32,000 nucleotides of DNA from Rickettsiales bacterium (lineage in GTDB: Bacteria > Pseudomonadota > Alphaproteobacteria > Rs-D84): contig JAITJD010000037.1 in the NCBI GenBank assembly GCA_031279085.1, positions 1 through 32,000 of the forward strand, given 5' to 3'. Shown one piece after another: positions 1 through 32,000 of the stretch (its first letter is position 1; every line of letters begins with the position of its first letter). Position numbers and translations under genes: made by a program. The notes under the pieces are model-generated. The model was given only the letters and a program-made list of their open reading frames with translations. It searched no databases and was not told the DNA's origin.

Positions 1-144
1 GTATTGGGCACGGCCGGCGGCTTGATAACCAGCAATGTCATAAAGAAGAACCAGGTCAAGGGCGGATTTGAAGATATCAGTTGCAGTGTCGGCGGCCAGG
101 TTGTGGCCGGCTGGGGCGACGAGTTTCAGGTTGGAACAAAATAA
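1..144 (+). CDS. 3' end of an unidentified CDS entering from the left edge (47 codons, stop TAA 142-144)
   Basis: Frame +1 is open from base 1 to TAA at 142-144 (..GGFEDISCSVGGQVVAGWGDEFQVGTK*). It is too short to assign a family. Confidence 0.3.
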   Translation, partial: VLGTAGGLITSNVIKKNQVKGGFEDISCSVGGQVVAGWGDEFQVGTK

Positions 145-358
145 AAAACGCGGGCTTGCCGAGATTCTGTTTAACTAACAATCTTTAACCAAAAATCCCC
201 CAAGAGTTGCTAGCTTCGCCTACGGCTCAGCAAGCCAACTCTATCCCCCTTTATCAAGGGGGACAAGCCAAGAACGAATTCTTGCGCCAGGTTTTAAACT
301 TGGGGCGCCAATTTGGGGGGCTAAGACCGAGCTTGCGGATGGATGCGACTATCGGCTG

Positions 359-991
359 TCATGATTGCGGCAGCAGGCTTTGCACCGCCAACGGAAAATC
401 CGCGCTGCGCGCAAGATAAGAGCCGCTGATTAAAAAGTCCGCGCCGGCCGTCCAGCACTTTTGCGCCGTGTCGGGATTTATTCCGCCGTCCACGGATATT
501 TTGTATTTCAATCCATACTTTTTGCGCGTGTTTGCCAAAACGGATATTTTATTCAAGACGTTGTCGTCGAATTCCTGACCGCCGGCGCCGGGCGCGACCG
601 ACATTACCAAGATGTCGTCGATTTCTTTCAAAACGGGCTTTAATATGCCAAGCGAAGATTCCGGATTCAGTGCAATGCCGGCTTTCTTTCCCATTTCTTT
701 TATTTTGCGCAACGCGGCGCGCACGCCTGCGGTATTGGTAGACACCACAATCGTGTCGGCGCCCGCATTCGCGGCGGCCTGCGCCCAGATGGCCGGGCTT
801 TCTGTCATCAGGTGGACATACAGGCGCGCGCTCGTATGCTGTCGTATAAAATTAAGCTGGTCTATTCCGCCGGCTATTCTATCGACAAAAAAGCCGTCCA
901 TTATATCGACATGTATCATTTCGATTCCGGCGGATTTGAACAGCTCATAGGTTTCAGCTTTTCTCATATCAAACGCCAAAGTGCTGGGCAT
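359..991 (-). other. rpe: ribulose-phosphate 3-epimerase module of the 359..2134 ORF; it could alternatively be translated on its own from ATG 991..989
   Basis: The 210-aa segment MPSTLAFDMRKAETYELFKSAGIEMIHVDIMDGFFV... aligns by eye with the full length of bacterial Rpe, whose N-terminus is typically ..IAPSILSADF... The metal/catalytic motifs are present. No convincing SD lies upstream of the internal ATG. Confidence 0.6.
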
Positions 992-2134
992 TACCGGTAT
1001 GACCCGCAGAGAGCGCTTCTTTTTTCTTCTTTTGAAAAAGGACGAGGTTTTTGACAATATTTCCAGAAATTTCTCGCGGCGGGCGGCATATCTCATGGCG
1101 CGCGCGGCCTGCCCGTTCCACACATAATCCGACAATGCGTTTATAGCTGCGTCCGCGCCGATATTTTTGACAGGAATTCCGAAAGTGTTTTCAACAAGCT
1201 CTTCCATTCCAGGTATGGCGGAGCCTCCGCCGGATATGAATATCTTTGAAGGCGAGTATTTTAGAATCGCCGCTGAAAGCGACTCTTTTGCGGCCGCGAT
1301 GATGTCCAGTATAATCGGCAGCAGGATTTCATTCATATCCGCGCGCGAGAAGTCATGAGACGAATCAGCCGGCGTGAATCTGTCCATTTCGGATGCATGC
1401 ATATTCGAAACATGATGCTTTATTCTTCTGGCGTCTTCAAAGTCAATGTCCAATTCGCCGGATATGGCGCGTGTCGCCGATTCCTGGCCGCTTGGAATTT
1501 TATCAAAAAACACCGGGCCGCGATCCGTCCATATAGAAACGCTGGTGAATTCCGCGCCGAAGTCAATGAAAGCTGCGGTTTGTTTTCTCTCGCGGAAAGC
1601 CATGTTCAGCAGAAAATGCGGGTCCAGAAAGTTTTCCGCCTGGATATGCGACTTGCGAAGAAGCGAATATATCTCGTTCATGCGGTCGTTTTCATAAAAT
1701 ATTGCGCCGAATACCGACGCCAGGCGCCTGTCGGTGTTCCCGACCGGCGTCATCAGGTTCCGCGCCGCGCCAGTGTCATATCTCAGCGGAATTATGTGCA
1801 TCGGGTGAAATTCGGGACATTCGGCTATTTCGGCTATCTGATTGCCTATATCGGAGGCTGTTATTTTATGCTCGCTGTTCCAGTCCGTGCTTTTGGCAGT
1901 CATTTCAAATATTGATTTTCCAAAGTTTCCGGTTATGAATGCGGAATCAAAACGCGCGCCGATTTGCTTTTCCAACTCGTCAATGACGGATTTTATGGCA
2001 AATGCCGTGTCGTCGCTTTGCACATTATGAAATGCGGATTTTGTAATCCGCCCGCTGCGCACGCGGTGGGCGACGGCGCGCACCGCGCTGCTGCCGATGT
2101 CAAGGCACAGGAAAGATGAATCGAACAAGTTCAT
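359..2134 (-). CDS. ftsA: FtsA-like actin-fold cell-division protein fused in frame to a complete ribulose-phosphate 3-epimerase domain (single 591-aa ORF)
   Basis: The N-terminal ~380 aa carry FtsA/actin-fold signatures: LCLDIGSSAVRAV (phosphate-1), AAFIDFGAEFTSVSIW and KIFISGGGSAIPGMEELVENTFGIPV. The gene lies directly downstream of ftsQ. This part ends in an amphipathic/basic stretch, FLEILSKTSSFFKRRKKKRS. The C-terminal 210 aa (from MPSTLAFDM) carry Rpe signatures HVDIMDG, YVHLM, MSVAPGAGGQEF and VDGGIN. No stop codon separates the two parts. Confidence 0.8.
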   Translation of the reverse strand: MNLFDSSFLCLDIGSSAVRAVAHRVRSGRITKSAFHNVQSDDTAFAIKSVIDELEKQIGARFDSAFITGNFGKSIFEMTAKSTDWNSEHKITASDIGNQIAEIAECPEFHPMHIIPLRYDTGAARNLMTPVGNTDRRLASVFGAIFYENDRMNEIYSLLRKSHIQAENFLDPHFLLNMAFRERKQTAAFIDFGAEFTSVSIWTDRGPVFFDKIPSGQESATRAISGELDIDFEDARRIKHHVSNMHASEMDRFTPADSSHDFSRADMNEILLPIILDIIAAAKESLSAAILKYSPSKIFISGGGSAIPGMEELVENTFGIPVKNIGADAAINALSDYVWNGQAARAMRYAARREKFLEILSKTSSFFKRRKKKRSLRVIPVMPSTLAFDMRKAETYELFKSAGIEMIHVDIMDGFFVDRIAGGIDQLNFIRQHTSARLYVHLMTESPAIWAQAAANAGADTIVVSTNTAGVRAALRKIKEMGKKAGIALNPESSLGILKPVLKEIDDILVMSVAPGAGGQEFDDNVLNKISVLANTRKKYGLKYKISVDGGINPDTAQKCWTAGADFLISGSYLARSADFPLAVQSLLPQS

Positions 2135-2169
2135 TTTCGCACGCGGCGCTCAGTATGCCTGAATGCCGT

Positions 2170-2853
2170 CTATTTTACAAGTATTCTAGCGGTGTCGCGC
2201 ATGTCCAACAATTGGATTTTCTTGGACAATATTTTGTGGTTTTTATCCAAAATCATCAATGCGCTTATCGCGGCATTCGGGTCTTCTTCGGGCAGCAGAA
2301 CGGTTATTCCGCCATTCGTATTGATATTCCAGCGGCGGTCTTCAACCCATTCCATAAAGTCAAGGTGCCGTATCATGTTGCGCGCGGTCTTTGCGATTTT
2401 TGATATGTCCGCCGGCACCGGGCCGCGAAAAACGACGGAATTTTCCGGCCGAGATGAAATCTGCCTTTGTATTATTGCGCCTTCGGCGGACAGGGGATAG
2501 AATTTCTCGCCGTCAGTCCAGACCGCTATGGCATTGTGCAGTTTTAATTTTATGGCCAGGTTTCCGTTGGGCATCCGACGCACAGCCGAGGTTTTAACAT
2601 CCGGAACTTTCGATATCCTTGCGTTTATTTCGTCGAGATTCACCGAATATGTCCTGGTACCCGGAGCTATGCCCGCCGCCAGTTCAACCGGAGACAAATT
2701 TTGTTTTCGAGAATCGGAGAAGATGAATATCGAATTTATCACGTCGCCGCCGTTCAGCACAGTCATGCTGATTCGAGCAGCAAAATAAACAGCCAGCAAA
2801 ATAGCGACCGCAAAGCATATCCAAAACATAAATGTTTTTTTCATGATGGGCAT
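2170..2853 (-). CDS. ftsQ: cell division protein FtsQ (N-terminal TM anchor plus POTRA-like region)
   Basis: TM segment FMFWICFAVAILLAVYFAA. The segment that follows, VNLDEINARISKVPDVKTSAVRRMPNGNLAIKLKLHNAIAVW, is typical of the FtsQ POTRA domain. The gene is immediately upstream of and co-oriented with ftsA. Confidence 0.75.
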   Translation of the reverse strand: MPIMKKTFMFWICFAVAILLAVYFAARISMTVLNGGDVINSIFIFSDSRKQNLSPVELAAGIAPGTRTYSVNLDEINARISKVPDVKTSAVRRMPNGNLAIKLKLHNAIAVWTDGEKFYPLSAEGAIIQRQISSRPENSVVFRGPVPADISKIAKTARNMIRHLDFMEWVEDRRWNINTNGGITVLLPEEDPNAAISALMILDKNHKILSKKIQLLDMRDTARILVK

Positions 2854-2923
2854 TATAGCATAAAAAGACTTGATAGTTAATTATTAGTTGGCGGTTGCGG
2901 GTCTTGGCTATGATTATCAGCTA

Positions 2924-3313
2924 TCAGCTGGCTCTTAGCAGGTATCCGCTCCTGAACATGCATTTGCGGTAGGCGCCCACGGATTTAGAGCTGGAATTTG
3001 GCGGAATTGACATCAATGCCCGCTGGCCGATGTCTGTGTACTCGTTTGACTGAAATGTAACCCATAATCCGTCCCAATCGGGCATTTGCGAGCTTTGATT
3101 GGGCGCCAGCAGCTTTGCTATGCGGGATCGCGGCATGTGCGACGGCTTTGTCACCCCAAGGCAGTTTTTATGGTCGCGCACGAATTGTTCGATAGTTACA
3201 GACTCGTTTTCCCAGTTCAGTATTGTGGCGTTATCAATATTGCCCGAATTCGGACTGGAACAGCCCGAAAACATCAAAGACCAAAGAATAAAGATTAAAT
3301 AATGTTTTCTCAC
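2924..3313 (-). CDS. small lipoprotein, unknown function
   Basis: Starting from GTG at 3313 gives MRKHYLIFILWSLMFSGC|SS, a textbook lipoprotein signal peptide with lipobox. The longer ORF-track start (ATG 3415) would overlap the divergent 3369 gene and adds a non-signal-like extension. Confidence 0.6.
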   Translation of the reverse strand: MRKHYLIFILWSLMFSGCSSPNSGNIDNATILNWENESVTIEQFVRDHKNCLGVTKPSHMPRSRIAKLLAPNQSSQMPDWDGLWVTFQSNEYTDIGQRALMSIPPNSSSKSVGAYRKCMFRSGYLLRAS

Positions 3314-3368
3314 CTTTTCATTATAATTTAATTGCTTTATCAGGGCAATAGTTTTTATAATAAGAAAA

Positions 3369-3716
3369 ATGGCAAAGGAGAATGGCGGCATGGCGGACAA
3401 ACTTAATAATTTCATCAGGTTGGCGGAATTCTACAACATGCTGACGACAGTGATGTCGGCCGTGTGCGTCCGCAAGGGCGGAATTGCAATGGAAAATTAT
3501 GTGGGGCGGTTCGCCGCCGCAGATGTTTTGGAGTTCATATCCGAATACGGGGCCAGGCTGGAAAAAGACAAGACGCCCGGGCTGACCCCGAATATTTCAG
3601 CGCTGATTGCGCGTTTTGCAGAGGAATATGCAAAAGTAAAAAGCCTGACGACATCTACAAACAAGCCGATACACGAAATGACTTTGGAAGAATTTGAAAA
3701 ACTGATGAACATTTAA
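3369..3716 (+). CDS. hypothetical small cytoplasmic protein (115 aa; alternative start ATG 3390 preceded by AAGGAG)
   Basis: Open frame with an AAGGAG at 3375-3380, 9 nt before ATG 3390. No signal peptide and no family recognised. It is first in a co-oriented string with the lipoprotein and lolC/lolD genes. Confidence 0.5.
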   Translation: MAKENGGMADKLNNFIRLAEFYNMLTTVMSAVCVRKGGIAMENYVGRFAAADVLEFISEYGARLEKDKTPGLTPNISALIARFAEEYAKVKSLTTSTNKPIHEMTLEEFEKLMNI

Positions 3717-3757
3717 TACAATACAATTAACAAGTTTCTTGCAGCAGGAGCGCAGCT

Positions 3758-5083
3758 ATGAAAATCACGCGGAAATACTTATTTGTTTTTTCTTTACTCG
3801 CCATATTCGGCTGCCAGCAGTACGCGCAGCGCGGCCAGCAGCAATACGACACCGTCAATGTGGTGGAGAATTATGTGATTGACGAAAACTCTGTGCCGAT
3901 ATTTCCAAAAAAAGCCGCGCTGACCACAGACACCGCGCGGCGCTTTTCAATAGAGCTGCCCAAACGTTGCAAAGTGGATTGGAACAATCAGAATATCCTG
4001 TCAATCGTGCCGGAGGAAAAGGTTGAAATAGTGCGCTTGGACACCGGCGATCCTCTGCCGTCGTTTGATGTGTCGGATTACGAATTTACAAAACTGACGG
4101 TCAAAGAAACTTTGGACAAGCTGCTGGACGGCACGGATATATCTGTTGTTGAAGACGAAGATTTGCCGGAAAAAATAACCGGCTCGATACAATCCGGAAG
4201 CCTGGCCGATTCTGTGGATTTGATTGCGAAACTGGGCAGGGCTTATTATTCCTATGACGACGACGCAAAGGAAATACATCTGCTTCATCGCGCCAAGTGG
4301 CTGATGAAAATGCCAAAGAACGAAAATATAATAATGGCGCTGCTGGACGCCATGCATGGCTCCGACATGCGCAACCTGCTGGTGGACTGGCAGGACAAGA
4401 CCGTCGTGTTCGAAGGAAATTACCAGACCGAGCGCGAAGTTTCCAAAATTGTCGCCGATGTCGGTTCAAAAAAGTACATGATTGCATGGGATATTGATGT
4501 GTACCGCGTGTATCCGCGAACGGACAATCCGATTGTATGGATGAACATGCTGCCCGCGTTCGGCGACAAGAATATTAAAATGTCCATACCGGGGGTCGTC
4601 GGCCGCGGCCTGGTGGTGAGCCCCGAAATCAACACCAAGACCTTGCAGGAATTCCTGTCGCAGCAGGGCAATGTGGTCTTGATTTCCCAGGGCACATTCG
4701 TGATACCGAACGGCTGGCAGTCGCGCTTTGACATCGGGCAATGCGGCAAGGAGGAAAGGCTGGAAACGGATTTGACCATCGGCGCGACCGCCAAGTACGG
4801 CGACTATGCGGGCATGAAGAAAATTGACGCAAAAATTGTTCTGCGCACGCGCGCGGGCGAATTGTCCTCTTTCAAAATACCGTCCAGCTTGGGCGACAAC
4901 TATGTGATTATAGGCATTCCGACGCATTCTTTTGTAACAGATGCGGAAACCTTGATAAGTCCGTTCGCAGAGCTGGTAGCGTTCATGTCGCCGCGCGTGA
5001 TTTCGATAATGGACGCCGAAAAGCCGGAGTCTGAAATAATGCCGCTGTCAGGCCAGGCTCTGCGCGATTATTTAGAGGAATAA
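3758..5083 (+). CDS. outer-membrane lipoprotein, divergent secretin-like (441 aa)
   Basis: Lipoprotein signal MKITRKYLFVFSLLAIFGC|QQ. The C-terminal third resembles the secretin domain pattern: FVIPNGWQSRFDIGQ .. KIDAKIVLRT .. FKIPSSLGDNYVIIGIP .. AELVAFMSPRVISI (compare secretin ..dGqtvvlGGL.. / ..ellvfitPriv). Preceding alpha/beta repeats (TVKETLDKLLDGTDISVV.., IIMALLDAMHGSDMRNLLVDWQDKTVVFEG) resemble secretin N-domains. The assignment is by eye only. Confidence 0.4.
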   Translation: MKITRKYLFVFSLLAIFGCQQYAQRGQQQYDTVNVVENYVIDENSVPIFPKKAALTTDTARRFSIELPKRCKVDWNNQNILSIVPEEKVEIVRLDTGDPLPSFDVSDYEFTKLTVKETLDKLLDGTDISVVEDEDLPEKITGSIQSGSLADSVDLIAKLGRAYYSYDDDAKEIHLLHRAKWLMKMPKNENIIMALLDAMHGSDMRNLLVDWQDKTVVFEGNYQTEREVSKIVADVGSKKYMIAWDIDVYRVYPRTDNPIVWMNMLPAFGDKNIKMSIPGVVGRGLVVSPEINTKTLQEFLSQQGNVVLISQGTFVIPNGWQSRFDIGQCGKEERLETDLTIGATAKYGDYAGMKKIDAKIVLRTRAGELSSFKIPSSLGDNYVIIGIPTHSFVTDAETLISPFAELVAFMSPRVISIMDAEKPESEIMPLSGQALRDYLEE

Positions 5084-5085
5084 AT

Positions 5086-6342
5086 ATGTTCTCAAAACTT
5101 GAAAGAAAGATAGCATTCAGATATTTGCACGTCAAACGCAGAGAGGGATTCGTATCCGTAATATCCTGGGTGTCTTTGCTGGGGATAATGCTAGGCACGG
5201 CGACGCTTATCGTGGTCATGTCCGTCATGGGCGGATTTCATGACACTCTGCTGTCGCGAATAATCGGAATGAACGGCCATGTCGTTGTCTATCATCAGGA
5301 CGGCGCGATAAGTGATTACGATTTCCTGATAGACAAAATGCGCCAGAACAAAATCGTCGCCAAACATGCGGCGGGAATAGTGCCGATTGCCGAAGGCCAG
5401 GTGATGGTTTCCGCAAACGGGCGCAATGCCGGCGCGATGGTGCGCGGAATCCGAATGTCCGACTTGCAGGCCAAGACAGCCGCGGGAACAAAAATTTACG
5501 GAAAAAATCTGAGCGCGGTCAAAGACAGCGAGCTGGTGATTGGAAATTCTTTGTCGCGGAATCTGCGCGCCGGCCTGGGCGACAATGTTTCGCTGGTGTC
5601 CGCGAACGGCGGAACGGCGACTGCTTTCGGAACTATGCCGCGCATCATGTCTTATCCGGTCGCATCTTCGTTTTTTATGGGAATGTACGAATATGATTCT
5701 GGTTATGTATTCATGCCTTTGGCCACAGCGCAGAAATATTTGAACATAGGCGAATCCATCACGCATATAGATTTGTTTCTGAATAATCCGGAAGACACGA
5801 CCGCAGTGCGAGAATCTTTGGCTACATTGCTGCCGGACAGCTTTATAGTCCGCGATTGGCGGGATTTGAACCGCGGATTCGTCGGCGCGCTGCAAGTGGA
5901 ATCCAATGTTATGTTTTTGATTCTGATGCTGATTGTCATAGTCGCGGCTTTCAATATCGTGTCGTCCTTGGTCATGCTGGTCAAAGACAAGAACAAAGAC
6001 ATCGCCGTATTGCGCACTTTCGGCGTATCGCGCAGGTCCATGATGAAGATATTCATTCTGTCCGGCACCAGCATAGGCGTCATCGGCGCGGGTTTGGGAA
6101 CGGCGCTGGGCGTTATAATTGCGACTTATATCCAGCCGATACGCGAATTTTTCCAATGGATAACAGGCCGCGACCTGTTCCCTGCGGAATTGTATTATTT
6201 ATCGGAGCTGCCGTCAAAATTGGTGTTTTCAAATGTGCTGGGAATCGCATTGATAGCGGTGGCTCTGGCATTTCTGGCGACATTGTACCCGGCGTGGAAA
6301 GCCGCGAACACAGATCCGGTGGAAGTGTTAAGGAACGAATAG
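5086..6342 (+). CDS. lolC: lipoprotein-releasing system transmembrane permease, LolC/LolE family
   Basis: The N-terminus KIAFRYLHVKRREGFVSVISWVSLLGIMLGTATLIVVMSVMGGF and the C-terminus LYPAWKAANTDPVEVLRNE match the LolC/E (FtsX-like, MacB-type) pattern. It starts 2 nt after the upstream lipoprotein gene and is followed by lolD. Confidence 0.85.
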   Translation: MFSKLERKIAFRYLHVKRREGFVSVISWVSLLGIMLGTATLIVVMSVMGGFHDTLLSRIIGMNGHVVVYHQDGAISDYDFLIDKMRQNKIVAKHAAGIVPIAEGQVMVSANGRNAGAMVRGIRMSDLQAKTAAGTKIYGKNLSAVKDSELVIGNSLSRNLRAGLGDNVSLVSANGGTATAFGTMPRIMSYPVASSFFMGMYEYDSGYVFMPLATAQKYLNIGESITHIDLFLNNPEDTTAVRESLATLLPDSFIVRDWRDLNRGFVGALQVESNVMFLILMLIVIVAAFNIVSSLVMLVKDKNKDIAVLRTFGVSRRSMMKIFILSGTSIGVIGAGLGTALGVIIATYIQPIREFFQWITGRDLFPAELYYLSELPSKLVFSNVLGIALIAVALAFLATLYPAWKAANTDPVEVLRNE

Positions 6343-6345
6343 TTT

Positions 6346-6380
6346 GCATTCAGCATTCTGTATTAAAGAATGCTGAATGC
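6346..6380 (+). promoter_or_regulatory. perfect 14-bp stem / 7-nt loop hairpin between lolC and lolD
   Basis: GCATTCAGCATTCT (6346-6359), loop gtattaa, AGAATGCTGAATGC (6367-6380). No U-run follows, so it is not a canonical terminator. It covers the first in-frame ATG (6377) of the lolD ORF. Confidence 0.6.
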
Positions 6381-6400
6381 CGAATACAGGATTACATGAA

Positions 6401-7111
6401 ATGAATATACTGCAATCTTTATCCAAGGCGCCAAAGGGCGGCGATGTCGTGCTGAGCGTGCGCGACATTAAAAAGACTTTTGTCGAGGGCGGCCAGCCGC
6501 TGCATATCCTGCGCGGCGGCGGATTCGACTTGCGCCGCGGCGAAATCATCGCGCTGGTCGGGCCGTCGGGCTGCGGCAAATCAACCTTGCTGCAATGCGT
6601 CGGACTGTTGGACAAACCCAGTTCAGGCAGCATTCTGATAAACGGGACATCCGTTCAGAAAATGGACGATGAAATGCGCACATTGACGCGCCGCCGCAAA
6701 ATAGGCTTTGTTTACCAGCGGCACAACCTGCTGTCTGATTTTACCGCGCTGGAAAATGTCGTTTTGCCGATACTGGCGAACGGCGCGGATGAAATCATGG
6801 CGACTGCGCGCGCGAGGAAACTATTGAAGTCCGCGAATGTTCTGCATCGCGCGTCGCATCTGCCGGGCGAGATGTCCGGCGGCGAGCAGCAGCGCGCCGC
6901 CGTCGCGCGCGCATTGGCAAACGATCCGGACATACTGCTGGCCGACGAGCCCACCGGCAGCTTGGACCCGCAGCATGCCGGCGTTGTTTTTGATTTGTTG
7001 TTCGACTTGGCGCGCAAAAATAAAATGGCGATGCTGTTTGTCACCCATGATATGAATTTAGCGGCGCGCGCCGACAGAAAGATTACAATCAAAGACGGCA
7101 TTGTGATATAA
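6401..7111 (+). CDS. lolD: lipoprotein-releasing system ATP-binding protein LolD (ABC ATPase)
   Basis: Walker A GPSGCGKST, signature LSGGEQQRAAVARAL and Walker B ILLADEPTGSLD, in a LolD-like context after lolC. The ORF-track start 6377 lies inside the hairpin. ATG 6401 is preceded by AGGA (6388-6391). Confidence 0.85.
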   Translation: MNILQSLSKAPKGGDVVLSVRDIKKTFVEGGQPLHILRGGGFDLRRGEIIALVGPSGCGKSTLLQCVGLLDKPSSGSILINGTSVQKMDDEMRTLTRRRKIGFVYQRHNLLSDFTALENVVLPILANGADEIMATARARKLLKSANVLHRASHLPGEMSGGEQQRAAVARALANDPDILLADEPTGSLDPQHAGVVFDLLFDLARKNKMAMLFVTHDMNLAARADRKITIKDGIVI

Positions 7112-7133
7112 TTTAAAAAAAAAGGAGAAGAAA

Positions 7134-7865
7134 ATGGCGGGAAATCAAAATCAAAAAAAATCCGGCGGCGGAATTTGGCGAAATCTGTGGCTTGCAATCG
7201 CGCTTGCCGCTTTATTTGCGGCCGGAATTACAACCGGAATTTACTGGAATCATGGCAAGTCGGCGGTCAGACAAGTCGGAATGTCTGATTCGACATGCAT
7301 GGACATAGAGAGAAGAATTAGTAGCATGATTGATATAATATATCATAATAACGATAGTCGTTATACCGAACTTGTGGCCGAGCAGGTAAAAAGCCTGAGG
7401 GAACTGAACGGTATCTATTCTCAAAATTGCAAAGACAAGCAAATAAAACCAACAGAAAATATCAAGCCAAAGGAAGCGGGGCAGGCGCCAAAGAAATTGC
7501 CCGAAAAAACCTGCGAAGAAATAGAAGTTCTGTTGCTGGATCGGGTGGTTTCAGATGAGCCTAATTATTCTGATAATCGCAAGCGCAATGCAGAAGTCTA
7601 TGTAATGTTAAGCGATAAAGGCTGTCCGGAAAATAAGGAAAAGTACGAGCAGCTGGCTCTGCGCGAACTTGAAATATATCGCGCGCTGACCAACGACGGA
7701 GTCTATGCCGGTAAGTCCTGGGAAGAATATCAGCGCGAAGTTGTTAGCATTTACAACAAGATTGATATGAAAAAGGAAGCGGAGAAATTCTTGGACAAAA
7801 TGAAAAAATTAACCGATCCGGCCATAGATTTTATACTGGAAGCAGAAAGAGTTTTTTCAGAATAA
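7134..7865 (+). CDS. membrane-anchored hypothetical protein (N-terminal TM, helical Lys/Glu-rich ectodomain with 4 Cys)
   Basis: AGGAG precedes the ATG. TM segment NLWLAIALAALFAAGITTGIYW. No family recognised. It lies 22 nt downstream of lolD on the same strand. Confidence 0.55.
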   Translation: MAGNQNQKKSGGGIWRNLWLAIALAALFAAGITTGIYWNHGKSAVRQVGMSDSTCMDIERRISSMIDIIYHNNDSRYTELVAEQVKSLRELNGIYSQNCKDKQIKPTENIKPKEAGQAPKKLPEKTCEEIEVLLLDRVVSDEPNYSDNRKRNAEVYVMLSDKGCPENKEKYEQLALRELEIYRALTNDGVYAGKSWEEYQREVVSIYNKIDMKKEAEKFLDKMKKLTDPAIDFILEAERVFSE

Positions 7866-7884
7866 CGGCTTAATCAAATAGTGT

Positions 7885-7925
7885 AATCCGCAGATTAGAA
7901 TTGATTTTAATTTGCGGATTTTATA
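7885..7925 (+). terminator. putative intrinsic terminator closing the lol-containing gene string
   Basis: AATCCGCAGATT (7885-7896) pairs with AATTTGCGGATT (7909-7920). That gives 12 bp including one G-U, with a 12-nt loop, followed by TTATAT. Confidence 0.5.
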
Positions 7926-7980
7926 TAAACAGATACAAAGGCAGATTTTATAAATAAGATTATAAAGGAATAAGAGTAAT

Positions 7981-8814
7981 ATGTTGAAATTTGTTAGATT
8001 CCCCCGCCGACCAAAGGTTTCCGTCTGCGTGCCGCTGTACAATACGCGGCCGGACTTGCTGCGCAAGATGATAGAATCTGTTCTGGGTCAGACTTTCACA
8101 GACTTTGAGTTTTTGATTCTAAATGATTCGCCGGATAATAAAGAGCTGGGCGCGATTGTCGCGGAATATAAAGACAAGCGGATAATTTATAAAAGAAACA
8201 GGCGGAATCTTGGCATATCCGGCGCACGCAACAGGCTGATGGACATGGCGCGCGGCGAATACATCGCGGTGCATGACCACGACGACTGGTCTTTGCCGGA
8301 AAGGTTTGAGAAACAAGTCGCTTTTCTGGATTCGCATCCGCACTATGGCGCGGTCAGCTGCGATTATTATATAAACGAGAATATAGCTGAAAACCTAATG
8401 ATAAATGTTTGCCGCGACAATATCGATATAAAGATAAATTTCTTATACGGGTGTTTTTTTCTGCACCCGGGGTGCATGCTTCGCAAATCCGTGCTAAACA
8501 AGCATGGATTGCGATACGAAGAAGAATATTCTCCGTCCGAAGATTACAGGCTGTTTGCTCGTCTTGCCGAATTCACATTGTTCAAGACATTGCCGGAACC
8601 GTTGCTGGTTTACAATATGTATGGTTTAAATACCTCCAAAGTGCAACAAGACAGAGCCATGGCAATGGAAGAAGAAATAAAGTTTTTTGTGAAAAACAAA
8701 TTTCCATTTTCTGCCATAGCGCAAGATATTGCAATTTTGCGCCAAGAATTAGGCAAAATATCGCAAAACTTGGACAATATTGCCGGTATTGTTAATAAAA
8801 GGCTTGATTTTTGA
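7981..8814 (+). CDS. glycosyltransferase family 2
   Basis: VSVCVPLYNTRPDLLRKMIESVLGQTFTDFEFLILNDSPD .. YIAVHDHDDWSLPERFEKQVAFLDSHP is the classic GT2 N-terminal Rossmann/DxD pattern. Confidence 0.8.
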   Translation: MLKFVRFPRRPKVSVCVPLYNTRPDLLRKMIESVLGQTFTDFEFLILNDSPDNKELGAIVAEYKDKRIIYKRNRRNLGISGARNRLMDMARGEYIAVHDHDDWSLPERFEKQVAFLDSHPHYGAVSCDYYINENIAENLMINVCRDNIDIKINFLYGCFFLHPGCMLRKSVLNKHGLRYEEEYSPSEDYRLFARLAEFTLFKTLPEPLLVYNMYGLNTSKVQQDRAMAMEEEIKFFVKNKFPFSAIAQDIAILRQELGKISQNLDNIAGIVNKRLDF

Positions 8815-8831
8815 CGGAAATTATTTATAAT
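8804..8831 (+). promoter_or_regulatory. sigma70-type promoter candidate for the tRNA pair
   Basis: TTGATT (8804-8809), 16-nt spacer, TATAAT (8826-8831), ~56 nt upstream of tRNA-Gly. Confidence 0.45.
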
Positions 8832-8887
8832 CACTGAACTTTGGCATGACGAAGGCGTTTGCCGGCGCATCTAAGGATTAAATGCAA

Positions 8888-8962
8888 GCGAGCATAGTAC
8901 AAAGGCTAGTATGCGAGCCTTCCAAGCTTGAGATGAGGGTTCGATTCCCTCTGCTCGCACCA
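8888..8962 (+). tRNA. tRNA-Gly (anticodon UCC), CCA encoded
   Basis: Cloverleaf folded by hand. Acceptor GCGAGCA/TGCTCGC, D stem GTAC/GTAT, anticodon stem CGAGC/GCTTG with loop CTTCCAA, T arm GAGGG-TTCGATT-CCCTC, discriminator A plus CCA. Total 75 nt. Confidence 0.9.
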
Positions 8963-8967
8963 TGATT

Positions 8968-9054
8968 GGGCGTGCGCCGGAGTTGGAGAGCCGGGGCAGA
9001 CTGTAAATCTGTTGGCTTATGCCTGAGCTGGTTCGAATCCAGCCACTCCCACCA
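8968..9054 (+). tRNA. tRNA-Tyr (anticodon GUA), class II with long variable arm, CCA encoded
   Basis: Acceptor GGGCGTG/CACTCCC (one C4-U69 mismatch), D arm CCGG-AGTTGGAGAG-CCGG, anticodon stem GCAGA/TCTGT with loop CTGTAAA, variable arm GGC-TTAT-GCC, T arm GCTGG-TTCGAAT-CCAGC, then A plus CCA. Total 87 nt. Confidence 0.85.
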
Positions 9055-9152
9055 ATCTATCCATTTTCCCTATTTTTATCGTTAAAAACCTTGAAAATCG
9101 GGAGAAAGTTTTGTGTCCGCAATATTCGTAATCATCGCTGGCGCGGGCTTTT

Positions 9153-10799
9153 TTATTCGGACACTTCCACATTGTCTATCAGTTTTCTATCCACCTGTTC
9201 TAATGCGACAGGCTGGAATTCTTCGGAATTTATCACCTCGCTGTCGTCTTCGGGCAGAATCACCGTTTCGTTATTGTCCCCTGGTTGCGCGCCGCTGTCG
9301 TCCGGCATATTCGCGCCGAAAGTTTTTGACCGATATTTTCCGCGCAATTCTTCGGGAATCTTTATGTAGTCCGACGGATTTATGCCCTCGCTAACCAGGC
9401 TGATTTCCAAAGCGCCGGAAATCTGCCCCGGCTGCAAATTATAAATCGGAGTAATGAAATTTGATGCGGAATTCCTGACGATTCGCGCCACGCCGCCGCC
9501 GGTCAATTCCATGATTTGCAAAGCTCTTTCGCTTGTTCCGTCCGGGCGCAGCCTGAATAGTCCGTTCAGCCCGTTATATCCGCTGGGGTCCAGCAGATAA
9601 GCCGCATAATCTTTTCCTGATTTGAACATGCCTATGGACAAGTTCGCCGCGTCAAAGCCGAATGAGTCAAGCTTTGACGGGATTTTTCCCGACACCTGTT
9701 CGTACAGTTTCTCAAAATCGGGCGAGCCGGGCGGCAATGCGGCGAATTTTGCGCCGGCCATTGTTAAATCGCCCAGCATTTCGTTCGTATCCCACAATGC
9801 GGTTCCGTAAAATCCGACATCGCGGGAACCGACATCAAAATATCGCAGGAAAGACGCTATTGTCTTGGAATCATTTGCGTTGCCTAAAAATAAAACGGCA
9901 TCATAAGGCACTTTGCCCAAAGTATCGGATTTTGACAGCTTGTTCAGCTGCGCGGATATATTGGATTTCTGAGCTGGCCTTAATTTCTCCTTTACCAGAA
10001 TATCCGACAATATTTCGCGCGCCTTGGTGTTCGCCGCCGAACGCGCGGCAAACATTGACGCTTTATGCGCGGCCTGTTTTATGGATTCCGAATTTCCTTC
10101 CGAATAATAAAACACTCCGGAAATAGGAATGTCGTACGTGTTCCCGCCAAGAACAGCCGCGCCGGCCATTTTTTCCCCCGAGGCGGTCTTGGGCGCCATA
10201 ATAACGATGCCGCGCGCATGGTCGCGCATCGTTTCTTTCAATATTTCCTCTATGCTCTGCGCCGGTATCAGCGCCATTGTCATGACGCCGTCGGAAAGCG
10301 CGGAAATATCCGAACTGAAAGACAAAACAGGCAGAGATTCAGGCTTCATGTCGCGCACAAGCCTGACGTCTTCGGCAAAAATCGGGCCAATAACAATATC
10401 CGGCTGCGCGAGCAAGGCATTCATAATGATGTTTTGTTTTTGCAATTTATTTCCAGACAAGTCAAAAAACGATACGGATATATTTTTATTCGGATTTTGC
10501 AAAAAAGCCATCTCAACAGCCGTGCGAATCCCCAGGCCAATCGCTCCGTCCGGTCCGGATGACGGCAGCAGGACCGATACATTTTTCTGCCCGGGTATCT
10601 GTTCGTAAGAAGTTTCCTCATTCCCGTAAATCTCGTATTCGGGATAGTGAAAATTCGTCTGCATCTGCGCCGGCGACAGGGTCGGGGCCTGGGCTTGCTC
10701 AGCATGCCAGCCGGACGGTTCGGTACATCCGGCAATGAGTATTGCAGACAGCAAAGCGCAAAATGCATAAATTTTTCTTATAATCATTGAAGTTTCCAT
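9153..10799 (-). CDS. LpoA-like lipoprotein (penicillin-binding protein activator family; type-1 periplasmic-binding fold) with acidic C-terminal tail
   Basis: Lipobox LSAILIAGC|TE. VSVLLPSSGPDGAIGLGIRTAVEMAF..DLSGN..AQPDIVIGPIFAEDV is a Peripla_BP type-1 pattern. It is divergently paired with rsmI, as lpoA(yraM)/rsmI(yraL) are in E. coli. Confidence 0.65.
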   Translation of the reverse strand: METSMIIRKIYAFCALLSAILIAGCTEPSGWHAEQAQAPTLSPAQMQTNFHYPEYEIYGNEETSYEQIPGQKNVSVLLPSSGPDGAIGLGIRTAVEMAFLQNPNKNISVSFFDLSGNKLQKQNIIMNALLAQPDIVIGPIFAEDVRLVRDMKPESLPVLSFSSDISALSDGVMTMALIPAQSIEEILKETMRDHARGIVIMAPKTASGEKMAGAAVLGGNTYDIPISGVFYYSEGNSESIKQAAHKASMFAARSAANTKAREILSDILVKEKLRPAQKSNISAQLNKLSKSDTLGKVPYDAVLFLGNANDSKTIASFLRYFDVGSRDVGFYGTALWDTNEMLGDLTMAGAKFAALPPGSPDFEKLYEQVSGKIPSKLDSFGFDAANLSIGMFKSGKDYAAYLLDPSGYNGLNGLFRLRPDGTSERALQIMELTGGGVARIVRNSASNFITPIYNLQPGQISGALEISLVSEGINPSDYIKIPEELRGKYRSKTFGANMPDDSGAQPGDNNETVILPEDDSEVINSEEFQPVALEQVDRKLIDNVEVSE

Positions 10800-10847
10800 A
10801 TTTTGTATGTATTATTTTATATATAATAACACAGGTGCGCAATCAAA

Positions 10848-11693
10848 ATGAACACAAATCACGAATCAATTCGGCAATGCTTGCAGCCCGGGCTTTATAT
10901 TGTCGGCACATCCATTGGAAATCTTGGGGACTTGTCGCCGCGCGCGGCGGATGTTTTGCGCGCGGCCGATCTGATTGCGGCTGAAGACACGCGCGTTTTC
11001 GGAAAGCTGGCTTCGCGCTTTGACATAAAAACAAAAAAAATATCCTTTCACGAGCATAATGAAAAAGGCGCGATTTCCGGCCTGATTGAAAAAATTCAAT
11101 CGGGTGCGGCCGTGGCCGTCGTTTCGGATTCAGGAATGCCCGCAATCAGCGACCCGGGCTTTCGCCTGATTCGCGCCGCGCGCGCGGCCAACCTGCCGGT
11201 GTTTGTCGTGCCGGGCCCCAGCGCCGGCATTTCCGCGCTGGTATTGTCGGGATTTCCAACCGACAGATTTACATTCTGCGGATTCTTTGATGAAAAAAAA
11301 GCGCGAGATGACAACAAAATACGGCATGCCATAATTTATTATGAAAGCCCGAACAGAATAATGAGCACGGTTGAAACCCTAGCCAAAATAATGCCGGAGC
11401 GCCGAATAGCCATCGTGCGCGAGATGACAAAGATTCACGAAGAAACCATAATCGGATATCCTGCGGAACTGTTGGAAATCGCAAAATCTAGGGCGCGGAA
11501 CGGGGATGCCCCGTTCAAAGGCGAGATAGTTATTGTCATAGAGCCCGCGCCCGAGCATAAAATGTCGGATTCTGAAATCACGGAAATAGTGAACGATGTA
11601 GCGATGAAGTCCGCTAAATCCGCCGCCGCAGATATTGCGGCGCGCGCCGGCATCTCAAAGAAAGAAGCATATAAAAGGTTCTTGAACAAATGA
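10848..11693 (+). CDS. rsmI: 16S rRNA (cytidine1402-2'-O)-methyltransferase RsmI
   Basis: GLYIVGTSIGNLGDLSPRAADVLRAADLIAAEDTR .. VVSDSGMPAISDPGFRLI .. VPGPSAGISAL is the tetrapyrrole-methylase-fold RsmI pattern. Confidence 0.85.
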   Translation: MNTNHESIRQCLQPGLYIVGTSIGNLGDLSPRAADVLRAADLIAAEDTRVFGKLASRFDIKTKKISFHEHNEKGAISGLIEKIQSGAAVAVVSDSGMPAISDPGFRLIRAARAANLPVFVVPGPSAGISALVLSGFPTDRFTFCGFFDEKKARDDNKIRHAIIYYESPNRIMSTVETLAKIMPERRIAIVREMTKIHEETIIGYPAELLEIAKSRARNGDAPFKGEIVIVIEPAPEHKMSDSEITEIVNDVAMKSAKSAAADIAARAGISKKEAYKRFLNK

Positions 11694-12247
11694 TAAAATT
11701 CGTCGGAAGTTTTGAAACTGTGGAAAGTCTGCCGCGGACGCAGTTTCCGGAATACGCCTTTATCGGGCGCAGCAATGTCGGCAAGTCTTCGCTGATAAAC
11801 GCAATCGCCGGCTCGGCTGTCGCGCGGACATCAAAAACACCCGGGCGCACGCGGTCTTTGAACCTTTTTAATTTTGGCGACCGCGTCATGATTGCCGACC
11901 TGCCTGGATACGGCTATGCGGCGGTTTCCAAGGCAGAGGCACAAATGTGGCTGGAAAGGTTAGAGGAATATTTGCTGACGCGCCGCCAGTTGGCCCGGCT
12001 GTTTGTTTTAATTGATTCGCGCGTCGGGATAAAGGAGTCGGATTTGGAACTGATGGGCTTTTGCGACGCGAATGGAATTTCCTATCAAATCGTCATGACA
12101 AAAAAAGACAAAAAATCCAAAGAAAAGGACAAGCCGCGTATCAGCGCTGACCGGCATCCGGCGATGCGTGCGGAAATTTTGGAAACTTCGGCAGAGAAAA
12201 AACAAGGCATAGAAGCGCTGAGGAAAATAATAATCGGCAAAAAATAA
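11690..12247 (+). CDS. engB: ribosome-biogenesis GTPase EngB/YihA
   Basis: EYAFIGRSNVGKSSLINAI (G1), DLPGYGY (G3) and MTKKDK (G4). There is an ATGA overlap with rsmI. Confidence 0.85.
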   Translation: MIKFVGSFETVESLPRTQFPEYAFIGRSNVGKSSLINAIAGSAVARTSKTPGRTRSLNLFNFGDRVMIADLPGYGYAAVSKAEAQMWLERLEEYLLTRRQLARLFVLIDSRVGIKESDLELMGFCDANGISYQIVMTKKDKKSKEKDKPRISADRHPAMRAEILETSAEKKQGIEALRKIIIGKK

Positions 12248-12253
12248 CAGGAA

Positions 12254-14785
12254 ATGGAAAACAGGGTCAGAATCTTTTGCGCCAGCAATCCCGCAAAGCT
12301 GCCGGAGGCTTTGTGGGAGCTTATAAAGCGCGACAGCAATGATTTTTCCGACCATGTGATATTTCTGTCGTCCCGCCGCGCAGTGAGAGTTGTGGAGAAA
12401 ATGCTGGTGGAAAAAAACGGTCGCTCCGTTTTGCTGCCAGAGCTGGTTGCGCTGGGCGAGGGTCCGGAAGACCTCATAGATGACAGCGATGTCGTGCCCG
12501 ATCGAGAGCGCATAATTGTCCTTGCAAAGCTTTTGACGGCAGATGCGAATATTAGAACAGTGTCGAACGCTCTGCCGGTCGCGCGCGATCTTGTGCGCAT
12601 GCAGGACTATATGGAAAACGAGGGCGCCGCGCGCACCGACTGGCAGAGTATCGTTGATGAAAAATATGCCCAGCATTTTAGAAAAAAAGCGGAATTCCTG
12701 CATATAGCGGGCAAAGTCCTGCCAGGGATTTTTTCGAATAAAATCACCGCCGCGCAAAAGCGCAACATCGGCATCAGAAAATGGACGGATTGCATTTGCG
12801 GTGCTAATCGTCGCAAATACATCGTATGCGGATCCACCGCCAGCGTGCCGGCGACATCGGATTTGATGGCTCATATCGCGAGTCTTGAAAACGGGCGCAT
12901 AATTCTGCCTGGAAAAATCAATCGCGCGGAAGACGATCTGGACGAGTGCAACCCTTATGTTTCTGAGAAGAAGTTTTTGGATAAAATCGGCGTCGCGTCG
13001 GAAGATGTCCAGGTCATCGATACCGGCGAAAGCGCGATTGATTTTTTTAACGGGGCTTTCTCAAACAATACCGGTTCCGCCTTCCGCCTTCCGCCTTGCA
13101 TTTCTTTAATTGAATGCGCGCGCGAAAGCGAAGAGGCGGAAGTCGTTGCGGAAATCGCCGCGCGCGGCCGCGCCCAAAACAAGACAGTTTTGGTGATAAG
13201 CCCCGATGTCGCCGGAAATCAGCGATGCGCCGCCGCATTCATGCGCCGCGGGCTGGCGGCGGATTTTTCTTCCGGAATTCCCGGAACCATGACGGCGGCC
13301 GGCAGGGCGGTGCTGAATCTGCTTGACGATTGGATAGAAAGCGGGGATTCTTCGTTTGCCGCAGAATACAGACGCAAAGGTTTTGATTTGTTCGGGGCTT
13401 TATCCGACGCGATCGAAAATATGCAGGTTCGCATGTCGCCCCCATTTCAAATTGATTCAGATGAATCCGCCGCCGTTTGGAGCGCGTTGGAGCAAGCTTC
13501 GGAAATATTAAGCAGAAATAAGATAATCTTGAATTTGCGCGATGCGCGCGCGGTCATCGCGGATGTCTTGTCAGATGTGTCGGTGCGAGCGCCTATGGAC
13601 GACCAGGCTAAAATTTTAGTCTTGGGCACGATTGAATCAAGAATGCAGACCGCCGACATCGTTATATTGACCGGCCTGAACGAGGGCATGTTTCCCGGGC
13701 GCGGATATGAAAATTCATGGCTGCCGCCGCATGTGTCTGAAAAAGTCGGGCTGCCGTCGCCGGATCGCAAGGTGTCGCTGCAAGCGCTTGATTTTATCTC
13801 TTTGTCCTGCGCGGGGCAGGTTTACTGGCTGCGCAGCAAAACATCCGGCGGCTTGCAGACCACCGAAAGCAGGTTTCTTTCCAGAGTCCGGGTCGCAGAA
13901 CAAAGAGCAAAGAGCAAAGAGCAAAGCTCGGTACAAGATTGCTCATCTGAGTTCTGCGAACCTCGTTCTGATGATTTATTGAATGCCGCGCGCGCGCGCG
14001 ACAATGTGCCTTATGAGCCCCTGCAACGCGAAACGCCGCGTCCGCCTGCGGATAAAAGCGACGTTTATGTGACGGAATTAGAGCTGCTGATTCATAATCC
14101 TTACGCTTTCTATGCGCGGCATATCCTGGGGCTGCGCCCGAAAGATGATTATTGGAAAGAACCCGACGCGCGCGATTTCGGCAATCTTGTCCATGAAGTC
14201 ATAGAATGCGCGGCCGGCTGGAATGCGGACAAAATAATCGCGGAATTAGACGCGCGGGCAAAAAAAATACTTTCGCCGGAAAATGTCCTGTTTCATTTCT
14301 GGCACAAGCGCTTTGTCCAAATTGCGCCAGCTGTTGAAAAAATGCTGGCTAATGAAAAAAATGCGTCCGCAGAGATAAAAGGCCAGGTCTTTATAGCGGG
14401 GCGCATGGTGCGCGCCAAGGCCGATAGAATTTGGGACGGCGGCGTCCTGGATATCAAGACAGGCGCCGCGCCCTCCAAAAAGCAATTGCTTGACGGGAAT
14501 ATGCCGCAGCTGCCTTTGGAGACGTACATAATGCAGAACAATGGCTTTCCAATCAAAAGAACGGAGCGCGGAAATATTATCATGCAGTTCTTGCAATTGA
14601 AAAACAATGATGTGAGGCTGATAGAATACAGCGATGTCGATGCGCAGAAAATGATAGATGCCGCAGTGCAAAAGGTTTCGGAATTATTCGGCCGTTATTC
14701 CAATGATTACGAGCCGTACGAATATCGCGAAAATAGCGAGCCGAAATACAAGGAATACGACGATTTGGCAAGAATAGACGATTAA
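12254..14785 (+). CDS. addB: double-strand break repair protein AddB, alphaproteobacterial type (843 aa)
   Basis: N-terminal HVIFLSSRRAVRVVEKML..VLLPELVALGE. C-terminal PD-(D/E)XK region VTELELLIHNPYAFYARHILGL..DARDFGNLVHEVIE..AKADRIW..VLDIKTG. No addA follows it. Confidence 0.75.
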   Translation: MENRVRIFCASNPAKLPEALWELIKRDSNDFSDHVIFLSSRRAVRVVEKMLVEKNGRSVLLPELVALGEGPEDLIDDSDVVPDRERIIVLAKLLTADANIRTVSNALPVARDLVRMQDYMENEGAARTDWQSIVDEKYAQHFRKKAEFLHIAGKVLPGIFSNKITAAQKRNIGIRKWTDCICGANRRKYIVCGSTASVPATSDLMAHIASLENGRIILPGKINRAEDDLDECNPYVSEKKFLDKIGVASEDVQVIDTGESAIDFFNGAFSNNTGSAFRLPPCISLIECARESEEAEVVAEIAARGRAQNKTVLVISPDVAGNQRCAAAFMRRGLAADFSSGIPGTMTAAGRAVLNLLDDWIESGDSSFAAEYRRKGFDLFGALSDAIENMQVRMSPPFQIDSDESAAVWSALEQASEILSRNKIILNLRDARAVIADVLSDVSVRAPMDDQAKILVLGTIESRMQTADIVILTGLNEGMFPGRGYENSWLPPHVSEKVGLPSPDRKVSLQALDFISLSCAGQVYWLRSKTSGGLQTTESRFLSRVRVAEQRAKSKEQSSVQDCSSEFCEPRSDDLLNAARARDNVPYEPLQRETPRPPADKSDVYVTELELLIHNPYAFYARHILGLRPKDDYWKEPDARDFGNLVHEVIECAAGWNADKIIAELDARAKKILSPENVLFHFWHKRFVQIAPAVEKMLANEKNASAEIKGQVFIAGRMVRAKADRIWDGGVLDIKTGAAPSKKQLLDGNMPQLPLETYIMQNNGFPIKRTERGNIIMQFLQLKNNDVRLIEYSDVDAQKMIDAAVQKVSELFGRYSNDYEPYEYRENSEPKYKEYDDLARIDD
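13077..13097. repeat. perfect heptanucleotide tandem repeat (CCGCCTT)x3 inside addB
   Basis: ccgcctt ccgcctt ccgcctt read directly at 13077-13097. It encodes ..AFRLPPC.. Confidence 0.95.
13901..13928. repeat. heptanucleotide tandem repeat (CAAAGAG)x3 plus a partial fourth unit inside addB
   Basis: caaagag caaagag caaagag caaagct read directly at 13901-13928. It encodes ..EQRAKSKEQS.. Confidence 0.95.
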
Positions 14786-14804
14786 CCGTCGGCGTTTGAT
14801 TCAT

Positions 14805-15974
14805 CTATTGGCCTGTATTCTTCATAACATCGGCCAGCAGGTTTTTCACCTGCATTATAATAGCTTTGGAATCGAATCTTTCCAGTCTGCCGGCGGCGTT
14901 GCCTATCAATTTTTGCGCATCCGGCCTTTCGTGCAGTATGTCTGACATTATTTCCGCAAGCCTCTCGGCATCGCCAGGCTTGAACAATATTCCGGCATCG
15001 CCGTCCATGAGAATTTCGGCCACCCCGCTTTTGCAGTCTGACGCAATGTTCAAGGTTCCGCAGACCGCGCTTTCAACCATGACGGTCGGCAAGCCTTCGG
15101 CGCGGCTGGACAGTATATGCGCCATGGCGCCGCGCATGTATCCAAAAGGACGGGATACGGAGCCGGTGAAAATAATATTGTTTTTTATATGGGTACTTTG
15201 AGCAAGCCTCTCAAGCTTTCCGCGCAGTTTTCCATCGCCGACGATAAGCAATTTTACTTCCGGGCATTGTTCGTGGCGCAAGAAAATGTCAAATGCGCGG
15301 ATTATGGTCTCTATGTCTTTGTCCGCAGCCAGCCTGGATACGGATAAAAAATATTTTCCTGGAAATGCCGGCAGCTCTCGTGATAGCTTCTTTATGCCGC
15401 CGATGTCGATAGGGTTGTATATCCTGACTATTTTTTCGCGCCCCGATTTATGCGTTGATTGAAAATCTCGCAGAAAGCTGTCGGACAGACAGACTATTCT
15501 GTCGTATTCCCGGATTTGCCGTTCTCCAAAATGCCGGTTAAAAAAGTCTATTCCGCCATGAATCCATGTAATTTTCGCGCAGCGCGCATGTTTTAATTCC
15601 TTGATGCATGAAAAGTTTTTATAATCAATGACAATGTCGAAGTCCTTTATGGCCATATCTCGTTTCAGTCGTCGCCGCATAATTTTCTTATAAATGCTCC
15701 AAGATATCTTTCTGATGTTTTTGATCGGAAAAAAATTAAGAATCCCCCGCCACCGGAACCTGTTTGCCGCCGGGTATACTATGTGCAATTTTATATTCGG
15801 GTTTATCCCGAACCAATCCGTATAAAATTTTTCTTTCAGCGGTTCTAATAAAAAAACGGACAAATCAAAAGAATCATCTTTTAACAATTCTTCCAAAGTT
15901 CTGATGAATACATTTTCAGTGCCGCCAATAATCATGTCGGGCATAAAGAAAGCTGTTTTTATTTTGCCAATCAT
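14805..15974 (-). CDS. glycosyltransferase family 4 (GT-B, group 1)
   Basis: The C-terminal motif HILSSRAEGLPTVMVESAVCGTLNIASDCKSGVAEILMDGDAGILF is the EX7E-type GT4 signature region. Confidence 0.8.
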   Translation of the reverse strand: MIGKIKTAFFMPDMIIGGTENVFIRTLEELLKDDSFDLSVFLLEPLKEKFYTDWFGINPNIKLHIVYPAANRFRWRGILNFFPIKNIRKISWSIYKKIMRRRLKRDMAIKDFDIVIDYKNFSCIKELKHARCAKITWIHGGIDFFNRHFGERQIREYDRIVCLSDSFLRDFQSTHKSGREKIVRIYNPIDIGGIKKLSRELPAFPGKYFLSVSRLAADKDIETIIRAFDIFLRHEQCPEVKLLIVGDGKLRGKLERLAQSTHIKNNIIFTGSVSRPFGYMRGAMAHILSSRAEGLPTVMVESAVCGTLNIASDCKSGVAEILMDGDAGILFKPGDAERLAEIMSDILHERPDAQKLIGNAAGRLERFDSKAIIMQVKNLLADVMKNTGQ

Positions 15975-16082
15975 TTTGTCTTCTCTGGATTCCGTTCAAC
16001 GATGTATTGAAGATGATTCAAAATTCCCTTTCGAATTAGCGCCGGTTTTCCGCGTCTTTAAAGGTTCGCGGCGACGGATTCA

Positions 16083-16106
16083 TTAAAAACCGCCAAAAAT
16101 TGGCGG
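16083..16106 (-). terminator. intrinsic terminator downstream of xth (minus strand)
   Basis: Read on the minus strand: CCGCCAA-ttt-TTGGCGG followed by TTTTTAAT. The stem is at 16090-16096/16100-16106 and the A-run at 16085-16089 on the plus strand. Confidence 0.6.
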
Positions 16107-16320
16107 CCGGGAAGTTAGAAAAATCAATCTTATCAATGATCCCGCAGATTTCGGGCAAGCCCTGTTGTATAACCGCGGCTTCCCGACCATGTGTCAGGAT
16201 TCGGCGCAAAAACGCCATTTATTTTGACGACGCTGTTTGCGCCGGATAAGAAAGGGATTTTCTAAGTCCCGGACTTCGAAAAGAAATCCAAAATGACTTT
16301 AATAGAATAAGTTCAAAAAG

Positions 16321-17094
16321 TCAATATGATATTTCCAGCGCCAGCCCGCAATGGTCGGTCGGTTTGACCGCGCGGCGCGGCGACATGTCAATATCGCATG
16401 ATTTCAGCAGTTTTTGCGCGGCTTTGTTCGCCAGGAAATAGTCCAGCCGCAGACCCTGGTTTTTCCCGACAGTATCGCCGCCGCGATATCCGTACCATGT
16501 ATAGCCGGTCTCATTCGGATGAAATCGCCGCCAGCAATCCAGCCAGCCCGAATCCAGCCATTCCCGCATGATTGCGCGCGCGGCCGGGGCGGATATGCTG
16601 CTGCCTTCGTAATTTTGCGGATTCCAGACATCGCGGTCTTGGATCGCCACATTGAAATCGCCGCCTATTATCACGGCTTCTTCGGAGTCGAGGAACTTTT
16701 CTATATGCCGGCCGAATTTCTCCATCCATTCGATTTTGTGCGGGAATTTCGGCGAATCCTGCGATTCCCCGTTCGGCATGTACACATTTATAAAGCGCAC
16801 CAGCCCGCCAATCGCGCATTCGATGTACCGCGCGTCAACAGATGGAAAATCGGGCAGCCCACGCGTGATATCTTCAATAGAATATTTGGAAAACACCGCG
16901 ACGCCGTTCCAGCTTTTCTGACCGAATACTTTTATGTCGTACCCGTAATCATCAAACAAAACATACGGAAAGTTTGCGTTATCCACTTTCAGTTCCTGAA
17001 CCAGGACGACATCGTATGAGCCGTTTTTTAGAATTTCCAAAAAACTTTCCGCGTGCGCCCGAATAGAATTGATGTTTAATGTCAGTATTTTCAT
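16321..17094 (-). CDS. xth: exodeoxyribonuclease III (AP endonuclease)
   Basis: MKILTLNINSIRAH..DVVLVQELK..YMPNG..IIGGDFNVA..RLDYFL..SDHCGL are EEP-family Xth motifs. Confidence 0.9.
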   Translation of the reverse strand: MKILTLNINSIRAHAESFLEILKNGSYDVVLVQELKVDNANFPYVLFDDYGYDIKVFGQKSWNGVAVFSKYSIEDITRGLPDFPSVDARYIECAIGGLVRFINVYMPNGESQDSPKFPHKIEWMEKFGRHIEKFLDSEEAVIIGGDFNVAIQDRDVWNPQNYEGSSISAPAARAIMREWLDSGWLDCWRRFHPNETGYTWYGYRGGDTVGKNQGLRLDYFLANKAAQKLLKSCDIDMSPRRAVKPTDHCGLALEISY

Positions 17095-17150
17095 AATGCT
17101 CGCCTTTATATAATGACAAGAAGAAGGGCTGTCCTTTTGTCCTTTTTGAT

Positions 17151-17179
17151 TTGATATTCATGTTATTCCGTTTTATAAT
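17151..17179 (+). promoter_or_regulatory. sigma70-type promoter candidate for the acyl-CoA ligase gene
   Basis: TTGATA (17151-17156), 17-nt spacer, TATAAT (17174-17179), 40 nt upstream of ATG 17219. Confidence 0.5.
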
Positions 17180-17218
17180 GCCAATTGTCCAATATAAAAA
17201 CAACAAGGATTTTTAGTT

Positions 17219-18799
17219 ATGAATATGTTTCAATTGCTGGAAAAGACAACCGGTGCTTATCCGGATAATCTTTTCTTGGTCCGCGAAGAGGTCACATACA
17301 GGCAATTCGTGGATTTGGTAAAAAAACGGGCGGCTACTTTGGATAAGGAAGGCGTCAAAAGCGGCGATGTCATAGGAATTCTTGCGCATAATATTCCTGA
17401 ATTTCCAATATCATTGTTTGCGGTTTGGTATCTGGGTGGCAAATGCCTGCTGCTGGATACCAACCTGACTCCGTTTGAATACGACAATATGGCCATGCTG
17501 ACAGGCTGCAAAATGATTTTGGCGGAAAAGTCGTTCTTTTACAAGACAGACAAATTTGCTTTTCTTGACATAACGGCTAAAGATGGCGAAATCAATCCGG
17601 ATTTAAAGCCAGCCGCTGTCGAATCCCCTGACATCGCGACACTGTCGTTCACTTCGGGTTCTACCGGCACGCCGAAAATAGTGCCTTTGACTCACTTTAA
17701 TTTGGTTGAATGCGCGAATTCTTTGGAGGATATGAACAAATGGATCAAACCCGGCGATATTTTGTACGGCTTCCTGCCGATGTACCATGTGTACGGCTTT
17801 GCGGTCGAATTGCTGGCGACATTACATTATGGCGCGGGCATCCTGCTGCAACCTACGGTGAATCCAAAGGATATCATGGACGACTTTGCGAAATTTCGCC
17901 CTCATGTCATTCCGGCCGTGCCGCGCCTGTGGGAGCTTTTGCGCAATAAAATCATAGACAGCATCAAAGCGCAGAAAAAATGGTGGCTGGCCTCGTTCGT
18001 TCTGAAACACGGCAAGTTTTTGCAAAAGATAGGCTTGGGTTCTCTTGTCAAAAAAGTCCAGACCCCCGTGTTGCAGGCTTTTGGCGGACGCGCGAATCTT
18101 CTTATCGCTGGCGGCGCCGCAACCAAGCCCGAAGTTGAGACTTTCTACGAACGTCTTGGCCTGACTTTCATACAAGGATATGGCCTGACCGAAACAGTGG
18201 GGCCGATATGTATTTCCAAACCGGTCAAAAAACGGTTTCCTTTTTCATTCGGCGGGCCTATAACAAACAATGAATGCGAAATCCGCGACAAAAACGAAGA
18301 TGGCATAGGAACTTTGTGGCTGCGCGGCCACCAGGTGTTTGACGGCTATTTGGACAACCCGGAGGTAAATGCCGAGGTGTTTGACGACCGCGGATTCTTC
18401 AATACCGGAGACTTGGTAACAATGGACAAAAACGGCGAGCTGCACTTTGCCGGCCGCAAGAAGCAGGTCATTGTTCTGGATTCGGGCAAGAATGTTTACC
18501 CGGAAGAACTGGAAGCTTTGTTCATGACAATTCCAGGCGTCAAGAATGTAGCGGTGTTCGAGCATAATATAAAAAACAAAACGGTTTCTTATGCTGTGTT
18601 CAACGTCGACGACAAAATGACGATGGAGGAACTATCCGCTGCGGTATCCCAGGCGAATAAAAAAGTCGCCAGCTACAAATGGGTCACCCATTTCGCGATG
18701 ACGACCCAAGACCTGCCGCTGACCAGCACCCAAAAGGTGCGGCATCATCTTGTGCGTCAGAATCTGATTGACGGAAAATATCCGCTGCGCAAAGAATGA
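17219..18799 (+). CDS. AMP-dependent synthetase/ligase (long-chain acyl-CoA synthetase-like)
   Basis: AMP-binding motif LSFTSGSTGTPKIV, then YGLTET, TGDL and GRKKQVIV. Confidence 0.8.
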   Translation: MNMFQLLEKTTGAYPDNLFLVREEVTYRQFVDLVKKRAATLDKEGVKSGDVIGILAHNIPEFPISLFAVWYLGGKCLLLDTNLTPFEYDNMAMLTGCKMILAEKSFFYKTDKFAFLDITAKDGEINPDLKPAAVESPDIATLSFTSGSTGTPKIVPLTHFNLVECANSLEDMNKWIKPGDILYGFLPMYHVYGFAVELLATLHYGAGILLQPTVNPKDIMDDFAKFRPHVIPAVPRLWELLRNKIIDSIKAQKKWWLASFVLKHGKFLQKIGLGSLVKKVQTPVLQAFGGRANLLIAGGAATKPEVETFYERLGLTFIQGYGLTETVGPICISKPVKKRFPFSFGGPITNNECEIRDKNEDGIGTLWLRGHQVFDGYLDNPEVNAEVFDDRGFFNTGDLVTMDKNGELHFAGRKKQVIVLDSGKNVYPEELEALFMTIPGVKNVAVFEHNIKNKTVSYAVFNVDDKMTMEELSAAVSQANKKVASYKWVTHFAMTTQDLPLTSTQKVRHHLVRQNLIDGKYPLRKE

Positions 18800-18803
18800 A
18801 CTG

Positions 18804-18834
18804 AAAAAACCGGCCGTTCGGCCGGTTTTTTATT
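18804..18834 (+). terminator. intrinsic terminator (symmetric A-run/T-run, potentially bidirectional)
   Basis: AAAAAA-CCGGCC-gttc-GGCCGG-TTTTTT, starting 5 nt after the stop codon. Confidence 0.85.
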
Positions 18835-18974
18835 TCTGGCGCCTCAGGATTTCAAATCTGATTTTTGTAAACGACGCGTCGCCGCCGCGCAATTTGTATT
18901 CATCGGGCCAAGGCCATAGCCGGCTTCATAGGGCATAATTATAAAATTGCCTTTGCTATGATTCCTAATTATTC

Positions 18975-19003
18975 TTTACAAGTTTTTATCTTTCTGATAT
19001 AAT
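18975..19003 (+). promoter_or_regulatory. strong sigma70-type promoter candidate
   Basis: TTTACA (18975-18980), 17-nt spacer, TATAAT (18998-19003). It lies in an AT-rich stretch ~180 nt upstream of ATG 19182. Confidence 0.55.
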
Positions 19004-19009
19004 GACCGC

Positions 19010-19181
19010 GTCGCAGAGTTCTTTCTGTGATGGGGCTTGACAACCTCTCTTTTACGCGTCCTTGGGGACGAAAAACTCCTGTCAACGGCAGGAGTAGTCG
19101 AGGAATATATCAAAACTCGGCTGCTATTTCGTAAAAGATAGTTGTCAAACTCCTGCCACCTTTTCATAAGGAGTGTGATGC
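19010..19181 (+). promoter_or_regulatory. structured 5' leader (candidate riboswitch/thermosensor-type translational control element)
   Basis: An 8-bp long-range helix, TTGACAAC (19037-19044) / GTTGTCAA (19141-19148), encloses four hairpins: 19057-19070, 19075-19095, 19096-19122 and 19124-19141. The 9-mer AAACTCCTG occurs twice (19073-19081 and 19147-19155). ACTCCT (19149-19154) is complementary to the SD AGGAGT (19169-19174). GGCAGGAGT (19087-19095) is complementary to ACTCCTGCC (19149-19157). Confidence 0.5.
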
Positions 19182-19529
19182 ATGAAAAAATTATTTGCGG
19201 CGATTATCGCCGTTTTCCCCATGCTGGCGTTCGGAAACGTCGACCTGATTGCGCGGCGCGCCGAATTGGAAAAGCAGATTGAGTTGGTCGATTCCGAAAT
19301 CGCGCGCTGCAAGAAACAGCAGAAGAATTGGAAAATCGCAACCATAGTCGGCAGCGTCGGAACAGTCGCGACCGGAATCGGCGCGATAGCGCAGCAATCG
19401 GCCATCAATGAAAATAAAAAAGATATTGATTTGCTTAAAAAGCGATCGGACGCGAATATGAAAATTATTTTAGATAATAAGCAAATTCTGAAAGAGGAAA
19501 CTGAAGCACTGGAAGGAGTTACGAAATGA
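19182..19529 (+). CDS. small secreted/membrane protein, paralog A (signal peptide, Cys-containing coiled coil, Gly-rich hydrophobic segment)
   Basis: Signal peptide MKKLFAAIIAVFPMLAFG, then ELEKQIELVDSEIARCKKQQKNWKIATIVGSVGTVATGIGAIAQQ. AAGGAG lies 8 nt upstream of the ATG. Confidence 0.65.
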   Translation: MKKLFAAIIAVFPMLAFGNVDLIARRAELEKQIELVDSEIARCKKQQKNWKIATIVGSVGTVATGIGAIAQQSAINENKKDIDLLKKRSDANMKIILDNKQILKEETEALEGVTK

Positions 19530-20077
19530 AAAAACTTCTGATTTTTATATTCATGCTCTGCGCAGCGGCGAATGCTAATGCGATTGTTGTTAAGAATTCG
19601 TTAGACTCGTTAGATGTTCAGGTACGATCTCTGGAATCCGATTTGGCGCAAAAAATGTCGGAATTGGAATCTTGCGCAAAAAAAACTAAAAACTTTCAAA
19701 TCGCAGGCGGCATAACTCTTGGCTTGACCGCCGCCGGCGCAGCAGTGAATATATCGCAGTACAACAAGCAGAAATCACAAAAAGCGCAGGCTGGCATAAT
19801 ACTCGCAAAGCTTGAAGCCGAAGAGGCTGAAAAGACGAAGACTCTTGCTGATATATATGCAACTGACGCGGAGCAGAGAGTCGTACTTGAAAAAATGCAA
19901 AACGTAGATCGCGATAAAGTAAATGGATTAATAAATAATAATTTTACAAAATCCGAACTTGCAAGAATTGTCGAAATAGGTAATTTATTAGAATCCAATC
20001 CTGATATGCCCTTAGGAGATTCGGATAAAAACTTGCTACTAAAAATTAGCAACTTGGTGTATAAGTCGTCATTGTAA
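19526..20077 (+). CDS. small secreted/membrane protein, paralog B (same architecture plus ~100-aa C-terminal extension)
   Basis: Signal peptide MKKLLIFIFMLCAAANA, then SLESDLAQKMSELESCAKKTKNFQIAGGITLGLTAAGAAVNISQ, which aligns with paralog A. There is an ATGA start/stop overlap with the upstream gene. Confidence 0.65.
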   Translation: MKKLLIFIFMLCAAANANAIVVKNSLDSLDVQVRSLESDLAQKMSELESCAKKTKNFQIAGGITLGLTAAGAAVNISQYNKQKSQKAQAGIILAKLEAEEAEKTKTLADIYATDAEQRVVLEKMQNVDRDKVNGLINNNFTKSELARIVEIGNLLESNPDMPLGDSDKNLLLKISNLVYKSSL

Positions 20078-20085
20078 ATACAGCT

Positions 20086-21384
20086 TTATTTTCCCAGGCA
20101 TAATTGGCCGAACGCGGCGTCCATGACCTCGGACGCGCTGATAACGCCCAGAACGCGGCCGATGCAGTCTGCGGCGGCGCGAACATGTTCGGCAAATATA
20201 TCGTAATTAATTTCCAAATGCCGGGCGTCTAGCGCCGATTTAAGCTCGTCGCGCGCCATAATCAATAATCCGCGCGCGCGCTCATTCACGGATATATCCG
20301 ATTCGGCGCCGTCCAGCGCGTCGTGAATTTTTTTCTTTATTTTATCCAGCAATTCGGGAATGCCCGCGCCGGTATGCGCGGATACCAAAACGCAATGCTT
20401 GGATTTCAAAGCGCGGTCTTTATCCAACAAGTCGCTTTTGTTTATGACGATAATTTCATTTTCTTGCGCAGTATCCGGCCGCGTTTGGCACTCCGCGCTT
20501 TGCACTCTGATAATCAGATCCGCTTCCCGCACGGCCTCATAGGTTTTCTCAATCCCGATTTTTTCAATCGAATCATCGGAATCGCGCAATCCGGCCGTGT
20601 CCGACAAGTTTACTAAATATCCGTCTATGTCCAGCTCTGCGCCGACCAGATCGCGCGTTGTGCCCGGAATATCGGATACTATCGCGCGCGCGCTTCCAAC
20701 CAGCCGGTTGAACAATGAAGATTTGCCCACATTTGTCTCGCCGGCCAGGACGATATTAAAACCGCTGCGGATAGCGCGCGCCGCCGCATAGCCGTTTAGA
20801 GCCGCGATGATTTCTTCATATAATTTCTTTGTTTGCGCCAGTAATTGCGCGCCTATATTCTTTGGCAGCTCGTCGGCGGGATAGTCCAAAATCGCGGCGG
20901 AATAGGCCGCTATTTCCACCATTTGCGCGCGCCATGATTCGTAAGCCGTGCTGTCGCCGCCGGTCATTGATTTCAATGCGGCGGCGCGCTGCCGGTCCGT
21001 GCGCGCGTCCAGCAATGCGGCCAGGCCGTCAACCTCGGCCAGATCTATTTTATTATTGTAAAAAGCGCGTCTGGAAAATTCGCCAGGTTCGGCCATGCGC
21101 ATGCCGCGGCCTCGCAGGAATTCAAAGATTTTACGCACGACGGCCGGCGCGCCGTGGCAGTGGATTTCAATCATATCTTCGCCGGTGAACGAATTCGGCG
21201 CGGAAAAATAAATGACTATGCATTGGTCAATCAAAGCGCCATTTTCGTCGGTAAGGTTTGTCAGGTATGCGCGGCGAGGTTGCGGTTTTCCCGAAAAGGG
21301 GGAAACCTCGCTTCCGCTGATACGTATCACCGCGATGCCGGCCTTGCCATGTCCCGAAGAAAGCGCGAATATTGTGTCGCTCAT
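20086..21384 (-). CDS. mnmE: tRNA modification GTPase MnmE (TrmE)
   Basis: DTIFALSSGHGKAGIAVIRISG, G-domain GETNVGKSSLFN/DTAGLR/NKSD, and the C-terminal CLGK motif. Confidence 0.9.
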   Translation of the reverse strand: MSDTIFALSSGHGKAGIAVIRISGSEVSPFSGKPQPRRAYLTNLTDENGALIDQCIVIYFSAPNSFTGEDMIEIHCHGAPAVVRKIFEFLRGRGMRMAEPGEFSRRAFYNNKIDLAEVDGLAALLDARTDRQRAAALKSMTGGDSTAYESWRAQMVEIAAYSAAILDYPADELPKNIGAQLLAQTKKLYEEIIAALNGYAAARAIRSGFNIVLAGETNVGKSSLFNRLVGSARAIVSDIPGTTRDLVGAELDIDGYLVNLSDTAGLRDSDDSIEKIGIEKTYEAVREADLIIRVQSAECQTRPDTAQENEIIVINKSDLLDKDRALKSKHCVLVSAHTGAGIPELLDKIKKKIHDALDGAESDISVNERARGLLIMARDELKSALDARHLEINYDIFAEHVRAAADCIGRVLGVISASEVMDAAFGQLCLGK

Positions 21385-21950
21385 TTTTGTGAAATTTCCT
21401 TCAACGCCATCGGCACAAGCTTTTCAATGCCCATCTCTGGATTAGCTTCCACCAGTTTCTGCGCCATTTCGACTATATCAATGCGCCGGTATCCCAATGT
21501 TTCCAATGCGGACAGTAAATCGGCGAGATTAGAGGCCGGGGATTTGAGATCAGAATTCCAATTTCCTGTTTTGCCTTTTAATTCCACAATGATTTTTTCC
21601 GCGACTTTTTTTCCCACCCCAGGCGCGGCGGATATTGTCTTGGAATCGCCCGCCGCGATTGCTGCCATCAAAACATCGGTCTTTAATGTCGACAGTATCG
21701 CCATCGCGACCTTGGGCCCGACGCCCGACACGGTCGTCAGCCGGTTGAACAAATTATGCTGGGCCAGCGTGGCAAAGCCGAACAGTTTTATTGAATCTTC
21801 GCGCACCACGGTTTCAATCCATAACGCGAGCTGCGAGCCGTGAGCCATAAGCCGTTCTGGCGTAAAGACCTTGTATCCAACATCATTTACCATAAGAATC
21901 ACGAATCCGTCGCCGATATAATCAACAATTCCTTGCAATTTTCCAATCAT
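21381..21950 (-). CDS. ruvA: Holliday junction branch-migration complex subunit RuvA
   Basis: MIGKLQGIVDYIGDGFVILMVNDVGYKV.. and the HhH motifs VSGVGPKVAMAIL / APGVGKKVAEKII. There is an ATGA overlap with mnmE. Confidence 0.9.
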   Translation of the reverse strand: MIGKLQGIVDYIGDGFVILMVNDVGYKVFTPERLMAHGSQLALWIETVVREDSIKLFGFATLAQHNLFNRLTTVSGVGPKVAMAILSTLKTDVLMAAIAAGDSKTISAAPGVGKKVAEKIIVELKGKTGNWNSDLKSPASNLADLLSALETLGYRRIDIVEMAQKLVEANPEMGIEKLVPMALKEISQK

Positions 21951-21977
21951 GGCCTGCTCCTGCTGTTAGTCATTAGT

Positions 21978-21998
21978 ATATGATAAATAATCATATAA
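21978..21998. promoter_or_regulatory. 8-bp inverted repeat in the ruvA / yebC divergent control region
   Basis: TATATGAT-aaata-ATCATATA read directly at 21978-21998. It overlaps a TATAAT hexamer (21995-22000). Confidence 0.35.
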
Positions 21999-22008
21999 TC
22001 AAATAAAT

Positions 22009-22036
22009 TGATTTTAATCTTTTTCAATGTATACTG
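22009..22036 (+). promoter_or_regulatory. sigma70-type promoter candidate for yebC
   Basis: TTGATT (22009-22014), 16-nt spacer, TATACT (22031-22036), 41 nt upstream of ATG 22077. Confidence 0.45.
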
Positions 22037-22076
22037 GCTGCTGTGCTAATCACTATCAAAGCAAAACGGAGCTTTC

Positions 22077-22793
22077 ATGTCAGGACACAGCAAATGGCAT
22101 AACATCATGCATAAAAAGGGCGCGGCGGATGCGGCGCGTTCGGGTCTTTTTACCAAACTGGCGCGCGAAATCACGATGGCGGCCAAACTGGGCGACCCGA
22201 ATCCCGACAATAATCCGCGCCTGCGCCTGGCGATTTTCAACGCGCGCAAGAATTCAATGCCGAACGACAATATCAAGCGCGCCATAGACAAGGCGGCGGA
22301 TAAAAATACAGATAATTATATGGCCGTCAGATACGAGGGATACGGCCCCGGTTCGGTGCCGGTCATTGTGGAAGCGCTTACCGACAATCCGCGCCGCACT
22401 GTTCCCGAAGTTCGCAGCATATTTGCGAAAAGCGGCGGAAACATGGGCGAAGAGGGCAGCGTTTCTTTCCTGTTCACGCGCGCCGGCCAGATTTATTATG
22501 CGCCGAATGCGGCTAAATCCGCCGACGATATGGTGGAGGCTGTTATGGAAGCCGGCGGCGACGATGTTGAATCATCGTCGGACGGCTATATCATCACGAC
22601 CAAGCCGGATGATTTTATGGCGGTGCAAAAGGCGCTGGCGGACAAATTGGGCGAGCCTGAAAAGGCCGAACTGACATGGAAGCCGAACATGCCGATTGAT
22701 TTAGATGATGATACCTATGCCAGATTGGAAAAGCTGGTTGAGGCATTGGAAGACAACGACGATGTTCAGAAAGTCATAACGGCAGCCGCTTAG
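22077..22793 (+). CDS. yebC: YebC/PmpR (TACO1) family transcriptional/translational regulator
   Basis: MSGHSKWHNIMHKKGAADAARSGLFTKLAREI..RLRLAIFNARKNSMPNDNIKRAI is the unmistakable YebC N-terminus. Confidence 0.9.
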   Translation: MSGHSKWHNIMHKKGAADAARSGLFTKLAREITMAAKLGDPNPDNNPRLRLAIFNARKNSMPNDNIKRAIDKAADKNTDNYMAVRYEGYGPGSVPVIVEALTDNPRRTVPEVRSIFAKSGGNMGEEGSVSFLFTRAGQIYYAPNAAKSADDMVEAVMEAGGDDVESSSDGYIITTKPDDFMAVQKALADKLGEPEKAELTWKPNMPIDLDDDTYARLEKLVEALEDNDDVQKVITAAA

Positions 22794-22796
22794 AAA

Positions 22797-23369
22797 TTAT
22801 TGACCTGTATAATAGCAAGTTTGCATAAATTGCCAGTTTCCTGAATAATCGCTGCCATTGGGCGGCGAGGCATAGCATTTGCTTTTTGTGGTATTATCTC
22901 CTGCGACGCTGGTTCCGCCTGTCGGGCAAATCTCGCAGCCGGAAGTTCCATTAGTGCTGGTGCCGTAATACCCCGCTGCACAACGATAGGCGGTTGAAGA
23001 GTTGCAAGTATTGCAGCTGCATGATTTGGTTGTCTTTTTCTGGTATCCTGTCCCGTATGCGCTCCAATCAGCATCGCTGGTGCAATTCGTGCAGCCGGTG
23101 CAGGATATAATGCATTCATTTAATATGCATGTATAACCGCTGCCGCAATGCGAATCGGTTGCACATTCGATGGTATAGTAAATTTTCGAACCGCATGTGC
23201 AGGTGTCGTAGGCAGAGGATATAAATGTGCAAGCATCATTATCAAAAAACAGACCGGTGCAGGTCTCGCTTGGTTGGCAGGCTGGTGTCGAGCATTTTGC
23301 AAATGCGCTGATGCAGCAAAAAATCACTGCAAAGCAAACAAAAATTGTCCGCATAATAAATTTTTTCAT
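22797..23369 (-). CDS. secreted cysteine-rich protein (190 aa; 21 Cys after the signal peptide; Thr/Ser/Gly/Tyr-rich)
   Basis: Signal peptide MKKFIMRTIFVCFAVIFCCISAFA|K. Dense CxC/CxxC spacing (TCTCG, SCTGCTNCT, SCSCNTCN). The C-terminal segment CAAGYYGTSTNGTSGCEICPTGGTSVAGDNTTKSKC resembles ephrin-receptor-like/VSP-type Cys repeats. SD AAGGGGG (23382-23376) lies 6 nt before the ATG. Confidence 0.7.
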   Translation of the reverse strand: MKKFIMRTIFVCFAVIFCCISAFAKCSTPACQPSETCTGLFFDNDACTFISSAYDTCTCGSKIYYTIECATDSHCGSGYTCILNECIISCTGCTNCTSDADWSAYGTGYQKKTTKSCSCNTCNSSTAYRCAAGYYGTSTNGTSGCEICPTGGTSVAGDNTTKSKCYASPPNGSDYSGNWQFMQTCYYTGQ

Positions 23370-23581
23370 TCAAAGCCCCCTTGTTTTCAGAACGAAAAAA
23401 CCACCGGTTTAATGGTGGTTGGAGGCTAGAAACTATCGGTTAAATAGTGCGACGTATTCGGCAAAGCCTTATTCCGCCAGCCCTCCAACCAAAAAGATTG
23501 GAGAAGCATCGCGCAATCACGTCGCGCGCACACACGTAACCGAAGAGGCTTCTAGACCCCGCCGCGGGAACACCCCGCGAC
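23370..23581 (-). promoter_or_regulatory. structured GC-rich 5' leader of the Cys-rich protein gene with terminator/antiterminator alternative (candidate riboswitch or attenuator; alternatively a ~190-nt sRNA)
   Basis: All elements are read on the minus strand. Hairpin at 23581-23561 (8 bp) and hairpin at 23528-23510. CTCCAA (23503-23498) can pair with GGTTGGAGG (23490-23482). That 9-mer is perfectly complementary to CCTCCAACC (23425-23417). CCTCCAACC overlaps the terminator 5' arm AACCACC (23420-23414) by 4 nt. Confidence 0.55.
23395..23420 (-). terminator. intrinsic terminator located inside the leader, ~12 nt upstream of the SD of the Cys-rich gene
   Basis: Minus strand: AACCACC-attaaacc-GGTGGTT followed by TTTT, which makes a 6-U run when the two stem T's are counted. 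Confidence 0.75.
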
Positions 23582-23587
23582 ACTGTC

Positions 23588-23596
23588 AATATAGCA
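23588..23596 (-). promoter_or_regulatory. extended -10 promoter element TGCTATATT (minus strand)
   Basis: The reverse complement of aatatagca at 23588-23596. A tandem 9-mer, TATAGAAAG/TATAGAAAA (23606-23623, plus-strand reading), occupies the -35 region. Confidence 0.4.
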
Positions 23597-23688
23597 TAAA
23601 AAGTTTATAGAAAGTATAGAAAATAATTTATTCGCTTTTTGAACATAATCCGAATATGAAACAAATGATGAGACCGGTCCCTGATTTT

Positions 23689-24381
23689 CTAGTTCAATAA
23701 AAACATATTTCTGGCGGAATAGACCATATCACCGGATACCAGCAGATGGTCGAACAGTTCGATATCTACGTTTTTCAAAAGCTTTTTCACATCCAATGTT
23801 ATTCTTATGTCTTCTGATGAAAAAGACGCAGCGCCCCCTAGATGGTTATGCAGCATCACCGCAAAGCATGAATTTAGGTTCAGCGCGCGCTTTAGTATTT
23901 CCCTGGGATACACCGCCGCCCAATTTATCGTGCCAGAGCTGTGCAGATCATCCGACAGCAGCCGGTAATCCGAATCCAGAAACAAAACATGAAGCTCTTC
24001 GACCTTCTTGCCGGACAATAATAATTTGCAATAGTCGGCCAGCTTTTGATAATCATGGAACACGGGCGAATTGTTCAGATAATTTTTGTAATCAAGCAGC
24101 ATTATTTCATAGATTGCCTTGATGAAAATCGCGGTGCTTTTTCCAATCCCGGGAAGTTTTACAAGCTCTTTTGACGGCGCGGTTATGACTTTGTGCACCC
24201 CGCCGAATGTCATCAGCAAATTTTTTGCAATCGGGCTCGCGTCCTGTCTTGGAATCGCGTAAGTCAGCAATAATTCCAAAATCTCGTAATCTACGCACTT
24301 GTGTTCCAGGAATTTTTCACGCAGTATCTCCCTATGCCCAAGGCAGTAATATGAATCTCCTGAATTCAATTTAAACCTCAT
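23689..24381 (-). CDS. radC: RadC-family JAMM-domain protein (230 aa from ATG 24381; ORF-track start 24459 adds a 26-aa hydrophobic extension)
   Basis: LGHREILREKFLEHKCVDYEILELLLTYAIPRQDASPIAKNLL, HhH LPGIGKSTAIFIKAI, and a JAMM-like MLHNHLGGAASFSSEDI (usual form HNHPSGxxxPSxxD). An extended -10, TGCTATAAT (24403-24395), lies inside the longer ORF version. Confidence 0.75.
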   Translation of the reverse strand: MRFKLNSGDSYYCLGHREILREKFLEHKCVDYEILELLLTYAIPRQDASPIAKNLLMTFGGVHKVITAPSKELVKLPGIGKSTAIFIKAIYEIMLLDYKNYLNNSPVFHDYQKLADYCKLLLSGKKVEELHVLFLDSDYRLLSDDLHSSGTINWAAVYPREILKRALNLNSCFAVMLHNHLGGAASFSSEDIRITLDVKKLLKNVDIELFDHLLVSGDMVYSARNMFLLN

Positions 24382-24531
24382 ATTTAAGATAGTTATTATA
24401 GCAAAAATAATTCCGGTTTGAAATATAATAAAACAGACGGGCATAAATTTAAATAACAAGAGTCAGAATAACGGCCGTCTGTTCGGATTTTATTTTATAC
24501 CTTTTTTTAGCTTTCGTGTCATAATCGGATT

Positions 24532-25011
24532 ATGAAACGGATAATCGGGATTGACCCCGGGCTTTTGCATACGGGCTGGGCGGTGATTGAAACTGCCGCC
24601 GCCGCGCGCCGCTGCGCGGCATCCGGCGTCATATTGCCGCCAGTTAAGGCGCCGCTGTCCGACAGGCTGTTTTGCATTTTTGACAAGCTGGGGAAAATAA
24701 TCGACGAATTCGGGCCTGACGAATGCTCGTTGGAAATAACTTTTTCTAACAAGAATCCGAAAACAACCCTGCTGCTGGGACATGCCCGCAGCGCGGCCAT
24801 GGTCGCCGTCGCGGCGCGCGGAATTCCGATATATGAATACGAGCCGAACAAAATCAAAAAAGCCATCGCCGCCGCCGGCCACGCGGACAAAGAGCAAATT
24901 TATAAAATGCTGAAAATGCTGCTGCCAGACGCGCGTCCGCAAACCGAAGATGAAAGCGACGCGATCGCCATTGCGCTGGCGCATTCGAATATGAGCAGAT
25001 TCTTAATTTGA
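24532..25011 (+). CDS. ruvC: crossover junction endodeoxyribonuclease RuvC
   Basis: MKRIIGIDPGLLHTGWAVIE .. ECSLEITFSNKNPKTTLLLGHARSAAM .. EYEPNKIKKAIAAAGHADKEQI .. DESDAIAIAL. Confidence 0.9.
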   Translation: MKRIIGIDPGLLHTGWAVIETAAAARRCAASGVILPPVKAPLSDRLFCIFDKLGKIIDEFGPDECSLEITFSNKNPKTTLLLGHARSAAMVAVAARGIPIYEYEPNKIKKAIAAAGHADKEQIYKMLKMLLPDARPQTEDESDAIAIALAHSNMSRFLI

Positions 25012-25042
25012 CGGCGATGGTTTTTGAATCGCGATTCAAAAA

Positions 25043-25378
25043 TTATTTTCTTATCATCACTTTCCCGACCGCTTCATATCCGAAATACTTGTTTATCCGT
25101 CTTGCGATTTCGTCTTTCTGATAAGACAATTGCAGCGCGAACGCCGGATTTGCAGCCCGCACGGCGATGTTGAATTTTCTGTCTTTTGTTTTGCTTATTC
25201 CGGCAAGCTTTGCGACGGACGCGATGTCATCGCCCATGATTTCTGCCCAACGGTCGGACAAGTCCGCATCGGATGCGCGGCGTCCGAAAATTTTCATCAG
25301 TCCTCCGAAGGCGGATGCCAAAGTCTGGGGACGCGTGGTTCGTTTTCCAAGATCGGGCTTTTTATCCATAATAGCCAT
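25043..25378 (-). CDS. DUF721 (DciA-like) domain protein
   Basis: LSDRWAEIMGDDIASVAKLAGI..KFNIAVRAANPAFALQLSYQKDEIARRINKYFGYEAVGKVMI fits the DUF721 pattern (W..ivG..la .. L.v.v.s..wa.eL). It starts 3 nt downstream of mltA. Confidence 0.6.
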   Translation of the reverse strand: MAIMDKKPDLGKRTTRPQTLASAFGGLMKIFGRRASDADLSDRWAEIMGDDIASVAKLAGISKTKDRKFNIAVRAANPAFALQLSYQKDEIARRINKYFGYEAVGKVMIRK

Positions 25379-25381
25379 TTG

Positions 25382-26458
25382 TCAGTTAGGTTTGACATAA
25401 ACATATTCTTTCGGCATCAGTATGTACATTTCTCCTTGGCTGTGCTGGCCGTGCGCGTATTTGTAGGCTTCGTCGCCTTTGCCGAAAAATATATCGGCGC
25501 GCACCCAGCCGCGAATGGCGCTGCCGGTGTCTTGGGCGATCATCAGCCTTCTGAATGCCCGCCCGTCGGACAATGTGGTGTCGACATACACCGGCAATCC
25601 CAATGTATACAGCGAATCGTCCATGGCGATGCTGCGGATTTTCGACAGGGGCGTCCCCAGCTTTCCGATGACATCGGGCGGCACCGATACATAGAAATAA
25701 ACATACCTGGGATTATTATAAATCACCTCCCTGGCCAGCGACGGATTTTTCTTCAAGTGCGTCCATACGGCGTCTGCGGAATATCCGCCTGCGGGCCGCA
25801 CGCCTTTTTCTTTCAGCTGTTCCCCGATGGATTTGAACGGCATGTCGTTGACGCCCGCAAAATTGAGCTTCACAAAGGTTCCGTCTTCCAGTTGCAGCAT
25901 TCCGCTTCCCTGTATCTGGATGTTTTGAACATCCACGATGTTCGCCCAATACAGAATCTTCCCAATCTGATTATTGACGATGGTTCTTTTTTCAACGCCC
26001 TTGTATCTGCGGCCGTCGGCCGGCAATCCCATCAGAGGTTCGTTGCAGGCCGCGGTTTTTGTCTTGCATGCCGGAATTATCGGGGAATAATATCCGGTGT
26101 ATGTACCTTTGGTTTCGGATTTGTCGCCATGAATCTTGTATGGCTGGAAGTGGGATTCAAACCAAGCGCGGACGGTGGCGGCATCGGCGGTCGATGACGG
26201 CAAAAGCCTGCATTTTTCTTCCAGCAGAGCCTTGTCGGGAACGACGCGACCGACATATTGTATCTTGGCCTTGCAGGTATTTCTGAACGCCTGCAAGGCG
26301 TATCTGGCATCATCGCTTTTCCAGCCGGGCAGCTCGGAATAAGAAACCGCGCGCAGATTTGACGGAATAGTCGATTTATCGCCCGTATGCATCGGGCTTG
26401 ACAAGTCGCAGCCGGCGACTGAAAAGCAAGCTATAAGCAGCAAATATATTTTTTTCAT
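25382..26458 (-). CDS. mltA: membrane-bound lytic murein transglycosylase A (lipoprotein)
   Basis: Lipobox IACFSVAGC|D. LPGWKSDDARYALQAFRNTCK, TGYYSPI and the 3D-domain end DTGSAIRGWVRADIFFGKGDEA. Confidence 0.85.
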   Translation of the reverse strand: MKKIYLLLIACFSVAGCDLSSPMHTGDKSTIPSNLRAVSYSELPGWKSDDARYALQAFRNTCKAKIQYVGRVVPDKALLEEKCRLLPSSTADAATVRAWFESHFQPYKIHGDKSETKGTYTGYYSPIIPACKTKTAACNEPLMGLPADGRRYKGVEKRTIVNNQIGKILYWANIVDVQNIQIQGSGMLQLEDGTFVKLNFAGVNDMPFKSIGEQLKEKGVRPAGGYSADAVWTHLKKNPSLAREVIYNNPRYVYFYVSVPPDVIGKLGTPLSKIRSIAMDDSLYTLGLPVYVDTTLSDGRAFRRLMIAQDTGSAIRGWVRADIFFGKGDEAYKYAHGQHSQGEMYILMPKEYVYVKPN

Positions 26459-26525
26459 GACTTGAATTTTCTCCCATTGATGCTATATTATCATAAAATG
26501 GCGCGCAAAAAAAGGAGCAAGAATA

Positions 26526-26954
26526 ATGCCAAAATTTAATATCATATCCCAATTTCTGAAAGATATCTCGTTTGAAAGCCCGAATGTACCAGAATTGTTC
26601 TTTAAGCAGGAAAATGGAAACGCAAAGCTGGAAGTCAATATAGATGTGCAAATCAAGGGCGCGGAAAACAATTTATTCATGGTTGACTTGATAACGAAAG
26701 TACATTCCAAATTAGATGCGGACGGAAAAAGCATTTTCTTGATTGAATCAACTTATTCCGGCTTGGTGCAGATGGAGGAGGAAAAGGACGAGGAAATAAA
26801 AAAGCGCATCCTGCTGGTAAATATACCAGCGCTGCTGTTCCCAACCGTGCGCGGTCTGATAACAAGGCTGACATCGGAATCGGGATTCCCGACTTTCACG
26901 ATGCAGCAGATTGACTTTGCAGAGCGGTATGAGCAAGAAAACAATAAGCAATAA
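26526..26954 (+). CDS. secB: protein-export chaperone SecB
   Basis: PKFNIISQFLKDISFESPNVPELFF .. YSGLVQM .. LLVNIPALLFPTVRGLITRLTSESGFPTFTMQQIDF. Confidence 0.9.
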   Translation: MPKFNIISQFLKDISFESPNVPELFFKQENGNAKLEVNIDVQIKGAENNLFMVDLITKVHSKLDADGKSIFLIESTYSGLVQMEEEKDEEIKKRILLVNIPALLFPTVRGLITRLTSESGFPTFTMQQIDFAERYEQENNKQ

Positions 26955-26975
26955 AATAAAAGCAATTATGAAAAA

Positions 26976-27008
26976 GCCCCGCAATATTGATTCGCGGGGC
27001 GTTTTTCT
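26976..27008 (+). terminator. intrinsic terminator after secB
   Basis: GCCCCGC (26976-26982) / GCGGGGC (26994-27000), 11-nt loop, followed by GTTTTTCTT. Confidence 0.7.
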
Positions 27009-27030
27009 TGTGAATAAATTTGTTCTTTTA

Positions 27031-27039
27031 TGCTAAAAT
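27031..27039 (+). promoter_or_regulatory. extended -10 promoter element TGCTAAAAT upstream of the MFS gene
   Basis: Read directly at 27031-27039, 26 nt upstream of ATG 27065, which is itself preceded by AAGGA (27052-27056). Confidence 0.35.
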
Positions 27040-27064
27040 TATCAGCGTCAAAAGGAAAAAGATT

Positions 27065-28252
27065 ATGATAAGAGACAAATATGTTTCGATGAAAAAATTT
27101 GTGAGCGGTTTTTCTTTCGCTAATTTAGGATTATTCACCGGATTTGGAAACGGAATTTACAATGCCGTTTATTCGCTGGTTTTGCTCGAGATATTCGCAA
27201 ATTCCGCCAGCGTCGGCCTGTATGTCGCAATTTATTCGGCTTTCTGCATGTTCGTCGCGTCCTTTGCCAGCGAGATTTTCAGATATTTCTCTAAAGCAAA
27301 AATCTTTTATTTCAGCATGCTGACGATAATGCTGTTTTATTTCATGATGGGTTTTTCCATAAAAGCCGGAACTTTTATAGCGCTGGATTATGCGACAGGC
27401 GTCGCGCTGGTGCTGGTTTCGGTTCTTATTCCTTTATTTATGGCCGATTTCTCCAAGAATATCGGAATGGCGAAACTGAACGCGCGGTATCATTTGTGGC
27501 TGAATATCGGCGCGCTGTTCGCGCCTATGATAGCTATGCTGATAGCGGGCAATTTCGGAAACAGAGCGGCATTTTTTGCATCGGCCGTCATTTACGGGCT
27601 GGGCTGGATGTTTTTCAAATATTTCAAGATAGTTCAAGAAGATAAAAAAACGAGAAGGATAAGCCCCAGGCGCACATTGAAATCTTTCTTGAAAAACACA
27701 TTGTCTTTTTTCCGGCGCGCCGGCATGATTCGCGCATACGCGGTGAATTTTGGCTATTATTCCTTGCAGGCGATGCGGTATTTGTACGTGCCGATAATGG
27801 TTATAGAGCAAGGTTTCAGCAAGGATACATTAGGGCTGGTTTTGACATTGGGAATAATTCCGTATCTTATTCTTTCCGAACCCATGGGGCGGTTGGCGCG
27901 CCGGTATGGCAGCAAGCTGTGGCTGGCCGCCGGATTTTTGTCTTTCTCATTTTTTTCTTTATGGGCGACTTTCGCGACCGGCTGGACTTTGCTGGCTATA
28001 TTCGTGCTTTGGCAGATATCGGGCGCGCTGATGGAATCGGTTCATGACCTGCTGTTCTTTGACACTGTAAAAAAGGACGAGCAGGCAAAGTATTACGGCG
28101 TTTTCAGAACCAGCGGCAATCTGCCAAGCTTCATAGCGCCTCTGGCCGGCGCGGCGTTTATCATGCTGTTGGGGGGAACATACGCCGTTTGGTTTGTGAC
28201 GGGCGCGGTGGGAATAATTTCGACCATTGTGCTGTTTTTAAAACCAAAATAA
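27065..28252 (+). CDS. major facilitator superfamily transporter (about 12 TM)
   Basis: Repeated hydrophobic segments throughout. An MFS-like loop, EPMGRLARRYGSK, lies between TM helices. The ORF-track start 27020 is a TTG overlapping the promoter, so ATG 27065 is preferred. Confidence 0.7.
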   Translation: MIRDKYVSMKKFVSGFSFANLGLFTGFGNGIYNAVYSLVLLEIFANSASVGLYVAIYSAFCMFVASFASEIFRYFSKAKIFYFSMLTIMLFYFMMGFSIKAGTFIALDYATGVALVLVSVLIPLFMADFSKNIGMAKLNARYHLWLNIGALFAPMIAMLIAGNFGNRAAFFASAVIYGLGWMFFKYFKIVQEDKKTRRISPRRTLKSFLKNTLSFFRRAGMIRAYAVNFGYYSLQAMRYLYVPIMVIEQGFSKDTLGLVLTLGIIPYLILSEPMGRLARRYGSKLWLAAGFLSFSFFSLWATFATGWTLLAIFVLWQISGALMESVHDLLFFDTVKKDEQAKYYGVFRTSGNLPSFIAPLAGAAFIMLLGGTYAVWFVTGAVGIISTIVLFLKPK

Positions 28253-28284
28253 AAACTTCGTTTTTTTTCAACCCGATATTTTTA

Positions 28285-28313
28285 TTGATTAAGGCCGCTT
28301 TTGCGTGTATGAT
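28285..28313 (+). promoter_or_regulatory. sigma70-type promoter candidate for recA
   Basis: TTGATT (28285-28290), 17-nt spacer, TATGAT (28308-28313), 27 nt upstream of ATG 28340. Confidence 0.5.
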
Positions 28314-28339
28314 TCCAATATTAAAAAAAGGGGAAATTA

Positions 28340-29425
28340 ATGGTAAAAAAAGAAGCCGCAAAAGCCGCGCCGGCAGCGGCGAAAAATCCCGCGCTGGAAT
28401 CCGCGCTGGCACAAATACAAAAGCAATTCGGTCGCGACGCCATCATGAAAATGGGCGACGGCAGCCAGCAGAACATAGACGCTATTTCCTCGGGTTCGCT
28501 GGGGCTGGATATCGCATTGGGAATCGGCGGGTATCCGCGCGGCCGCATAGTTGAGATATATGGGCCCGAAAGCAGCGGAAAAACCACATTGGCTCTGCAC
28601 GCGGTGGCCGAGGCGCAGAAGAAAGGCGGCACATGCGCCTATATTGACGCGGAAAACGCGCTGGACCCCAGCTATGCCAAAAAACTTGGCGTTGATGTTT
28701 CCAATTTGATTATCTCGCAGCCGGATTCGGGCGAACAAGCATTGGAGATAGCTGATACTCTGATTAAATCCGGCGCGGTTGATGTCGTCGTGGTTGATTC
28801 TGTCGCGGCATTGGTTCCAAAGGCCGAACTGGAAGGAAATATAGGCGACACATTCATGGGCACGACCGCGCGCCTGATGTCGCAGTCTCTTAAAAAGCTG
28901 TCGGGCAGCGTTTCGCGCAGCAACACGCTTTTGGTATTTATAAATCAAATCCGCATGAAAATCGGCGTCATGTTCGGCAGTCCGGAAACGACAAGCGGCG
29001 GCAATGCGCTGAAATTCTACGCGTCTGTGCGCCTTGATATCCGCCGAATTGGGCAGATAAAAGACAAAGAGACGGTTGTTGGAAACGAAACGCGCGTCAA
29101 GGTTGTGAAAAATAAGGTCGCACCGCCCTTTCGCGTCGTTGATTTTAAAATAATGTATGGCGAGGGGATTTCCCGCGTTTCTGAAATACTTGACATGGGC
29201 GTCAAGTACGACATCATCGAAAAAGCCGGCAGCTTTTATTCGTATAATAACGAGCGCATAGGCCAGGGCGAGGCAAACGCGCGCCAATGGCTGCGCGACC
29301 GTCCGGATATCCAGACCGAATTGTTGGAGAAAATCATGGCGAAATCTTCCGGTATTGCAGAAGAAATGACAACAGGACCTGCGTCAGATGAAGGTGGAGG
29401 CAATGAGTCGCCAGCCGAAGAATAA
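28340..29425 (+). CDS. recA: recombinase RecA
   Basis: [80 protein letters not shown]. Confidence 0.95.
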
Positions 29426-29435
29426 GGAGGCTTAA

Positions 29436-30332
29436 ATGAACCTGTCCAGATTTTTTGCGACGGCTGAAGTTGTGCTGTCGGGCCATGTGTTCAATTGGTT
29501 TTGGCGCGGCCGCCTGCGCCGCCGGGCCGTGCGCAGCGATGTGATTTCCCGGGTCATACCGAAATATTTCAAGCGGTATCTGCCGGCTGTCGCGGCCGTG
29601 CCGTTGACCGAGCCTGTCAATGACGACGAGAATGAAAAAATTTACACAATATGGCTGCAAGGAGAAGAAAAAGCCCCGCCGCTTGTAAAAGCATGCATTC
29701 GCAGCGTCCGCCGAAACTGCAAGCAGGAATTGGTCGTGCTGGACGAAAAGACTTTGTTTGAACATATCGATTTGCCGGCCCTGATCATGGACAAGCGCAA
29801 AAGAGGCCTGATTGCAAACGCGCATTTCGCAGACATCGCGCGCGTTGAATTGCTGCATAATTTCGGCGGATTCTGGCTGGACGCCACAGGGTTTGCGACA
29901 AGCCCGATTCCAGATTGGATAACAGAGCAAGATTTTTTCGTATACATGGCCGGACAAAAGGTCGGCAGCCCGTACAGCTTTATGCAGAATTGTTTTATCC
30001 GCTCGCGCCGCGGCGCTTATTTGTTAGATGCTTGGCGCGCCATGATTCTTGATTACTGGATGCATGAGAACGGCAGCTTTGATTATTTCATGCACCAGCT
30101 GATGTTCAAGACATTGGTGCAGAACGACCCGCGCGCAATGAAATGCTTTGAGCGAATGCCGCATGTCGATCAAGACCCGACGCACGCGCTGTGGTGGTCT
30201 TATGCGGACAAGCCTTTTGACAAGGAATTGTTTGATAAAATAACATCTGGCGCTTTCTTCCAAAAAACCACATATCGCGGCGCGAATAATCCAAAGCCGG
30301 GTTCTTTCGCCGATGTCATGATTAATACCTAA
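29436..30332 (+). CDS. capsular-polysaccharide-synthesis-type glycosyltransferase (Caps_synth/GT32-like)
   Basis: IYTIWLQGEEKAPPLVKACIRSV .. AHFADIARVELLHNFGGFWLDATGF matches the fW.qG..aP / aHfSDilR..LL..yGG.WlDaT pattern of that family. Confidence 0.65.
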   Translation: MNLSRFFATAEVVLSGHVFNWFWRGRLRRRAVRSDVISRVIPKYFKRYLPAVAAVPLTEPVNDDENEKIYTIWLQGEEKAPPLVKACIRSVRRNCKQELVVLDEKTLFEHIDLPALIMDKRKRGLIANAHFADIARVELLHNFGGFWLDATGFATSPIPDWITEQDFFVYMAGQKVGSPYSFMQNCFIRSRRGAYLLDAWRAMILDYWMHENGSFDYFMHQLMFKTLVQNDPRAMKCFERMPHVDQDPTHALWWSYADKPFDKELFDKITSGAFFQKTTYRGANNPKPGSFADVMINT

Positions 30333-30347
30333 AAAGGAGTTCAGATA

Positions 30348-31364
30348 ATGCCGATCATTTCAGTCATAATTCCAGTGTATAATGTCGAGAAATATTTGCG
30401 CCGCTGCCTGGACAGTGTCTTGGCTCAAACTTTTCAAGACTGGCAGGCGATTTGCATAAACGACGGCAGTCCGGATAATTCCGGCGCCATTCTGGAAGAA
30501 TATGCCGCGCGCGACCCCAGATTCAAGATAATCACAAAAGAAAACACCGGCCTGTCCGACACGCGCAATATCGGAATGAAGCACGCGTCCGGCGAATATG
30601 TGATGTATCTGGATTCAGATGACCTTATTCATCCCCAGACAATGGGAATAGCGCTTTCGCTGGCAAAGCGCGACAATTCCGACATAGTCTCATGGTACAA
30701 GGATGGAATGTTCCGGCCGCAGCTGCTGGTACGGCACAGGTTGGGGCTGGACATTGATTCCGCAATGCCGCGCGGAATAAAGAAAAAATACAAGCTGGAA
30801 AAAATAAAATCTTTTCTGACCGACAATGTGTTTGCTCATGCGACCGAGCGTTCGCATACCAGAATAAAATGGCCGATAAGGCATAATTATGTATGGTGTC
30901 ATCTTTTGCGGCGAGAATTAATCAAGGATGTTGATTTTATAAAGGGCATTATTTTTGAAGATTTTCCGTGGTGGTCGGCCGTGTTGCTGCGCCGCCCGAA
31001 AGTGACGATCACAAACCTGCCGTTTTATTATTATTTTCCGAATTTTAATTCGGTAACTTTGAAAAATAAAGAATCACAGAAAATGCGCAATTGGCTGATC
31101 GGCCTGGAATACTCATACAAGCTTTATAAAGATCAGGCTAGCGATTACGAAATGAATACTTGGAATCGCGAGTTTATGTGGCCGGTTATAATTTATCAGG
31201 TAGTTCGCAGATTGAAATATGTCGACGATGAAAAAGACCTGGCCGAAATTCGCGCCGAGCTTTCCAAATTTGACAAGCTTGGAATGTTCGATAATCCGCC
31301 TAACTTTTGCGCGCGCAGATATCGCCGCAAGATACGCAAATTTATCAAACCTCAAGACTCTTGA
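30348..31364 (+). CDS. glycosyltransferase family 2
   Basis: ISVIIPVYNVEKYLRRCLDSVLAQTFQDWQAICINDGSPDNSGAILEEY .. YVMYLDSDDLIHP. Confidence 0.85.
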   Translation: MPIISVIIPVYNVEKYLRRCLDSVLAQTFQDWQAICINDGSPDNSGAILEEYAARDPRFKIITKENTGLSDTRNIGMKHASGEYVMYLDSDDLIHPQTMGIALSLAKRDNSDIVSWYKDGMFRPQLLVRHRLGLDIDSAMPRGIKKKYKLEKIKSFLTDNVFAHATERSHTRIKWPIRHNYVWCHLLRRELIKDVDFIKGIIFEDFPWWSAVLLRRPKVTITNLPFYYYFPNFNSVTLKNKESQKMRNWLIGLEYSYKLYKDQASDYEMNTWNREFMWPVIIYQVVRRLKYVDDEKDLAEIRAELSKFDKLGMFDNPPNFCARRYRRKIRKFIKPQDS

Positions 31365-32000
31365 ATCTGTCGGGAATTTTCGCCACCAGCTTCAATCCCA
31401 GCTGCGCGGGCTTGTTCCATGCGTATAAAGGGCGTATAAAGGTCTGCAAGAATCGCGCCAGCCGCATGTTTGATTCTTTTCGATTCCGCCGTTTGGTTAT
31501 GACGCCGATCGTCCGCGCAATCTGGCGCTGCAAGTGTTTCTTCCATGTCTTGCCGCGTCCGGCGGCTTTGTTTCGAATCATATTATAGTCCGCCGTTCCG
31601 AAATGCAGCAGGTACAGATTCGGATCAATATGAAAATTATGTCCCTTCACCTTGTGAAATCCGCTGCCCCAGCGCAGCGGTTTTGCCAGAACTACCGGCT
31701 TGGTGTATCGCGTCGACAGCAGCGCGAACGACCGCTGGTCCAGGAATGGCTTCGCCGGATCTAATTCAGCTTCTAAATTCAAGTCTTGCCCCACATCCAG
31801 CCCCAGGCCCGATACGGTCGTTTTAATGTTCAGGCCGGACAGATATTCACGCAGGCCCGCGCCCATTTTCGGGTCAGCAACCAGAAATTCGTCCGCGTCG
31901 CATCCGATCACGATATCATAGCCTTTGGCGAACAAGTCGCGCGCCAAATTCGACATCAGGGATATTCTGTGCTTGTCGCCCGCGGCGCGGGATAGCTCGC
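31345..32000 (-). CDS. glycosyltransferase-like protein, 5'-truncated by the window edge
   Basis: The frame stays open from 31957 to base 32000 (..ELSRAAGDKHRISLM..). It has a DxD-type motif, VIGCDADEFLV. Its 3' end overlaps the convergent GT2 gene by 20 nt. Confidence 0.5.
   Translation of the reverse strand, partial: ELSRAAGDKHRISLMSNLARDLFAKGYDIVIGCDADEFLVADPKMGAGLREYLSGLNIKTTVSGLGLDVGQDLNLEAELDPAKPFLDQRSFALLSTRYTKPVVLAKPLRWGSGFHKVKGHNFHIDPNLYLLHFGTADYNMIRNKAAGRGKTWKKHLQRQIARTIGVITKRRNRKESNMRLARFLQTFIRPLYAWNKPAQLGLKLVAKIPDRFKSLEV

Follow-up and report, generated by a model that had tools for sequence, protein, structure and literature searches.

Upstream of a two-gene operon in a contig of a Rickettsiales bacterium (assembly GCA_031279085.1, contig JAITJD010000037.1, positions 1 to 32,000 of the forward strand, hereafter the window), a sequence-only reading had described a near-consensus promoter followed by a multi-hairpin leader with duplicated pairing strands, proposed to be a two-state translational switch outside any recognised riboswitch class. 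This raises the question of what kind of RNA the leader represents and what it could control. All the sequence elements described in that reading were found in place, and the structured leader is real and conserved. Its comparison with homologous loci and known RNAs suggests that it is probably a diverged and miniaturised module of the c4 / sRNA-Xcc1 kind, reused as a cis-acting two-state leader for an operon of two small envelope proteins. Antisense RNA and target have apparently been rewired in cis, within a single leader toggling this operon.

Both operon proteins display a signal peptide, a coiled coil and a Gly-rich hydrophobic segment, and neither matches a Pfam, PHROG or NCBIfam family. 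The neighbouring genes in the window are xth, an acyl-CoA ligase gene, mnmE, ruvA and yebC. A phage origin of the operon was not supported: no relatives were found in viral contigs, no PHROG match was significant, and the locus does not lie in a phage or prophage ahead of genes of the icd/ant type. Single-sequence protein searches with the two genes retrieved only 3 and 1 relatives, respectively, and a profile search was needed. Leaders were identified ahead of homologues of the same operon in metagenomic bacteria (L001, L031, L032, L033, L036 and L041) and also in L034, whose leader is separated from the operon by an 80-aa ORF. The leaders of these relatives each fold independently into the same closed architecture. 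The elements of the window leader (19010-19181), with its promoter and operon, are as follows.

18975-19003, plus strand: sigma-70-type promoter, -35 box TTTACA, 17-nt spacer, TG-extended -10 box TATAAT
19010-19031, plus strand: H1, 5'-terminal hairpin GUCGCAGAG-UUCU-UUCUGUGAU, counterpart of hairpin 1 of c4-a1b1
19032-19047, plus strand: H2, 4-bp hairpin GGGG/CCUC with the 8-nt loop CUUGACAA, in the c4-a1b1 match (24.1 bits)
19037-19044, plus strand: a1, UUGACAA(C), DNA TTGACAAC, in the H2 loop
19048-19056, plus strand: b1, UCUUUUACG, second target segment, complementary to b'
19057-19070, plus strand: H3, CGUCC-UUGG-GGACG, variable spacer hairpin
19073-19081, plus strand: P1x, first AAACUCCUG copy, upstream duplicate of the stem P1 3' strand, forming H4 with GGCAGGAGU
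19075-19095, plus strand: H4, P1x paired with GGCAGGAGU
19087-19095, plus strand: GGCAGGAGU (DNA GGCAGGAGT), 5' strand of stem P1 of the c4-like domain, with two alternative partners
19093-19125, plus strand: H5, P2 of the c4-like domain, 3 pairs changed on both sides
19123-19142, plus strand: P3 of the c4-like fold, GCUAUUU-CGUAAA-AGAUAGU, with b' in or beside its loop
19130-19138, plus strand: b', CGUAAAAGA, complementary to b1
19141-19148, plus strand: a', GUUGUCAA (DNA GTTGTCAA), junction J3/1 of the c4-like fold, complementary to a1
19149-19160, plus strand: ACUCCUGCC, stem P1 3' strand with ACC tail, second repeat copy and also anti-Shine-Dalgarno
19169-19184, plus strand: Shine-Dalgarno AGGAGU (19169-19174) and ATG (19182) of the first gene
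19182-20077, plus strand: regulated operon, 115-aa and 183-aa proteins, with overlapping stop and start codons

A second copy of the same leader family, of a longer type, was found on the opposite strand of the window, with the following parts.

About 16085-16324, minus strand: copy 2, long-type, upstream of a GT4 glycosyltransferase gene (14805-15974, minus strand)
Minus strand: promoter-like TTGACT-17-TAAAGT
16289-16271, minus strand: H1
Minus strand: H2 with loop CUUAGAAAA (a1), and b1 UCUUAUC
Minus strand: stem P1 GGUCGGGAAG / CUUCCCGGCC
Minus strand: b' GAUAAGA and a' UUUUCUAA
16107-16085, minus strand: terminator

The two promoter boxes (TTTACA at 18975-18980 and TATAAT at 18998-19003) fit the consensus at 11 of 12 positions, with TG at 18995-18996, and transcription would start around 19010, about 7 nt past TATAAT. 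The distance of 6 nt between the -10 box and H1 is common to the window, L001, L002, L031 and phage P1, whose P1c4 promoter is annotated in the phage record, and the window TATAAT falls on the phage P1 TATAGT in the Rfam c4-a1b1 alignment. The folding energy of the leader (-68.8 kcal/mol) is well below that of shuffled sequences (-43.2 +/- 4.0; z = -6.35), and its ribosome-binding site is mostly paired across the ensemble, in support of a promoter-driven, structured and untranslated leader. Several other readings of the same nucleotides were rejected. The frame of 34 codons starting from ATG 19030, a potential leader peptide, stops after 12 codons in L001 and has no ATG at this position in L002. 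A minus-strand ORF (18976-19167, 63 aa) and a minus-strand terminator-like site (19095-19075) were discarded because the substitutions are compensatory for the plus-strand RNA helices and because the A-run is missing from the long-type relatives. Regulation through CsrA-type GGA sites was not retained either, as the upstream GGA sits within a stem and not in a loop.

Two alternative folds can be proposed for this leader. In the closed fold, a1 in the H2 loop and b1 would pair with a' and b' of their own molecule, forming a two-part duplex of some 17 bp between 19037-19056 and 19130-19148. The 8-bp helix initially seen as closing a multi-way junction (TTGACAAC, 19037-19044, with GTTGTCAA, 19141-19148) is indeed complementary and continues as UCUUUUACG/CGUAAAAGA; it encloses three hairpins (H3, H4 and H5) and not four, H1 being located outside, and its TTGACAA has an alternative site in the loop of the local 4-bp hairpin H2. 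The upstream repeat copy (19075-19081) would keep GGCAGGAGU in H4 and therefore leave the second copy, ACUCCUGCC (19149-19157), free. In the relatives, this free strand would supply the 5' side of an intrinsic terminator; in the window, where the 3' half of the terminator has been deleted, it would instead mask the Shine-Dalgarno. Both situations would correspond to an OFF state. In the c4-like fold, H2 would close locally, while GGCAGGAGU and ACUCCUGCC would form stem P1 in a three-way junction (P1, P2, P3), sequestering the anti-Shine-Dalgarno or terminator strand and giving an ON state. We infer this direction of regulation, as well as the interconversion of the two folds in vivo.

The pairings on which these folds rely were evaluated in the homologous loci. 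The perfect 9-nt complementarity of ACTCCTGCC (19149-19157) with GGCAGGAGT (19087-19095) was confirmed, and AAACTCCTG occurs exactly twice in the 32-kb window (at 19073 and 19147) for 0.11 occurrences expected. A single 9-nt inverted match, with an estimated expectation of about 0.3 per 400 nt, is not improbable alone; the pairings are considered more than chance because they are conserved with compensatory changes in homologous loci. Among the three short-form sequences used for covariation (window, L001 and L031), the closed fold has 88% of its cells paired; its 12 double-sided pair changes compare with 4.8 +/- 1.6 for shuffled sequences and 0-4 for slid controls. For the c4-like fold, 91% of the cells are paired, the H2 stem co-varies, and the 9 pairs of stem P1 are all formed in the three sequences, 3 of them being changed on both sides. 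Double-sided changes also affect 4/9 pairs of H1, and the outer pair of H3 shifts from C-G to U-A in L031. An H2-like hairpin (3-4 bp, loop of about 7-9 nt) was found again in all relatives, and upstream copies equivalent to P1x are present in L001, L031, L032-L036, L041, copy 2 and phage P1. The helices of the leader are thus kept through numerous compensatory changes, and the mutually exclusive pairing of GGCAGGAGU with the first or second ACUCCUG copy, as previously proposed, is conserved in both of its versions.

The output of the switch appears different from what had been proposed. ACTCCT (19149-19154) is complementary to the Shine-Dalgarno AGGAGT (19169-19174), and the stable fold of the window leader keeps the ribosome-binding site masked. 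This pairing of ACTCCT with the Shine-Dalgarno lacks backing from compensatory changes and is not formed in L031. A terminator hairpin begins 3-4 nt inside the 3' strand of stem P1 in L001, L031-L034, L036, L041 and copy 2, the overlap being limited to these 3-4 nt, and the window leader has lost the 3' half of this terminator. Moreover, a simple exchange of partners would leave the ribosome-binding site unfreed, because the leader holds two ACUCCU copies and two AGGAGU-like partners; in the constrained fold of L001, the first ACUCCU copy, once freed, re-pairs with the ribosome-binding site. Of the two-state translational switch, the two conserved exclusive pairings are retained; masking of the Shine-Dalgarno is not the conserved output and remains feasible after the swap. 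In every member, the c4-like fold lies 8-18 kcal/mol above the closed fold in energy, which implies that a trigger or a kinetic control is required. By analogy with IsrK, P1 c4 and P4 CI, candidate triggers are a trans-acting RNA from the locus itself, directed at a1b1 or a'b', and processing by RNase P or RNase III.

Another explanation would be a leader with a constitutive structural role, or a thermometer RNA. Its hairpins would protect the mRNA and reduce translation, melting as the temperature rises, and the alternative pairing would be a by-product of an inverted or direct duplication. The 5'-terminal hairpin at the putative +1 and the masking of the Shine-Dalgarno in the stable fold would agree with it, and L002, which lacks everything between the two repeat copies, fits a direct-repeat duplication or deletion. 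The energy gap between the folds nevertheless barely moves from 20 to 42 C (13.7 to 11.5 kcal/mol), the complementarity of stem P1 is kept by compensatory changes and extends at least 2 bp beyond H4 (window, L001, L031 and L036), which would not be expected of a by-product, and most relatives use a terminator rather than masking of the Shine-Dalgarno, making this explanation very improbable.

The closing helix itself is better understood from its variation between loci. As the short and long forms were out of register in the MAFFT alignment, they were compared through element tables for each locus, cross-matrices of duplex energies, and a covariance model. The duplexes formed by a1b1 with the a'b' of the same locus have a mean energy of -18.6 kcal/mol, against -4.8 +/- 2.7 with foreign partners, and the own partner is the best one in 9/9 loci. 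The own-partner duplex of the window leader (-18.1 kcal/mol) is the best in its row, and the two copies of the window are orthogonal to each other (-18.1 and -13.4 with their own partners, -2.2 and -3.9 crosswise). In L038, the H2 loop has no complementarity to its own a'. The sequence of the closing helix is different at every locus and therefore does not represent a conserved ligand pocket: what had been viewed as an aptamer-like junction is closed by the antisense-target duplex a1b1:a'b'. A scan of metagenome and genome contigs with the pattern TTGAYAACN{12,40}ACGAAAAAN{0,1}CTCCTG returned the already known L002 contig as the only real match, the other 23 being attributable to chance.

In contradiction with the lack of a known class, the parts of the leader match one-to-one those of the antisense module of phage P1 c4 and point to sRNA-Xcc1-like relatives. 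The Rfam search that had been recommended gave a full-length alignment with c4-a1b1 (RF03163) at 24.1 bits (E = 6e-4 in 501 nt, 0.039 in 32 kb), below the cut-off of 46.7 bits, phage P1 scoring 51 bits and L003 16.9 bits. C4 (RF01695; cut-off 45 bits, phage P1 control 68.8 bits) gave no match at E <= 10 in the 501-nt and 116-nt searches, nor at E <= 1 in the whole window. R1, the covariance model built from the long-type leaders, aligns with phage P1 c4 at a non-significant 4.1 bits; the link to c4 therefore relies on the a1b1 match, on the agreement of the individual parts and on the common 3' end. Phage P1 shares with the window leader the promoter, H1, H2 with a1 in an 8-nt loop, b1, a three-way-junction RNA whose P3 loop contains b' and whose J3/1 contains a', a CCACC-type 3' end, the cotranscription of the regulated genes and an upstream segment able to pair with the 5' strand of stem P1. 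In both, a1 is located in the second of two post-promoter hairpins; in phage P1 this hairpin, CGGU-UUUGACAG-CCUG with a1 annotated in its loop, has the same 4 bp and 8-nt loop, and the a1/a' pair is UUGACAG/CUGUCAA in place of UUGACAA/UUGUCAA. The window leader and phage P1 c4 end with an identical stretch of 11 nt (UCCUGCCACCU), and the constrained fold of the window leader reproduced the three-way junction, placing b' in the loop of P3 and a' at the junction between P3 and P1. The overlap of terminator and stem P1 was also reported for c4 (Weinberg et al.). P4 CI RNA, with seqA/seqC, is, like phage P1/P7 c4, a near counterpart of this leader.

The leader also differs from phage P1 c4 in substantial respects. 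Its stem P1 has 9 bp instead of about 18, so that the c4-like fold is not the minimum-energy fold, and it belongs to a chromosomal, non-prophage locus with small envelope proteins, while c4 precedes icd/ant. The a2/b2 target found at the ribosome-binding site of phage P1 is missing: the b'a' duplex with the downstream region (-8.6 kcal/mol, against -6.6 +/- 1.9 in shuffles) is far from the -21.1 kcal/mol of phage P1, relatives are equally weak, and the a2 position only retains a degenerate UUCAUAA.

The long-type relatives connect this family to sRNA-Xcc1 (RF02221), an RNA of integron cassettes, plasmids and prophages, with symE as one of the genes that it precedes, and for which an element directly upstream of a gene has been reported (PMC12444791). 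Copy 2 matches R1 at 64.3 bits (E = 5.9e-13) and sRNA-Xcc1 at a sub-threshold 39.7 bits; L034, L041 and L033 score 41.0, 35.9 and 34.8 bits, respectively, for a cut-off of 53 bits. These long-type members align over the full length of sRNA-Xcc1, including P1/P2/P3, the internal loop AUA(C/A)AA...GAA in P2 and a J3/1 measuring about 6-7 nt, and copy 2 and L033 have a CCACC-like tail (GCC in both), the corresponding RCC tail behind stem P1 being ACC in the window leader and GCC in L001 and L031. Conversely, the short form in the window does not present the conserved P2 internal loop of sRNA-Xcc1, its H5 being a truncated counterpart of the longer P2, and its 19066-19181 region gave no C4 or sRNA-Xcc1 match at E <= 10. 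With filters off, the best R1 matches coincide exactly with the predicted domains in the window (19085-19163, 14.5 bits, E = 0.0012), L001 (17.2 bits) and L031 (12.2 bits); together with the architecture and the shared downstream genes, these weak scores tentatively link the short form to the long one. R1 also matches sRNA-Xcc1-like loci of a Desulfovibrio plasmid (33.9 bits) and of Aeromonas (25.6 bits). In each of them, the locus has a1/b1 partners of its own upstream, and a hairpin overlaps the 3' strand of stem P1. Unlike the window leader, these two loci have a terminator between the a1b1 element and the junction RNA.

A functional precedent for the two folds is given by the IsrK leader of Salmonella Gifsy-1, for which inactive and active alternative structures depending on a long-range helix were demonstrated experimentally, a short RNA from the same promoter shifting their balance (PMC4825925). 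The window leader would similarly combine a stable inactive structure based on a long-range helix with a less stable active alternative. The Rfam isrK model (RF01394) matches the a1b1 region of the phage P1 leader at 35 bits and has no match in the window. In contrast to IsrK, the window leader has no internal terminator producing a short isoform, and the downstream genes are unrelated.

Could a metabolite or an ion be the signal? The junction would then be an aptamer whose ligand selects the fold and controls the terminator or the ribosome-binding site. Such a riboswitch would have the required two-state architecture, with an expression platform excluding part of the sensor fold (through the terminator overlap of 3-4 nt in the relatives and the anti-Shine-Dalgarno in the window), the internal loop of P2 (UGGUUAUAAAAYAG ... 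GAAAG) is strongly conserved in the long-type relatives, and the family precedes functionally related envelope genes (small secreted proteins, GT4 glycosyltransferase). We consider it improbable, since the supposed aptamer closing helix differs per locus and behaves as an antisense-target pair, the short form of the window keeps the switch parts without the conserved P2 internal loop, and the parts map to c4, sRNA-Xcc1 and IsrK, for which RNA-RNA pairing is the established mechanism. Moreover, no ligand-binding core with invariant junction or loop nucleotides emerges from the 8 leaders, where the 17 invariant columns are mostly located in stems.

The same correspondences raise the alternative of a trans-acting sRNA gene, whose c4/sRNA-Xcc1-like RNA, freed by termination or RNase P, would act on transcripts of its own locus, at a1b1 of the nascent RNAs, or on unlinked targets. 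The P1 c4 and P4 CI RNAs are processed from leaders and act in trans, and sRNA-Xcc1 is presented as a trans-acting sRNA, not as a cis switch, in its published description. The relatives also have a terminator right behind the domain, and the window leader a c4-like RCC tail behind stem P1; this ACC tail is the only visible sign of the release by RNase P that yields the c4 RNA of roughly 77 nt. The locus-specific a/b pairs moreover resemble the immunity specificity of the phage P1/P7 type. On the other hand, no member has a downstream a2/b2 target beyond chance, as phage P1 has, a'b' is occupied by its own a1b1 in the stable fold and thus provides no free antisense, and the window copy, devoid of a terminator, has no predicted discrete small RNA end. 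A trans-acting sRNA hence seems unlikely, and it is equally doubtful that its position before the operon merely reflects a shared promoter, as in P1 c4-icd-ant. A cis-acting leader of the c4 / sRNA-Xcc1 kind remains our favoured interpretation.

We further propose, as a rather speculative extension, a domesticated c4-type module in which a'b' and a1b1 are fused, forming orthogonal, locus-addressed switches that would gate Rickettsiales-like envelope genes and would be driven by a trans RNA of the same locus. The repeated use of such a module, at least twice in the 32-kb window, is a similarly tentative part of this proposal. For example, a processed junction RNA could titrate nascent a1b1, which would make the expression self-reinforcing, bistable and independent at each locus.

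Until now, c4, CI, IsrK and sRNA-Xcc1 were known from phages, integron cassettes and islands, gating toxic or lytic genes. Here, the same parts are found in an uncultured Rickettsiales-like chromosome, before ordinary-looking envelope genes and without the classical downstream target. If the model is true, a phage immunity RNA would have been turned into a general cis switch with a programmable specificity free of cross-talk. It also suggests that many annotated "sRNA-Xcc1" RNAs could be half of a larger leader, the partner site being present in the plasmid and chromosome examples examined. Finally, the leader offers a handle on the regulation of a widespread and uncharacterised two-gene family of small secreted proteins.

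The leader, at about 19010-19181 on the plus strand, is preceded by the promoter that a sequence-only reading had claimed, TTTACA-17-TATAAT at 18975-19003 (11 of 12 matches, with a TG extension), and the untranslated stretch that follows spans about 172 nt up to the ATG at 19182. Upstream, 3' of the acyl-CoA ligase gene, a bidirectional terminator-like hairpin (GGCCGTTCGGCC, with A and T runs on either side) at 18808-18827 speaks against simple read-through into the leader from upstream. The repeat AAACTCCTG, also claimed by that reading, occurs twice in the 32 kb for 0.11 expected, and every complementarity it quoted is present at its coordinates. The leader folds at -68.8 kcal/mol versus -43.2 +/- 4.0 for shuffles (z = -6.35). 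In the minimum-energy fold, three hairpins, instead of the four previously counted, lie within a closing helix (19037-19056 with 19130-19148). The Shine-Dalgarno (SD) is mostly paired in the ensemble.

On this contig, from an uncultured Rickettsiales bacterium, two translationally coupled genes follow the leader, encoding proteins of 115 and 183 aa that both combine a signal peptide with a coiled coil and a hydrophobic, glycine-rich segment; no Pfam, PHROG or NCBIfam family matches either protein. This two-gene family (window 19182-20077; loci L001-L042) is widespread in metagenomes and its neighbourhoods are varied, in one case between rpoA and rpsK, with a third and fourth small gene added at some loci. 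The first protein, without family assignment, shows the motif DSEIARC(E/K)K..K.WK.ATI(I/V)GG.G.VA(S/T)G.G. The neighbours in the window are housekeeping genes (xth, acyl-CoA ligase, mnmE, ruvA, yebC) and no prophage-like features were found near the leader, whose setting is chromosomal and non-phage. Elsewhere in the window, an ORF at 22797-23369 (minus strand) encodes a cysteine-rich protein of 190 aa that carries a signal peptide and matches nothing in Pfam, and two tRNA genes lie side by side at 8888-9051 (68.2 and 39.3 bits).

A profile search retrieved 56 relatives of the first protein, and the upstream DNA was read for ten. Locus L001 (protein 65% identical) carries this leader too, altered by compensatory changes, e.g. 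TTGATAAC/GTTATCAA, and L031 keeps all its elements in a largely different sequence:

Leader elements of L031 (H1 and H2, 5' hairpins)
H1: GACACAG/CUGUGUU
H2 loop: GUCAUAAC against GUUAUGA
Inner helix: AAUUACUGG/CCAGUAAUU
Repeat: CCUCCAA(CC), partner GGUUGGAGG

A longer leader of about 210-260 nt with identical part order is found in L032, L033, L034, L036, L038 and L041; the upstream DNA read at L004-L006 and L039/L040 has no leader of either form. L002 has the 5' part, and its missing segment coincides exactly with the stretch between the two repeat copies. This short variant without the segment between AAACTCCTG copies (L002 2880-3003, also L003 and L028) is, from its sequence, consistent with a deletion or duplication between direct repeats. 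Its SD is flanked by UUGAUAC (compare its own a1 loop UUGAUAA) and UUUUAC (compare the window b1), which may represent a2/b2-like targets without the c4-like domain.

Two folds were compared on an alignment of the window, L001 and L031: a closed fold, in which the target segments a1/b1 form a duplex in cis with complementary segments a'/b' further 3', and a c4-like alternative, a three-way junction (stems P1, P2 and P3) closed by stem P1. In the closed fold, 88% of cells are paired and both sides have changed in 12 pairs, versus 4.8 +/- 1.6 in shuffles and 0-4 in slid controls. The alternative has 91% paired, and its 9-bp GGCAGGAGU:ACUCCUGCC stem is paired in 3/3 sequences with three double changes. 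The leader element is real and conserved. In L031 the 13-nt UUAUAGUUAUGAA occurs at 349-361 (a') and again at 407-419, across the true start codon. As a consequence, the translation start region is a potential pairing partner of a1, and the gene caller set the ORF start 57 nt too early.

No Rfam family matches the leader at curated thresholds. In a permissive search, 18997-19051 aligns over the full length of c4-a1b1, the motif targeted by the c4 antisense RNA of phage P1 and located upstream of it, with 24.1 bits (cut-off 46.7; E = 6e-4 in 501 nt, 0.039 over the whole window); the annotated phage P1 region, taken as control, scores 68.8 bits for C4, 51 for c4-a1b1 and 35 for isrK. The parts of both leaders are in one-to-one correspondence:

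Phage P1 c4 and window leader, part by part
-10 box, 6 nt 5' of H1: phage P1 TATAGT; window TATAAT
H1: phage P1 GUCGUAG...CUGCGAC; window GUCGCAG...CUGUGAU
H2, 4 bp, 8-nt loop with a1: phage P1 CGGU-UUUGACAG-CCUG; window GGGG-CUUGACAA-CCUC
b1: phage P1 shortly after H2; window immediately after H2
b': P3 loop of the three-way junction in both
a', P3-P1 junction: phage P1 CUGUCAA; window UUGUCAA
3' end: phage P1 GUCCUGCCACCUG; window CUCCUGCCACCUU

In addition, the phage P1 upstream segment UUACGCCC can pair with the stem P1 5' strand, as the counterpart of the window's first AAACUCCUG copy. The two systems differ in that phage P1 has strong a2/b2 sites downstream, where they overlie the ribosome-binding site of icd (-21.1 kcal/mol), whereas none of the leaders compared here has a downstream a2/b2-type site better than shuffled sequence. 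Moreover, the c4 fold itself is the minimum-energy structure in phage P1, while the closed form is the minimum in all eight leaders, where forcing stem P1 costs 8-18 kcal/mol.

R1, a covariance model built from five of the longer relatives, matched a second copy in the window (16099-16190, minus strand, 64.3 bits, E = 5.9e-13). Run without filters, it placed its top matches exactly on the predicted domains, with 14.5 bits (E = 0.0012) for the leader upstream of the two genes (19085-19163), 17.2 bits for L001 and 12.2 bits for L031; phage P1 c4 gave no significant match (4.1 bits).

16085-16324, minus strand: second, long-type leader copy, flanked by xth and, downstream, a GT4 glycosyltransferase gene

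An a1/b1 and a'/b' pair of its own is present in this copy, as is a terminator overlapping the stem P1 3' strand.

Duplex energies of every a1b1 with every b'a' segment were computed for nine loci (eight leaders and phage P1). For every segment the most stable duplex is that with its own partner (mean -18.6 versus -4.8 +/- 2.7 kcal/mol with foreign ones), and the two window copies do not cross-pair (own -18.1 and -13.4; crosswise -2.2 and -3.9). An exception to a1:a' complementarity is seen at L038 80-108: the H2 loop UAUCUCAA lacks complementarity to the a' of this leader, whose 3' half is common to L036 and which is possibly a recombinant. The locus-specific pairing of the nine loci fits an antisense-target pair and not a ligand pocket. 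A ligand riboswitch is improbable; the conserved P2 internal loop of the long forms is its best argument.

In the closed form, a1b1 pairs with a'b' in cis, the upstream repeat holds the stem P1 5' strand and the 3' strand is free. An intrinsic-terminator hairpin starts 3-4 nt inside this free strand in L001, L031, L032, L033, L034, L036, L041 and the second window copy; compared with L001, the leader at 19010-19181 has lost the terminator 3' half and kept the ACUCCU:SD pairing alone. We propose a cis-acting two-state leader, whose closed fold would lead to termination in the relatives and to SD masking in the window, and whose c4-like junction fold would sequester the terminator/anti-SD strand and permit expression. 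The two-state idea of the sequence-only reading is partly right, both folds being conserved with double changes. Its anti-SD:SD helix has no compensatory support among the window, L001 and L031, where the pairing fails in L031, and partner exchange alone is not enough to free the ribosome-binding site, since the first ACUCCU copy, once released, can re-pair with it, as the constrained L001 fold shows. A constitutive structure or thermometer is slightly less probable still than a ligand riboswitch, the thermometer being disfavoured by a fold energy gap that changes little from 20 to 42 C.

IsrK, the best-studied relative of the leader 5' part, was shown experimentally to adopt an inactive structure, based on a long-range helix, as well as an active one, a short RNA of the same promoter tipping the balance in trans (PMC4825925). 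Phage P1 c4 and P4 CI are set free by processing, and the sites with which they pair belong to the transcript from which they come. From these precedents, a same-locus RNA acting in trans, or processing, would be the leading candidates for the trigger of the proposed cis-acting switch. A primarily trans-acting small RNA is a minority reading, unlikely if less so than a ligand riboswitch or a constitutive structure or thermometer. Terminator/stem overlap was described in some c4 RNAs by Weinberg et al., who raised cis-regulation as a possibility.

The longer relatives align over the full length of Rfam sRNA-Xcc1 at 35-41 bits (cut-off 53), and the second window copy at 39.7 bits. R1 matches sRNA-Xcc1-like loci of a Desulfovibrio plasmid (33.9 bits) and Aeromonas (25.6 bits), at each of which an a1 in a hairpin loop and a b1 lie upstream and are complementary to that locus's junction and P3 loop:

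L043 760-1020: sRNA-Xcc1-like locus, Nitratidesulfovibrio plasmid
L044 770-1010: sRNA-Xcc1-like locus, Aeromonas caviae

The upstream hairpin loops concerned are CUUGAACA and CGUCGAAA, each complementary, with the next segment, to the sRNA junction and P3 loop; an intrinsic terminator (..CCCGUCAG..UUUUUUUAUGCCC) lies between the upstream hairpin and the sRNA-Xcc1-like RNA. Together with the permissive c4-a1b1 match and the correspondence with phage P1, these relatives replace the earlier view of an unrecognised class. The leader belongs to the c4 / sRNA-Xcc1 kind, its new features being the lack of a classical downstream target and, apparently, action in cis. In general, sRNA-Xcc1 may represent one half of a larger leader of c4-like type.

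Follow-up and report, generated by a model that had tools for sequence, protein, structure and literature searches.

A metagenomic family of terminator-bearing leader RNAs resembling the C4/sRNA-Xcc1 antisense module of phages

The GC-rich stretch at 23370-23623 of the DNA analyzed here (32,000 nt in all, hereafter the window) is a real structured leader RNA of ~190 nt with its own promoter and terminator, lying on the minus strand ahead of a gene for a Cys-rich protein. The leader belongs to a large family, new to Rfam 15, from gut-type metagenomes of uncultured bacteria. We consider it probable that the leader acts in cis as an attenuator, which would be transcribed from its own extended -10 promoter, stay OFF by default and originate from C4/sRNA-Xcc1 modules; the attenuator architecture that the original prediction had read from this one leader is supported. 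The family offers a way to study how an unexplored group of small Cys-rich secreted proteins is regulated in uncultured, host-associated Alphaproteobacteria, and it would illustrate a route from a phage immunity antisense module (C4/sRNA-Xcc1) to a terminator-based leader of chromosomal genes. For an attenuator, its long-range lock, which is specific to each copy, is an unusual feature.

Elements of the leader and its relatives

The elements of the leader are given below in transcript order, and include all of those originally predicted, each at the position assigned to it on the minus strand.

23623-23606, minus strand: tandem 9-mer TTTTCTATA/CTTTCTATA, from the sequence
23596-23588, minus strand: extended -10 promoter TGCTATATT, from the sequence, with a box conserved in the family
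23581-23561, minus strand: 5' hairpin P0, GUCGCGG-GGUGUU-CCGCGGC, with a conserved loop; 98.8% of cells paired, 7/7 pairs double-changed
23560-23545, minus strand: element b1, GGGGUCUAGAAGCCUC, containing GGGGTCTAGAAGCC (23560-23547), from sequence and covariation
23543-23537, minus strand: segment a1, UCGGUUA, complement of the P3 loop (long-range helix P1c), from covariation
23529-23510, minus strand: central GC hairpin; 88.8% paired, 3 double-changed pairs
23503-23498, minus strand: strand 1 (anti-antiterminator), CUCCAA (DNA CTCCAA); 1:2 helix 91% paired
23490-23482, minus strand: strand 2, GGUUGGAGG (DNA GGTTGGAGG), partner of strand 1 or strand 3, from covariation
23481-23449, minus strand: P2 arm of the three-way junction, with a GAAUA - small hairpin - GAAUA internal loop
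23448-23432, minus strand: P3 hairpin, whose loop UAACCGA is a' and complements a1; 97% paired
23432-23426, minus strand: b', UUUCUAG, the junction strand between P3 and strand 3, pairing with b1
23432-23421, minus strand: TTTCTAGCCTCC, the partner originally predicted for GGGGTCTAGAAGCC, from the sequence
23425-23417, minus strand: strand 3, CCUCCAACC (DNA CCTCCAACC), from covariation of the 2:3 helix
23420-23395, minus strand: intrinsic terminator AACCACC-ATTAAACC-GGTGGTT plus T run; 7-bp stem, 8-nt loop, U6
23382-23376, minus strand: SD AAGGGGG, from the sequence
22797-23369, minus strand: Cys-rich gene with its ATG at 23369, from the sequence

The TAnAAT box of the extended -10 is at least 90% conserved in 81 aligned relatives, at an equivalent spacing upstream of the first hairpin, and the transcript probably starts ~6-7 nt downstream of the -10, just ahead of P0. 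A sigma-70 consensus scan called no promoter at 23596-23588, because the -35 is poor. The tandem 9-mer, which had been proposed as part of the promoter region, is not conserved across the family. The terminator, predicted to be a canonical intrinsic one, was independently called by a terminator scan, and its stem in the family is 89.7% paired with 3 double-changed pairs. The 206-nt RNA folded at -88.1 kcal/mol as compared with -65.1 +/- 4.2 kcal/mol for 200 shuffles (z = -5.48), none of which was as good, and the minimum-energy fold combined 1:2, the terminator and the long-range GGGGTCTAGAAGCC/TTTCTAGCCTCC pairing. A 49-aa ORF with a TTG start (23440-23589) was rejected as coding, because the variation follows the helices and the indels are not multiples of three.

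The Cys-rich protein of the window (P0001, LBD50_03935) is encoded in a metagenome-assembled genome (MAG) named 'Rickettsiales bacterium', which also contains paralogues, and homologues were found in 'Alphaproteobacteria bacterium' MAGs as well. Protein homology alone located homologous leaders upstream of homologues with 39-44% identity (L015-L018, both of the divergent genes of L019, and L025). These leaders open with the promoter and a 5' hairpin, continue with a GGGGUGU-type element, a GC hairpin and CUCCUG...GGUCAGGAGG, and end, after two hairpins, with CCUCCUGACC and the terminator. The homologue P0004 (L014) has a 116-nt upstream spacer only, from which the leader is absent.

A DNA pattern derived from the homologous leaders was scanned over metagenomes and returned at least 120 stretches. 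After obvious chance matches were discarded, 84 distinct members, often several per contig, were kept among the matches listed, amounting to a large structured-RNA family with several copies per genome that is absent from Rfam 15. An alignment of 81 leaders (A1) was used for the covariation of the two folds described below. Since the pattern had fixed the sequences of strands 2 and 3, together with that of the terminator, we modeled the 3' domain by covariance (model R1) and searched all of the collected DNA, the window included, for pattern-independent copies; the model-based alignment (A3) served for the test of 1:2 versus 2:3. The R1 search recovered copies with other core sequences, including two more in the window, where the leader is thus present in three copies within 32,000 nt. 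The family shows a marked strand asymmetry, with R1 scores of 90-105 bits on the forward strand versus 20-33 bits on the reverse strand, and many G-U pairs. The first DNA patterns, run on viral contigs, gave nothing but chance matches, and a BLASTN comparison of the leader with phages and plasmids gave chance matches or none. Exact-protein look-ups with the Cys-rich protein, RadC and the paralogues P0002 and P0003 returned no record, and the YebC and RuvC contigs end short of the leader region.

The U run is followed within 2-51 nt (median 28.5 nt) by the start of an SD-preceded ORF in 72 of the 84 members, a gap that offers a promoter hardly any space or none, in agreement with the earlier claim that none fits between the terminator and the gene. 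Signal-peptide-like N-termini were found in 64 of those 72 ORFs, and the downstream proteins have a median cysteine content of 8.2% and a median length of 187 aa; Pfam detected no domain in the Cys-rich protein of the window. In a sub-group with the GGCAGGAGG or GGUUGGAGG core, the leader is followed by genes for small proteins of coiled-coil or HTH-like type, or for a DNA methyltransferase. No obvious metabolite fits so diverse a set of downstream genes, and the set has no metabolic coherence. Gene-less tandem arrays were also found (L055 8480-9383, and L078).

Covariation of two competing folds and the copy-specific lock

Both of the competing folds are supported by covariation among the homologous leaders. 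The OFF fold, consisting of P0, P1a, P1b, P1c, the central helix with its GC hairpin, 1:2, P2 and the terminator, has 94.6% of its cells paired in A1, with 34 pairs changed on both sides; every measure was above all 500 shuffles, and slid controls reached 35-53%. The junction fold comprises the 2:3 closing stem together with P2, P3 and the b1 hairpin; in the same alignment, 94.5% of its cells are paired, with 26 double-changed pairs. In A3, the 2:3 helix is 97.2% paired with double changes at 7/10 pairs, the 1:2 helix is 91% paired, and strand-2 columns 25-27 covary with strand-1 columns 9-11 and also with strand 3. The copies that were not selected by the pattern carry the following core types, given as strand 1 / strand 2 / strand 3.

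CUCCUG / CAGGAG / CUCCUG
CUCCAA / UUGGAG / CUCCAA
UCCYGA / UCGGGA / UCCCGR
ACUCCUG / CAGGAGU / ACUCCUG

Because the pattern fixed strands 2 and 3 and the terminator, the independent evidence for 1:2 and 2:3 comes from a few lineages with about 4 core types in related sequences, and hence from few independent events. Within this scope, the alignments show that 1:2 and 2:3 are both conserved, at the level of sequence covariation, as mutually exclusive pairings. A covariation of the SD with the core type was also considered and rejected, as in L124-639 a UUGGAG core goes together with a CAGGAG SD.

The element b1 has two pairing options, either a small local hairpin that presents b1 (90% paired) or the long-range helices P1a/P1b with b' and CCUC (98.4% paired, 5 double-changed pairs). 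The pairing of GGGGTCTAGAAGCC with TTTCTAGCCTCC, originally noted as a further alternative, has the strongest support among all the helices. In P1c, one half is 88% and the other 94% paired, with double changes at 6/6 pairs. The P2 stem covaries at 4/4 pairs in a layout like that of sRNA-Xcc1, and the nucleotides of the junction and the P2 loop are conserved in the family alignment. Most relatives have U4-5 after the central GC hairpin, which is absent in the window leader.

The b1/a1 segments and their 3' partners are hypervariable between copies, yet matched. The duplex between the 5' and 3' segments averaged -19.2 kcal/mol for cognate and -11.1 kcal/mol for non-cognate combinations, with the cognate one ranking first in 45 of 71 cases; for the window leader, the cognate duplex was -23.0 kcal/mol versus a mean of -11.3 kcal/mol with non-cognate partners. 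In the full leader, the OFF fold (-87.8 kcal/mol) is more stable than the junction fold (-69.8 kcal/mol) by 18 kcal/mol, versus -36.1 and -32.5 kcal/mol, respectively, in the 3' domain alone without the 5' lock. Therefore, the long-range lock makes OFF the default in these calculations. The RNA from strand 2 onward adopts the junction plus the terminator hairpin (-32.7 kcal/mol). Strand 3 can be engaged by strand 2 (as the antiterminator, or junction-closing stem), by the GGGG of b1 or, through AACC, by the terminator. Even with the full 2:3 helix formed, a weaker 6-bp hairpin can persist ahead of the U run in the window leader; antiterminator and terminator are therefore only partially exclusive on paper, and 2:3 pairing may not abolish termination according to the modeled folds. 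The coherent covariation of the three strands supports the proposed 1:2 / 2:3 / 3:4 scheme.

The multi-copy nature of the element could also reflect repeat or mobile DNA, chance complementarities or a radC terminator, with no function at the RNA level. We find this hardly credible in view of the compensatory changes in at least 34 pairs, at values that shuffles never reach, the strand asymmetry with its many G-U pairs, and the conserved promoter box. The flanks of the three window copies are, by inspection, unrelated, and the terminator of the leader, which has a promoter of its own in front of it, follows the radC stop after ~290 nt. The sole radC relative in the genome collection (48% identity) lacks the element, and a convergent gene occupies the place where the leader would be; therefore, the element is neither a radC-linked RNA nor the radC terminator.

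Relation to C4, sRNA-Xcc1 and other systems

At gathering scores, Rfam 15 detected only two tRNAs in the window and no family in the leader region, and ARAGORN found no tRNA or tmRNA in that region, consistent with the earlier failure to assign the leader to a known class. Under permissive conditions, sRNA-Xcc1 (RF02221) matched the 3' half (23409-23490, minus strand; 31.6 bits vs. a gathering score of 53; full model 1-87), and c4-a1b1 (RF03163) matched the 5' half (23541-23594, minus strand; 23.9 bits vs. 46.7). The C4 model itself (RF01695) had no match at E <= 10 in 23250-23800. When 20 family loci were compared with Rfam, none reached threshold, and sub-threshold sRNA-Xcc1 matches appeared again at 34-35 bits in two relatives. 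For comparison, a genuine C4 in L006 scored 77 bits and genuine sRNA-Xcc1 72-86 bits; reciprocally, R1 matched genuine Xcc1 at 28 and 22 bits.

sRNA-Xcc1 occurs in integron cassettes, genomic islands and temperate phages. The genuine sRNA-Xcc1 loci that we found with the Rfam consensus lie directly upstream of ant/KilA-N/Bro-N genes in temperate phages and one plasmid. By inspection of four of them, an upstream b1 complements the junction strand and a1 complements the P3 loop in all four, copies of b2/a2 lie over the SD in three, and strand 1 and the U-tract terminator are absent. sRNA-Xcc1, the function of which is poorly defined, appears to regulate antirepressor genes in the manner of C4. 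Like the family, it has a three-way junction whose 9-10-bp closing stem runs into an ACC tail, with a P2 arm in which AAUA-type internal loops flank a small hairpin, and with P3 as a second hairpin. It also shares upstream b1/a1 complementary to the junction strand and the P3 loop, and the occurrence in multiple copies and tandem arrays; such arrays have been reported in Xylella (PMC12189769). The near-invariant P2 core of sRNA-Xcc1, AAUACAAUACCCGAAAGGGGAAUA, is absent from the window leader, which has GAAUA-AGGCUUUGCC-GAAUA instead, and most relatives carry GAAUAUAUUGAAUAA in its place, whereas the third copy in the window, with UUAUACAAC-AGGGCUUGCCC-GAAAU, is closer to it.

The family also shares with C4 of phages P1/P7 the module order of promoter, hairpin(s) with b1/a1, and a three-helix RNA with a'/b', which is processed in C4. 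In the Rfam consensus sequences of C4, as in the family, b' includes the first bases of the 3' strand of the closing stem, so b1 pairing competes with that stem. C4 repression of icd/ant through a2/b2 pairing at the RBS was reportedly described by Citron and Schuster in 1990. C4 is not known to have an intrinsic terminator directly before the gene that it regulates. The C4 RNA represses icd/ant via pairing with a2/b2 at the RBS, and variable a'/b' confer specificity in C4-type RNAs (PMC5320573). Equivalent targets over the downstream RBS were rejected for the family, or are weak at most: a1 did not recur downstream in a copy-specific manner (permutation p = 0.86), b1-like similarity was weak (4.37 vs. 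4.17 matches, p = 0.006, an effect of 0.2 nt), and pairing of the 3' segment to sequence further downstream gave -11.5 kcal/mol for cognate vs. -10.6 kcal/mol for non-cognate duplexes, leaving only the generic CCUCC:SD complementarity. We take the family, by its sequence features, to be a distant homologue of the whole C4/sRNA-Xcc1 phage antisense module, which would have lost the downstream target and gained strand 1 and the U-tract terminator.

Similar modules have been described elsewhere. In Acinetobacter baumannii, chromosomal C4-like sRNAs are present in multiple copies with variable a' regions and a 5' GGW start, GGW being the reported RNase P site of C4-like sRNAs (PMC5320573). Like the family, they represent a phage-type antisense fold co-opted in many chromosomal copies; unlike it, they match the C4 model itself and are not described as terminator leaders before secreted-protein genes. 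The IsrK RNA of the Gifsy-1 prophage, which is transcribed from one promoter as a terminated short RNA and a read-through mRNA, resembles the mode proposed for the family. In IsrK, a long-range helix between the 5' RNA and downstream sequence keeps the long form inactive, with alternative structures A and B (PMC4825925). However, its control is translational via an upstream ORF, and both partners of the family's long-range helix lie upstream of the terminator. The isrK model had no match to the leader or the family loci; isrK lies immediately upstream of the C4 gene in Stx phages. The 1:2, 2:3, 3:4 logic, with a closing helix that competes with a terminator, is shared with trp-type leaders, the T-box and ON-type purine riboswitches. 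As compared with such classical attenuators, the family has no leader peptide recognizable by inspection and no match to a specifier/T-box or known aptamer, and it has the extra copy-specific lock.

The kinship with phage antisense RNAs raises a serious rival to the attenuator, namely that the element is mainly a stand-alone, trans-acting sRNA gene of the C4/Xcc1 type, in which the terminator merely ends the sRNA. The junction would then be the mature RNA, possibly cut by RNase P at the GGU starting strand 2, with b1/a1 masking a'/b' in the precursor, and the gene would be expressed by leaky read-through only, or be repressed by the anti-SD-like CCUCC. This reading, an alternative in the original prediction too, stays live because the element sometimes forms gene-less tandem arrays, as Xcc1 does in Xylella (PMC12189769). 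It also draws on the repeated, correctly placed sub-threshold matches to sRNA-Xcc1 (31.6, 39.7 and 34-35 bits) and c4-a1b1 (23.9 and 24.1 bits), the reciprocal R1 matches, the same b1/a1 to junction/loop complementarity in genuine Xcc1 loci, and the junction plus terminator hairpin of the RNA from strand 2 onward. RNase P-type 5' processing would be compatible with the A-CC tail and with the GGU/GGC at which strand 2 begins, a start resembling the GGW site (PMC5320573). We nevertheless judge it somewhat unlikely as the main explanation: copy-specific a2/b2 are lacking downstream, no covariation links the SD to the core type, and ORFs without room for a promoter are tightly linked in 72/84 members. 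Moreover, a pure sRNA would leave strand 1 without a function, although this strand covaries with strand 2.

Proposed mechanism and the other copies in the window

In the attenuator that we favor, strand 1 would sequester strand 2 in the OFF state, while b1 would pair with b' of the junction, a1 with a' in the P3 loop, and GGGG with the CCUC of strand 3; the terminator hairpin would form and transcription would end 25 nt before the start codon. In the alternative state, strands 2 and 3 would close the three-way junction containing P2 and P3, and the 2:3 helix would remove 4 nt of the 5' arm of the terminator, with predicted read-through into the Cys-rich gene. The balance would be set by a trigger that stabilizes the junction or frees the b1/a1 lock. 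The trigger may be an RNA that targets b1/a1 or a'/b', with the remodeling of the read-through isoform of IsrK by its terminated isoform as a precedent (PMC4825925), a protein recognizing the conserved GAAUA loops, or a small ligand. Inspection of the alignment revealed no conserved small ORF, start or frame for a leader peptide, and T-box and riboswitch models had no match in the leader or the 20 family loci.

A ligand-sensing riboswitch would provide such a trigger if the junction with its GAAUA...GAAUA loop served as an aptamer and bound a second messenger or another small molecule, an event that would stabilize 2:3 and turn the genes ON. The topology is that of an ON switch, in which the junction-closing helix competes with the terminator, and the conserved nucleotides of the junction and the P2 loop, the two kinds of expression platform (terminator and SD hairpin) and the multiple copies ahead of secreted or surface-related genes are all compatible with this. 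Nevertheless, the same junction core occurs in phage antisense RNAs, the P3 loop and the junction strand are hypervariable and pair with 5' segments particular to each copy, unlike a ligand pocket, and the gene set lacks metabolic coherence, so we regard a riboswitch as quite unlikely.

Returning to the attenuator, a more speculative and rather unlikely extension is that b1/a1-b'/a' constitute a private address for each copy. A short or processed isoform would then pair in trans exclusively with nascent transcripts of its own locus, in competition with the cis lock, and, much as in IsrK, switch them from termination to read-through or back. If true, this would provide copy-by-copy, possibly bistable feedback over a secreted Cys-rich multigene family in uncultured gut Alphaproteobacteria, and a means of varying surface or secreted repertoires by RNA alone.

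The other two copies in the window are as follows.

19008-19181, plus strand: copy 2; R1 49.7 bits, E 5e-7 (at 19072-19181); c4-a1b1 24.1 bits (18997-19051)
16082-16290, minus strand: copy 3, with core GGUCGGGAAG/CUUCCCGGCC and a terminator; R1 43.5 bits (16082-16204)

In copy 2, the U-tract is absent, and the SD AAGGAG lies within the 3' arm of a hairpin that replaces the terminator. The gene that follows encodes a 115-aa protein with an N-terminus that appears, by eye, hydrophobic and signal-peptide-like. On this model, copy 2 is predicted to be the same switch on a translational platform, a second kind of expression platform. Copy 3 matched sRNA-Xcc1 at 39.7 bits (E 1e-4), and a gene for a GT4 glycosyltransferase (Pfam) lies 108 nt downstream of it. 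The three copies in the window are mutually orthogonal in their lock pairing.

C4-like features of sRNA-Xcc1 and the arrangement of the family

Four genuine loci of sRNA-Xcc1, to which the leader family is related, were inspected:

L005, 1280-1660, genuine sRNA-Xcc1 locus
L006, 1330-1640, genuine sRNA-Xcc1 locus
L007, 1300-1640, genuine sRNA-Xcc1 locus
L008, 1330-1600, genuine sRNA-Xcc1 locus

By inspection, the segments b1 and a1 lie upstream at these loci and are complementary to the junction and the P3 loop of the RNA, respectively, and the second copies of these sites, b2 and a2, are placed over the SD of ant/KilA-N genes in three of the four. Judged from these sequence features, sRNA-Xcc1 appears to regulate antirepressors as an antisense RNA of the C4 type, a role of which we found no statement in the literature searched.

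Between a1 and the anti-antiterminator (strand 1), most aligned family members harbor a GC hairpin with U4-5 after it (columns 155-195 of A1, the alignment of 81 family leaders; e.g., L096 9676-9700). This element may serve as a first terminator or as a pausing site, in which case a short RNA containing b1/a1 would be freed. In the window copy (23370-23623 region), the GC hairpin is present and no U run follows it.

Two loci contain tandem arrays of the element, in which promoter-like boxes separate the copies, with no genes in between:

L055, 8480-9383, tandem array of four copies
L078, 345-542, tandem array of two copies

These gene-less arrays resemble the five tandem sRNA-Xcc1 genes reported for a Xylella genomic island (PMC12189769). 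The family members with the GGCAGGAGG core (L038, L046, L065, L068, L078, L129 and L083) are followed by genes for small (54-73 a.a.) coiled-coil or HTH-like proteins, or for a C5 DNA methyltransferase, which hints at mobile-element settings nearer to the phage ancestors.

The Cys-rich protein and the borders of its block

The Cys-rich protein of the window (22797-23369, minus strand), in which no Pfam domain was found, has two paralogues within the same MAG, P0002 and P0003, with 89-92% identity over the alignable conserved half; the N-terminal halves gave no alignment. Two contigs of run SRR14710901 (L003 and L004) code for YebC and RuvC proteins that match the window's exactly, and these contigs stop precisely at the limits of the window block 22830-24185, in which radC, the leader and the Cys-rich gene lie. 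Exact-sequence records were found for neither the Cys-rich protein nor RadC of the window. These observations suggest strain-level variation or repeat-induced assembly breaks.

Other copies and features in the window

Two further copies of the leader family are located in the window:

19008-19181, plus strand, copy 2, core GGCAGGAGU/ACUCCUGCC
16082-16290, minus strand, copy 3, core GGUCGGGAAG/CUUCCCGGCC, terminator present

Copy 2 lacks a U-tract terminator, and its replacement hairpin contains the SD AAGGAG. Downstream lies the gene (19182-19529) for a 115-a.a. protein whose N-terminus is hydrophobic and resembles a signal peptide; a 183-a.a. ORF comes next. Copy 3 has the highest sRNA-Xcc1 score within the window (39.7 bits), and a GT4 glycosyltransferase gene (14805-15974) lies 108 nt downstream.

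Other features were as follows:

8888-9054, plus strand, adjacent tRNA-Gly(TCC) and tRNA-Tyr(GTA) genes
18763-18868, plus strand, strong GC hairpin flanked on either side by T runs, after the gene 17219-18799

The GC hairpin resembles a terminator that acts in both directions, and it explains the weak matches to STnc240, MicX and rnk-leader.
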